In this document: positions 1 to 64,000 of the stretch, one piece after another
Numbering within the stretch: position 1 is the stretch's first letter
How the letters are laid out: each line of letters starts with the position of its first letter
Assembly (NCBI RefSeq): GCF_028641065.1
Contig: NC_073394.1
Location: forward strand, 11,656,001-11,720,000
DNA length: 64,000 nt
Source: Leucoraja erinacea
Lineage: Eukaryota
Reading direction: 5' to 3'
Made by a program: the position numbers and the translations under genes
Notes under the pieces: generated by a model
The model's input: the letters and a program-made list of their open reading frames with translations, nothing else
Databases searched by the model: none
Told to the model about the DNA's origin: nothing

Positions 1-139
1 TAAAAAAAATTAAAAGTATAGAGAACTTTCTGTAAGGCAGCCAAGGAAAATATGGGTCGCAGCTGAATGCATATAGGTGGCATTCAGAAAAACTGAAGAC
101 ACATGACTGGGATAGAGTGATTCCGTTACGAGGAGAGAC

Positions 140-560
140 TGGAGGCCGTCTATTTTGGCTAGAGCGTAGGAGGTTAAGAGGGGACATTATGAAATTATGA
201 AAGGTGTAGATGGGGGAGTAGTAAAACTAGAGGACATAATTTAGATTGAGGACCAAGAGATTTAGAGCAAGGGGCAAGAGATTTAGAAGCAAACTGATGA
301 GAAAAAACATTTTTCACACAGAGAGTGGTGAATCTCTGGAATTCTCTGCCACAGAAGGTAGTTGAGGCCAGTTCATTGGCTATATTTAAGAGGGTTAGAT
401 GTGGCCCTTGTGGCTAAAGGGATCAGGGGGTATCGAGAAAAGGCAGGTACAGGATACTAAGATGGATGATCAGCCATGATCATATTGAATGACGGTGCAG
501 GCTCGAAGGGCCGAATGGCCTACTCCTGCACCTATTTTCTATGTTTCTATGTTTCTATGA
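140..560 (+). mobile_element. CR1/HER1-type LINE 3' fragments
   Basis: Typical 3' end ...gaatctctggaattctctgcc...ggctcgaagggccgaatggcctactcctgc with a (TTTCTATG)n tail. Confidence 0.8.
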
Positions 561-788
561 GAGGGATCTGTTTCAGCTAGAGAATGGCAAGTACCTGGAA
601 GGGACTGAGAGTGATGGAAGGTTAGTAGATGGAAGTGTGTAGACAAAAATGCGAATAGTCTCAGCATCGAAGGCTATGGGCCAAGTGTTGGAATTAATAC
701 AGATGGGTTCTCACTGGTCAGCAAGGATGTGATGCATTGAAATGGCCTGTTTCCATACAATGACTATGAAGGTACTATCAGAAAGTGC

Positions 789-791
<3 letters not shown>

Positions 792-823
<32 letters not shown>
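792..823 (+). repeat. (GA)n microsatellite
   Basis: Direct reading. Confidence 0.95.
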
Positions 824-829
<6 letters not shown>

Positions 830-2129
830 AAATAAACAGGCATCAAATAAAACAAAATGCAGCGATGGTTTGTAGAAACCAGGAACTGTATTACAAAAAA
901 GAACAGTGCTGGAGTAACTCAGCGTGTCAGACAGCATTTGGTGGTTTGACAGACAGCGAAAAGGCTAAGTGGGTGTTGCTCAGGGTGGGCACATGGAACT
1001 TTCTGATGTCTTACAAAAAGACCTTTGGTAAACAGCAAGCACTGCAGATGAGGAAAATCCTGTCACCTGATAGAAATCAGAGAGCAGCAGAGTGCAAGTT
1101 ACTTCGGGGCAATGAGCAGATTAAAAGACAAGGCATAAAGTGGCAGATACAACTTTAGTGTAAATTAAAGTTAATAGATTTGTGAGTAGCTCTCAGCAAC
1201 CCAGTGCACTATCAATAGTTCAACGACATGCCTGGACACAAGGATTCACCACTCAGGCCCAGACAATACAAGATTAGCCCTGAATATGGAAGATTACAAG
1301 GTGATCCAATTTATAAAGTGATCCGATTAAAATATAAATTACCACTAAAAGGATGCGATAGGATATAAGCTATTCTTTCTGGCAGAGGAATCCAAAACAA
1401 CAGGGCATTGCATTAAAATGAGAGATTGGCCCCTTCGAGGGCAATGCCAAATTCCATTTCTCAAAGGGCAGTGGAGCGCTCTATTCCAACCCCATACCCT
1501 CCAGACCTACGGGAAATTGAAAGATTAACAAAGTTTGATTAAACCAAAGTTATCAAGGATAATGAAACATAAAGTAGAAAAATTGAATTAAGGTTCACAT
1601 CACCTCCATTCCCTGCATATACATAATCAAACTAACTGAACCCGTGAGTATTGTCCTGTGATTAAATGGTCTTACATGAGCAAAAAATGACAAAATGCTG
1701 GAGTAACTCAGCGGGTCAGCTCTGGAGAAAATGAATAGGTGATTTTGAGTCGATACCAGTCTGCAGACTGAGCAGTTTGGAAAGCCAACCAACTCCCTGT
1801 TTGGCAGTGCAATAGTATTAAGCCTGGCTCAATTCCAAACCCAGGGACCAAAAATCAAAGGCACCTGTGTATCTCCACTGTGCAGCCGATGAGGTTGTTA
1901 TGAGCCGCTGAGGTTCACATTTTGTCTCCTATAACCAGTTAGCAAGTTAGATAAGGTAGAATGGGCACAGCTGAACAAACAATCTTTGAAAGAAAACTTG
2001 ATTATACTTTTTGAGTTTTTGGCCGTTCAAAAATGTTGAAAAAGACTAATCAATTGACAACGGGAAGAAGGCTCACACAAACAAAGGCATCTAGTGTTTG
2101 TGCACCTCAATATTAATTGCTGCAGATGT

Positions 2130-2450
2130 TCAAGTCAAAGTGCTGATCCAGACCACACACTCAAGTGCTGGATGAAGGGAGTGTTATATCAGCAGAGGTG
2201 TTGACTTTAAATGTCGTTCACAAAAGACCCTGGCCGCCTCTCAAGGTCACTTTTGAAAAAGAATAAGTAGTTGGACGCAATATCGGAAACTAACATTTAT
2301 TCCAAATATATTATTCCGGTCAGCATCACATAATGGCAGTTGAGAGTCGTACCTTTTGACTGACTACAATTCACAAGTGCTTCATTGGCTGTGACGCACT
2401 AGATAAAACCGAAGGCAAAAAAAGTTGTTGAAATGTTTGTCTTTTCCTGC
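2130..2450 (+). mobile_element. Degenerate Deu-domain SINE (SacSINE1/AmnSINE1-like) relic
   Basis: Similarity by eye to the Deu core (...gagggagtg...ggcac..ttgaagaagag...cattggctgtga.gcac). Confidence 0.45.
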
Positions 2451-4493
2451 ATTCAACATTGCATCAGCTGCAGTTGATGTTCAGACATGTTTATAATCAA
2501 ACAACATATCCCATTCTCTAATACGACTTGTGCAACAGTAAACTTCAACTCGGTCTCATTTTATAGCATTCCTTGCCCATGCAAGAACGAAAGCGTAGGA
2601 AAATATTTCTATTCCAGAACGGAGCACAAAAATCTAGACTGACATGATCCATATCCATACACCTATATAAAAGCCTCTTAATAGCCACTGTCGTATCTGC
2701 TTCCTCCGCCATCCGTAGCAGCGCGTTCCACATACCTACCACTCTTGCCCCACACATCTCCTTTAAACCTTCCCTCTCTGACTGTTAAGCTATAGCCTCT
2801 AGTTGATATGTTACACCAAGATCAGAACACCCTTTCAGGAGATGCAAATGATCACACAGCACTATTTAAAAAAAAAGAATGGTATCATGATCAACACTTA
2901 TCCCTCAACTGACACATTTTGAAGAATCTACTTGTGGGAATTTGCACTATAAAATATGTTGACTATATTATCTTCCAGTTTCATAAGCCATTACTCAGGT
3001 TCGAGGACAATTGTTTTCTGGCTGGTGAGGCTAATGTGGGGCCTTCAGACTCTGCCGCTAGTGGGGCAGGTGATGCTTCGTGAGGTGAGCAGGCACAGGC
3101 CTGGAAAGTTGACATTCCTGCTGTTGTTAAATCTGGCTTTGTGTGATCCCAACAAATAGACAATTTCCCATTGATATCTTCTCCATTTAGATTATCAATT
3201 CCTACTAGGCAGTGGGAATAGACACAAAATGCTGGAGTAACTCAGCAGGCCAGCAGCATCTCTGGAGAGAAGGAATGGGTGACATTTCAGGTCGATACCC
3301 TTCTTCGGACTGAGAGGTCAGGGGAAAGGGAAATGGCGATAGAGATAGTGAGCTGCCACACTTTGTTAAAGGAGGCTTCATGAACATCAAATCTTTTATA
3401 ATGCCATTGCCACGTAAAACATGTTTCAAGAATTGTAATGTGCTATAAAATATTCAGAAAAGGTTATGAAAGGTGTTTATAGAAATGCAAAACTTTTTTT
3501 TGTAAAACCATTTTGGAGACCCAAGGAACTGCAGATACTAGAATCTTGGGCAAAACACAAAATGCTTTAGGAACTTAGCAGGTCAGGCAGCATCAATGGA
3601 GGAAATAGACAGGTGATGCATCGGATCAGGACCCTTCAGTCTAGTGTCATTTTGAGCCAGGAGCCTTCTTCAGACTACTGAAGGACAGTCCCGACCCAAA
3701 TGAAAGGTCTCGACCCAAAACACCACCCATTCCTTCTCTCCAGCGCTGCTGCCTGCCCCGCTGAGTTACTCTCGCATTTTGTGTCTATCTATGGTTTAAA
3801 CCAGCATCTGCAGTACCCTCATTCACATCCTGACCCACACCGATCCATTCCCTCCACAGATGCTGCCTGACCTGCTGAGGTTTTTCCATTTTGCACTTGT
3901 TTTTCAGAAGCTATGCCTAAAAATGGTTTGTTGCTCCAGATTCCAGCATCTGCAGTCTCTTGGGTCTCCTAAAAAATCTCTATGGGTCTGGGGATGTTCC
4001 ACTGAGACACTAGCAACTATGCACAATTCATTGCATTAACTTTCTAGCAGTGAATTGCCTTAATCTGATTAACTCCTTTTTATGCCAAGAGAAAAATTGC
4101 GCTCAATTTGACTTGCACACTCCTGTAAGCTTATTGAGTTTCATCTTTTTAATCCTTTTTGGGCTTATTCCGACGAAAAGAAACAATAAAGGCCTCTATT
4201 CCGCTGTTTGCCAATACATCAACACAGAAATACTTTCAACTGAATTGGTCTGCTGAATCAGGCCAGATGAAACTAGCCAATGAGCTCTGAGGGATGCTGG
4301 TTCAAGTGGAGCACAGGGATAACATCACCAGAGGCAATGCAGCAGCAGAATTGTCGTCCTTTGGAAGGGACATTAAACAGGGGTTCTCAACAATTGTGGC
4401 AGCTGGATGCAAAGATGCTACTACACCTTTTTAGGGATGAGCAGGGAAGTCTCCCTCATTGTCTTGCAGCAGATATTATTAAATAGGAGCAGC

Positions 4494-4812
4494 ATTGTGG
4501 AGTAGGTGATAGAGCCGCTACCTCTCAGCGCCAAAGACCCGAGTTCAATCCTGAACTCGGGGTGCTGGCTGTGTGGAGTTTGCACGTTCACCCTGTGATC
4601 GCACTGGTTTCCCTCTACATCACCAAGACATACGGGTTGGTAGGTTAAGTGGCCGTTGTAAATTGCCCCTTGTGTAGATGAGTGGCAGAATCTGGGGGGC
4701 ATTGATAACAATATGAAAGGAATAAAGTTGGATTCCGTTATTTGTAGGATTAGTGTGAATGGGTGGTTGATGATCCGTGTGGACTCAGTGAGCCACAGGG
4801 CCTGTTTCCATG
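4494..4812 (+). mobile_element. HE1-type tRNA-derived SINE
   Basis: tRNA-like head (gtggagtaggt...gagttcaatcc), gtgtggagtttgcacgtt core, CR1-like tail gggcctgtttcc. Confidence 0.75.
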
Positions 4813-4879
4813 CAATATCCCCCTACTTAAAGATAGCATTGTGATGATTGACCAGTTAATCTAGACGCGACTTTAAGCT

Positions 4880-5150
4880 TTAGAGATGCAGCACGGAAAC
4901 AGGTCCTTTGGCCCATAGAGTCTGCACCGACCATCGATCACCCCGTACACTGGCATTATCCTACACATTAGGAACAATTCTACCAAAGCCAATTAACCTA
5001 TAAACCTATACATCTTTGGGGTGTGGGAGGAAATCAGACCAACCCACGCAGTCACAGGGAGAAAGTTCAACATCCTTACAGACATCACCATTTGTCAGGA
5101 TCGAACCTAGAACTCTGGCGCAACAACTTTACCACTGCGCTACTGTGCTG
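4880..5150 (-). mobile_element. HE1-type SINE, reverse orientation
   Basis: Reverse complement of the same SINE family. Confidence 0.7.
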
Positions 5151-5749
5151 CCTGTGATTTGTGATCATTTTCCACCTGGATTTCCTAAAGTAAAACAGAA
5201 CATGGACCATACATACGCAAGCTGCTTAGAAATGGCCAGAATGCAATATTATTCCAAGTGTATTTTGCCACCCCAACCAAAATATTTGATCCTGGCCACT
5301 TTCATTAATGTTAATTTTTGTTGGACTGCTCTCCTGCAATATTTTATAGGTTAAAAGCCATAAAATAATTTTAAACTTTCAGCAAAAGAAAAAAAGCTGA
5401 TAATGCTCAAAGCAGCAATAACTCTCCTGGGATAAATCCTTACTGGCCTATCCATAGTAGTGCAGCAATTAGCGATGTTGCCTCATAGCACGTGTTGTAC
5501 GGCATGTAAACTGGGCTCTCGGCCCAACTCGTCCGTATTAACAAAGATGCACATCTATGCTAATTCCATTTTCCAGCATGTAGCCGATATCCTTCTATTC
5601 CTTTCCTACCCATGTACTTGTTTATATGCTTTTTTTTTTAAACGTTGTAATTGAATCGGCCTTGACTGCCTCTTCGCACCTTGTTTTTTATAGCCACCTG
5701 GCCCTCAGATCTCCTTTAAATATGTCTTCTCACCTTAAATCTATGCCTT

Positions 5750-6910
5750 TTGTGTTCCAGGGAGGCCATCCCAGAAGGCACGTAAGTGAGGATGCTCTTC
5801 ATTGACTATAGCTCTGCATTCAATACGGTCATCCTCACCAAGCTCACCACCAAATTCCACCAGCTAGGCCTCAGCTCGCCGATATGTGATTGGATCCTGA
5901 ACTTTCTGACAGAGCGACCGTAGGCAGTGAGACTGGGCCCTCACCTGTCCTCCACTATCACCCCGAGCACTGGCACACCACAGGGCTGTGTACTAAGCCC
6001 CATGCTCCACTCCCTCTTCACTCAAGACTGTGTTCCTGCATTCGACACCAACACCATCGTGAAGTTTGCAGATGACACAACAGTGATTGGGCTGATCACC
6101 AACGGTGATGAAACAAAATACAGAGCGGAGGTGCAGAACCTGGCGGACTGGTGCACACGTAACAACTTGTCACTAAACACCTCCAAGACCAAGGAGCTGA
6201 TTATTGACTTCAGGAGGTCCCATAATGGAGAATACGCCCCAATCTCCATTTACAGGGAAAGTGTGGAGAGAGTGTCCAGCTTTAAGTTTCTGGGCACTCA
6301 CATTTCAGAGGACCTCACATGGTCCACCAACACCGCTGCGCTGGTCAAGAAGGCACAGCAACGACTGTTCTTCCTGAGGACATTAAAAAAGACTGGTCTG
6401 CCCCAACAGCTGCTGACAACGTTCTACTGCTGCACCGCAGAGGGCATATTAACGTATGGCATCTCTGTGTGGTATCTCAGCTGCACGGAGGCGGAGAGAA
6501 GAGCTCTTCAGCGCGTCGTCCACAGAGCGCAGAGGATTATTGGGACACAGCTACCAGCCTTGGAGGGCATCTACCACACACGGTGCCTCAGGAAGGCCGT
6601 CAGCATCCATAAAGACTCCTCACACCCTTGTAACGGACTGTTCAAACTACTTCCCTCCGGCAGACGTTACAAGGCCTTCTACGCCCGAACCTCCAGACTC
6701 AGAAACAGCTTTATTCCCAGAGCTATAGCGGCTCTGAACCGGCCCTGCTGAGTGCCCCCCATCCCCCCTGGACTGTCTCCCTCGGATGGTCACGTCACAC
6801 AGCTTATTTATTTATTTTACTTTTCTTTTACATCGGTTGGAAGCTGCATACTAAATCTCGTTGCACTAATGTGCAATGACAATAAAATATATTATTATTA
6901 TTATTATTAA
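5750..6910 (+). mobile_element. Rex1/Babar-clade LINE, 5'-truncated; RT C-terminal ORF 5927-6751 with (TAT)n tail
   Basis: Motifs [54 protein letters not shown]; AATAAA and (TAT)n at ~6881-6910. Confidence 0.92.
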
Positions 6911-7145
6911 TATCCAATCTCTCATTGTAACCACAGCCCTCCATTCATAACAACATCCTGGTAAACCACCTGCACTCTTTCTAGTATTCCAACATATTTT
7001 CTATAGTTCAGCAACCAGAACTGCACACTATACTCTGTGTGGCCTAACCAAGGCCTTTCAACATAATGTACCAGTGATTGAGTACAAGAGTATAATAGGA
7101 CCATTGCCCATGATGACAAACAATCTTTTCCCTGAAGATAGACAC

Positions 7146-7612
7146 AAAAGAGTGCAGCGTAGGTTAACAATTCCTGGGATGGCGGGACTGTCATATGCTG
7201 TGAGAATGGAGCGGCTGGGCCTGTATCCTCTGGAGTTTAGAAGGATGAGAGGGTATCTTATTGAAACATATAAGATTATTAAGCGTTTGGACATGCTTGA
7301 GGCAGGAAACATGTTCCCGATGTTGGGGGAGTCCAGAACCAGGGGCCACTGTTTAAAAAATAGGGGTAAGCCAGTTAGAACAGAGATGAGGAAACACTTT
7401 TTCAGAGTTGTGAGTCTGTGGAATTCTCTGCCTCAGAGAGCGGTGGAGGCCGGTTCTCTGGATACTTTCAAGAGAGAGCTAGATAGGCTCTTGTAGATAG
7501 CGGAGAGAAGGCAGGAGCGGGGTACTGATTGGGGATGATCAGCCATGATCACATTGAACTTTCGGTGCTGGCTCAATGGACCGAATGGCCTACTCCTGCA
7601 CCTATTGCCTAT
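7146..7612 (+). mobile_element. CR1/HER1 LINE 3' fragment
   Basis: Translation RVQRRLT..GLSY..RLGLYPLEFRRMRG.LIETYKI...LWNSLP; conserved 3' tail. Confidence 0.88.
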
Positions 7613-8805
7613 AAAATGCTGGAGCAACTCAGCAGGACAGGCAGTATCTCTGGAGAGATGGAATGGGTGACGTTTCAGGTAGAGAATCTTCTTCAGAGCC
7701 CCTGCATTTCACTACCCAATCCACCAGTGACACCATTGTGAGGGAGCTAGCTACAAACTCATATCCCAAGGAACACCTGTACATCAAAGCACCTAAAGCC
7801 CCTGCCATATTATCCAGGGCTTTGTTACTGTGTGTGTAGTGTATTCTCATGTGGACTATCTCTGGATGCTTCAGTTTCACCCATATTCCAAAGACATGCT
7901 AATAGATTAATTGGCTCCTCTAGATTATGCTTTATGTGTAGCTAAGTGTCAAAAGAAAGAATGAGAGTTGATGGGTATAAGAGAGAAAATTGGATGGTTA
8001 AAGGGAAATAAACTGGCAGGGAGGCAAAATGGAATTCTTGAAATTGCTCTGTTGGGAGATTCATGAGGAATTTCAAAATATTTAGTCTATCACAACACTG
8101 CTGCTTTTCCAAGTTGCAATGTACCAATTTCGGTCTTGCAAGCCAACGTCACTGAAGCAGATAAACTGAATAAGACTTCGGTACCAGCCCAATTTCACCC
8201 AAAACACTCGGATTTTTTCATGCAACTTCAAGTACGCAACTGGGTCACCTGCCTGCAATATCAAAAATCAGTCAGATAGCCAACAGCTCTTTCTTCCCAA
8301 TAACCCTTTCTAGCTTAAGCCCTCACTTCACCACCTCCAGTTTAAATTCCATTTGGAATATTTTGGAGGACCAAGAAATCAAGCTACAATCAAAGTTACA
8401 CCAATGCAAATTTCAACTACAAGTAGTTAACGTTTAGTTCATGAACTACAGCCTAAGCCACTATTAAATCTTCAATTGTTTTATAAGAAAAGTAACATTG
8501 ATTGTATGTCAGACAACAGCTGTAAATGAGCTTGAGATGACACACAGTTGAAGGTGGCCATATGGCTTGCTGCCCTTCGAGAAATTGGTGAGCCCACATG
8601 CAGAGTTTGTGTGTGGAGTTCTGAACTTCCCATTTCTTTGCAATGGGTGTGAGGATCGGAAGATATTTCAACACCCCATTTTTAAGTTACAGAATTTCAT
8701 GTCCCACCATGTCTGTGCTGACCTTGATGCCAAGTTAAACTGCATACGAGCCTACACATGGGTCTATATTATTTAATTCCCTTCCTGCCTGTACCTGTCT
8801 ATATA

Positions 8806-9590
8806 CAGTGCATTCAGAAAGTATTCATGCCCCATCACTTTTCCCACATTTTGTTACTTTACAATAATTACTTTTCATTATTCTAAAATGAATTAAATTT
8901 TCTTTTTTTTTTAAATCATCAATCTACACACAATGCTCCATTATAAAAAAGCAAAAGCAGGTGTTTAGAAATTTTTGCAAAGTATTTAAAAATAACTGAA
9001 ATATCATATACATAGGTATTCAGACCCTTTACTCAGTACTTTGTTGCGGCACCATTGGCTGCAATTACAGCCTCAAGTCTTCTTGGGTATGACGCTACAA
9101 GCTTGACACACCTGTATTTGGGTCATTTCTCCCATTCTTCTCTGCAGATCCTCTCAAGCTCTGTCAGGTTGGATGGGGAACGTCAATGCACAGCTATTTT
9201 CAGGTCCCTTCAGAGATGTTTGATCGGGTTCAAGTCCGGGCTCTAGCTGGGCCACTCAAGGACATTCACAGACTTGTCACAAAGTCACTCCTGCGTTGTC
9301 TTGGCTGTGTGCTTAGGGTTGTTGCCTTGTTCGAAGGTGAACCTCCACCCCAGTCTGAGGTCCAGAACGCTCTGGAGCAGGTTTTCATCGAGGATCTCTT
9401 TATACTTTGCTCTGTTCATCTTTCCCTCGATCCTGACTAGTCTCCCAGTACCTGCCGCTGAAAAACATCCCCACAGCATGATGCTGCCACCACCATGCTT
9501 CACCGTAGGTTTGGTATTGGCCAGGTGATGAGCGTTGCCAGGTTTCCTCCAGACATGACGCTTGGCATTCAGGCCATAAAGTTCAATCTT
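8806..9590 (-). mobile_element. Tc1-like DNA transposon 3' half (defective transposase), IR/DR terminus at 8806
   Basis: TA|CAGTGCATTCAGAAAGTATTCA terminus; inner direct repeat gtattcagaccc at ~9016; minus-strand ORF with [16 protein letters not shown]...FEQGNNPKH. Confidence 0.88.
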
Positions 9591-10849
9591 TTTAATGCTG
9601 TTTATCAACATGAGGACTAAACGTTATGCAAATGAAAGTCAAATAAGCCATTATGAGACTGTAAAACAAGAATAAAACATCAACCAAACCTTAGGCTTAC
9701 CAAAATAAACTGTTTGGAACATCATTAAGAGGCAAGAGGGCACTGGTGAGCTTACTAATCACAAAGGGACTGGCAGGCCAAGGAAGACCTCCACAGCTGA
9801 TGACAAACACCTGTCCGACAGATCATAAAGATTCTTCAGGAGTCAGGTATGGATTTGTCAATCACCACTGTCCACAGAATACTTAATAAACAGAAATACA
9901 GAGGCTACATTGCAAGATGCAAACCACTGATCGCAAAAAAAGATGGCTAGGTTACAGCTTATCAAGAAGTACTTAAAAGAGCAACCACAGTTCTGGTAAA
10001 AGGTCTTGTGGACAGATGAGACGAAGATTAACTTATATATAGAGTGATGGCAAGAACAATGTATGGAGGAGAGAAGGAACTGCCCAAGATCCAAAGCATA
10101 CCACCTCATCTGTGAAACACGGTGGTGGGGGTGTTATGACCTGGGCATGTATGGCTGCTGATGGTACTGGCTCACTTATCTTCATTGATGATACAACTGC
10201 TGATGGTACTAGCATAATGAATTCTGAAGTGTATAGACACATCTTATCTGCTCAAGTTCAAACAAATGCCTCAAAGCTCATTGGCCGGCGGTTCATTCTA
10301 CAGCAAGACAATGATCCCAAACATAGTGCTAAAGCAACAAAGGAGTTTTTCAAGGTTAAAAAATGGTCAATTCTTGAGTGGCCAAGTCAATCACCTGATC
10401 TGAACCCAATTGAGCATGCCTTTTATAGGCTGAAGAGAAAACTGAAGTGGACTAGCCCACAAAACAAGCATAAGCTAAAGATGGCTGCAAGGCCTGGCAG
10501 AGCATCACCAGAGAAGACCAGCAACAGGCGATGTCCATGAATCGCAGAATTCAAGCAGTCATTGCATGCAAAGGATATGCAACAAAATACTAAACATGAC
10601 TACTTACATTTACATGACATTGCTGTGTATCAAACATTATGTGCCCTGAAGTTGGGGGACTATGTATAAACACTGTTGTAATTTGTACATGGTGAAACTA
10701 AAATGTATAAAAATGGCCTTTATTAAAATCTGACAATGTGCACTTTAACTACATGTGATTTTTTTTTCTATTACAAATCTCATATTGTGGAGTACAGAGG
10801 CAAATAAATAAATGATGGGTCTTTGTCCCAAACATTACGGAGGGCACTG
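9591..10849 (+). mobile_element. Second Tc1-like transposon (different family), 5'-deleted, frameshifted DD34E transposase
   Basis: WTDETKI, KHGGGGVMTWACMAA, QQDNDPKH, WPSQSPDLNPIEH; terminus ...GGAGGGCACTG|TA at 10849-10851; inner DR at ~10631. Confidence 0.9.
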
Positions 10850-11576
10850 TACATGAACTCTTCAATCCTTATCTTCTCCACATTGTTTCTTATTTTCTAC
10901 ATGATGCGTGACCTCATTCCTTACCAAAACGCAAATCCACGTTGGTAAATATTTCAATGCAGGCTCCAATTAAAAACACATATTGGGTGTTGAAGATCCA
11001 CACGGCTCTGCCTGCCCCTGCCCCTGCCCCTGCCCCCCCCCCCCAAGAAAAGAATCTCAACCTCTCCTTTATTCTCGATCAATATTTTTCAGTTTACCAA
11101 CAGAAAAGGAAGATTCATTATTCTCTCAAACTGAACAACTGCTCAGCTGTTTTTTTGTATAAATGTTGCTGCACTCCTGAAAAGCAATTCATTGTGTGAT
11201 GCACTTTATCCATATTGACAACACAAGCAGGCTCTGTATAAACACAAACCCTTCTTTCTCCTCTGTCAATATGAAGCCACTGCCCCAGCCTGTACCAGTG
11301 CCGCATTATCTTTCACATTTGTTTAGGAAAGTAATATTTTCATACCCACTACAAATAATTTCTATTTTTGTTTTAAACATCCATGATTTTGGAGAAAACC
11401 TTGCAAAAGACTCCAATAATGTCTTCAACTGCATCCCATTTGGTACATTACGCTACAAATTCCCAGCGCCGATGACTAAAGAGGAACAACCCAAGCTTCT
11501 GGATGACTAAGGAACATTCAGCTTGGTAGCCGACTAATTAACAAATTATCCACATCACGGATTTAACATAAATTAG

Positions 11577-11965
11577 GGTGGCACAGTTGGGCAAGTTGGT
11601 AGAGCTGCTACCACACAGCACCAGAGATCCAGGTTTGATCCTGATCTTGGGTGCTGTCTGTGTGGAGCTTGCACTTCTACCAGTGACTGAGTGGGTTTCA
11701 TCCAGATGCTCCGGTTTCCTCCCACATCCAAGGACATCTGGGTTGGTAGGCAAATTGGCCTCTAAGTTGCCCCCAGTATTCAGATAGTGGGTGAGAAGGT
11801 GGGATAGAATAGTGCTGGTGTGGGCGGTGATGGATGATTGACATGGACCGAGTAGGCCAAAGGGCCTCTTTCCATGCTGTATCGGCAAACTAAAATAGTG
11901 AGAATGAGTAATTGATGGTTGGCATGGACTCAACGGGCCACAGGACCTGTTTCCACGCTGTATCT
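11577..11965 (+). mobile_element. HE1-type SINE with duplicated tail
   Basis: tRNA-like head ggtggcacagttgg, conserved core and CR1-like 3' end. Confidence 0.75.
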
Positions 11966-12294
11966 TTCAGTCAAAATATCAGCTAAAATGCAAGGGGCCC
12001 ATGAATCTTTAATGAAGGGAACAGAATAAAAATTGGAAAGACCGACTATTGCGGGTGGACCAAAGCGGACAGACACAATGGGTCAAAGCTCCTGCTACTT
12101 ACTATGTTGAACAATTTCAAGAAAAGCTGCAATACGTGTAACTATTATAATATTTTTTTATGTAGACAAGGATCACTGAGATTGTGACAAAACAAGGCAA
12201 CTTGTCAAGTGAATGATTTGGGATTGGCACTGCTGTGAATTCCTTATTATTTTTTTAATTTTGTGTTTTAAAGTTACAGCATATAAATAATTGT

Positions 12295-12430
12295 TCAAGA
12301 GGGAACTGCAGATGCTGGAAGATCGAAGGTACACAAAATTGCTGGAGAAACTCAGCGGGTGCAGCAGCATCTATGGAGCGAAGGAAATAGGCGACGTTTC
12401 GGGCCGAAACCCTTCTTCAGACTGATGGGG
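12295..12430 (-). mobile_element. Penelope-derived terminal repeat with minimal hammerhead-ribozyme core
   Basis: Minus strand 12420-12393 reads CTGAAGA-A-GGGT-TTCG-GCCC-GAAA-CGTC. Confidence 0.65.
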
Positions 12431-13119
12431 CATACAGCGTATAAATAAGCCCTTTTAGTCCACGCCGACCACTAACCACCCGTTCACACTCGTTCGATGT
12501 TATCCCACCTTCTCATTAGAGGCAATTTACAGAAGCCAATTAACCTCCAAACTCTAATATCTTTTGGATGTGGGTAGAAGCTGGAGCACCTGGATAAAAC
12601 CCATACAGTCACAGGAAGAGCATGCAAACGAGAAGCAGATGGAACCCGCGTCTCTGGTCTGTGCCTCCCAAAGTTGGTGTTGTGGGTCACTTTGCTTTAT
12701 GCCACTGATACACTGGCTGGCGGGCCTACCAAACAACGCAATCACATTTGCGCGAGAACAAAACCATACATTAGCCCAGACTATAGTTTCCCTTCAAACC
12801 AAACCTTTGAACCCTGATAACTGCATACCAAATCACCATGTTACACTGAATTAAAATTCTCATCTTATCATGGCGGGATTTTCACTGGCTTACTTGGTCT
12901 AAAAACATTACCATTACCTGGACAAGTGTACAGTTCTGACATTAGAAGCACCATTGTTAAACAAACTTATCCGAACACATGGATAATTAAGATATCGGTC
13001 TCAAATAAAATAATTATATATTACTTAACTATAACCCTATAAACCCTCTTATCTAGATTAGAGATGTTGTTAAGTGTGATAAATAGCAGCTTACACTGAA
13101 CCACAATCTCTCTCTTGGT

Positions 13120-13535
13120 ATATTATTGTCATTTGTTTAGAGATACAGTGAAAGGCTTAGTTTTGCGTGCTATCCATATACAGGAATCCAATCATACTTA
13201 TACAAGTACATCAGGTAGTGCAAAAGGATAAAGGAAATAGAGTACAGAATATGGTGTTACACGTACAGAGAAGTTGCAGGTACAAAAAAAAAGTGTATGG
13301 GCTGCAACAGAAGATCAGGGGTACACCCTTGGCTTATGAAAAGTCTGTTCAAGAGTCGAATAACAGCAGGGAATAAGCTGTCTCCGAATCTGGTGGAATG
13401 TGCTTTCAAACCTGTATCTTCTGCCCACTGGGAGAGAGGAGAAGAGAGATTAACCAGGGTGTGAGTGGCCCTTAATTATGTTGGCTGCTTTCCTGAGGCA
13501 GCGTAAAGTGTAGATGGAATCCATGGTGGGGAAGT
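13120..13535 (-). mobile_element. Old Rex1/Babar-type LINE 3' fragment
   Basis: Minus-strand translation MDSIYTLRCLRKAANIIKGHSHPG. Confidence 0.7.
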
Positions 13536-26945: not shown

Positions 26946-28599
26946 GACCCACACATGTCACAGTTGGGATAGGATGGCCCTCCTGTTGTGGATCGCTTCA
27001 TGTGGCAGATTTTAATTGAGGATTAAATTCAACAGGTCGTCCGTTAAACTAATTAAACTAAAGGGCCCACAACCCGAGATAGAGCAACGAGTAGAATCTA
27101 TACTCCAAAACTTAGTTTGGCATGGCTTTGGAACCTTTTAACTTTGGCAACTGTTTGAACAAGGAATTCGAGAGATCTAGTGCTGTCTGACCCTCCTTTC
27201 AATTCCTCGGGATTTCCTGAAGGATTTCACTGCCATAAAAACATTTGGAACAGGAGCAGCGAGTTCACATGCAACCAGCTCACACAAACAGAGAGGGAAC
27301 ATGCCCTTTACGTGCAGTGGTTGCTTTTGGTCCAGTACATTAGACCAGTTTCTTGATCTTTCAAAAATGTATCTCCATTTTGAACCCATTCTTTGACACT
27401 GAGGAATTGTGCGTTTATGACTGTGTTGCCACCGGTCAGGGTAATATCTGGAGTGCATTTGTGGAGGTTTTTTGGGGGTATTTGAGAACATGCTGAATCT
27501 CCTTAAACTTCTAAGAAAGTCAAGGCACTGGTGTGGCTTCTTGGAGAAACAAAAAACAGCAGATGCTGGTTAATACACAAAAGGACACAAAGTGTTGGAG
27601 TAACACAGCGGGTCAGGCAGTATCCCTGGAGAACATGGATGGGTGATGTTTCGGATCGGGAACCTGAAGAAGGGTCTCAACCTGAAACGTCACCTATCCA
27701 TGTTTTCCAGCGATGCTGCTTGGCCCGCTGAGTTACTCCAGCACTTGGTGTCCTTTGACATGCCAACTTCCAGAATGCATCTTGTCAGGCCTGATGGGCT
27801 TAGGTCTGATGTTCTGTGATGTTAACACCCAGAAATATGAACCTGCTAACTCTCTCCATCACAACCCACCAAAGCAAACTGGTACTTGGTCTCCTGACTT
27901 GGTGAGCTCTTTCAATGGGCAAACCCAGACTTGGTGGGCTGAATGGTCTTCTTTTGTGCTGTAGGACCACTGTCAGTGTCCAAGTCAAGTGTCCGAGACA
28001 CTCTCAGAGGGGGAGGATCGGAACATTTCTCCCACGGTGGAAATGTCAAACACTAGAGGGCGTAGCTTTAAGGTAAGAGGGGCAAGATAATTCATAGAAT
28101 GTTTTTACACAGAAGATGGTAGGTGCCTAGAACGCACTGAGAGGGGGTGGTGTTGGTGCACAGTGGTACAACTGGTAGAGCTGCTGCTTCAAAGCCCCAG
28201 AGTCCCGGGTTCGATCCCGTTCTAAGATTCTGTCTGTCTGTGTGGAGTTTGCACGTTCTCCCTGCGTCTGCGTGGGTGGCACATCCCAAAGACGTGCAGG
28301 TTTGTAGGTTAATTGGCCTCTGTAAATTCCCCCTAGTGTGTCAGGAGTGTAAGCAAAAGTAACTTGACGCAGAGGTAGTGTGAACAGGTGATCGGTGATC
28401 GGTGTGGACCCATTGGGCCAAAGGGCCTGTTTCCGTTGTACTTTTCACTCATTCGACACATTAGTGCTGTTTAAGAGGCTTTTAGATAGCACATGGATAT
28501 GCAGGGAATGCGGGGACATGGATCACTTGCAGGCAGATGAGTAGTTTATCTAGGCATTGTGGGCTGAAGAGGCTGTTCCTCTACTGTTTGATGTTTATA

Positions 28600-28890
28600 A
28601 TGCAGTACTGGAGAAGCACCACAATGTTGGATGAGTTGACATGATTTCATCATCCCAGACATAAAGATATGCAGGACCCCATTGGCAATAGTTCATGAGA
28701 GGGCATGGGAGAATTCTCTTGTGTCCTGGGACAATATTTATCATCGAATTAACGTCACCAAGGAAAATAATTTGAGAGGTTGCAGTGCTAAATATGACTG
28801 TTGTCTTTCTCATATTATATCGATGACAACACCGCAGTGATCGCAACTGGAATATCCGAGGTTGTGAAAAGTTACAAAGAATTGCTTAGC
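28600..28890 (+). mobile_element. Deu-domain SINE relic
   Basis: tgcagtactg...cccattggcaata...gaattctcttgtgtcctgggacaatatttatc matches the Deu core. Confidence 0.55.
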
Positions 28891-29214
28891 CTGTTCAACG
28901 TACTCTTGGGCAGGAAGGAATGAATCGCAGAGGTGGAGCAGTGAAAGGGGGGTCTGACAGAAATTCCCTCGGAGGGAGTCTTCAAAGTAGACATACCCTG
29001 ATTAGATTTTGCAGTGGAGCAGACAAATTGTGTAGGAAGGAAGGGTTCCGACGCAAAACGTCACGCATCCTTTTTCTCCAGAGATGCTGCCTGACCCGCT
29101 GAATTACAACAGCACTTTGTGTCTTTCTACGAACATGTTCTTGTGTTTTACCGTTCAAGCACATCGACAAGAACAAAAGCAACATCATCGGATGACATAA
29201 GGCGCTGCTGATGG

Positions 29215-30045
29215 TCAAATCTTGAGCGAAACACAAAGTGCTGGAGGAACTCAGTGGGTCAGGCAGCATCTGTGGAGGGAATGGACAGACAATGTTTTGG
29301 GTTGGCACCCTTCTTCAGACTGATTGGAGCAGGGGGGTGGGGGTGGGAAAGGAAGGAGTGGGTGGGATAAAGTCTGGAAAGGGTTCCACTTCTCCTTGAT
29401 CATTGATGCCTTTTGCATATCTTTCATTTATTTGTTCTATGTACCTTCTATGTCTCTCGTTTCCCTTTCTTCTGGCTCTCAGTCTGAAGAAGGGTCTCGA
29501 CCCGAAAAGTCACCTATTTCTTTCCTGCAGAGATTCTGCCTGACCCGCTGTGTTACTCCAGCCTTTTGTGTCTTGTTTCCTGGTGAGTGATAGGTGGTTA
29601 CAGGTGAGAGGAGGTTTGATTGGCAAATGGGTGGAGTAGATGACAAAGGCTAGAGGTGAAAAGGAGACAAAAAGGTGTCTGGTAAGGAGAGAAGAGGTGG
29701 ATTGAAATGTAAAGCTGGAGGGAAGGATATGGGTGGAAGGACACAGGGAGGAGGGAAAGAAGGGGGATAAAAGAAAATGGGAGTCTTGGGTATGGGAATG
29801 AGCGAATGGAGGAGGGGAAGGGATCAAGGTGACTGGAGATGGTGGGAAAAATGTGCAAGCACCAGGGTGGGGGAGATGTGCACAGGAAAGCGAGGTGAGG
29901 TAAAGGAAGTATTATTTATATTTGGACCTCAATGTTCGTAGCATTGGGTTGTAAGCTACCCGTGAAATTTGGGGAGTTGTTCCTCCAGTTTGCATGTGGC
30001 TTCACCCTGGCAATGGAGGAGGCCAAGAACAGTAAGGTCAGAAAC
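29215..30045 (-). mobile_element. Penelope-like element fragments including the GIY-YIG C-terminus, with a nested inverted piece
   Basis: Minus strand ~29920-30040 encodes VLGLLHCQGEATCKLEEQ; hammerhead-like core on + at 29484-29511. Confidence 0.7.
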
Positions 30046-30554
30046 GGACACAGAATGCTGGAGTAACCCTAACTCAGCGGGTCAAGCAGCATCTCTGGAG
30101 AACACGGATAGAGACGTTTCAGGTCGGGGCCCTTCTGCAGACTGATTGCAGTGGGGGGAGGAAAGAAAGCTGGCAAAAGGTAAAAGGTGGATACAGGCAA
30201 GGTGTGTTGGAGGTGGAGGTGTGTTGAAAAAAGGCCAGCGATTCGAACAGTAGATATGAGACGAACAGATTTAAGAGTTGTGAATTGTGAAGCCAGAGAA
30301 AGGAATGTAGGGGGAGGGGTGGACGAGGGGCAGGGGAGCAATAGGTGCGAGTCGTGGGGTACGGGGGGGGGGGAGAAAGGGGAGGGTCTGGAGATGTGTG
30401 CTATTGAGTACTCATGTATACCAATCCCATTGATCTGTACTTGGTCCTTAACATTCCATGGTTTGGAGGTTCAAATAGTTGTCCAGACACACCTTAGATG
30501 TTGATTCCGCCATCACCTGCATAAGCAGTGCGTTCCAGCTTCCAAAGCTGCACT

Positions 30555-31325
30555 TGGTGAACGCAGAGTTTCAATCAGCTAAGTGTGAGATGTTGCATGT
30601 TAAGGGTTAAACCAAGGTAGGACACCGAATGCTGGAGTAACCCTAACACAGCGGGTAGGACTGAAGGGGTATATTGAAGAGCAGAGGGACCCAGGGAGTA
30701 TAAGTACCCCTGAAAGTGGCATCGAAGGTCAAGAACAGTTTTTTTGCTTACTGGCCTTTACCCATCAAGAAATTCAGTACAAATTATGTTGCTGTTGTAA
30801 AAGACGTTGGTGAGACCACACTTGACGTGTTGTGTTTAGTTTTGGTCACCCTGCTAGAGGAAAGATGCATTAAGCTGGAAAGAGTGCAGAAAAGATTTAT
30901 GAGAATATTGCCAGGACTCAAGGGCCTGAGCTCCAGAGAGAGGTTAGGCAGGCTAGGAACTTATTCCTTGGAGCACAAGAGGCTGAGGGATGGTCTTATA
31001 GAGGTGTATACAATCATAAGGGGAATAGGTAGGATGAATGAACAAAGTCTTTTTCTAAGGATTGGTGAATCAAGAACTAGCGGACATAGTTATAAAGTGA
31101 GAAGAGAAAGAGGAATTTGATGGCTAACTTTGTAACACGGAGGGTATATGAAATTAGTTGCTAGAGGACGTGGTTGAGGCAGGTAAGTATCAGCATTTAA
31201 AAGACATTTGGATAGGTACATGGATAGGAAAGGTTTAGAGGGATGTGGGTCAAATGTGGGGAATTGGGACCAGCTTAGATGAGCACCTTGGTCGGCATGG
31301 ACGAGTTGACTGTATGAATCTATGA
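30555..31325 (+). mobile_element. Degenerate CR1 LINE RT 3' fragment
   Basis: IKLERVQKRFMRILPGLKGLS..ERLGRLG.YSLE.KRLR. Confidence 0.8.
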
Positions 31326-32379
31326 TACAATCATTGTCATTGACGGATTGCCTTACACACATTCAGATCTTGAATACTAAACATAATTTGATCGCAGTTT
31401 GCAAGAAAGAAATGTTTGAAATTCCAAAGCCTAGGAATCAAGAATAGACGAGACGTTGAAATTAATGTTGGAAGTACCATTTGTACCAATGTGTACTTAA
31501 CTACTGGAGAATGCTGAGAAAATTCTGACAGAATTATTCCCAAGGCAGATACTTACATTGTCGGCACCACCTAGTGTATTTATCGAGTAATTTATGAAAT
31601 TGTTGAAATGTCAACATGAGTTATTGAATTTCTGAAATTATTAGGCTTCAATAGCGCTGATTTAATGGGATAAGATCGTAACTCACTTCTCCATCAGCTG
31701 CCAGAGCTCCAGGAATGTGTAACTTTCAGCTGCTGTTTCACTCACGTTTTTTAATCAGCATCCCAAGCAGTTCACTGATGGTCCGGCTGTGAATTTCAAA
31801 CACAAACGCACGCACTGTATAATGTCCAAAACACAAACTGCTGGAGGAACTCGGCGGGTCTGGCAGTGCCTTGGGGGGAAATGGGCAGAGAATGTTGGGA
31901 TCCTTCTTCAGACTGATTGCAGTAGTGGGGAAGAAAGCTGGGAAATGAGAGGTGTGGACGGGACAAAACCTGGCAAGTGATATGTGGATACAGTTATGGG
32001 GGGTGGTGGTGTGGGGGGGTGGTGGGTGGGGGGGGGGAGGGGGGGGGATTGGCAGGTGGGTGGAGTGAGCAACAAAGGAGACAGAAGGGTGTAAGATAAG
32101 GAGAGAGGAGGAATGATATGCAAAGCCAGAAGGAGGGGTATGGGTGGAAGAGAATACACATTGTATACGGTCAGTCTTCCTGTAGGTTCTGAGACATAGA
32201 CTATCCACCCAGGCATCTCAGGGCACTGCAAAGATGCCACTAACACACTACATGAGATCTGATGGGTCCATTGGGCAGATATCACCAACGCTGTTCACAA
32301 GATCCTACAGATCCACTATAGAGATACCAACAATGCCATCTGCAAGATCCCACAGGTCCATTGGATTTCTATTTGAGGG

Positions 32380-32810
32380 TGTTACCAGTAGTTGAGGCCT
32401 TGAGCTATTGGGAGAGGTTGGATAGGCTAGGACTTTATTCCTTGGAGCGCAGGATGTGTCTGGGTAATCTTATAAAGTTGTATAAAATTATGTGGGAATA
32501 AATAGGGTGAATGCACAGTTATTTTTCCCAGGGTAGGGGAATCTAGAACTAAAGGGCATAGGTTTAAGGTTGAGAGGGAAAACCATTAATAGAAACCGGA
32601 GGAGGTCCTTTTTCATACATAGGGTGGTGGGCATATGGAACGAGCCACCAGAGGCAGGTACAATAACATTTAAAATATATTTTAGGTACAGGGATAAGAA
32701 AGGCTGAAAAGGATATGGGCCAAACATGGGTAAATGGGACTTGCTTGCATCGTGGCCAGCATGAATGACTCAGGCTGAAGGGCATGTCTCCATGCAGCAT
32801 GACTCTAAAA
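32380..32810 (+). mobile_element. CR1 LINE 3' fragment
   Basis: gagaggttggataggctaggactttattccttggagcg...; conserved tail. Confidence 0.7.
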
Positions 32811-34090
32811 CTTTCATAGGTGAAGGATGAATTACCCAATCTCCCAATCTATCTTGTTGCTGCCTTTTTCTTAACTGCACATTCTTTGAGGTTGTAACAC
32901 TAAAACCTGCACTCTGTTTCTTGCTCTTTTTTGACTACCTGAAGGTCTCATGTATAAAATGCTTTCCAAAAAAGACACAAAGCTCTTCTTCTGACCGAAG
33001 AAGTGTCCCGAACTGAAACGCTACCGATCCATGTTCTCCAGAGATCCCACGTGACATGCTGAGTTACTCCAGCACTTTTTGTCTTTTCTTTTTGTAAAAC
33101 AGCATCTGTCGTTCCTTGTGTCCCTGGGGTTATGACCCCCTACCCGATAGCATGCAAAATAAAGATTTTTACTGCATCTCAATAAACGTGACAACAAGAA
33201 GCCAATACTGATCAATACCAGTACTGATCAATGCTCCTCTCGAGCCAACTGATCACCCAGGTCCACACAGGCCAAAGGGACGAATAACTCCAGGCAGTCA
33301 CGACAAGCCTCTGCCCTTCATAGTCACAGGCTCAGCCCACTCACCTACCTGTCTCCGATGGATGATGGATTCACATGCTCCCTATTTTTGGAAGCACATA
33401 TCACCCGTGTTACAGGGTGGCTCTCTGTATAAGGCGTTTGAAAGCTTTGTTGACTTTGTTGATGGCATCATGAAGCAGGCCTCCGAGGGTAAGGTAATCA
33501 CCTCATTTGTCATTAATTACACAAAAGAGCTTAAAATTCATGAGCAGACCAGCCTGCTCCACTCGTCTCCGCTCGGTATTATAAAACCAAGCTTGGATTT
33601 ACAGCCAAATAATTTCATCGGGTTGTAATGTGGGCTTAAACGTTAGGTGTCATCTGCTGATCGGAGAGATAAAAAAATAAGCCAGTAAACTGAATAAAGG
33701 CTGATGAATTACCGTATGTTTATTTGTTGCATTTAATGTGCCTGGAAAGCTGCAGCAAATAAGGATTTCATTGTTGCAGTCCCAGCAATTAGAGAAGCCC
33801 AGTGTCATATAGCATGGAAACAGACTCTTCAGCCCAACTCATCCATGCTAACCAAGATGCCCCAACTCAGCTGGTCATATTTGCCTGCATTTGGCCCATA
33901 TCCTTCTGAACCTTTCCTACCCATGCACCTGTCCAAATGTCTTTGAAATGTTGTTATTGTACCTGCCTCAACTACTTCCACTGGCAACTCATTCCAAAGA
34001 CCATCACCCTCTGTGTGGAAAAAGTTGCCTCTCAGGCTCTCTTTTTTCCCTCATATTAAACCTGTTTAAATGTCATCACATTGAAATATA

Positions 34091-35474
34091 TCTATCTATA
34101 TAATTAAAATTCTTATCTTGACCACTTCCTGTCTGGGCTGTATATTGATTTTAGAAAAAAACACTACCCTATAATCACTGTAACTTTTGGCCATCTTACT
34201 TACAGTCCTCCCCCGCTGAGCTGGCCATGAGGATTTTTCCCATCGATGACAAAAAATGAGTGTTTAAAAAATCTTGAGATCAGCTGATTGGTCCTCTCGA
34301 CTGTCAATCACCGCGATGAAGGTAATGTCCCTTTCGGGGGGAGGGGGGGCAGGACTATAAAACCCCGGATGCCTGGAAGTGAGTCAGTCACTCTGCAAGA
34401 TCGTGAGGGAGAGGCCATGACTCTCATTCTAAGCTGTGAATCAACTGAACTGTGAGTCTGCAATGTACTTGCAATAAATGATTTGTTAGCCCTTAATGAC
34501 AATGCCATGAGTTGTTTGGCCTGCTGCCTTGCCTGTGCTTGAAAGTGCAATGCTTAATTGGAAATGAAATGAAATGACAATGCCATGAGTTGTTTGGCCT
34601 GCTGCCCTGCCTGTGCTTGAAACTGCAATGCAATAGGTGAAATGACAAGACCGACTGTGTTTGGAAGGAATAAATGCTTTATTAGGTCCGACTGTGTTTG
34701 AAAGGAATAAATGCTTTATTAGGTCCGACTGTGTTTGGTAGGAATAAATGCTTTATTAGGTCCGACTGTGTTTAGTCCAAAAGTCCAGCTCATTTCATGA
34801 CTTAGTGTACAGGTCGCCCTGATTGTATAATTTCCAGTGAGTGCAGAGGTCGCACAGATTGCATAATTTCTGGTAAGTGCAGAGGTCACGCTGTTTGCAG
34901 AAGTGCCGCTGACTGCGGAAGCCCCACAGTGGAGAGGCTGCGATCAGCCGTGTGAGTAGATTCAAGAAAGTTTACTGTCACATATATGGTGTGTGAGTCA
35001 GTGCGTGTGAGTGTGTCAGTGTGAGTGTGTATGTGAGTGTGAATGTGTATGTGAGAGTGTGTATGAGAGTGTGTGTGTGTTTGAGTGTGAATCTATGAGT
35101 GTGTGTGTGAATCTATGAGTATGTGTGTGTGAGAGAGTCTGTGTGTGTCTGTGTAAGTGTGTGTGTGTGTGAGTGTATATGTGTGTGAGTCTGTGTGTGT
35201 GTGAGTGTATGTGTGTGGCTGTGTAAGTGTAAGTGTATGTGTATGAGTGTGTGAGTCTGTGTGTGAGAGTGAGTGTGAGAGAGTGTGTGATTGAGTGAGT
35301 GTATGTGTGTGTGTGAGTGTATGCGTGTGAGTGTGAGGTGGAGGGTGTGTGTGTGTGTGAGTCTGTGTGTGTGAGTGTGTGTGTATATTGGAACTGGTGG
35401 AGAGGTGGAATATTGCGATGGGGGACCAGCCCTCCCATATGAAGCTGGGACCCAATGGGTCCCACTTAGTCTAG
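34091..35474 (+). mobile_element. Non-autonomous Helitron-like element with internal tandem repeats and (GT/GA)n tract
   Basis: A|TC 5' start (TCTATCTATATAA), subterminal hairpin GGGACCCA-A-TGGGTCCC at 35447-35463, CTAG|T 3' end at 35474, no TSD. Confidence 0.7.
34990..35385 (+). repeat. Compound (GT)n/(GA) microsatellite
   Basis: Direct reading. Confidence 0.9.
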
Positions 35475-36102
35475 TATACTATTTAAAGTCTCAACGTGTT
35501 TGTCTGTCTGTCTGTCTGTGATCTCAGGTGCTATGCCAAAATGGTACACAATAGTGCAAAAAAAAAAATTGTAGAATCTTACTCAGCTTTTTCCCGTGGT
35601 CGTTCATATCAAGTTTCTTCACATTTGATGTTATTTCAAGGTTTTAAAAAGCCAACTTTAACAAGATTTTTACTGTTAAAATCCTTCCTGCCAGCTTCCA
35701 ACAAATATCGACACAAAGTTACAATACAGGAACACTCTGTGCTTCCACCGTCACAGTCCTTCACCCAACATTTGCACCAATGTTGCCATCATTGGTATTG
35801 CAATTGGGAGTGCAGCAGCAGGCAGGGAAGTCCAATTGGATTTTTTTATAGTCCAGTGCTGGGGAAAGCAGGGGAGTGGTGGAATCTTACATTGGGGAAT
35901 GGATTGAGTTGGGGGACCGAGCCTCCCATGGGGGCTACGGGTTAGTGGTGGAATATTGCTTGGGGAACGGGTTGCATTGGGGGACTAGGCCTCCCATGGG
36001 GGCTACGGGTTAGTGGTGGAATATTGTGTTGGGGGAACGGGTTGCGTTGGGGGACCAGGCCTCCTGTGTGACAGGGACCCAACAGGTACAACTTGGTCTA
36101 AG
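35475..36102 (+). mobile_element. Second, related Helitron-like element in tandem
   Basis: Starts TATACTATTTAAA...(TGTC)n; ends with degenerate hairpin GGGACCCAACAGGTAC and ACTTGGTCTAAG; shares subterminal ggtggaatattg..ttgggg..accag with element 1. Confidence 0.6.
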
Positions 36103-36124
36103 TTACGTGTAAAATGAACTGGAC

Positions 36125-36392
36125 GGCAGGGTGGCGCAGCAGTTGCTGCCTTACAGCACCAGGGTTTGATCCTGACTACGGCGTCTGTGTGGAGTTTGTA
36201 CCTTCTCCCCATGACCGTGTGGGTTTTCTCCAAGTGTTCCAGTTTCCTCTTACACTCCAAAGATGTATGGGTTTGTAGGTTAATTGACTTTGGTAAAAAT
36301 TGTAAATTGTCCCTAGTGTGATGGATAGTGTTAGTGTACGGGGACCACTGTTCGGCGTGGACTTGGCGGGCCTGTATCGCTAAACTAAACTA
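36125..36392 (+). mobile_element. HE1-type SINE
   Basis: ggtggcgcagc head, core, (CTAAA)n tail. Confidence 0.75.
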
Positions 36393-37029
36393 AAGAAAAG
36401 AACAACAAATCTGGCAAATATTGACTCCATTTAGAGTCAAGAATCAAGACTGTTTAATTGTCACATGTACCAGGAATGGAATAATAAAATTCTTAATCAC
36501 CACAGCTTTACAGACGCATTCAACACAAACAAAACAGCAAATAAATATTCAATACATTATCAGTTACTCCAGGCAACTGGATCGTAATAACCTAAGTCAA
36601 AGTACGTCGTGCAACCTTATACAAAGTCCATAGCAGTTCAGTAGTTCAGTGCTGAGTTAATCATGGTTCCCAGTTCAGACATTGACATGAACTGTTTCTG
36701 TCTCCACAGATGCTGCCTGACCTGTTGAATGTTTCCAATAACTGCCATTTTACCAGAGCATTGCATCGTATTTATGCAGTTCATATTACACACCAGCAAT
36801 TTGGTGGATATGCATTAGATGCTGCTGGATTCCTTTTCACCTTATCATTGGGAGTGGTGCCTTAAGCTGTCAAGACTCTTCACTCAAGCATCACCTCCCT
36901 GGTCAAGAATCAATAGTGTTCAGGGACTGTGCTACAGGAGTCCTGTGCTAGGACTTTCTTCCTTGGAGCACTGGAGGCTGAGGGGTGACCTTAAAGAAGT
37001 GTATAAAATCAACAAAGATTCCACAATTA

Positions 37030-37580
37030 AACACTCTTGAAAATGGAAAAATGAAATTCTTACTTGCTGCAGCTTTACTGCAGGCATGTAAATGTAGTTT
37101 AATAAATTAATAACGGTAATAATAGTGCAAAATAAACAAAGTCTGAAGTGCGACCAAAGACACAGTCCCTTGAAGAGCATCGTTGCTGGGGTCAGTGTTG
37201 TACAGTTTTCAAGAGCAGTGGCGGACTGGCCAGGGTGTCAGCTTGCCCGATGGCAAGTGGGCCACTGATGAAGTGGGCCCCCTATATCAAGTGGGCCCCT
37301 GATGAAGTGGGCCCCCTTTGTCTCCTGGCAACCAATATTTTTAGACCCAGTCCGCCACTGTTCAAGAGCTAGATGGTTGCTGGGCAGAAGCTGTTCTTGA
37401 ACCTGGTGATCACAATTCTCACCCTTCTGTACCTTCTTCCCGATGGTAGTCGCGAAATAAGAGTGTGGGATGGGTGGTGTGGGTCTTTGATGATATAGGC
37501 TGCCTTTTTGAGGCAGAGCTTCCTGTGGATCCCTTCGATGGTGGGGAGGTCAGTACCTGCGATGGACCGGGCAGCGGTAG
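37030..37580 (-). mobile_element. Rex1/Babar LINE 3' fragment (host of the hAT MITE)
   Basis: ARSIAGTDLPTIEGI..CLKKAA.IIKDPHHP...LPSGRRYR. Confidence 0.75.
37216..37360. mobile_element. 145-bp hAT-superfamily MITE inserted in a Rex1 fragment
   Basis: 14-bp TIRs CAGTGGCGGACTGG / CCAGTCCGCCACTG; perfect 8-bp TSD TTCAAGAG at 37208-37215 and 37361-37368. Confidence 0.92.
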
Positions 37581-38356
37581 GTGGTGGAGATGCACTAATA
37601 ATCATTCTTCACATGCCACAGATAATAAGCCCAGGGTTTTACAGGGTGGCTTTGCCTTTAGAAGCCCATTACATCATGCATGATTGCAACCTTCTCCTCT
37701 ACCTCTCAAAATAGCATCTCACGCCATACTCCGTTAGATCTCTGCACCGGCTCTTGTGACATTGGCTCTCTGTCTGTCAACCTTCAAAGGAATAGTTCCC
37801 TGCAGCGGCCAATAGGACACGGAACATAGAACGGTACATCACATGGACAGGCCCTTCGGCCCACACCGTCTGTACTGAATATGATACCAAGTCAAACCAA
37901 CCTCCTCCGTCTGCACATGATCCATATCCCACCTTTCCCTGCATAACCATGTGTCTATCCAAAAGCTTCTCAAATGCCACTATAGTAATGACCTCCTCCA
38001 CCATTCCAGGCACACACTGCACTCTGTGTAAAAAAACCTGCCCTGCACATCTCCTTTAAATGTTAAAATCATCTTCAAGCTATGCCTGTAGGCTTTGACA
38101 TGTTCACCCTGGGAAATACCTTCTGACTATCTACACTATCTATGCCACCCATAATTTTATAAACCTATCATATCTTCCCTCAAGCTCCAATGCCCCAGAG
38201 AAAACAATTTAAGTTTGTCCAAACTCTCCTGATAGCCAATATCCTCTATTCTCGGTAACATTCTGGTAAACCCCTTCTGCACCCTCTCCAAATCTTCCAC
38301 CTTCTTCCTGTAGTGGAGCAACCAGAACTGCACACAATACACCAAATGTAGCCTAA

Positions 38357-39568
38357 GAGAGCCAGTGGATGTAGTGTACCTGGACTTTCAGAAAGCATTT
38401 GATAAGGTCCCACATAGGGGATTAGTGGGGTAAAATTAGTGCACATGGTATTGGGGGTAGAGTGCTGACATGGATAGAAAATTGGTTGGCAGACAGGAAA
38501 CAAAGAGTAGGGATTAACGGGTCCCCTTCAGAATGGAAGGCAGTGACTAGTGGGGTACCGCAAAGCTCGGTGCTGCGACCGCAGCTATTTACAATATACA
38601 TCAATGAATTGGATGAAGGGATTCAAAGTAACATTAGCAAATTTGCAGGTGAGACAAAGCTGGGTGGCAGTGTGAACTGTGAGGAGGATGCTTTGAGAAT
38701 GCAGGGTGACTTGGACAGGTTGGGGGAGTGGGCAGATGCATGGCAGATGCAGTTAATGCGGATAAATGTGAGATTATCCACTTTGGTAGCAAAAACAGGA
38801 AGGCAGATTACTATCTAAATGGCGTCAGTTGGGAAAAGGGGAAGTACAACGGGATTTGGGGGTCATTGTTCATCAGTCTACGAAAGTAGGCATGCAGGTA
38901 CAGTAGGCAGTGAAGAAAGCGGATGGCATGTTGGCATTTATAACAAGAAGAGTCGAATATAAGAGCTAAGTGGTCCTTCTGTAGTTGTACAGAGCCCTAG
39001 TGTGACCACACCTGGAATATTGTGTGCAGTTTTGGTCCCCTGATTTGAGGAAGGACATTCTTGCTATTGAGGGAGTGCAGTGTAGGTTTACAAGGTTAAT
39101 TCCCAGGATGGCAGGGCTGTCATGTGCTGAGAGAATGGAGCGACTGGGCTTGTACACTCTGTAGTTTAGAAGGATGAGAGAGGATCTCATTGAAACATAT
39201 AAGATTGTTAAGGGCTTGGACACGCTAGAGGCAGGAACCATGTTCCCGATGTTAGGAGAGCCCAGAACCAGGGGCCACAGTTTAAGAATAAGGAGTAAGC
39301 CATTTAGAATGGAGATGAGGAAACATTTTTTCTCACAGGGAGTTGCGAGTCTGTGGAATTCTCTGCCTCGGAGGGCGGTGGAGGCAGGTTCTCTGGATGC
39401 TTTCAAGAGAGAGCTAGATAGGGCTCTTAAAAATAGCAGAGTCAGGGGATATGGGGAGAAGGCAGGAACGGGGTACTGATTGGGGATGGTCAGCCATGAT
39501 CACATTAAATGGCGGTGCTGGCTCGAAGGGCCGAATGGCCTACTCCTGCACCTATTGTCTATTGTCTA
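38357..39568 (+). mobile_element. CR1/HER1 LINE, 5'-truncated RT (frameshifted), nested in an older antisense CR1 copy (37820-38356, 39569-39685)
   Basis: DVVYLDFQKAFDKVPH, WIENWLADRKQRVGING, SGVPQ.SVL.P.LF.IYIN, SKFA..TKL; (CTATTGT)n tail. Confidence 0.92.
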
Positions 39569-42500
39569 ACCAAAATTTTGTAAAGCTGCAACATTACTTC
39601 CTAACTCTTATACTCAATGCCCCAGCCGATGAAGGCAAACATATCATACACCTTCTTTACCACTCTATATACTTGTGTTGCCAATAATATGTCCGTGATA
39701 ACCACCGGGTAAAACAGCGAGAGATCCAAGTCCCCATCACCAGTATCACTCCAATAACCCATCGCTCCAGCAGCCCTGGGTTCGAGCCTAACCTCAGACG
39801 CTGTCTGTGTGGGGCTTGCACGTTCTCCCCTATGGGTTTACACCAAAGTTTATACCAAAGATAGACATAAAATACTGGAGTACCTCAGCAGGTCAGGCAG
39901 CATCATTAGAGAAAATGGATAGGTGACATATCGGGTTGGAACGCTTCTTCAGACTGAAATGCTGGAGTAACTGGAACTTCATGTTGGAACCCTTCATCAC
40001 CTGTTGAGTTGCTCCAGCATTTTGTTTCTATCTTTGGGAAGGAACTGTTCCTGAATCTGAGGGCGTGCAATTTCAAACGTCTGTGTCTTAGCCTGATGGG
40101 AGTGGGGAGAGGATGGAGTGAGACTGCTCCTTGATAATGCTGGCTGGTGGCCTTGCTGATGTAGCGTGAGATGTAGGTGGAGTCCATGGAAGGTCCACCT
40201 CAAGGTCTGCAGAGGCTCAAGAAGGCACCTTCTGAAGGGCGACAAGGGGCGGTAATTAAGTGCCGGCTCAGACCACGTCCCTTGAAGAAACAAATAAATT
40301 GGGGGCAAGCGGTCATTTCAATGCTGTAATATCACAGAAGTGTAACGTATTCGAAGCAGCTGAGAAATGTGCTCTGTAACAGCGTCCCAGGAGAGTTCAA
40401 ACAATGCGGCTCGCATTACGTAATCGTGCTCCGTCCACACAGGTTCAGTGGCTGGAAGTCCTGCTTCGTATATGTAATGGTTCATTGATAGGCCTCCCAC
40501 ATTACTGAGTGTGACATTTGTGTGGCTGATCGCAACCCAGAGGTGAAGTAATTAGGGCTGTCAACCGGGGTCGAGGTTTGCTGAGGGAAAGCTGTGTGTG
40601 GAATGATGCACCGGCCCCTTCGCAATCTGGTGCAAGCCCAGAGGGCATATCGCTTAAGCTCGTGTCATCAAAACATGTCGATGCTCGGGAATCAATCAGA
40701 CCTCCTATGACCAGAGGGCTCTGATATGTTGTCATTGCCGCTCTTGTTCCTGAGCTCATTGTTTTCCCTTGCTGTCGAATTGCTGGTCAATGTCTCCCAG
40801 CGACTCCAATTAGCTCATTGCCAACAAAGGACTGAACCTCTTGGTGCTCCGGGACTCATCCCTGCTTCTGTATTAAACGCTCCTAGATCCTGCACTAGGA
40901 GGCTTGTGAGGAATTCCAGTTTGGAACGGGTGGTGAATCTCTGGAAATCTTTTGTCATGCAGACGGGTTCACTGGGAGGGTATTTAAAATAATAATCAGT
41001 ATTAATATTATCAGTGTCCATGTGGAGTTTGCAGGTTCTCCCAGTGACCCTATGGGTTGCCTCCGGGTGCTCTTGTTTTCCTCCCACATCCCAAGGAAGT
41101 AAGGGTTTGTAGGTGAGTTGAGCTCTGTAACTTGGCCCTCGTGTGTAGGGAGCAGACGTGACACTGGGATAATGTAGAGCTAGTGTCAACGGGTGTAGAA
41201 AGGAACTGCAGATGCTGGTTTATACCGAAGATAGACACAAAGTGCTGGAGTAACTCAGCGGTTCAGGCAGCAACTCTGGAGAAAAAGGATGGGTGATGTT
41301 TCGGGTTGGGACCTTTTCTTCAGACTGAAAGTAGAGGGGAGGGAACTGGAGGTAAGAAAAGTCTGGAACAAAGCAGTGCCAGCAACAGATGCCCAAGGTA
41401 GGGTGGAGCCCACAAGGGTCCACTGTTGGCTGGGGAAGAGGTGAAAACAAAGGGATGCAAGGATGAGCTGGAGAGCAGTAGGAATTGCAGGTGGGAGCAG
41501 TGGGAGAGGGTCTCACAGAACTCCTGGCGGAGGGAGGAGTAGAACCCCTTCAAAGTAGGCGGGTGATGGAAGGTCAGCGTGGACTGAGCCAAAGCACCTA
41601 TTTCCATGCTGTATCTTTAAACAAACTTAAACGGGAGGTGGAAACATCTTTGGAAGATCGGGGGGGGGGGGGGGGGGGGGGGGTATTGAGAGCTACGATG
41701 ATGATCTGACACAGTGAGTGGGATAAGGCTATGCTCATGCTTGTTGTGGTTCTATTATAAGGTCAAACCAGCCACTGCCACCCTCTAACTCTTTCCTCAA
41801 TGCCCTTAAAATGGCTTCATTTCTCACATCAGGCAGCCCAGTGGCACTGCTGGTGCCACTTCACAGCTCCAGAGATCCATGTTCGATCCTGACCTGGGGT
41901 GCTGTCTGCATGGAGTTGTCATGTTCTCCTCGTGAGCGCATGAGTTTCCCTTGGGTGCTCCGTATTCCTCTCACATTGCAAAGACACGTGGGGTTTGGTG
42001 GATGAACTGCCCACTTAAATTGTCGCTGTAGTGTGGGTGAGTGGTGGAATCTGGGTGGAATCGATGGGAATGTGGAGAGAATCAAAAAATGGGATTGATG
42101 TAGGACTGGTGCGACTGTGACGTTGATGGTCGGGTCGAGGGACTTGTTCCCTTGCTGTGTGGCTGGGACCATGAATTTCATTTTGAAAGAGCAATGAACA
42201 AACCAGATGCTGACAATCAATAAACTACAGTTGCTAGAACTTAAAAAAAAATCAAATGATGGATTCAGAACCAAAATATGAACTGTTTCTCTCTCCACAG
42301 TTGCTGCCTGACCTGGTGAGTGTTTCTGGCATTTACTGTATCTTTATGGCAACCTGTTGCTTTCTCTGTCACCCCTGACATGAGTCCGTTAATCCAGATT
42401 TATTTAATAAACAGAATTTGAAACTCTGACTGCCAGTAATATATATGTCATCAAATCATTACTCTAGCCGCCTGGCTGGTTAGCCCAGTAACACAAATAC

Positions 42501-42569
42501 AATGCCATGGTATCTTTATTTAATTTAAGTATCTAATTTAAGAATAACAACATACTTTTTTTGGACAGG

Positions 42570-42807
42570 NNNNNNNNNNNNNNNNNNNNNNNNNNNNNNN
42601 NNNNNNNNNNNNNNNNNNNNNNNNNNNNNNNNNNNNNNNNNNNNNNNNNNNNNNNNNNNNNNNNNNNNNNNNNNNNNNNNNNNNNNNNNNNNNNNNNNNN
42701 NNNNNNNNNNNNNNNNNNNNNNNNNNNNNNNNNNNNNNNNNNNNNNNNNNNNNNNNNNNNNNNNNNNNNNNNNNNNNNNNNNNNNNNNNNNNNNNNNNNN
42801 NNNNNNN
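42570..42807. other. Assembly gap (N run)
   Basis: Direct reading. Confidence 0.99.
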
Positions 42808-44504
42808 ATAATTATGGAGGCATAGATTGGGTAGACAGTCAGAACCTTTTTTTCCCAGGATGGAAATGTCAAAGGCTAGAGGGCATAGATTTTAGGAGAC
42901 AGAGGCAAAGTTGAAGGGAGATACGCGGGGCAAGGTTGTTACACAGAGAGCGGTTGGTATCTGGAACATCTTGGAATAAATGTAGAATGGAGCAACCCAC
43001 CATCAACTCCATGCCTTGGGAAAGCAGCCAACATTATCAGGGACTACTTTCATCCCGGTCATTCCCCCCTCCCCCCTCTCCCATGGATCAGAAGATACAA
43101 AAGCTTGATAGCATGTAGCACCAGATTCAGGTTCTTCCGCACTGTTATCCAATTCAATTCAATTCAATATTTATTCCATGTCATTGAACCTCAGTGAGGC
43201 TCAAACGAAACTCCATTTCTACAGCCATACAAACAAAACAATTCCTACAAGACACACAAACAATCCAATTCACACAAACATCCATCACAGTGAATCTCCT
43301 CCTCCTCCGACTGCTGAACAGTCCTCCCATAAGCTGATGGTGTAGTCCCGATCTTCCAACCTACCTCATTGTGGGCCCTGCACTTTATTTTAACCAACGC
43401 TTTCTCTGCAACTGTAAAGCTATGATGCTATTACACTATATTCTGCACTCTGGTGTTTTTCAGGACAGGTAGAAAATAATAAACAATACAATACTTACAG
43501 GACATTTAAATATGAGAAGGGAGAGGAGTTGACCAACAGGACAACTAGGAAACTGATCGACCGGGGGAAACACAGATGTGTCTGACTAACTAATGACTCT
43601 ATATCGATTGCAATATAGTTGACTATTAACGAGCCTCTGATACAGTCCAGCAACCCACTCAGTTCTCGGGCAATAGATGACGGGTTGGCCATTACACAGT
43701 GCATGGATGAATCCACAAAGGGCCCATAATGCTGGGACTTTACCACCTTACACAGAGGGTGATGGGTTGAGGAACATCAGAGGGTGTGGGGTAAGGGACA
43801 GAGGGGGATGATGAGAGAGAGAGGGGATGCCTTTGCTCAACATTCAGGCACTCAGCACTGTAACTGTATGTTGCTATGCAGCCAGAAGCCATTTGGTCCA
43901 TCATGCTCATGCTGGTCCTTTGCCCAATTTTATAAAGTATGAAATATGGAAGCCAATTCGTGCACAGCAAGATGTCGTAAGTGAAAGAAAGGCCAACTAC
44001 ATCATCCCACAGCCCTTTCCAGTATCATCAAAAACCCACACCACCCTGGCCACACTGAGCTCGCCGCTACCATCAGCAAGAAGGTACAGGAGCCTGAAAA
44101 CTGTGACCACTAGGTTCTTCCATGCAAACACCAGGCTCTTCAACACCACACAACACTAGCGTCGGCAACGATGATCTTCTATCAGCTTTGTCTTTGGTTG
44201 CACTACAGAGTTCAGTTTTTGTACTATTATGGTTAATTAATATTCCAGTGATTAATTTATTGTATTTTAATTGGTGTGTTATTATCTGTGCGTTATGGGA
44301 TTAGTGTAGATAAATGGGATTAGTGTACACTAATCTACACCATATTAGTGTAGATGGTTGGCCTGGATGTGTTGAGAAGATGGGTCTGCTTCTGTGCTTC
44401 ACGGCTCTATGAGCTGAAATGTTTCAGATGCTTCCTGACTCACTGAGAGTTTCCAGCATTTTCTAGTTTTATATCAGAACCTCAACATCTGCATTTCTTT
44501 TTCA

Positions 44505-44870
44505 TGAGAAGTGTACAAAATCATGAGAGGAATAAATTGAGTAGACACACAGTCTCTTGCCCAGAGTAGGGGAATCAAGAACCAGAGGACACAGGTTTAA
44601 GGTGAGGGGGGAAAAGATTTACTTGGAACCTGAGGGATAACATTTAAAGAGTAGTGGGTGCATGGAACGAGCTGCAGGAGGAGGTAGTTGAGGCAGGTAC
44701 TATTGCAATATTTAGGAAACACTTGGACATGTTCATAGATAAGATAGCTTAAGAGGGATATGGGTCAAACATTGGCAGGTGGGACAAGGGTAGATGGGAC
44801 ATGGTGGTCGGTGTGGCCACGTTGCATCGAAGGGCCTGTTTGCACACTGCATGACCCTATGACTCCATGA
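44505..44870 (+). mobile_element. CR1 LINE 3' fragment
   Basis: gtgtacaaaatcatgagagg...gggcctgttt...ctatgactccatga. Confidence 0.7.
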
Positions 44871-45647
44871 CACTGCGGGCCCTTCCACAACCTTGAGAAC
44901 AGATGGGGCCTCAGTTCAATTATGCTCTGAACATCAGCCCTTCTGACAACCCCCTCAGCACCACACAGGAACATCAGCAAGGTTGGTCATGGTTCAGCAT
45001 CTGTGGACAGGGTTAAGTCCACAAGCTGAATCAGAGGCAAGGGAAATCTGGAGCAGACATTACACAGAGAGTGATCTGGGGAAATCCATGCCTAGATCAG
45101 GAGTCCCAGCAGAGAATTCACCCTGAAGGCCATACGGTTGCATTCATTAGTAGAAGCAATCAACTGCAGATGCTGGTTTATAAAAATAGACACAAAGTGC
45201 TGGAGTAACACATCGAGTCAGGCAGCATCTCTGAAGAACGTGGATAGGTGACATTTCAGGCTGGGACCCTCCTTCAGATGGCCTGAAGAAACGTCATCTA
45301 TCCATGTTCTTCGGAGATGCCTCCTGACCAGCTGAGTTACGCCAGCACATTGTCTCTTGTGTTGTACTCATTCTTCCTTCTCATCCGCTACCTTGTTTGC
45401 AAACTTTCTTGCAGCATTCGATAATAAAATATATGCAGCACAAACATAGACCATTCAACCCCACAGCTCCACACTGGATCCCATTCCCCCGCATCAGCCT
45501 GCGTTCAGCCCTCTTCGTCTCCCCCGTCACCAGAACGTTGTACTCCTTCGTCCAGATTCCCACAACACACTCTCCTCCCTGCTCTCCGGGGATAGGAACG
45601 TCTCCCGAGTTCACACATGAATTTGATGTCTGCCGTGAACTTTTACA

Positions 45648-45905
45648 CTTTAGACGCAGCGCGGAAACAGGCTCTTCGTCCCACGGAGTCTGCGCTGACC
45701 AGCGGTCCCCGTAACACTTACACCGCAGGGACAATTTTACAATGTTACCGAAGCCAATTAACCTACAAACCTGCTTGTCTTTGGAGTGTGGGAGAAAACC
45801 GAAACACCCGGAAAAAAGCCCGATCTGTACAGATTACACGCATGTTCAGCATTGAACCCGGGTCTCTGGCACTGTATTTAGGCAGCAACTCTACTGCTGT
45901 GCCAT
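45648..45905 (-). mobile_element. HE1-type SINE, reverse orientation
   Basis: Reverse complement of SINE head and tail. Confidence 0.7.
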
Positions 45906-46111
45906 TGTACCAAGTACTATAGTTACCCTAGTACTTATAATTATGACCCTTAGTTCTCATCACACACACGTGGAAGTGTCAACAGTAAAAAAAAACACCA
46001 GATAAAAATCGTTATCTTTTTGAAGATCAATTTGAAAGTGATTAGTGGGTTAATTTGCCACTCAATTAATGGTAAAGCAATCAAAGGGATTTGATCTAAG
46101 TGTGAGCGAGC

Positions 46112-46408
46112 GCGGCACGGTGGCACAGAGAGTTGTTGCCTCACAGAGGCCCGGGGTTGATCATGACCCCCTGCTGTCTGTCTGTACGGAGTTTGTGCGT
46201 TTTCCCTGTGACCGCAGGGTTTTCTCTGGGTGTTCCAGTTTCCTCCCACACTCCAAACACAAACAGGTTTGGAGGTTAATTGGCTTTGGTAAATTGCAAC
46301 ATTGTCTCTCGTGTGTAGGATAGTGTTAGTGTATGGGATGGTCGCTAGTCGGCACAGACTCGGTGGGCTGAAGGGCCTGCTTCCACGCTGTATCTCTAAA
46401 GTCTAAAG
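46112..46408 (+). mobile_element. HE1-type SINE
   Basis: gcggcacggtggcacag head; gggcctgcttccacgctgtatctctaaagtctaaag tail. Confidence 0.78.
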
Positions 46409-47039
46409 ATTCAATTGCAGAAATGGAAGAAAATAAGAAAGAGAATCAGCATGGATCTAATGGGCCAAATGACCTCCTTCAGAGTTATTACAACACGATA
46501 AACACTTTCCTGAGTATTTTAGTAACAGAAAATAAATAAAATGTATTTCATGGTACATTAGTATTTTAGTATTTCATTCATTTATCATTGTGCCAACATA
46601 CTTAATAACAGATTTTAAAATATATGTCCAGCATATAACTGTCAATGGAGACACAGAATACAAGCAAGGGACTGCATGTTCCGGGTACCACTTATTGTGA
46701 AGTAGTTATAGAGTCACAAAAATAAGTGCAGCAGAGGAACAGGCCCTTCGGCCCACCGGGGTCATGCCAACCAACGACCACCCATTTACGCTGATCCTAC
46801 ATTTGTGCTCTTTTCTTTATTCTCGCCACGTTTTTTGGCAATCACAAATCACAGGATGAATGTGACCTGGAACATTGCTCACAAACCCACTCTAAACAAA
46901 TGCAAAAGGAATTTACTAAAGAGAATTAGATGCATACAGGGTAAGGAAGAAGGCAGTGGGTTAATTGTACTTATCTTTCGGTGGGCTAGTACTGGGACGA
47001 TGGGACGAACGGCCACTCCCTGACACATTTCAGAAGTAG

Positions 47040-47215
47040 GGGTTTAAGAAGCCAGCAGAGGCATTTCTGAATCCACGGAGCTGGTACACATGTCAGGTTG
47101 ACGGACAGGCTAATCTGACACCCACACTACACTTTAGATGCGATCAGTGCTTTTAAAAATCTCGCCAGCAACACCAACGCCCCATATATAAACCCCACTA
47201 CCCCTCACCCCCACA
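47040..47215 (+). promoter_or_regulatory. Gene A core promoter with TATA box
   Basis: TATATAAA at 47185-47192 in non-repetitive sequence upstream of the inferred exon 1. Confidence 0.65.
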
Positions 47216-47303
47216 AACAAGTGCTTCGGGCAAACCGAGCAAGTTATTCCAGCAGCCAACACAAGCAAAGAGTTTTGTCAACTCTCTCAACACTTTGATC
47301 TGG
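47215..47303 (+). other. PTH: Gene A non-coding exon 1 (5' UTR); TSS approximate
   Basis: Starts ~25-30 nt downstream of TATATAAA (47185-47192) and ends at consensus donor G|GTGAGT (47304-47309). PTH genes have a non-coding first exon. Confidence 0.7.
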
Positions 47304-47988
47304 GTGAGTGCTGCTCACATTGTTGTAACGGCGCGCACGTTTAATGGGTCTGGGCTCAATGTAGAAATTCTAGGGCGTTTGATGTCTTGAGTAGAACACC
47401 GAGATTTGTCCTTAATCTTCTGGGCTCCGTTCTTAAGAAATGAAACCTCCCGTTTAGTTAAACTCTGTGTGGCAATGTTAAGTCAACTCGTTCAGCGAAG
47501 CCGATGAATTGAAGAAGGGTCCCGGCCCGAAACATCGCCTGTCCATGTTCTCCAGAGATGCTGCCTGACCCGCTGAGTTACTCTAGAATTCTGTGTCTTT
47601 ATTTCCCGGTGTAATTTGTGCAAGCAGATCGTTTCATTGGGACTCGACTTAACTGGATTTGACACGGTGTCCTCTGATTAGATACCCCAATCTCTATTAA
47701 ATGGGTTGTTTTGTTGTAGTGATTGATTTTAGACAAAAATGCTGGAGAAACTCAGCGGGTGAGGCAACATCTATGAAGAGAAGGAATAGGCGACGTTTCG
47801 GGTTGAGGAACCCTTCCTCAGGGTTCTTTAATGGCGAGGAAGGGTCTCGACCCGACTTCTCTCTATAGATGCTGCCTCGGCCGCTGAGTTTCTCCAGTAT
47901 TTTTGTCTACCTTCGATTTTTTTTCCCAGCATCTGCAGTTCTTTCTTAAATAGTGATTGATTTTGATCGATTTTTATTTACAGTCTCA

Positions 47989-48080
47989 ATGGGCTCGCTC
48001 GGAATTCGCTCCCAATCTCAGGGGTTGATCGTTCTCTGCACCCTCTGTACCGCTTTGCTATCGGAGAGTCGGCCAATAAG
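47989..48080 (+). CDS. PTH: Parathyroid hormone family gene A, coding exon 1 of 2 (gene exon 2): signal and pro peptide MGSLGIRSQSQGLIVLCTLCTALLSESRPI(R)
   Basis: Acceptor tttttatttacAG ends at 47983, ATG follows 5 nt later at 47989 (same spacing as mammalian PTH exon 2), hydrophobic core LIVLCTLCTALL, donor AG|GTGAT at 48081. Phase-2 intron joins in frame to the 49752 exon to give PI-R-R-SVSE. Confidence 0.9.
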
Positions 48081-48799
48081 GTGATAAATCGTCGAACTAG
48101 AAATGTTTCGTTTACGCATAGTCAGTCTGATCGGCCAATCATCTGCATAATGTCTTGTTTTTTTGTGTGTTCAAGAATGTCTTGTTTTGAGATATGTTTG
48201 TGTCATATTGATGTATTTGTTCAGGCTGCAGGCAGTATTTGACTTATTTTCAGAATAATATCCATCTGTCTTGTTTTGAGATATGTCTCAATATATTTGT
48301 ACACTTTCAATATCCTTGCTTAAGATGCCTATTTGCTTTATTTTCAGAATTACTTCTAAGATTATATTTATCTTAGTTTGAGACATGCACTGATTTTTAA
48401 ATTTGTTTTAGTTGTGCCGAAGATCTCTGTATTCATCTTACTTTCAAATCTGTGTTTAATGACATTTGGTGTATAAAATGTAGAGATTGAAGGAGATGCA
48501 TGTGAACCTCTGTCTCACCTGAAGGGGCTGCTGGGGTCTTTGGGTGGATGTGAGGGACGAGGTATAGGGACAAATGCTATCTGACTCGTGAAATTCCTTC
48601 AGAACATTTTTTTAATTTGCTCAAGATTCCGGCATCTGCAGCCTCTCATGTCTGCTTGAGATCAGGTTATCGTCAGTATTGCTTATGGCCGCCGTGGGGT
48701 TTCTTGTTTGCAAATTGTCTGCGCGCTTCTAGTATTGGAAAAGAGAACACACTGTCAAGCTAAAAACGAAATACATGGGGAAGCTCTGAGGTAGAGAAA

Positions 48800-49700
48800 G
48801 GGGCTTGTGGCAACACAGATAGAGTGGTAAAGAAGGCATATGGTATGCTCGCCTTCATCGGGTGGAACCTTGAGTATAAGAGACACAAAGTCATAATGCA
48901 GCTTTTCAGGACTTTGGTTACGTTTACTTTGGATTACTGCCTGCAGTTCTGGTCGCCCCATTACAGGAAGGGTGTGGAGACTTCCGAGAAGATGCAAGAA
49001 GTTTATCAAAATGCTGCCTGAACTAGGGGACATTAACTACAAGGAGACATTGGATAAACCTGGATTGTTTTCTCTAGAGCGTCAGAGGTTGAGGAAAGAC
49101 CTGATAGACGTATATACAATTCTGAGAGTCATAGATAGGGTAGACAGTCAGAACCTTTTCCCCCAGGGTGAAGATGTCAAAGACTAAAGTGCATAGATTT
49201 AAGGAAAAATGGGCAAAGGTTAAAGGATATTCCAAAGACTTGGCTTAGGTAAAATTGTAAATTGTCCCTGTGGTGCAGGGGAATGCTAGTTTACGGGGTG
49301 ACCGCTCGTTGGCGCGGCCTGTTTCACGCTGTATCTCTCAAGTCTAAAAGCCTAAAGATATGTGTGGGACACGCCTAAAGATATGTGTGGGACACGTTTT
49401 AGTACACAGAGATTGGTGGGTGCCTGAAACACGATGGTGGAAGCAGAAAAGCTAGTGGTGTTCATAAGTTATGGGAGCAGCGTTAGTCCATTCGGCAAGA
49501 TCAAGTCTACTCCGTTATTCAATCACAGCTGATCCATGATTCTCTCTCAACCCCATTCTCCTGCCTTTGCCCCATAACTCCTGACACCCGCACTAATCAA
49601 TGGAGGGATTTGGATCATGTATGAGCAGATGGGATTAGTTTAACTTTGCATCATGCTCAGCCCCGATATTGTATTCCTGTGTTATATTTTTTGCTATGTT
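48800..49700 (+). mobile_element. Nested CR1/SINE fragments in intron 2 of gene A
   Basis: VKKAYGMLAFI...LDYCLQFWSPHYRK; SINE tail at ~49240-49350. Confidence 0.75.
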
Positions 49701-49751
49701 CTAATGTACTTCCAGTGCGATTGAGCTATTCCAATCTTGTTTTTCCTCCAG

Positions 49752-50082
49752 GAGGTCGGTGAGTGAGATGCAACTGATGCACGATATGGGGAGGCATCTG
49801 TACGATAGTAAGAGGCAAGAGCTGATTAAAGATGTGGTAAGAGATGTCCACACAGCCAGCGAGAAGCATATCACCCCTTACACCGAGTCTCTGAGCCCTA
49901 AACACCCTCGCTCGTGCAAGCTCTCACCCGCGGTGAGAAGGCAACAGAGCAGGGCAAAGAGCAGGAGGCCGAGGAACAGCGAGAAAGAGGGAATCAAGAG
50001 CGTGAGTGCTGACGACTTCTCGGACATGGGAACACCGCAAGATCTCGACAGTCTTCCAAAGACTCCTGACGATATTGCCTGA
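49752..50082 (+). CDS. PTH: Parathyroid hormone family gene A, coding exon 2 of 2 (gene exon 3): dibasic RR plus 108-aa mature peptide SVSEMQLMHDMGRHLYDSKRQELIKDVVRDVHTA...PDDIA
   Basis: Polypyrimidine acceptor cttgtttttcctccAG ends at 49751. The N-terminus SVSEMQLMH..G..L....R...........VH matches the PTH(1-34) signature. TGA stop ends at 50082. Confidence 0.93.
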
Positions 50083-50270
50083 AGATCTTGTTCATAATTT
50101 CCCTGATTTGAACAAGATAGATTGCTGCTATATTCCTTTGATTTCAATACTCATTTGAAAACTAAATGTAAGCTAAAAGCGATCAATGCCCAAAGTATTA
50201 GGGATGGAGAAGCAATGTGGTTAAATCTAAAAAAAGCCCTCTAAAATAACAACGGCAATTTGATTTGGGT

Positions 50271-50276
50271 AATAAA
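50271..50276 (+). terminator. Candidate polyadenylation signal of gene A
   Basis: First AATAAA ~190 nt after the stop. Alternative distal AATAAA at 52932 and 53691 in AT-rich unique sequence. Confidence 0.45.
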
Positions 50277-50780
50277 TGTTGACCTTTCCAGCAAAGCCCA
50301 GATCCTTAAAAATGAATAAGTCAAATGAGTGTCCTTTTATTTCAAGATTTGTGTTCACTTTGCATGAAGGGTATATTATAAAACCAATGTCAGCTTCTTT
50401 TAACTGTTGATACTAAAGTTGCCACGCAAATTTGGCATCACGTCCACTCTTTGCACAGAACATGGCAAGCAAATCACCTTATCCCAGTGAGATGAGATGC
50501 AACAACAACCTGCATCGACATTGCACCAAGCACAGAGCAAAGAGTGGCAAAACCATAACTCAATGGGGGGGAAACCTCTTACCTTTGGCCACAAAGGTGC
50601 CTCCTTCAGTTTACTGTAAGATCTGGTGGTTAGATCGTAGATATATATTATTTTGTAAAACACTGGTGTAGTTTTAAAATATATTTGGCTTTTCTTCTAC
50701 ACGCTTTGGGTTAGAAATGAAGGGGAGATGAACCCTTATTATGCCATTAACATTAATTATGATACAAAATGCTGGAGTTA

Positions 50781-51122
50781 TGGGTCTGTCCCACTTACGC
50801 AACTTTTTCAGTGACTGCCGGCACCCATCATAGGTCATTGCAGGTCGACGAAAATGTTCAACATGTTGAAAATCCAGCGGTGACCAGAAAGACGCTACGA
50901 CTCTTTGGGCGGCTGAGGAGACGACTCATGACCATACAGGCAACACCCTGGTGTCATGTCGCGGGGGTGAAGCCTGTACGGTCGTGAGTAATCGCACAAA
51001 GAGTTGTACCTTGTTCTGGTCGCCGCTGGATTTTCAACATGTTTAACATTTTCGGCGACCTGCAACGACCTATGACGGGTGTCGGTAGTTGCCGAAAAAG
51101 TTGCGCAAGTGGGACTGACCCA
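50781..51122. mobile_element. PIF/Harbinger-type MITE (342 bp, near-palindromic) inserted in a Penelope-derived repeat
   Basis: ~110-bp TIRs TGGGTCTGTCCCACTTACGCAACTTTTT / AAAAAGTTGCGCAAGTGGGACTGACCCA; flanked by TTA and TAA, splitting the host ggagTAActcag. Confidence 0.85.
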
Positions 51123-51475
51123 TAACTCAGTGGGTCAGGCAGGATCTCTGGGAAAAAATAGATAGGTGACGTTTCAGTCTGAAGAAGGGTCCCGACCTGA
51201 AACGTCACCTGTCCATTTTCTCCAGAGATCCAACCTGACCCGCTGATTTACTCCAGTATTTTGAGTCTATCTTTGGTTAAAACCTGTATCTGCAGTTCCT
51301 TTGTTGTTGCGTTATAACACAGTATGTTTTAATTTAAGTTCTTTGTTTCAATTTTAGTAACAAATATCCAATTGTCAACAAGTAACACCTCCAAAAACAA
51401 ATATCAAATTTTGCCAAGCATAATTTCATTAAACACATTCATTCGTTAATAAGTTGCACTGCCTTTCAAGACTTA

Positions 51476-51866
51476 AGGGCCTGTCTCACTTAGAAGACCT
51501 AAACAGCAACCTCTGGTGACCTTGCCCACCACCAAAGGTTTCCATGAGGTCACCGGAGGTTTTGGTCACTCTCCCTAATGGTTGAAAGTGGTTTCCGCGT
51601 GATCGAGACTTCATCTAGGTTGCTGTTATTTTTTCATCATGATTAAAGCCGGCCTCGACTAAAAATAGGTCACCGTTTAAAAAATTGATCATTTTTTAGT
51701 CGCATTTCTAGTCGAAGCCGGTTTTCAAACATAGTCGAGGAAGGTTTTCAACATATGCGTGGGAGGTGGTAGGAGGTTGCAGGTCACCTTGACCGTGAAT
51801 TTTTTTTGAGTGGCGGGCAAGGTCACCAGAGGTTGCTGTTTAGGTCTCCTAAGTGGGACAGGCCCT
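51476..51866. mobile_element. PIF/Harbinger-type MITE (391 bp)
   Basis: TIRs AGGGCCTGTCTCACTTAG...GGTGACCTTGCCC / GGGCAAGGTCACC...CTAAGTGGGACAGGCCCT; TTA TSD on both sides. Confidence 0.88.
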
Positions 51867-54800
51867 TTACACGCTAGGTATTCATCACCAGATCTTACAA
51901 TAATTAGTCTATGCCGTTTTTTGGCCAAAATGCTTAACTGAAGAGCTATCTTGGGTCATGTAAAAGATCCCACAGCACAGTGTTGGTGCCCAATGATGAT
52001 TTCCCCAGCATTCTAGACCAATATTGGAGCCTCAATGAACAACTTATTTGGTTGTCCATGAGGAGAGATGGAAGAGGGTTTTCATTCAGGGGAGAGATTA
52101 GAGAAACTTGGCTTGTTTTCCCCAAGGTGAATGAGGCTGAGGTGAGACCTGATGGTCGTATTTAAGATTACGAGAGGGTAGTGCAAAGAACTGAAGAAGG
52201 GTCCCAACCCAAAATGTCCTGAAGAAGGGTCCTGACCCAAAACATCACCTATCTATGATCTCCAAGGATGCTGCCTGACCTGCTATGTTACCCCAGCATT
52301 TTGTGTCTTTCGTAGTCTAAATCTATTTTTACATGGCAGTGGTATCAAAAACAAAAAGGCATAGGTTTAAGATGAGAGGAAGACGTTTTAAAGGGGATCC
52401 TGAAGGGACAGTTAATGTTATGCAGAGTGGTTGGTTGATATCTGGTACAGGACCCATTTGATAATATGATCATATGACTCTATCTACAAAACAATATCAC
52501 AAATCTCAAATTATTTGCTGCTTATGAGAGCTTGCTATACATGAAGATGTTGAACCAGTGACCACTTAAAATGAGCTTCATTGTCTATTGGGTGTTTGAG
52601 AATCTTGAGGAGGAAAGCACTGTTGCAAGTAAACATCTTTTGTTCAATTGGTTCAGTGATGTTCTTCAAGGGAAGGATATCCAGTCAGCCATCTGTGTGC
52701 TTTCTCATTCCACACTGATGCAGCTGACTATTAGGAATCTGTTCCCTCACTCGATCCAGCAAGCCACTCGAGGATGATTTACAAAAAGACACCTCTTTTC
52801 CAGCAGCACCTGGAGGTGGTGTAATAACACTAGCCTTACTGTGGCACTGAAGTACAAAACACAAGAAGAATTCTCTCTGTGTGTTGTGAATGCAGCTTTA
52901 GAGTTGACACTTTATAGAATCTTTATTGTAAAATAAAAGTAATGTATTTTCCTTTAGTATAAGGTGCATATTTATTCTTTGTAATTTATGTTTCGCATAA
53001 TTTATAACTTTGTAAAAATGCACTTTTCGTATGATATGGTTGCACCAAGATTATTTGTGTGATTAAGACATTCTCTTGTTATGCAATTCTCTGCTGAATC
53101 TCACGCAGGGGCCACATACGTTGTAACGACAGACTCATCTCCAATTGTGGGTGATGTGAGACTGAGTCTCCTTTGACCGAGGTATAACCTCCGTAGAGAC
53201 ATCAGTAAATTGGAGTCACAGATCTTATGATGTGACCTTGTCAGCAGGAACCCTGGCACAGAGACCAACATCCACAGTGCGACCATTACTGGGCAGAAAA
53301 CCCACAGGGGACACGTTGACATCTGATGCCAAGTTTCTTGTCAAGTGCCCCCATGGCCTTTGCTAGGGTTTGCCAAGCCATAAAGCCTTCCTTTCATGTG
53401 GAAATTCAAAAGTATTACTCCCTGCCAGAAATACTAATGCATAGCCCGAGATGTTTTTAAAACTTAGAGGTTATTTACTTTTCCATGAACTGTAACCTTT
53501 ACAAGATGATGCTCTCTGTTGAACAAGACTGTTCCTCTCATTATATTGCTCAGCAAAATCTTTCTCACTCACATCTTCCAAGTTATTGAGCGGAGAAGGT
53601 TTTACAGGGTTACATTTGAAATAGCACAACTTGGCATTTTTTCAATGCTTCCATGAATTAGTTAATTGCTGGTAAAATTTATTTTGGCTCAATAAAGTTG
53701 GGAAGATTCTTGTCTCCGAAATGACATGTTTCTTTTTCCTTATTTCAAGTCAACACGTCAACGTTGCCGTCAAACAACCGTAACAGCATATGCTGAATGT
53801 CTGAATGAGAAACAGAAAAAAAAACTGGAAACACTCGGGTGGTCAGGCAGCATCTATGGAGAGAGGGAGTAAATAGTTCAATAGTACTTTATTATCACAT
53901 ATACCCAAGTACAGTGACATTCTTTGCGTACAGTTCAGTAAGAATCTTACTACACATACATAAATACAAAAGTGTGGGAATGATAGATAACACTGAGGTG
54001 AACACAAGAGTCACCGTTTCCTGCACCATTTTCAGTCCGAGAACCTTCATCAGAAAACAAGGTACTGGAGGAACTCAGTGGTTCAGGCAACATCTATGGA
54101 GGGTAAAGGACAGATGACGTTTTGGGTCAGGGCACATCACCCGTCTGAAGAAGGATCCTGACCTGAAATCGGCAGAGACATTGTCGGCTGAAGGACCTGT
54201 TACCGGGCAGTCAAGGTCAAAACACATCTCTCCTTTTCCCTTCACTGAAGCTGCCTGACCCACTGAATTCCTCCAACTGTTTACTTTTTACTCAAGATTC
54301 CAGCATCTGCCATCTCCCGTGTCACCGTTTATCAGAACCCTCACCTGCCAAAAGGTTTTGGACCTGAAACATGAACTCAGTTTCTCTCTCCACATACGCT
54401 GCCTGACCTGATGAGTATTTCCAGCATTTCCTTTTCCATCGACATTCCACATCAAGTTTCATTTTGCAGCGTGTGGCACTGATACTTCACAGAATCAGCA
54501 GTTTGGTTTCAATCCTGACCTCCGGTGCTCTCTGTGTGGAGTTTGCATGTTCTCCCTGAGACACCGTGGATGTCCCCCATGTGCTGCAGTTTCCTCGTAC
54601 ATCACAAAGACGTGTGCGTCAGTAAGTTATGTATCCATGGTAAATCATCCTTTGTGTAGATGGGTGTTAGGAGAAGAGTAGAGAAAATAGTGGAGGGAAA
54701 TAAATGGGGGAATGGGGTTGCACTGTGAGCCAGCATATAGTCAGTGGGCCAAATGGCCTTCTATATCAGGAGGAAAATGTGTCAACCACAGTTGAGTTGA

Positions 54801-55299
54801 GTAATCTCACTCTTGTCATTTGCTCCTACATCAGGGTTGTTCTCAGGTTATGATAGGGTTCTGTTATGGACATCTTTCCTTTGCCCTAATGCTTAGCAAC
54901 CCGGAAATGTGGTCATGAACCAAGTTCCCACCTGGCTGAAGATGTCTACAGCCTAATAGCATCTGGAAAATCCCTCCCGCCCATCTCCCAAACACTTGCT
55001 TATATATCCAGGTTGTACAAAAATCTGCCTTCTGTAACCTGGGGAGGACTTGTAACACACCTCCGACTTCCTCCGATCACTGTAAATCCATAGTAGTCTG
55101 GGTTGAAAGTCAACAGCCAATTTATCTAGAGTGAGCTTTGCTTCTATTTCTTTCACAGGGCATTGAAGGTCACCGCTGCTCACTGCTAAATCTCTGAACC
55201 CTCATGATTTCTCACCGTTGCTCTTTCTCTGAAAAGGGAATCTATTTAGTAATCTGAGGGAATCCAAGTATTATTGGAAAAGTCATATTTATCGTTCAT

Positions 55300-56365
55300 C
55301 CCTAATTACATGGAATGAGCTGCCAGAGGACGCCATGGAAGCAGATACAATTCCATTCTTCAAAATACATTTGGACAGGTACTGTATATGGATAGGAAGA
55401 GTCTAGGGGGCTATGGGCCAAATGCAGGCAAATGGGACTAGCTTGTTAGAACGCTAAACTAGAACGCTAACTTGGTGGGCATGGACAATTCTTGATGATG
55501 ATAGTGGTATATATAGGGCAGATAGTCAGAACCTTTTTCCCAGGGTGGAAATGTCAAAGACTTAAAGGGATATGTTTAAGGTGAGAGGGGGAAAAGTTTA
55601 AAAGAAATGTGCAGGCCAAGTCTTTTTTCACAGAGAGAATGGTGGGCGCCTGGAATCTGCTGTCAGGGGTGATGGTGGAGGCAGATATGATAGTGGCTTT
55701 TAGATAGGTTCTTGGATATGCAGGGAATGGGGGGATATGGATCACATGGAGGCAGAGGGGATTTGTTTATTTTAGTATCATGTTCGGCAGAGACATTGTC
55801 AGCTGAAGGACCTGTTACCAGGCAGTCAAGAAGGTCAAAATGCAGCTTTATAGGACTTCAGATGGGCTGCATTTGGAATATTGTGTGCAGTTCTGGTCCT
55901 CCCATTATGGATGGAAAGGATGTATAGGCTTTGGAGAGGACGAAGAAGAGGTTTACCAGAATGCTGCCTTGATTCGAGGATTATTACCTGTAAGGATAGG
56001 TTGGACAAACCATACAGAACTACAATAAAATAAAGTGATGAGAAGCATAGCTAGGGTAAATAGACTTTGTTTCCCAGTGTCAAAATATCAAGAACTAGAG
56101 GGGACATAGCTTTAAGGTGAGAGGTGCAAAAGTTAAAGGAGATGTGCGGGGAAGTTTTTAAAACAGAGAGAGGTGGGTGCCTGGAATGCGCTGCCATGGG
56201 TGGCGGTGGAGGCAGATATAATGCTGTCATTTTGGAGGCTTTTGAATAGACACATGGACATGCAGAGAATGGAAGGAATGGGATCACATGCAGCAAAGGA
56301 GATTAGTTTAACTTGGCATGGACATTGTGGGCCGAAGGGCCGGTCCCTGTGCTGTACTGTTCTAT
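55300..56365 (+). mobile_element. Cluster of CR1 LINE 3' fragments upstream of the gene B promoter
   Basis: Repeated CR1 3' ends (LEYCVQFWS..., gcctggaatgcgctgcca...). Confidence 0.7.
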
Positions 56366-56739
56366 TGGTCCTAAATTACAAGGTTCTCTTTGGATGTATC
56401 AGTACAAATTGAAATAAATAACATGAATTCTTTTTTCACTGACGGACCTTTAGTTGAATCTCTGCTGTGACTCACGCTGAGGTACTGCAATTTGGCTGAA
56501 TACTTCATCTCTGCACTGTGAGAACTCTTGTACATCAGTAACCCTGGAGAAACTAACTGGCCTCTGTAAATCAGGCACGCTCTTTTTCTGTGGGATACAT
56601 CCCAACCACACACGTTTCCAATGTAATCGACCTTTTTGTTAACTGTTAAAAGTAATGCACTCAACAGCTTATACTTCGGCCAAAGGAATAAGGAACGAAA
56701 AACCTACCGATCTTTGAACAATACCACAACCTTAAACTA

Positions 56740-56983
56740 AAAAGTCAATGTCAAGGGTCATTGTTGTAAATCTACATTGTGAAAGGACTGATGTCATCGC
56801 TTCACTTCTAGTTCAGAAACTCGGAGCAATTGGGAATTACTTCCCTCTGCTCCGTCCCATATTCAGGGACTTTGCGTCTTGCCTCTTGGGAAGACATCAC
56901 TCTGACATCAGCTCGAACAAAAAGAATGTTGATGCATGGGTTCCAAACCTCTTATATAAGGGAGCTGTTTTCACATCAAGATG
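56740..56983 (+). promoter_or_regulatory. Gene B promoter: TATA box, CRE-like TGACATCA at about -80, second inverted copy, nuclear-receptor half-sites
   Basis: TATATAAG 56953-56960, TGACATCA 56903-56910, TGATGTCA 56789-56796, AAGTCA-ATGTCA-A-GGGTCA ending at 56760. Confidence 0.65.
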
Positions 56984-57081
56984 CACCAACACAATTGCCA
57001 GCAGTGGGCAAATCGAAAAGTAGCTGCAGGAGCTCTTCCGAAGTTGGACTTGAAGCCTGCGAAACGAATTTTGAGGAATCG
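56983..57081 (+). other. Gene B non-coding exon 1 (5' UTR); TSS approximate
   Basis: Downstream of TATATAAG (56953-56960) and ends at perfect donor G|GTAAGT (57082-57087). Intron 1 is ~3 kb, to 60084. Confidence 0.72.
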
Positions 57082-57204
57082 GTAAGTGACTGTACTTATG
57101 TGGTGGAAAGTTGGGCGTTTGAGATCACTGTCACTGATTGATGAAAGAGCACCAAAGGTGTCGCTGGAAGCTGACATTTTATCCAGTGCATGCTTTGCGA
57201 TAGA

Positions 57205-57800
57205 GAGACAACGAACTGCAGATGCTGCAACCCTGAGCAAAACACAAACTGCTGGAGGAACCCAGTGGGTCAGGCAGTATCTGTGGTGGGAACGGATTAG
57301 CAACGTTTCGGGTCGGGAACCTTCTTCAGACTGATCTTCAGTTTGGGTAGCCCACAACCGAATGATATGAACATTGAATTCTCCAATTTGAAGTAATACC
57401 TCCGCATCCCTTCTCTCTATCTTTTGCTCACCTTCACCATGGCACGCACCCATTTCCCCCACTATTTCGCCCCTTTTCCCCCTTCCACTGTCCACTTTCC
57501 ACGTATCACTCCGTATGGCTTTTTACATTTCACCACTCTTTTCTCCACATCTGGCAACTTTTTGTCTCCTCTTTATCTCTGTCACTATCTTCAGCCATCT
57601 GCCAACCAACCCCCTCCCCACACTTGCATCCATTATCACTTGCAGGCTTTGTACTGCTCCCACCTCATTTTTCCAGATTTCGTTTCTCACTCTAATCAGT
57701 CTGAAGAAGGTTCCCCACCTCAAAACATCGCCTGCCCATTCCACCCACAGACGCAGTCTGACCCCGTTACATTACTCCAGCATTTTGTGTTTTGCTCATA
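57205..57800 (+). mobile_element. Penelope-like element fragment with inverted terminal repeat, in intron 1 of gene B
   Basis: + strand ~57337-57392 encodes FSLGSPQPNDMNIEFSNL (GIY-YIG C-terminus); inverted repeat at 57205-57335; hammerhead-like core ctgaagaagg...caaaacatc at ~57701. Confidence 0.7.
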
Positions 57801-57829
57801 CTTTGTGATGCCGCGGTCTAGCCTCTGAA

Positions 57830-58770
57830 CTGGTCTGGGTTCGATACCCACAGTTGATATATATATTGCCAAACCTGGTGGGCAGATTGATAGGGTACTG
57901 AGAGTAACTAAACTCTAGGAGATGCTGTCTTTCTGATGAGATGTGAAACCAATACCACACATTATCTGCGGACAGTTGACATGTGCATTAAGAAGCATTT
58001 GTAATTACTGCATGATGCAAGATTATCTAATACATATCTGCATTGATCCCTCCACAATGAAGATATACTGATGAAGAGCAGGTGGATACTTCATTTTCCC
58101 TAAATATTCATTAATCCTCAATTACTATCAATGAAATTGAAGAGAAGATTTACAAAGTTATTGCCATAACTCAAGGGTCTGAGCTATAAGGTTGGGCAGG
58201 TGAGGATTTTATTCCTTGATTTGCAAGAGGTTGAGGGGAGATTATATAGAGGTATACAAAATCATGTGGAATAAATAAGATGTCTTATTCATGAGGGAGG
58301 GGAATCAAAAGGGAATGGATTGAAGGTAGGATTGGAAAAAATTAATAAGAACCTGAGGGCAACTCTTCACACAGAGGATAAACAGATAGAACTAGCTGCC
58401 AGAAGAATTATTTGTAGGTATAATTCCAACATATAAACAGACATTTAGACAAGTACATTCATAGGAATGGTTTATAAAGATATGATCCAAATGCAGGACA
58501 ATGGGACTAGCTTTAATGGGGCATTGTAGTCAGCATGGACGAGTTGGGCCAAAAGGCCTGCTTCTGTCGTATATGACTCTGTGTCTATGAAACACATTTT
58601 CTGGCCATTGTCTCATAGCTTTTGGGATCTTGCAGTGTACAAATGGGATCCCTGTGTTTCGTCATCACAGCAGTAAGATAATGTGCGTTACAAAGCCATT
58701 TAGTATATCTTGTAGTTGTGATGAGGTTCAACAGAAATGCAAGTCCTTGATGCAAAGTGAATAGCAATAG
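57830..58770 (+). mobile_element. Deu-domain SINE relic interrupted by a CR1 fragment (58135-58585)
   Basis: gtactgagag...gctgtctttctgatgagatgtgaaacc...gaagagcagg; resumes after the CR1 piece with gggatcttgcagtgtacaaat...gttgtga...aatgcaagtc. Confidence 0.5.
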
Positions 58771-60087
58771 AAGTTAAAAGTATTTGCCATCACGTTTGGC
58801 ACGGACATCGTGGGCTGAAGGGACAGTTCCTGTGCTTAACTGTTCTATGCTCTACGCTACATGAAAAGAAACTATTAATATAACAAGTTGCTGCAATTTG
58901 GAAGGTGAAGCCTGAAAGGGTAAAATAAAGCAAATTCAGCCAAGGTTTATTGAGGGAAGGACCCAAAGTGCTGGAGTAACTCAGCAGATCAGGCAGCTTC
59001 TCTTAAGAACATGGATAAGTGACATTTTGGGCCGGGACCCTTCTTCAGACTGTCTAGCGGATGAATACTTGAATGGGGTTTTCAGGGATTCAAGAGTGAA
59101 GAATGTTTAATTGTCATCGGCATTGTAACTGGGACAATTAAATTCTTATTTGCTACGGCTTTACAGGCCCCTTAATGCAATAGCACAACAGATAAATATA
59201 CATTATTCAATAACACAATCAATTATCAGCGATACTAGGTAACTTGACCATAACAGTACAAACCGATGTAGTGCAACCTAACAAAAGTCCACAGTAGCTC
59301 GTTGCAGAGGTAGGGCTATGGTTAGGGTTGTGCAGGGTGGTTCAACAGTCTGACGGTTGATGTGAAGATACTGTTCTTATACCTGGAGGTCAAGGGTTTC
59401 AGGCCCCTCTACTTCTTCCGGATGGTAGCAGTGAGACGAAAGCGCGGCCAGGGTGGTGTGGGTCATTGATAATGTTTGAGGTGGCACTTCCTGTAGATCC
59501 CTTCGACGGTGGGGAGGTCAGATCCTATAATAGACTGTGCAATGTCCACCACTTTCTGCAGCCTCCTTCATTTCTCGGCATTTGAGTGACTAGGTTAGGC
59601 AATGATACAACCATTAGAATAAAAGGACGTACCTTTAGAAAGGAGATGAGGAGGAATTTCTTTAGTCAGAGGGTGATGAATTTGTGGAATTCATTACCAC
59701 AGGCGGCTGTGGAGGCCAAGTCATTGGGTATTTTTAAAGTGGAGATTGACAGGTTATTGATTAGCAAAGGTGTCAAAGGTTACAGGGAGCAGGCAAGAGA
59801 ATGTAGTTGAGGGGGAAAAATAGATCAGCCATGAAGGAATAGCAGAGTAGACTCGATGGGCCGAATGGCTTAATTCTGCTCCAATGACATGAACATATAA
59901 ACGGTATGTTCTCCATTAAACACCTGTAGAAGCTTAATGGAGTATCCAGCAACATGCTGAAATTGAGACAAACTGGATAGGTCTAAGAGAGAGCTGGCAT
60001 GGGCTTGATGGGCTGAAAGTCGGTAATAATTGTATGATCTGTAACCTGTCACTAAATGGTAATTCTTTGCTTTGTTAATTGCAGAGA

Positions 60088-60176
60088 ATGGTTTCCTTAA
60101 ACCTGGCACAAGTTGGAATTGTCGTCATCTTTTGCAGCATGTCGTGGCTGCTACCCTGTGAGGGCAATCCCAGAGG
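60088..60176 (+). CDS. Parathyroid hormone family gene B (PTH/PTHrP/PTH4-like paralog), coding exon 1 of 2: signal and pro peptide MVSLNLAQVGIVVIFCSMSWLLPCEGNPR(G)
   Basis: Acceptor tttgttaattgcAG ends at 60084, ATG at 60088, hydrophobic core VGIVVIFCSMSWLL, C-E-G signal-cleavage motif, donor GG|GTAAT at 60177. Phase-2 intron of 81 bp. Confidence 0.9.
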
Positions 60177-60257
60177 GTAATTCACCAGATATACAAGTAT
60201 ATTACAAGGATATTAGAACGGTCAGAGCTTGTATAATTAACCATCTTCTCTCTGCAG

Positions 60258-60564
60258 GAGGAGAACGGTGAGCGAACATCAGGAGATGCATGACAGGGGC
60301 CGCTTTCTGCAAGACTGGAAGAGGATGCAGTGGCTTGAGAAGATCATGGAGAGTTTGCACACGGCTGTTGAAGTCCTTCCTAATGACGCAGCTGCAGAAA
60401 ATCTACCGGGACAGAGGGAACCATCTGCACTTCCCCATACCCCCGGATATAGGGAAGGAATCGCCAGTAGCCACCAAGACCTCGAACTAGGAGGTGCTCT
60501 TGCTGGTGACCTCGAGGAAGCTGAGAAGGCAGCGAGCGTGGATCTTTCTGATCTTCAGAGTTGA
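60258..60564 (+). CDS. Parathyroid hormone family gene B, coding exon 2 of 2: RR plus 99-aa mature peptide TVSEHQEMHDRGRFLQDWKRMQWLEKIMESLHTA...DLQS
   Basis: Acceptor cttctctctgcAG ends at 60257. Splicing gives the furin site R-G-R-R before TVSEHQxMHDRG. PTH/PTHrP signature residues V2 S3 E4 Q6 M8 H9 G12 R20 W23 L24 H32 are present. Confidence 0.93.
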
Positions 60565-60565
60565 C

Positions 60566-60690
60566 CATAGTGTCATACAGCACAGAAACAGGCTCTTCGG
60601 CTTAACTTCCATTCAGACCAAGATGCCCCATCCAAGCGTTCCATTTGCCGGCGTTTGACCCATACCCTTCTAAACCTTTCCTATCTAACT
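60566..60690 (-). mobile_element. Antisense CR1 3'-tail fragment starting immediately after the gene B stop codon
   Basis: catagtgtcatacagcacagaaacaggctcttcgg is the reverse complement of the CR1 tail seen elsewhere in the window. Confidence 0.7.
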
Positions 60691-60824
60691 AACATTCAGT
60701 ACAATCAATTTTGAGGATCTACGAGTTGTATAGTGATCCTGACACTGTCTGATCCCAAATAATACCGACTGTTCCCTCTTATATACCAACTTATTTAATG
60801 GGGAACTTAAGTCACACATTTCCA

Positions 60825-61185
60825 TTTTATCCTCTTCTTCTCCTCCCCCTCCTGTCCTCTTCCATCCATATCCCTCCCTCCAGCTTTATTCCTCCTCATC
60901 TCTCCTTATCTGACACATTTTGTCTCCTTTTTACCTCTATCCTTTGTCACTTACTCCACCCATCGGCCAATCAAACCTCCCTCACCTGTATCCACCTATC
61001 ACTTGCCAAGCTTTGTCCTGCCTCCATCTCTCTTTTCCAGCTTTCTCCCCACTACGTCAAGAGTGTCCGGACCCAAAACGTCGCCTTCCCATTCTCTCCA
61101 CAGAAGTTGTCTGACCCACAAAGTTCCTCCAGCACTTTGTGTTTTGCTTAAGATTCCGGCACCTGCACTTTCTTATTTCTCCAAG
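60825..61185 (+). mobile_element. Penelope-derived 3' region in the gene B 3' flank or UTR
   Basis: Pyrimidine-rich body and gacccaaaacgtc...ttcctccagcactttgt terminus shared with other copies. Confidence 0.55.
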
Positions 61186-61260
61186 TACTTAACGTTACTA
61201 CTTACTCTATTTAATAATATTTTAACCAAACATTGGCAATCTTACATATATATTTCCTGA

Positions 61261-61386
61261 AATAAATACTAGCTGAGATATATTTATTGTTATTTATATA
61301 ATTTATTTTTGAGATTCAATTTCTCATTTGTTTTTAAATGTGTGTATTGTTCACAAGTCCTGATGCTATCAAAAAATAAAAATAAA
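61261..61386 (+). terminator. Candidate poly(A) signals and AU-rich 3' UTR segment of gene B
   Basis: AATAAA at 61261 and ~61375-61386; several ATTTA motifs at 61281-61310. Confidence 0.4.
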
Positions 61387-63739
61387 AATCTTGACGATTG
61401 CTTATATTACTTTCTGATTCAGAATATTGATGAGAAGGAAATAATATGTACTAATAAGATCATAACTAATCCTGCATCTCATCCACATTACCAATCTAAT
61501 CCCCATATCACACAATGCTTGTGGAGTAACTCACTCTATTAAGCAAACACAACATGGCAACACTGTGGCAGACCAACTTTAAATGTGCGCATTGGGACAT
61601 GGATAGACTAAATAGGAATGAAACTTTTCCCTTTGCACAAGGTCTAAAACAAAGGGCATAAATATGTAGCAGAATTAGAGGGGAAATTAGGACAAATTTT
61701 TCCAGGGATGCTCTCTGACCAGCTGAGTTACTCCAGCACTTTTTGTCCATCCTTGGTAAACCGGCATCTGCAGTTCCTTGTTTCTACAAACCTTTCCATC
61801 CATAAGTGCAACTCATTGTCTAAATGTGATTGTTAGACCGCGTGGGCTCGATGGGCCCAAGGGCCAGCTTCCATGCCGTATCTTTCAATCCAATTCAAAC
61901 AAAATATGGCGGTCTACAGTTTATGTGATTTAAGGTTCATGAGGCCATGAATGTAGTTAAACACGGGAGATGGTTTAGAAAGATCTGCTGTTCAAGACAA
62001 GGTGTTTGTGTGTCATCAGTGACCTCTTCTGGTGATGCTTGGAATCGAACTTGAAGCAGCCAGTTCCAAAGTGTCCTGGCCGGGGAGAAATTATTTCCTC
62101 CGGTATTGGGAGTCCAGAACAAGAGATATGGTAGTAGTAGAGATAGAGGCACCCCTTCACAAAGAGCTTAAATATCTCAAGCTTTCTTCTCAAAAAGAAG
62201 TTGACCTGTGGTGTCAATTAACAATGTTGAACATACGTTCATAAATTTTTAGACTGGCATGGCTATTGAAAGTTGCAAATTCAATCAGGACTAATGCACA
62301 ACTGTGATCTAATTGAATAAATGACTATGCTTTGAGTGAGCTGTTCCCATGTTCTAGACAAAAATGATTATACTGGTATACTGTTCCGAAGTCACAATTC
62401 ACAAAAAAACATTGTTGAAAACATGGCAATTTTTTTGAGTTGTCAAAGTGCTGAAGCAACTCTGTGGGTCAGGCAGCGGCTTTGGAGGACATTGATAGGC
62501 AACGTTTCGGGTCAGGACCCTTCTTCAGACTGAGTCCCTCCAGCATTTGGTGCTTTGCTCAAGATTCTAGCATCTGTAGTTCCTAGTGTCTCGTCTGGAA
62601 AACTTTTCGTAAGCAAGGTCTATTATTTTCAGCTTTATTATTGTTCAGTGATGAAACCCAATATGGGCTTTCATCTTCAAAATGGAGTGGCTGATTCTCC
62701 AAACCGCTGAGAGTGTTCTCCGTTCTGACGCCGGAGCTCCGGTCAGCCCGGCTGGAAGGCCCCGAACAAAGAGGAAGAGGACTGAAATTTATTGCCTTCC
62801 CTCACAGTGGGGAAACGTTGATTCTGCGGTGTGGGCATCTTCATTTTAAATTCTATCGTGTATTGTATTCTTTTTATTCGTATGTCTGTATGGTAATTCA
62901 AATCTCACTGTACCAATTGGTGCATGTGATAATAAATGTCTCTTGAACTCTTGCCCTCTTCTCACTGCTACCCTTGGGCAAGACTTGGGTAGAAGTCTGA
63001 AGTCCCACACCACCAGGTTCAGGAACAGCTACTTTCCAATAACCATCAGGTTCGTGAACTGATCCATGCAATCCTAATCATACCGTGACAACGGAACACC
63101 ACCTTGCATTACCACGGCCTAATTTTTCCTTTTGTATTTTGCACTGTCTTGTATCTTTACACAGTCTTGTTTCTTTCAGAAATGTTAGGCCTAAATATTG
63201 TATAATTTGTTGCTGTGTGTTGTCTGAGTCCATGTGCCTGTGATATTGCTGACGATTTCAGTTGTACCCGCACCTCACCGGACTGGTAAACATGACAGTG
63301 AATTTAATTTTATTCCAGACTGGAGATCAATGGCAGGTTCTGGAAGTCTTCAATTAAACAGACATTTAACAAGTCAGTATCTATGGAGAGAGAATGTTTT
63401 AATATTGCAGTTACAGCCTTATATCACAACTGCTTCAAGCTTTTGTTTTGGTTCTGCATGATATTGGATGTTTTATATTTAGTGAAGTGTTTTTGTTTAT
63501 TATGTTATCTATTGAGTTCTGTGTTCACAAACCTGTTGTTGTGCTGCTTCAAGTATGAATGGCCAAGTAGTGTCTGAAGAAGGTTCTCGACCCGAAATGT
63601 CACCTGTTCATGTCCGCCCAGCTGAGTTACTCCAGCACTTTGCGTCCTTTTGTCTAAGAATGTCATTGTTCCGATTCAGTACATCTGATAATTAAATACT
63701 CTTGACACATAGATTGCTGAATTCAACATTCAGACCCAG

Positions 63740-64000
63740 TGACGGCAACAGACAATAGATGGCACTGGAAGGAGCTGGCAGCGCAGAGTGCGCAGGCGTA
63801 AGTGCTGGCAGCCGGCAGCCGATAGAGGAAAGTGCGCAGGCGTGAGTGCCGGTAACCGGCCGCCGATTAAGGAGAGTGCGCATGCGTGCGTGCCGGCAGC
63901 CGCCAGTGGAGAGTCCGCGGGCGCAAGCGCCGGCAGTCGGCAGCGGAGTCTGCGCGGTAGCGAGAGGCATCAGCCAGCAGATGAATATGCGCAGGCGCGC
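63740..64000 (+). promoter_or_regulatory. Start of a CpG-island promoter containing a ~44-bp tandem repeat of NRF1 motifs
   Basis: TGCGCAGGCGT at 63789 and 63833, TGCGCATGCGT at 63877, TGCGCAGGCGC at 63988; high CpG density. Confidence 0.7.

Follow-up and report, generated by a model that had tools for sequence, protein, structure and literature searches.

PTH-family genes in jawed vertebrates

In the standard model, vertebrates have four ohnologues of the parathyroid hormone (PTH) family, the elephant-shark Pth1 represents the ancestral PTH, and humans carry one PTH gene at the place that corresponds to the locus described below. Pth1 of Callorhinchus milii (ADJ21810; P0012) is treated as the chimaera PTH homologue in its published account (PMC3483286). 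The PTH1 lineage has been defined by three exons, the last two of which code the prepro-peptide (PMC4354418), and ARNTL and BTBD10 are published neighbours of PTH (PMC3009671). PTH of bony vertebrates (PTH1) is single copy per locus in published maps. Teleosts have two PTH1-type genes per genome, pth1a and pth1b, but these were produced by the genome duplication of teleosts and sit on separate chromosomes. The skate Leucoraja erinacea, in contrast, has two intact PTH-type genes, here called A and B, which stand in tandem on the same strand of NC_073394.1 between FAR and BTBD10/BMAL1, in the 64,000-nucleotide stretch of DNA that was analysed (the window).

Two intact genes at the PTH1 locus

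The exon boundaries of both genes (Table 1) had been proposed by a sequence-only reading of the window, and every splice site is canonical GT/AG. The spliced frames encode 140 aa for A (stop at 50082) and 131 aa for B (stop at 60564), each with a prepro part of 32 residues. Further features given in that reading were reproduced: the ATG lies 5 nt (A) or 3 nt (B) into exon 2, the second intron is in phase 2 directly 5' of the dibasic site, and the 1-34 regions of A and B are identical at 16/34 residues. Both genes fit the three-exon plan with the prepro-peptide encoded by the last two exons, and both share this plan, the locus and the propeptide type with bony PTH. Their products match the Pfam Parathyroid family (PF01279) above its 22-bit cut-off (A, 45.2 bits, E = 1.7e-11; B, 50.4 bits, E = 4.1e-13), and each precursor has a hydrophobic signal-peptide core and RR at -2/-1, with predicted cleavage. 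DNA similarity between the A and B regions is confined to short pieces of up to about 180 nt, read as dispersed repeats, and no third PTH copy was found within the 264 kb surrounding the pair.

Table 1. Features of the tandem pair and its surroundings (window positions, except those prefixed C18)
Feature	Position	Strand	Remarks
Gene A TATA box	47185..47192	+	Putative, from sequence
Gene A non-coding exon 1	47215..47303	+	Predicted, start approximate; free of ATG, GTGAGT donor follows 47303
Gene A exon 2	47984..48080	+	ATG 47989; signal peptide and propeptide; identical to P0001
Gene A exon 3	49752..50082	+	RR site; predicted 108-aa mature peptide with basic tail
Gene A residues 1-34	49756-49857		Met5, Met11, Leu23
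Gene A AATAAA	50271
Gene B TATA box	56953..56959	+	From sequence; ATG of the database model (56926) lies upstream of it
Gene B non-coding exon 1	56983..57081	+	GTAAGT donor; present in contigs of run X1, whose pieces imply the junction
Gene B exon 2	60085..60176	+	ATG 60088; signal peptide and PTH1-type propeptide
Gene B exon 3	60258..60564	+	Completes R-G-R-R site; predicted 99-aa mature peptide with acidic tail
Gene B residues 1-34	60265-60366		His5, Glu7, Arg11, Trp23
Gene B 3' UTR	to at least 61008
CpG island	18001..20000	.	Likely promoter of the FAR gene running away on the minus strand (role inferred)
CpG-rich stretch	63501..64000	.	Likely promoter of the downstream BTBD10-type gene (role inferred)
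FAR exons	C18:11591758-11636302	minus
BTB_3 exons (BTBD10-type gene)	C18:11765236-11771245	plus

The gene order is FAR, A, B, the BTB_3 gene, BMAL1 and TEAD, with the BMAL1 identity of the neighbour resting on 90.6 bits against 67.6 for BMAL2. The pair therefore sits at the PTH1 locus, beside BTBD10 and ARNTL/BMAL1, while the other skate ohnologues lie elsewhere (a PTHLH-type gene on C19, a Pth4-type gene on C24 and TIP39 on C1559). The same tandem is found in other rays and sharks. In a catshark, the chimeric model P0005 fuses exon 3 of A with exon 2 of B, the same order as in the skate, Amblyraja A and B have consecutive accessions on one contig, and S. canicula A and B are on contigs of identical size. 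The proposal of the sequence-only reading that an ancient tandem duplication took place at the cartilaginous-fish PTH locus is upheld. The window contains 6 copies of a GCM-type motif, where 7.1 are expected by chance, and none of them lies at the A or the B promoter.

The spliced A frame equals database protein P0001 in every letter, and A orthologues with open frames are present in four further species, Amblyraja, Hypanus, Pristiophorus and Scyliorhinus. All five A rows of the alignment have Met5, and skate and catshark A agree at 29/34 residues of the 1-34 region. Logan proteins P0170-P0172 have 104 aa, as A would if translated from its internal Met, and offer no splice evidence for A. For B, open frames occur in six further species, the skate-catshark identity is 24/34, and His5, rather than the hydrophobic residue of bony type, is present in all six rows. 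Transcription of B, spliced as predicted, is strongly indicated, and both of its junctions (57081/60085 and 60176/60258) are deduced from contigs of a probable RNA run (X1) that match in pieces, not from listed joints. The contig of this run begins at 56983, a position that serves only as a hint to the start of the gene. Database protein P0019 is recovered from the three exons of B. The 184 aa of the database model include a 53-residue N-terminal extension, likely an artefact: its start codon precedes the TATA box, and the Mobula and Callorhinchus records begin at the signal peptide. Since A and B both have database models, "misnamed" describes them better than the "likely under-annotated" of the earlier reading: skate B is called "parathyroid hormone 4", which is a misnaming, and one sawshark A is called "4-like". 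No description of the tandem pair was found in the literature searched, which had several key papers outside its reach.

Phylogenetic placement of A and B

Trees were built from 58 rows under two models, the second a mixture model, on a short alignment of 65 columns, with bootstrap values that run high. In these trees the A genes of sharks and rays form a clade of their own, joined with bony-vertebrate PTH (98/87; mixture model 96/85), B forms a clade with Callorhinchus Pth1 (99/90; 98/86), and A, B and PTH1 group together, apart from PTHLH and PTH4 (98/98; 98/99). B and Callorhinchus Pth1 are identical at 23/34 residues and have His5, Glu7, Arg11 and a PTH1-type propeptide in common. B is the counterpart of that gene and A an additional one, and Callorhinchus Pth1 itself is apparently the sister of PTH rather than PTH, with sharks and rays having a second gene, A, adjoining. 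Given a separate shark-and-ray A clade, B with Pth1 and Pth4 elsewhere, the skate carries, in addition to the four ohnologues, a fifth lineage of the PTH family.

With bony PTH, A shares an acidic residue 22 and hydrophobic residues at positions 5 and 11; it differs in its tail, which is longer and basic, and at position 23, where A has Leu and all 18 bony rows have Trp. Like Pth4/PTH-L, including Callorhinchus Pth2 (ADJ21811; P0034), B has His5, a basic residue 11 and a similar gene plan, whereas Pth4/PTH-L lies at another locus (C24, adjoining SRSF3), has an acidic propeptide and forms a separate clade. Residues 5, 10 and 11 of B are PTHrP-like, but B has neither the long basic tail of the skate PTHLH-type gene (C19) nor the longer propeptide. 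A 36-column tree put two frog Pth4-type rows inside the A+PTH1 group. Three frog entries (P0008, P0009, P0042) bear the name "parathyroid hormone" but have a Pth4-type prepro part, and were rejected as B orthologues. No gene B of a bony vertebrate occurs among 150 of the 199 listed representatives (not genomes). Gene A was not found among Callorhinchus proteins, in which a second match, P0168, is a mis-modelled Pth1, and the seven "parathyroid" matches in the elephant-shark genome supplement include no PTH entry.

Origin of the pair

We put at roughly two in three the probability that the pair arose by a single tandem duplication at the PTH1 locus before cartilaginous and bony fishes split, in which case A would be the likely orthologue of bony-vertebrate PTH, and B, the elephant-shark "Pth1", a likely sister gene lost in bony vertebrates. 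The deep date is favoured, not proven. One may argue that the duplication instead took place within cartilaginous fishes alone, or within sharks and rays, with both genes co-orthologous to PTH and A converging on it at residues 5 and 11. This possibility deserves some weight, as it requires no gene loss, a chimaera A was not found among proteins, and on average A is identical to B at 16.2/34 residues of the 1-34 region but to bony PTH at 14.5/34; moreover, AU tests reject neither A with B (p = 0.21), nor A with elasmobranch B, arising after the chimaera split (p = 0.15), nor A as the counterpart of Pth1 (p = 0.15), and they also leave B with PTH1 standing (p = 0.21). Still, it is clearly the less probable account: the best tree joins A with bony PTH under both models, two alignment columns at class level (5 and 11) favour A with PTH1 and none favours either alternative, and shark A shares 11 of its first 13 residues with sturgeon PTH. 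A weak signal in the tails agrees, in that 4/5 A tails beat their own shuffles against a bony-PTH tail profile (1-5 of 100 shuffles as high) and 0/6 B tails did (15-93 of 100); the reverse test ranked PTHLH first, and a search with a B-tail profile gave no informative match.

An even older tandem, predating jawed vertebrates, would make B the gene of this locus that is truly sister, by genome duplication, to PTHLH and Pth4, with PTH descending from the neighbouring copy. The 1-34 region of B is indeed nearer to PTH4 (16.5) and PTHLH (16.0) than to PTH1 (12.9), and a lamprey scaffold carrying two PTH-like genes linked to BTBD10 is described in PMC3483286; lamprey is represented in our tree by one sequence. 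AU tests reject B with PTHLH (p = 0.037) but not B with PTH4 (p = 0.24). Yet the resemblance of B to PTH4 and PTHLH concerns ancestral states, and the short PTH1-type propeptide and the grouping of B with A and PTH1 make this older date unlikely. The sequence-only reading had taken the pair for the elasmobranch Pth1/Pth2 cluster, and the database names, together with PTHrP-type peptides as the best solved-structure matches of B, might suggest Pth2 or Pth4. This is refuted here: Callorhinchus Pth2 groups with the C24 gene and shark and ray Pth4 (99/98; mixture model 89/82), AU tests reject a grouping with Pth2 for A (p = 0.004) and for elasmobranch B (p = 0.002), and the C24 Pth4 gene has SRSF3, which is not beside the window, at 49 kb and a BTB_3 gene at 57 kb. 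As for misassembly or a pseudogene, coding differences in related sequencing runs are only partly listed, but the shared gene order in the catshark, the frames kept open elsewhere, the conserved 1-34 regions and the spliced B transcript render either scarcely credible.

Predicted signalling and significance

If the pre-split duplication is correct, the last common ancestor of jawed vertebrates probably had five PTH-family genes rather than four, among them a tandem of a gene with a PTHrP-like His5/Arg11 head (B), later retained in cartilaginous fishes only, and a gene with hydrophobic residue 5 (A), from which the parathyroid hormone of bony vertebrates would derive; the long-signalling switch would have arisen through this tandem duplication, ahead of any parathyroid gland. 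The ancestral His5/Arg11 persist in B, whereas A has hydrophobic residues at both positions, as in bony PTH. Each precursor would shed its signal peptide and be cleaved at the end of the dibasic site; the 1-34 part of both peptides may activate PTH1R/PTH3R via cAMP. Residue 5 sets signal duration at the human PTH1R, according to two reports (PMC9586930; bioRxiv 2021.06.09.447485). By extension from human receptor work, A is predicted to signal longer and may reach PTH2R, and B, whose His5 is that of PTHrP, to signal more briefly, although Leu23 of A, and Arg11 and the unique Glu7 of B, may shift this behaviour. In that case a single locus would hold the residue-5 switch in both of its states.

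Should A be a real PTH orthologue, earlier conclusions on early PTH rest on a paralogue and several database names are wrong; with a five-gene ancestor, the "Pth1" of the chimaera, which has long served as the oldest PTH, would be a lost sister gene of PTH. The origin of an endocrine, long-acting PTH signal would also become testable. A and B are two natural peptides from one locus of one animal that differ at the residue governing signal duration and receptor choice in humans, and the invariant Glu7 of B and Leu23 of A are natural variants at receptor-contact positions.

Gene structure and annotation of the tandem pair

The two tandem same-strand PTH-type genes, A and downstream B, form a real and conserved pair and add a new lineage to a known hormone family, although their identity differs from that given in an earlier sequence-only reading of this DNA. 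The gene models of that reading held up: both genes lie where it had placed them, each of the four introns begins with GT and ends with AG, the start codon lies 5 nt (A) or 3 nt (B) inside exon 2, intron 2 is in phase 2 directly ahead of the dibasic site in both genes, and the identity of 16/34 residues between them was reproduced from the spliced frames, which encode 140 aa in A and 131 aa in B. Both score above the Pfam Parathyroid cut-off, and no third PTH copy came up in profile searches covering 264 kb around the window. The supposed under-annotation concerns names rather than models: A is identical to database protein P0001, named 'parathyroid hormone 1a [Leucoraja erinacea]', and P0019, named 'parathyroid hormone 4', is B plus a 53-residue extension that starts at an ATG upstream of B's TATA box. 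Naming across records is inconsistent, sawshark A being '4-like' and most other records 'parathyroid hormone-like'. The name 'parathyroid hormone 4' sits on B, although the skate Pth4 gene is on another contig (C24). Full-text literature searches found no account of such a tandem PTH pair in any cartilaginous fish; some key works and supplements outside that search may bear on novelty.

Probable transcription of gene B

Four of the 24 listed runs were compared with window 56900-61500, and one, X1, is guessed to be RNA. X1 covers the three exons of B, and its depth is zero in several intron bins that have coverage in the DNA-like runs (57824-58131, for example, is covered in all three). Of the 114 nt of one X1 contig, 64 lie on 60084-60147 and 50 elsewhere, and a contig of similar depth has variants 20 nt from 57081 and 4 nt from 60084. 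At the second junction, letter 59 of an 812-nt contig (depth 23.4) begins at 60257, and a contig of equal depth has a variant 11 nt from 60176. Both B junctions agree exactly with these values; they are inferred from contig pieces and do not appear among the joints listed. Over 730-850 nt of B exons 2-3, the three other runs show 5, 29 and 33 differences, with no coding indel among the differences listed. At 60497, where the window has C, all four runs have T, which turns an Ala of B's tail into Val, the residue that Amblyraja has too; the C is either an assembly base error or a private allele.

Relatives and orthology

A profile search gave a list of 150 out of 199 representatives. Relatives of B among the matches listed came from Amblyraja, Mobula, Narcine, two Scyliorhinus species and Callorhinchus, the last being the published Pth1. 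Relatives of A are known from Amblyraja, Hypanus, Pristiophorus and Scyliorhinus. The tandem is reflected in one catshark model that fuses A exon 3 to B exon 2, which indicates that this shark shares gene order and strand. Protein searches found no A in Callorhinchus, which is weak evidence of absence. All cores (1-34 regions) with Glu7, or with His, Gln or Tyr at residue 5 and a PTH1-type propeptide, are cartilaginous-fish B (7/7, from 171 cores with P0140 and P0168 excluded). Two frog proteins named 'parathyroid hormone', P0008 and P0009, carry two tandem 1-34-like peptides per precursor and a Pth4-type prepro part; residue 5 of the first repeat is hydrophobic in P0008.

Trees were built from 58 rows hand-picked from about 170 proteins, without the chimera P0005 and the near-copy P0155; 23 rows without a source name were assigned to groups by likeness, and three have no usable prepro part. 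B joins Callorhinchus Pth1 with support of 99/90 (65 columns) or 98/86 (mixture model), A joins bony PTH (98/87; 96/85), and A, B and bony PTH stand together (98/98; 98/99). The pair had been proposed to be Pth1 and Pth2, but the AU topology test rejects A or B as Pth2, and Callorhinchus Pth2 clusters with the C24 gene and shark and ray Pth4, in agreement with the available portions of PMC3483286 and PMC4354418. The same test rejects a skate-only duplication, as well as B grouping with PTHLH (p=0.037).

The pair is of interest mainly because the shark PTH orthologue likely has to be reassigned; we put the deep dating behind this at about two to one in favour, which is not settled. Pairing A with B, B with PTH1 or B with PTH4 is not rejected by AU (p 0.21-0.24), nor is an origin of A after the chimaera split (p=0.15). 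Columns 5 and 11 favour A with PTH1 and none favours the alternatives, and a bony-PTH tail profile weakly prefers A tails, the reverse test giving no clear result. Against A with PTH1 count the raw identity, in which A is nearer to B than to bony PTH, and the core-only tree, in which two frog rows are misplaced.

Locus and other family members

The window corresponds to C18:11656001-11720000. A FAR gene on the minus strand lies upstream of the pair, and downstream of B follow a BTB_3 gene at 49 kb, then BMAL1 and a TEAD gene. On C24, SRSF3 lies 49 kb from an intact family gene, which also has near it a second BTB_3 gene, ETS and TEAD genes, and a kinase that we take to be STK38-type. The published neighbours, in the part of PMC3009671 available, are ARNTL and BTBD10 for PTH and SFRS3 for PTH-L. 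The C24 locus is the Pth4 locus, and the two BTB_3 genes are named BTBD10 and KCTD20 from position. A PTHLH-type gene lies on C19 close to a second FAR, and TIP39 on C1559. Since the published family model, as available from PMC5640766, has four ohnologues, the tandem pair adds a fifth lineage.

Skate Pth4 is unusually diverged, with a long branch and only 13/34 residues identical to Callorhinchus Pth2. The TIP39 copies are inverted, 29 kb apart and 88% alike over 457 nt, with both mature-peptide frames open, and represent a recent duplication or an uncollapsed haplotype. A match on C30 has hydrophobic/basic residue spacing fitting the 1-34 helix, two cysteines, a possible upstream splice acceptor and no dibasic site within the exon; it may be either a chance match or a sixth member of the family, very diverged.

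Other features of the window and of the skate genome (G000).
Feature	Location	Strand	Remarks
Presumed LINE fragment	window 5924-6748		reverse-transcriptase-like
Presumed LINE fragment	window 6951-7493		reverse-transcriptase-like
Open frame	window 10043-10537		presumably resembles a Tc1/mariner transposase fragment
ATGCGGGT motif series	window 18598-18886		four motifs, 65-149 nt spacing, inside CpG island; likely local tandem repeat
Pth4 gene	C24:23291411-23291527 (L004)	minus	intact, 94 aa
TIP39 copy	C1559:95337-95453 (L007)	plus	
TIP39 copy	C1559:124750-124872 (L006)	minus	
Family candidate	C30:15452311-15452424 (L005:1501-1614)	minus	weak PF01279 match, E 0.48, below cut-off

Proposed action of the two hormones

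Precursors of the PTH family lose their signal peptide and propeptide before secretion, and the part that activates class B PTH receptors is residues 1-34. The A and B precursors would be processed and secreted likewise, with residues 1-34 acting on such receptors. The cAMP response of human PTH1R is prolonged with Ile5 and transient with His5, and Arg11 aids prolongation (PMC9586930, available portion); Ile5 favours PTH2R as well, and hydrophobic receptor contacts are made by residues 7 and 23 (bioRxiv 2021.06.09.447485, likewise). PTH is described as lost in hagfish in the portions available of PMC6361756/PMC10153176. A has Met5 and Leu23, and B has His5, Glu7, Arg11 and Trp23. By analogy with the human receptor work, A is predicted to be longer-acting and B briefer and PTHrP-like, with action that is probably local because there is no parathyroid gland.

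Follow-up and report, generated by a model that had tools for sequence, protein, structure and literature searches.

The analysed window, a stretch of 64 000 nucleotides of the Leucoraja erinacea genome, carries a three-exon, spliced gene of the parathyroid hormone (PTH) family, denoted B hereafter, in which glutamate occupies a position of the mature hormone, position 7, that is otherwise hydrophobic in the family. From the comparison of sequences, we favor, with moderate confidence, the reading of B as an agonist of PTH1R/PTH3R whose signaling would be weakened or biased by the invariant Glu7. The gene itself is already in the databases and has been cloned in elephant shark.

Translation of window positions 60265–60366 (plus strand) yields TVSEHQEMHDRGRFLQDWKRMQWLEKIMESLHTA, the mature B(1–34), with GAG as codon 7, and all the residues that the first-pass annotation listed for this peptide are present. 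The Pfam family Parathyroid (PF01279) matches this segment with 43.9 bits (E 4e-11), and the PF01279 scores, 43.9 and 50.2 bits, both exceed the curated cut-off of 22. The product has the traits of the PTH family, namely a signal peptide (assigned by eye and homology), a dibasic site, and Val2, Gln6, His9, Arg20 and Leu24, the conserved residues listed in a section of PMC3009671; the nearest relatives of the peptide among the solved structures are abaloparatide and PTHrP. The family trait that B lacks is the hydrophobic position 7, a conserved feature although not a formal criterion of PF01279, which is replaced by Glu in all orthologues.

The exon structure is apparent from contigs of sequencing runs, 7 of the 24 listed runs having been examined and six of these, with five species labels, containing gene B; the seventh, the raw RNA run X24, contributed 0 reads in about 5% of the run. 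The DNA-type contigs X16 and X20 retain the 60177–60257 intron, whereas the contig of X6 (species label of the best holder, X1; another sample, taken to be RNA by guess, none of the listed holders being recorded as RNA) jumps across it with GT..AG ends. The loose ends of two X6 contigs that run out of exon 2 map, with 1 mismatch, to positions 57051–57080, 3 kb upstream, and the RefSeq model P0005 shares the donor of this first exon (GT at 57082). The annotated gene B protein has 184 amino acids, and the exon-3 product is identical (100%) to XP_055505288.1, ‘parathyroid hormone 4' of L. erinacea. Model P0005 includes 53 extra N-terminal residues that start from an ATG located 5' of the TATA-like box (window 56926–57081), and a Narcine model aligns to this region only through a frame change; these 53 residues probably stem from erroneous annotation of a conserved non-coding stretch. 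A high-copy repeat begins right after the stop codon of B (60566–60700), and fragments of reverse transcriptase and DDE transposase are found at window positions 5924–6748, 10043–10537 and 38426–38815.

Table 1. Features of genes A and B in the window
Feature	Position	Strand	Remarks
Gene A signal-peptide exon	47989..48080	+	Tandem PTH paralogue
Gene A mature-peptide exon	49752..50082	+	Mature start 49756; Met5, Leu7, Leu23, Ile24
Gene B TATA-like box	56953..56959	+	Pattern match; putative function
Gene B first exon, 3' end	57051..57081	+	Likely non-coding; loose ends of X6 contigs; donor GT 57082
Gene B exon 2	60085..60176	+	ATG 60088; encodes signal peptide plus short pro-segment; homology to 6 named orthologues
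Gene B 81-nt intron	60177..60257	+	GT-AG; directly 5' of dibasic site; absent from X6 contig
Gene B exon 3, coding part	60258..60564	+	RR site, 99-aa mature peptide, stop at 60564
Gene B RR cleavage site	60259-60264	+	Cleavage predicted from family
Mature B(1–34)	60265..60366	+	0 amino-acid changes, six runs
Glu7 codon GAG	60283..60285	+	Invariant, 7/7 named orthologues
Arg11 codon	60295..60297	+	One helical turn from Glu7; candidate salt-bridge partner, putative pairing
First AATAAA 3' of B stop	61261..61266	+	Pattern match; putative

The conservation of Glu7 in other elasmobranchs, which the first-pass annotation proposed to check, holds and extends to the elephant shark: the residue is found in all seven named orthologues, those from Leucoraja, Amblyraja, Narcine, Mobula, two Scyliorhinus species and Callorhinchus (two skates, an electric ray, a devil ray, two catsharks and the elephant shark). 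The motif EHQEMHDR at positions 4–11 is common to all seven, and 18 of the 34 positions of the mature 1–34 peptide are invariant, among them Glu7, Arg11, Phe14 and Gln16 and the activation residues Val2, Glu4, Gln6, Met8 and His9; the face for the receptor extracellular domain (ECD), with Arg20, Trp23 and Leu24, is intact. In a search for representatives of the family (102 proteins, of which four could not be parsed, leaving 98), position 7 is Leu in 78, Phe in 12, Tyr in one, Ile in one and Glu in six; since B was the source of the profile, this is a census of family members near B rather than of the whole family. The six rows with Glu7 are all from the B group, including the unnamed P0078, which resembles an alternative model for the gene of the elephant shark, and the rule that position 7 is hydrophobic in PTH and PTHrP is borne out by Leu, Phe, Ile or Tyr in 92 of the 92 other representatives.

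Codon 7 is intact in X6 (1/1 exon-3 differences placed), X5 (9/9) and X16 (21/21), and no difference is listed at this codon in X3, X11 and X20, for which 1/4, 3/19 and 3/23 of the differences, respectively, are not shown. Among the distinct listed changes, codons 1–34 contain two silent and no replacement changes, compared with three silent and 15 replacement changes in codons 35–99. The absence of all 15 replacements from codons 1–34 yields a binomial p of 0.002 and a Fisher p of 0.053, with the caveat that the species are related and not independent; the pattern in codons 1–34 is purifying. A sequencing error or private variant is ruled out by the spliced X6 contig, which carries Glu7 in another sample, and by the proteins of seven named species, and pseudogene decay is at odds with the purifying pattern, so that an artefactual or decaying Glu7 can be dismissed as next to impossible.

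The genomic context of B is that of PTH. Genes A and B are located 10.5 kb apart on C18, in the order Sterile domain (11.59–11.60 Mb), A (11.706), B (11.716), BTB_3 (11.765–11.771) and PAS_11 (11.797); the names of the neighbors come from domains and recall, and the BTB genes on C18 and C24 are those that we take to be BTBD10 and KCTD20. This order (FAR–A–B–BTBD10-like–PAS) agrees with the PTH neighborhood, with its linkage to BTBD10, ARNTL and FAR1; BTBD10 and ARNTL flank PTH according to excerpts of PMC3009671, and the neighborhood also appears in supplement 3 of PMC3483286. The other members of the family are elsewhere in the genome: C19 carries PTHrP, C24 carries a PTH4-like gene and C1559 carries TIP39. 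Because of this synteny and the separate PTH4-like locus, B is probably a paralogue in tandem at the PTH locus rather than PTH4, and RefSeq has probably misnamed it ‘PTH4'; it is the synteny rather than the tree that carries the claim. The fourth-paralogon (human chr6-like) position expected of PTH4/PTH-L is not that of B, and it is on synteny (a distance of 10.5 kb from A; a PTH4-like gene present on C24), and not just on the tree, that the assignment of B to PTH4 is rejected.

The trees were built from 40 and 29 rows hand-picked from about 120, with unnamed rows labeled by motif. In the tree of the signal, pro and 1–36 region, B, A and the PTH of bony vertebrates are on one side of a 98/98 branch, with A sister to bony PTH (95/86) and B sister to A plus bony PTH. 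The AU tests on 65 columns reject neither a clade of A and B (p 0.19) nor one of B and PTH4 (p 0.22), and the tree on 34 columns is mostly unresolved. Identity of B with PTHrP (PTH3) is rejected, given that PTHrP is on C19 and has a basic mid-region, whereas the tail of B is acidic; a Pfam match on C30 stays below the cut-off with 21.7 bits and does not seem to belong to the family.

Several of these relatives have peculiarities of their own. In gene A (P0003, which bears the name parathyroid hormone 1a; mature segment 49756–49857), Trp23 and Leu24 are replaced by Leu23 and Ile24 in 6/6 elasmobranch proteins, and Leu23 is rare, with 3/98 representatives; as far as the sequences go, the altered receptor-binding face may belong to gene A, reciprocally to B. 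The Scyliorhinus torazame model P0012 is a chimera that joins the A mature exon to the B signal exon, so that the A–B tandem appears to exist in the catshark too. The PTH4-like gene on C24 (L007 1420–1617, minus strand; G000:C24:23.29 Mb), located beside the BTBD10 paralogue, has a long branch, Arg12 where 86/98 representatives have Gly, and no HTA end; its product has no match among the protein searches, and no SRSF3 motif is found in the 8 stretches (80 kb) around it. TIP39 on C1559 is represented by two matches (L048, L049) 29 kb apart on opposite strands, either a duplication or an assembly artefact, and the frog precursors P0023 and P0024 contain two PTH-like 1–34 peptides in tandem in one protein.

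The best non-elasmobranch match of B is ADJ21810.1, ‘parathyroid hormone 1' of Callorhinchus milii (UniProt D8X183; P0022). The mature peptide of this protein is identical to B in 23 of 34 positions, compared with 16 of 34 for A, and in 13 of the first 14, Glu7 included, and the protein groups with B in both trees (support 88/82 and 91/86). Elephant-shark Pth1(1–34) reportedly raised cAMP in rat UMR106 cells (work attributed to Liu, 2010), and the same work reportedly describes Pth2 as an ancient gene that bony vertebrates have lost. Given this reported activity and the database label Pth1, agonism of B is likely. Because the description of Pth2 as ancient and lost also suits B in the tree, the two elephant-shark labels might have been swapped, which we consider improbable.

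The first-pass annotation proposed that B might be the orthologue of the elephant-shark Pth2 without cAMP activity, an identification that the accession names do not support. In PMC3483286, Pth2 is ADJ21811, whereas the orthologue of B is ADJ21810, so that the inactive Pth2 is probably not B. Excerpts of PMC4354418 describe Pth2 as grouping with PTH-L, having an intron 5' of KR and failing to raise cAMP. The PTH4-like gene on C24, in which the intron likewise precedes KR, fits this description and is a candidate orthologue of Pth2, but KR follows the intron in the shark orthologues of B as well, and this feature therefore does not discriminate.

The combination of PTHrP-type His5 with PTH-type Trp23, pointed out as a mixture in B, is indeed there but is not unusual. 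It is the most frequent pairing, with 53 of the 98 family representatives, and occurs also in the PTHrP and PTH4-like genes of the same genome, which rules out a special chimera. Chicken, zebrafish and fugu PTH-L carry both residues as well (PMC3009671, part of the supplement), and for chicken PTH-L, the abstract of PMC3483286 gives an EC50 of 7.7 nM at PTH1R, whereas its discussion speaks of low activity. Selectivity for PTH2R, which the first-pass annotation ascribed to residues 5 and 23, reflects in human, according to a section of PMC8364112, the difference between Tyr318 (5.39) of PTH2R and Ile363 of PTH1R. All three skate PTH receptors (L024, L029, L036) have Tyr at 5.39, found in human only in PTH2R, and therefore, the human rule is not directly transferable to B.

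More can be learned from the receptor pocket that accommodates position 7. In human PTH1R, Leu7 is surrounded by Phe184, Leu187, Tyr191, Met441 and Met445, and in D-Leu7 PTH(1–34), cAMP signaling is kept but arrestin recruitment and internalization are lost (both from excerpts of PMC13244458); bias is thus tunable at position 7 with agonism preserved. The Leucoraja genome contains three PTH-receptor TM7 exons, with 62–100% identity, the next matches being at 48% or lower. The TM1 signature Phe-x-x-Leu-x-x-x-Tyr is kept in all three receptor genes, and the TM7 pocket pair is Met+Met on C934 and C27, and Met+Leu on C7. Judging from these residues, the Leu7 pocket is hydrophobic in all three Leucoraja receptors, and receptor co-evolution via a basic residue in the pocket is rejected, none being present at the five positions compared in these receptors. 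With Glu7 conserved and the hydrophobic pocket retained, altered activation is plausible, in line with the initial suggestion that B binds PTH receptors well but activates them poorly; antagonism, which was also put forward, is disfavored.

The agonism that we favor would unfold as follows. After removal of the signal peptide and cleavage at the dibasic site, Arg20, Trp23, Leu24 and Met28 would bind the receptor extracellular domain, and Val2, Glu4, Gln6, Met8 and His9 would still trigger Gs. Glu7 would face the pocket formed by Phe1.36, Leu1.39, Tyr1.43, Met7.39 and Met7.43, with hydrophobic packing lost and the charge probably neutralized by Arg11 (i, i+4); the expected outcome is a lower potency, a shorter residence time or less arrestin coupling than in the paralogues with Leu7 or Phe7. 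Position 11 is Arg or Lys in 77/98 representatives, so that the invariance of Arg11 in B is no proof of its pairing with Glu7.

An ordinary full agonist, in which Glu7 has no cost on the receptors of sharks and rays and is a mere mark of the lineage, is the alternative that survives best, even if it appears unlikely. The orthologue is labeled Pth1 and reported as active, the remaining activation residues are invariant, and TIP39, a potent agonist of PTH2R, has Ala at the equivalent position (PMC8364112, in part). Nevertheless, a charged position 7 occurs in none of the 92 other representatives, the Leu7 pocket is unchanged, and one would not expect a neutral change to remain fixed from chimaera to skates while the neighboring positions vary. 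Less probable is that the main target of B is PTH2R, a RAMP-bound PTH receptor or another class B1 receptor. Such a target could account for the invariance of Glu7, Phe14 and Gln16 in B and for the lack of a counter-charge at the five pocket positions, and chicken PTH-L sets a precedent for receptor selectivity in the family (parts of PMC3483286), but only the three PTH-receptor TM7 exons were found, and PTH2R already has its ligand, TIP39, in this genome.

A natural antagonist, which would bind PTH receptors without activating them, is more doubtful still. The intact ECD face (Arg20, Trp23, Leu24) and the charge at a buried position of the activation domain are compatible with such a role. 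However, the inactive peptide cited in its favor is Pth2 (ADJ21811), not the orthologue of B; the strict conservation of Val2, Glu4, Gln6, Met8 and His9 would be needless for an antagonist; the known antagonists are devoid of residues 1–6; and the reported cAMP activity of Pth1(1–34), by label the elephant-shark orthologue of B, counts against it.

A more ambitious scenario, to be taken as tentative and, on balance, unlikely, can be envisaged. B could be a fifth, ancient PTH-family hormone that emerged by tandem duplication prior to the split of cartilaginous and bony fishes and disappeared from bony vertebrates, with Glu7 making it a natural G-protein-biased or short-acting agonist, comparable with synthetic position-7 analogues, and with A having diverged reciprocally by keeping Leu7 and losing Trp23 and Leu24.

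In PTH pharmacology, position 7 is held to be obligatorily hydrophobic and is a known switch of signaling bias. A Glu7 peptide kept across all sampled cartilaginous fishes is a natural test of this rule, and PTH1R analogues might be modeled on the B peptide. The map of the family is corrected as well: the genome has PTH, PTHrP, PTH4-like and TIP39 genes plus B, which RefSeq likely mislabels as ‘PTH4', and the ‘Pth1' of the elephant shark, which serves as the shark PTH, seems to be the B paralogue, not the gene closest to the PTH of bony vertebrates. By title and abstract opening, with thin coverage of subscription journals, the literature searched contains nothing on Glu7 or on sharks and rays having a second gene at the PTH locus, and a term search in the accessible part of PMC5640766 finds no mention of shark.

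Compared with the known members of the family, B resembles bony-vertebrate PTH and gene A in locus order, the three exons and the short pro-segment, but bony PTH has Met, Ile or Val5 and Leu7 where B has His5 and Glu7, and the sister of bony PTH is gene A, unlike B (95/86). With PTH4/PTH-L, B shares His5, the MHD motif, Arg11, Trp23 and the HTA end, whereas PTH4/PTH-L have Leu or Phe7 and a location on another chromosome. The elephant-shark Pth1 (ADJ21810) has a signal and pro-segment similar to those of B, but differs in having Ser12 and a KR site, compared with Gly12 and RR in B, and in the poorly conserved C-terminal tail. The elephant-shark Pth2, as described in excerpts of PMC4354418, has, like B, a PTH-like gene structure with an intron before the dibasic site but, by the names of the records, is set apart under an accession (ADJ21811) other than that of the orthologue of B. 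Finally, D-Leu7 PTH(1–34), a synthetic biased agonist, is changed at the very position that is changed in B, although there the change is one of stereochemistry and backbone in a synthetic peptide, whereas in B, it is a natural substitution of charge.
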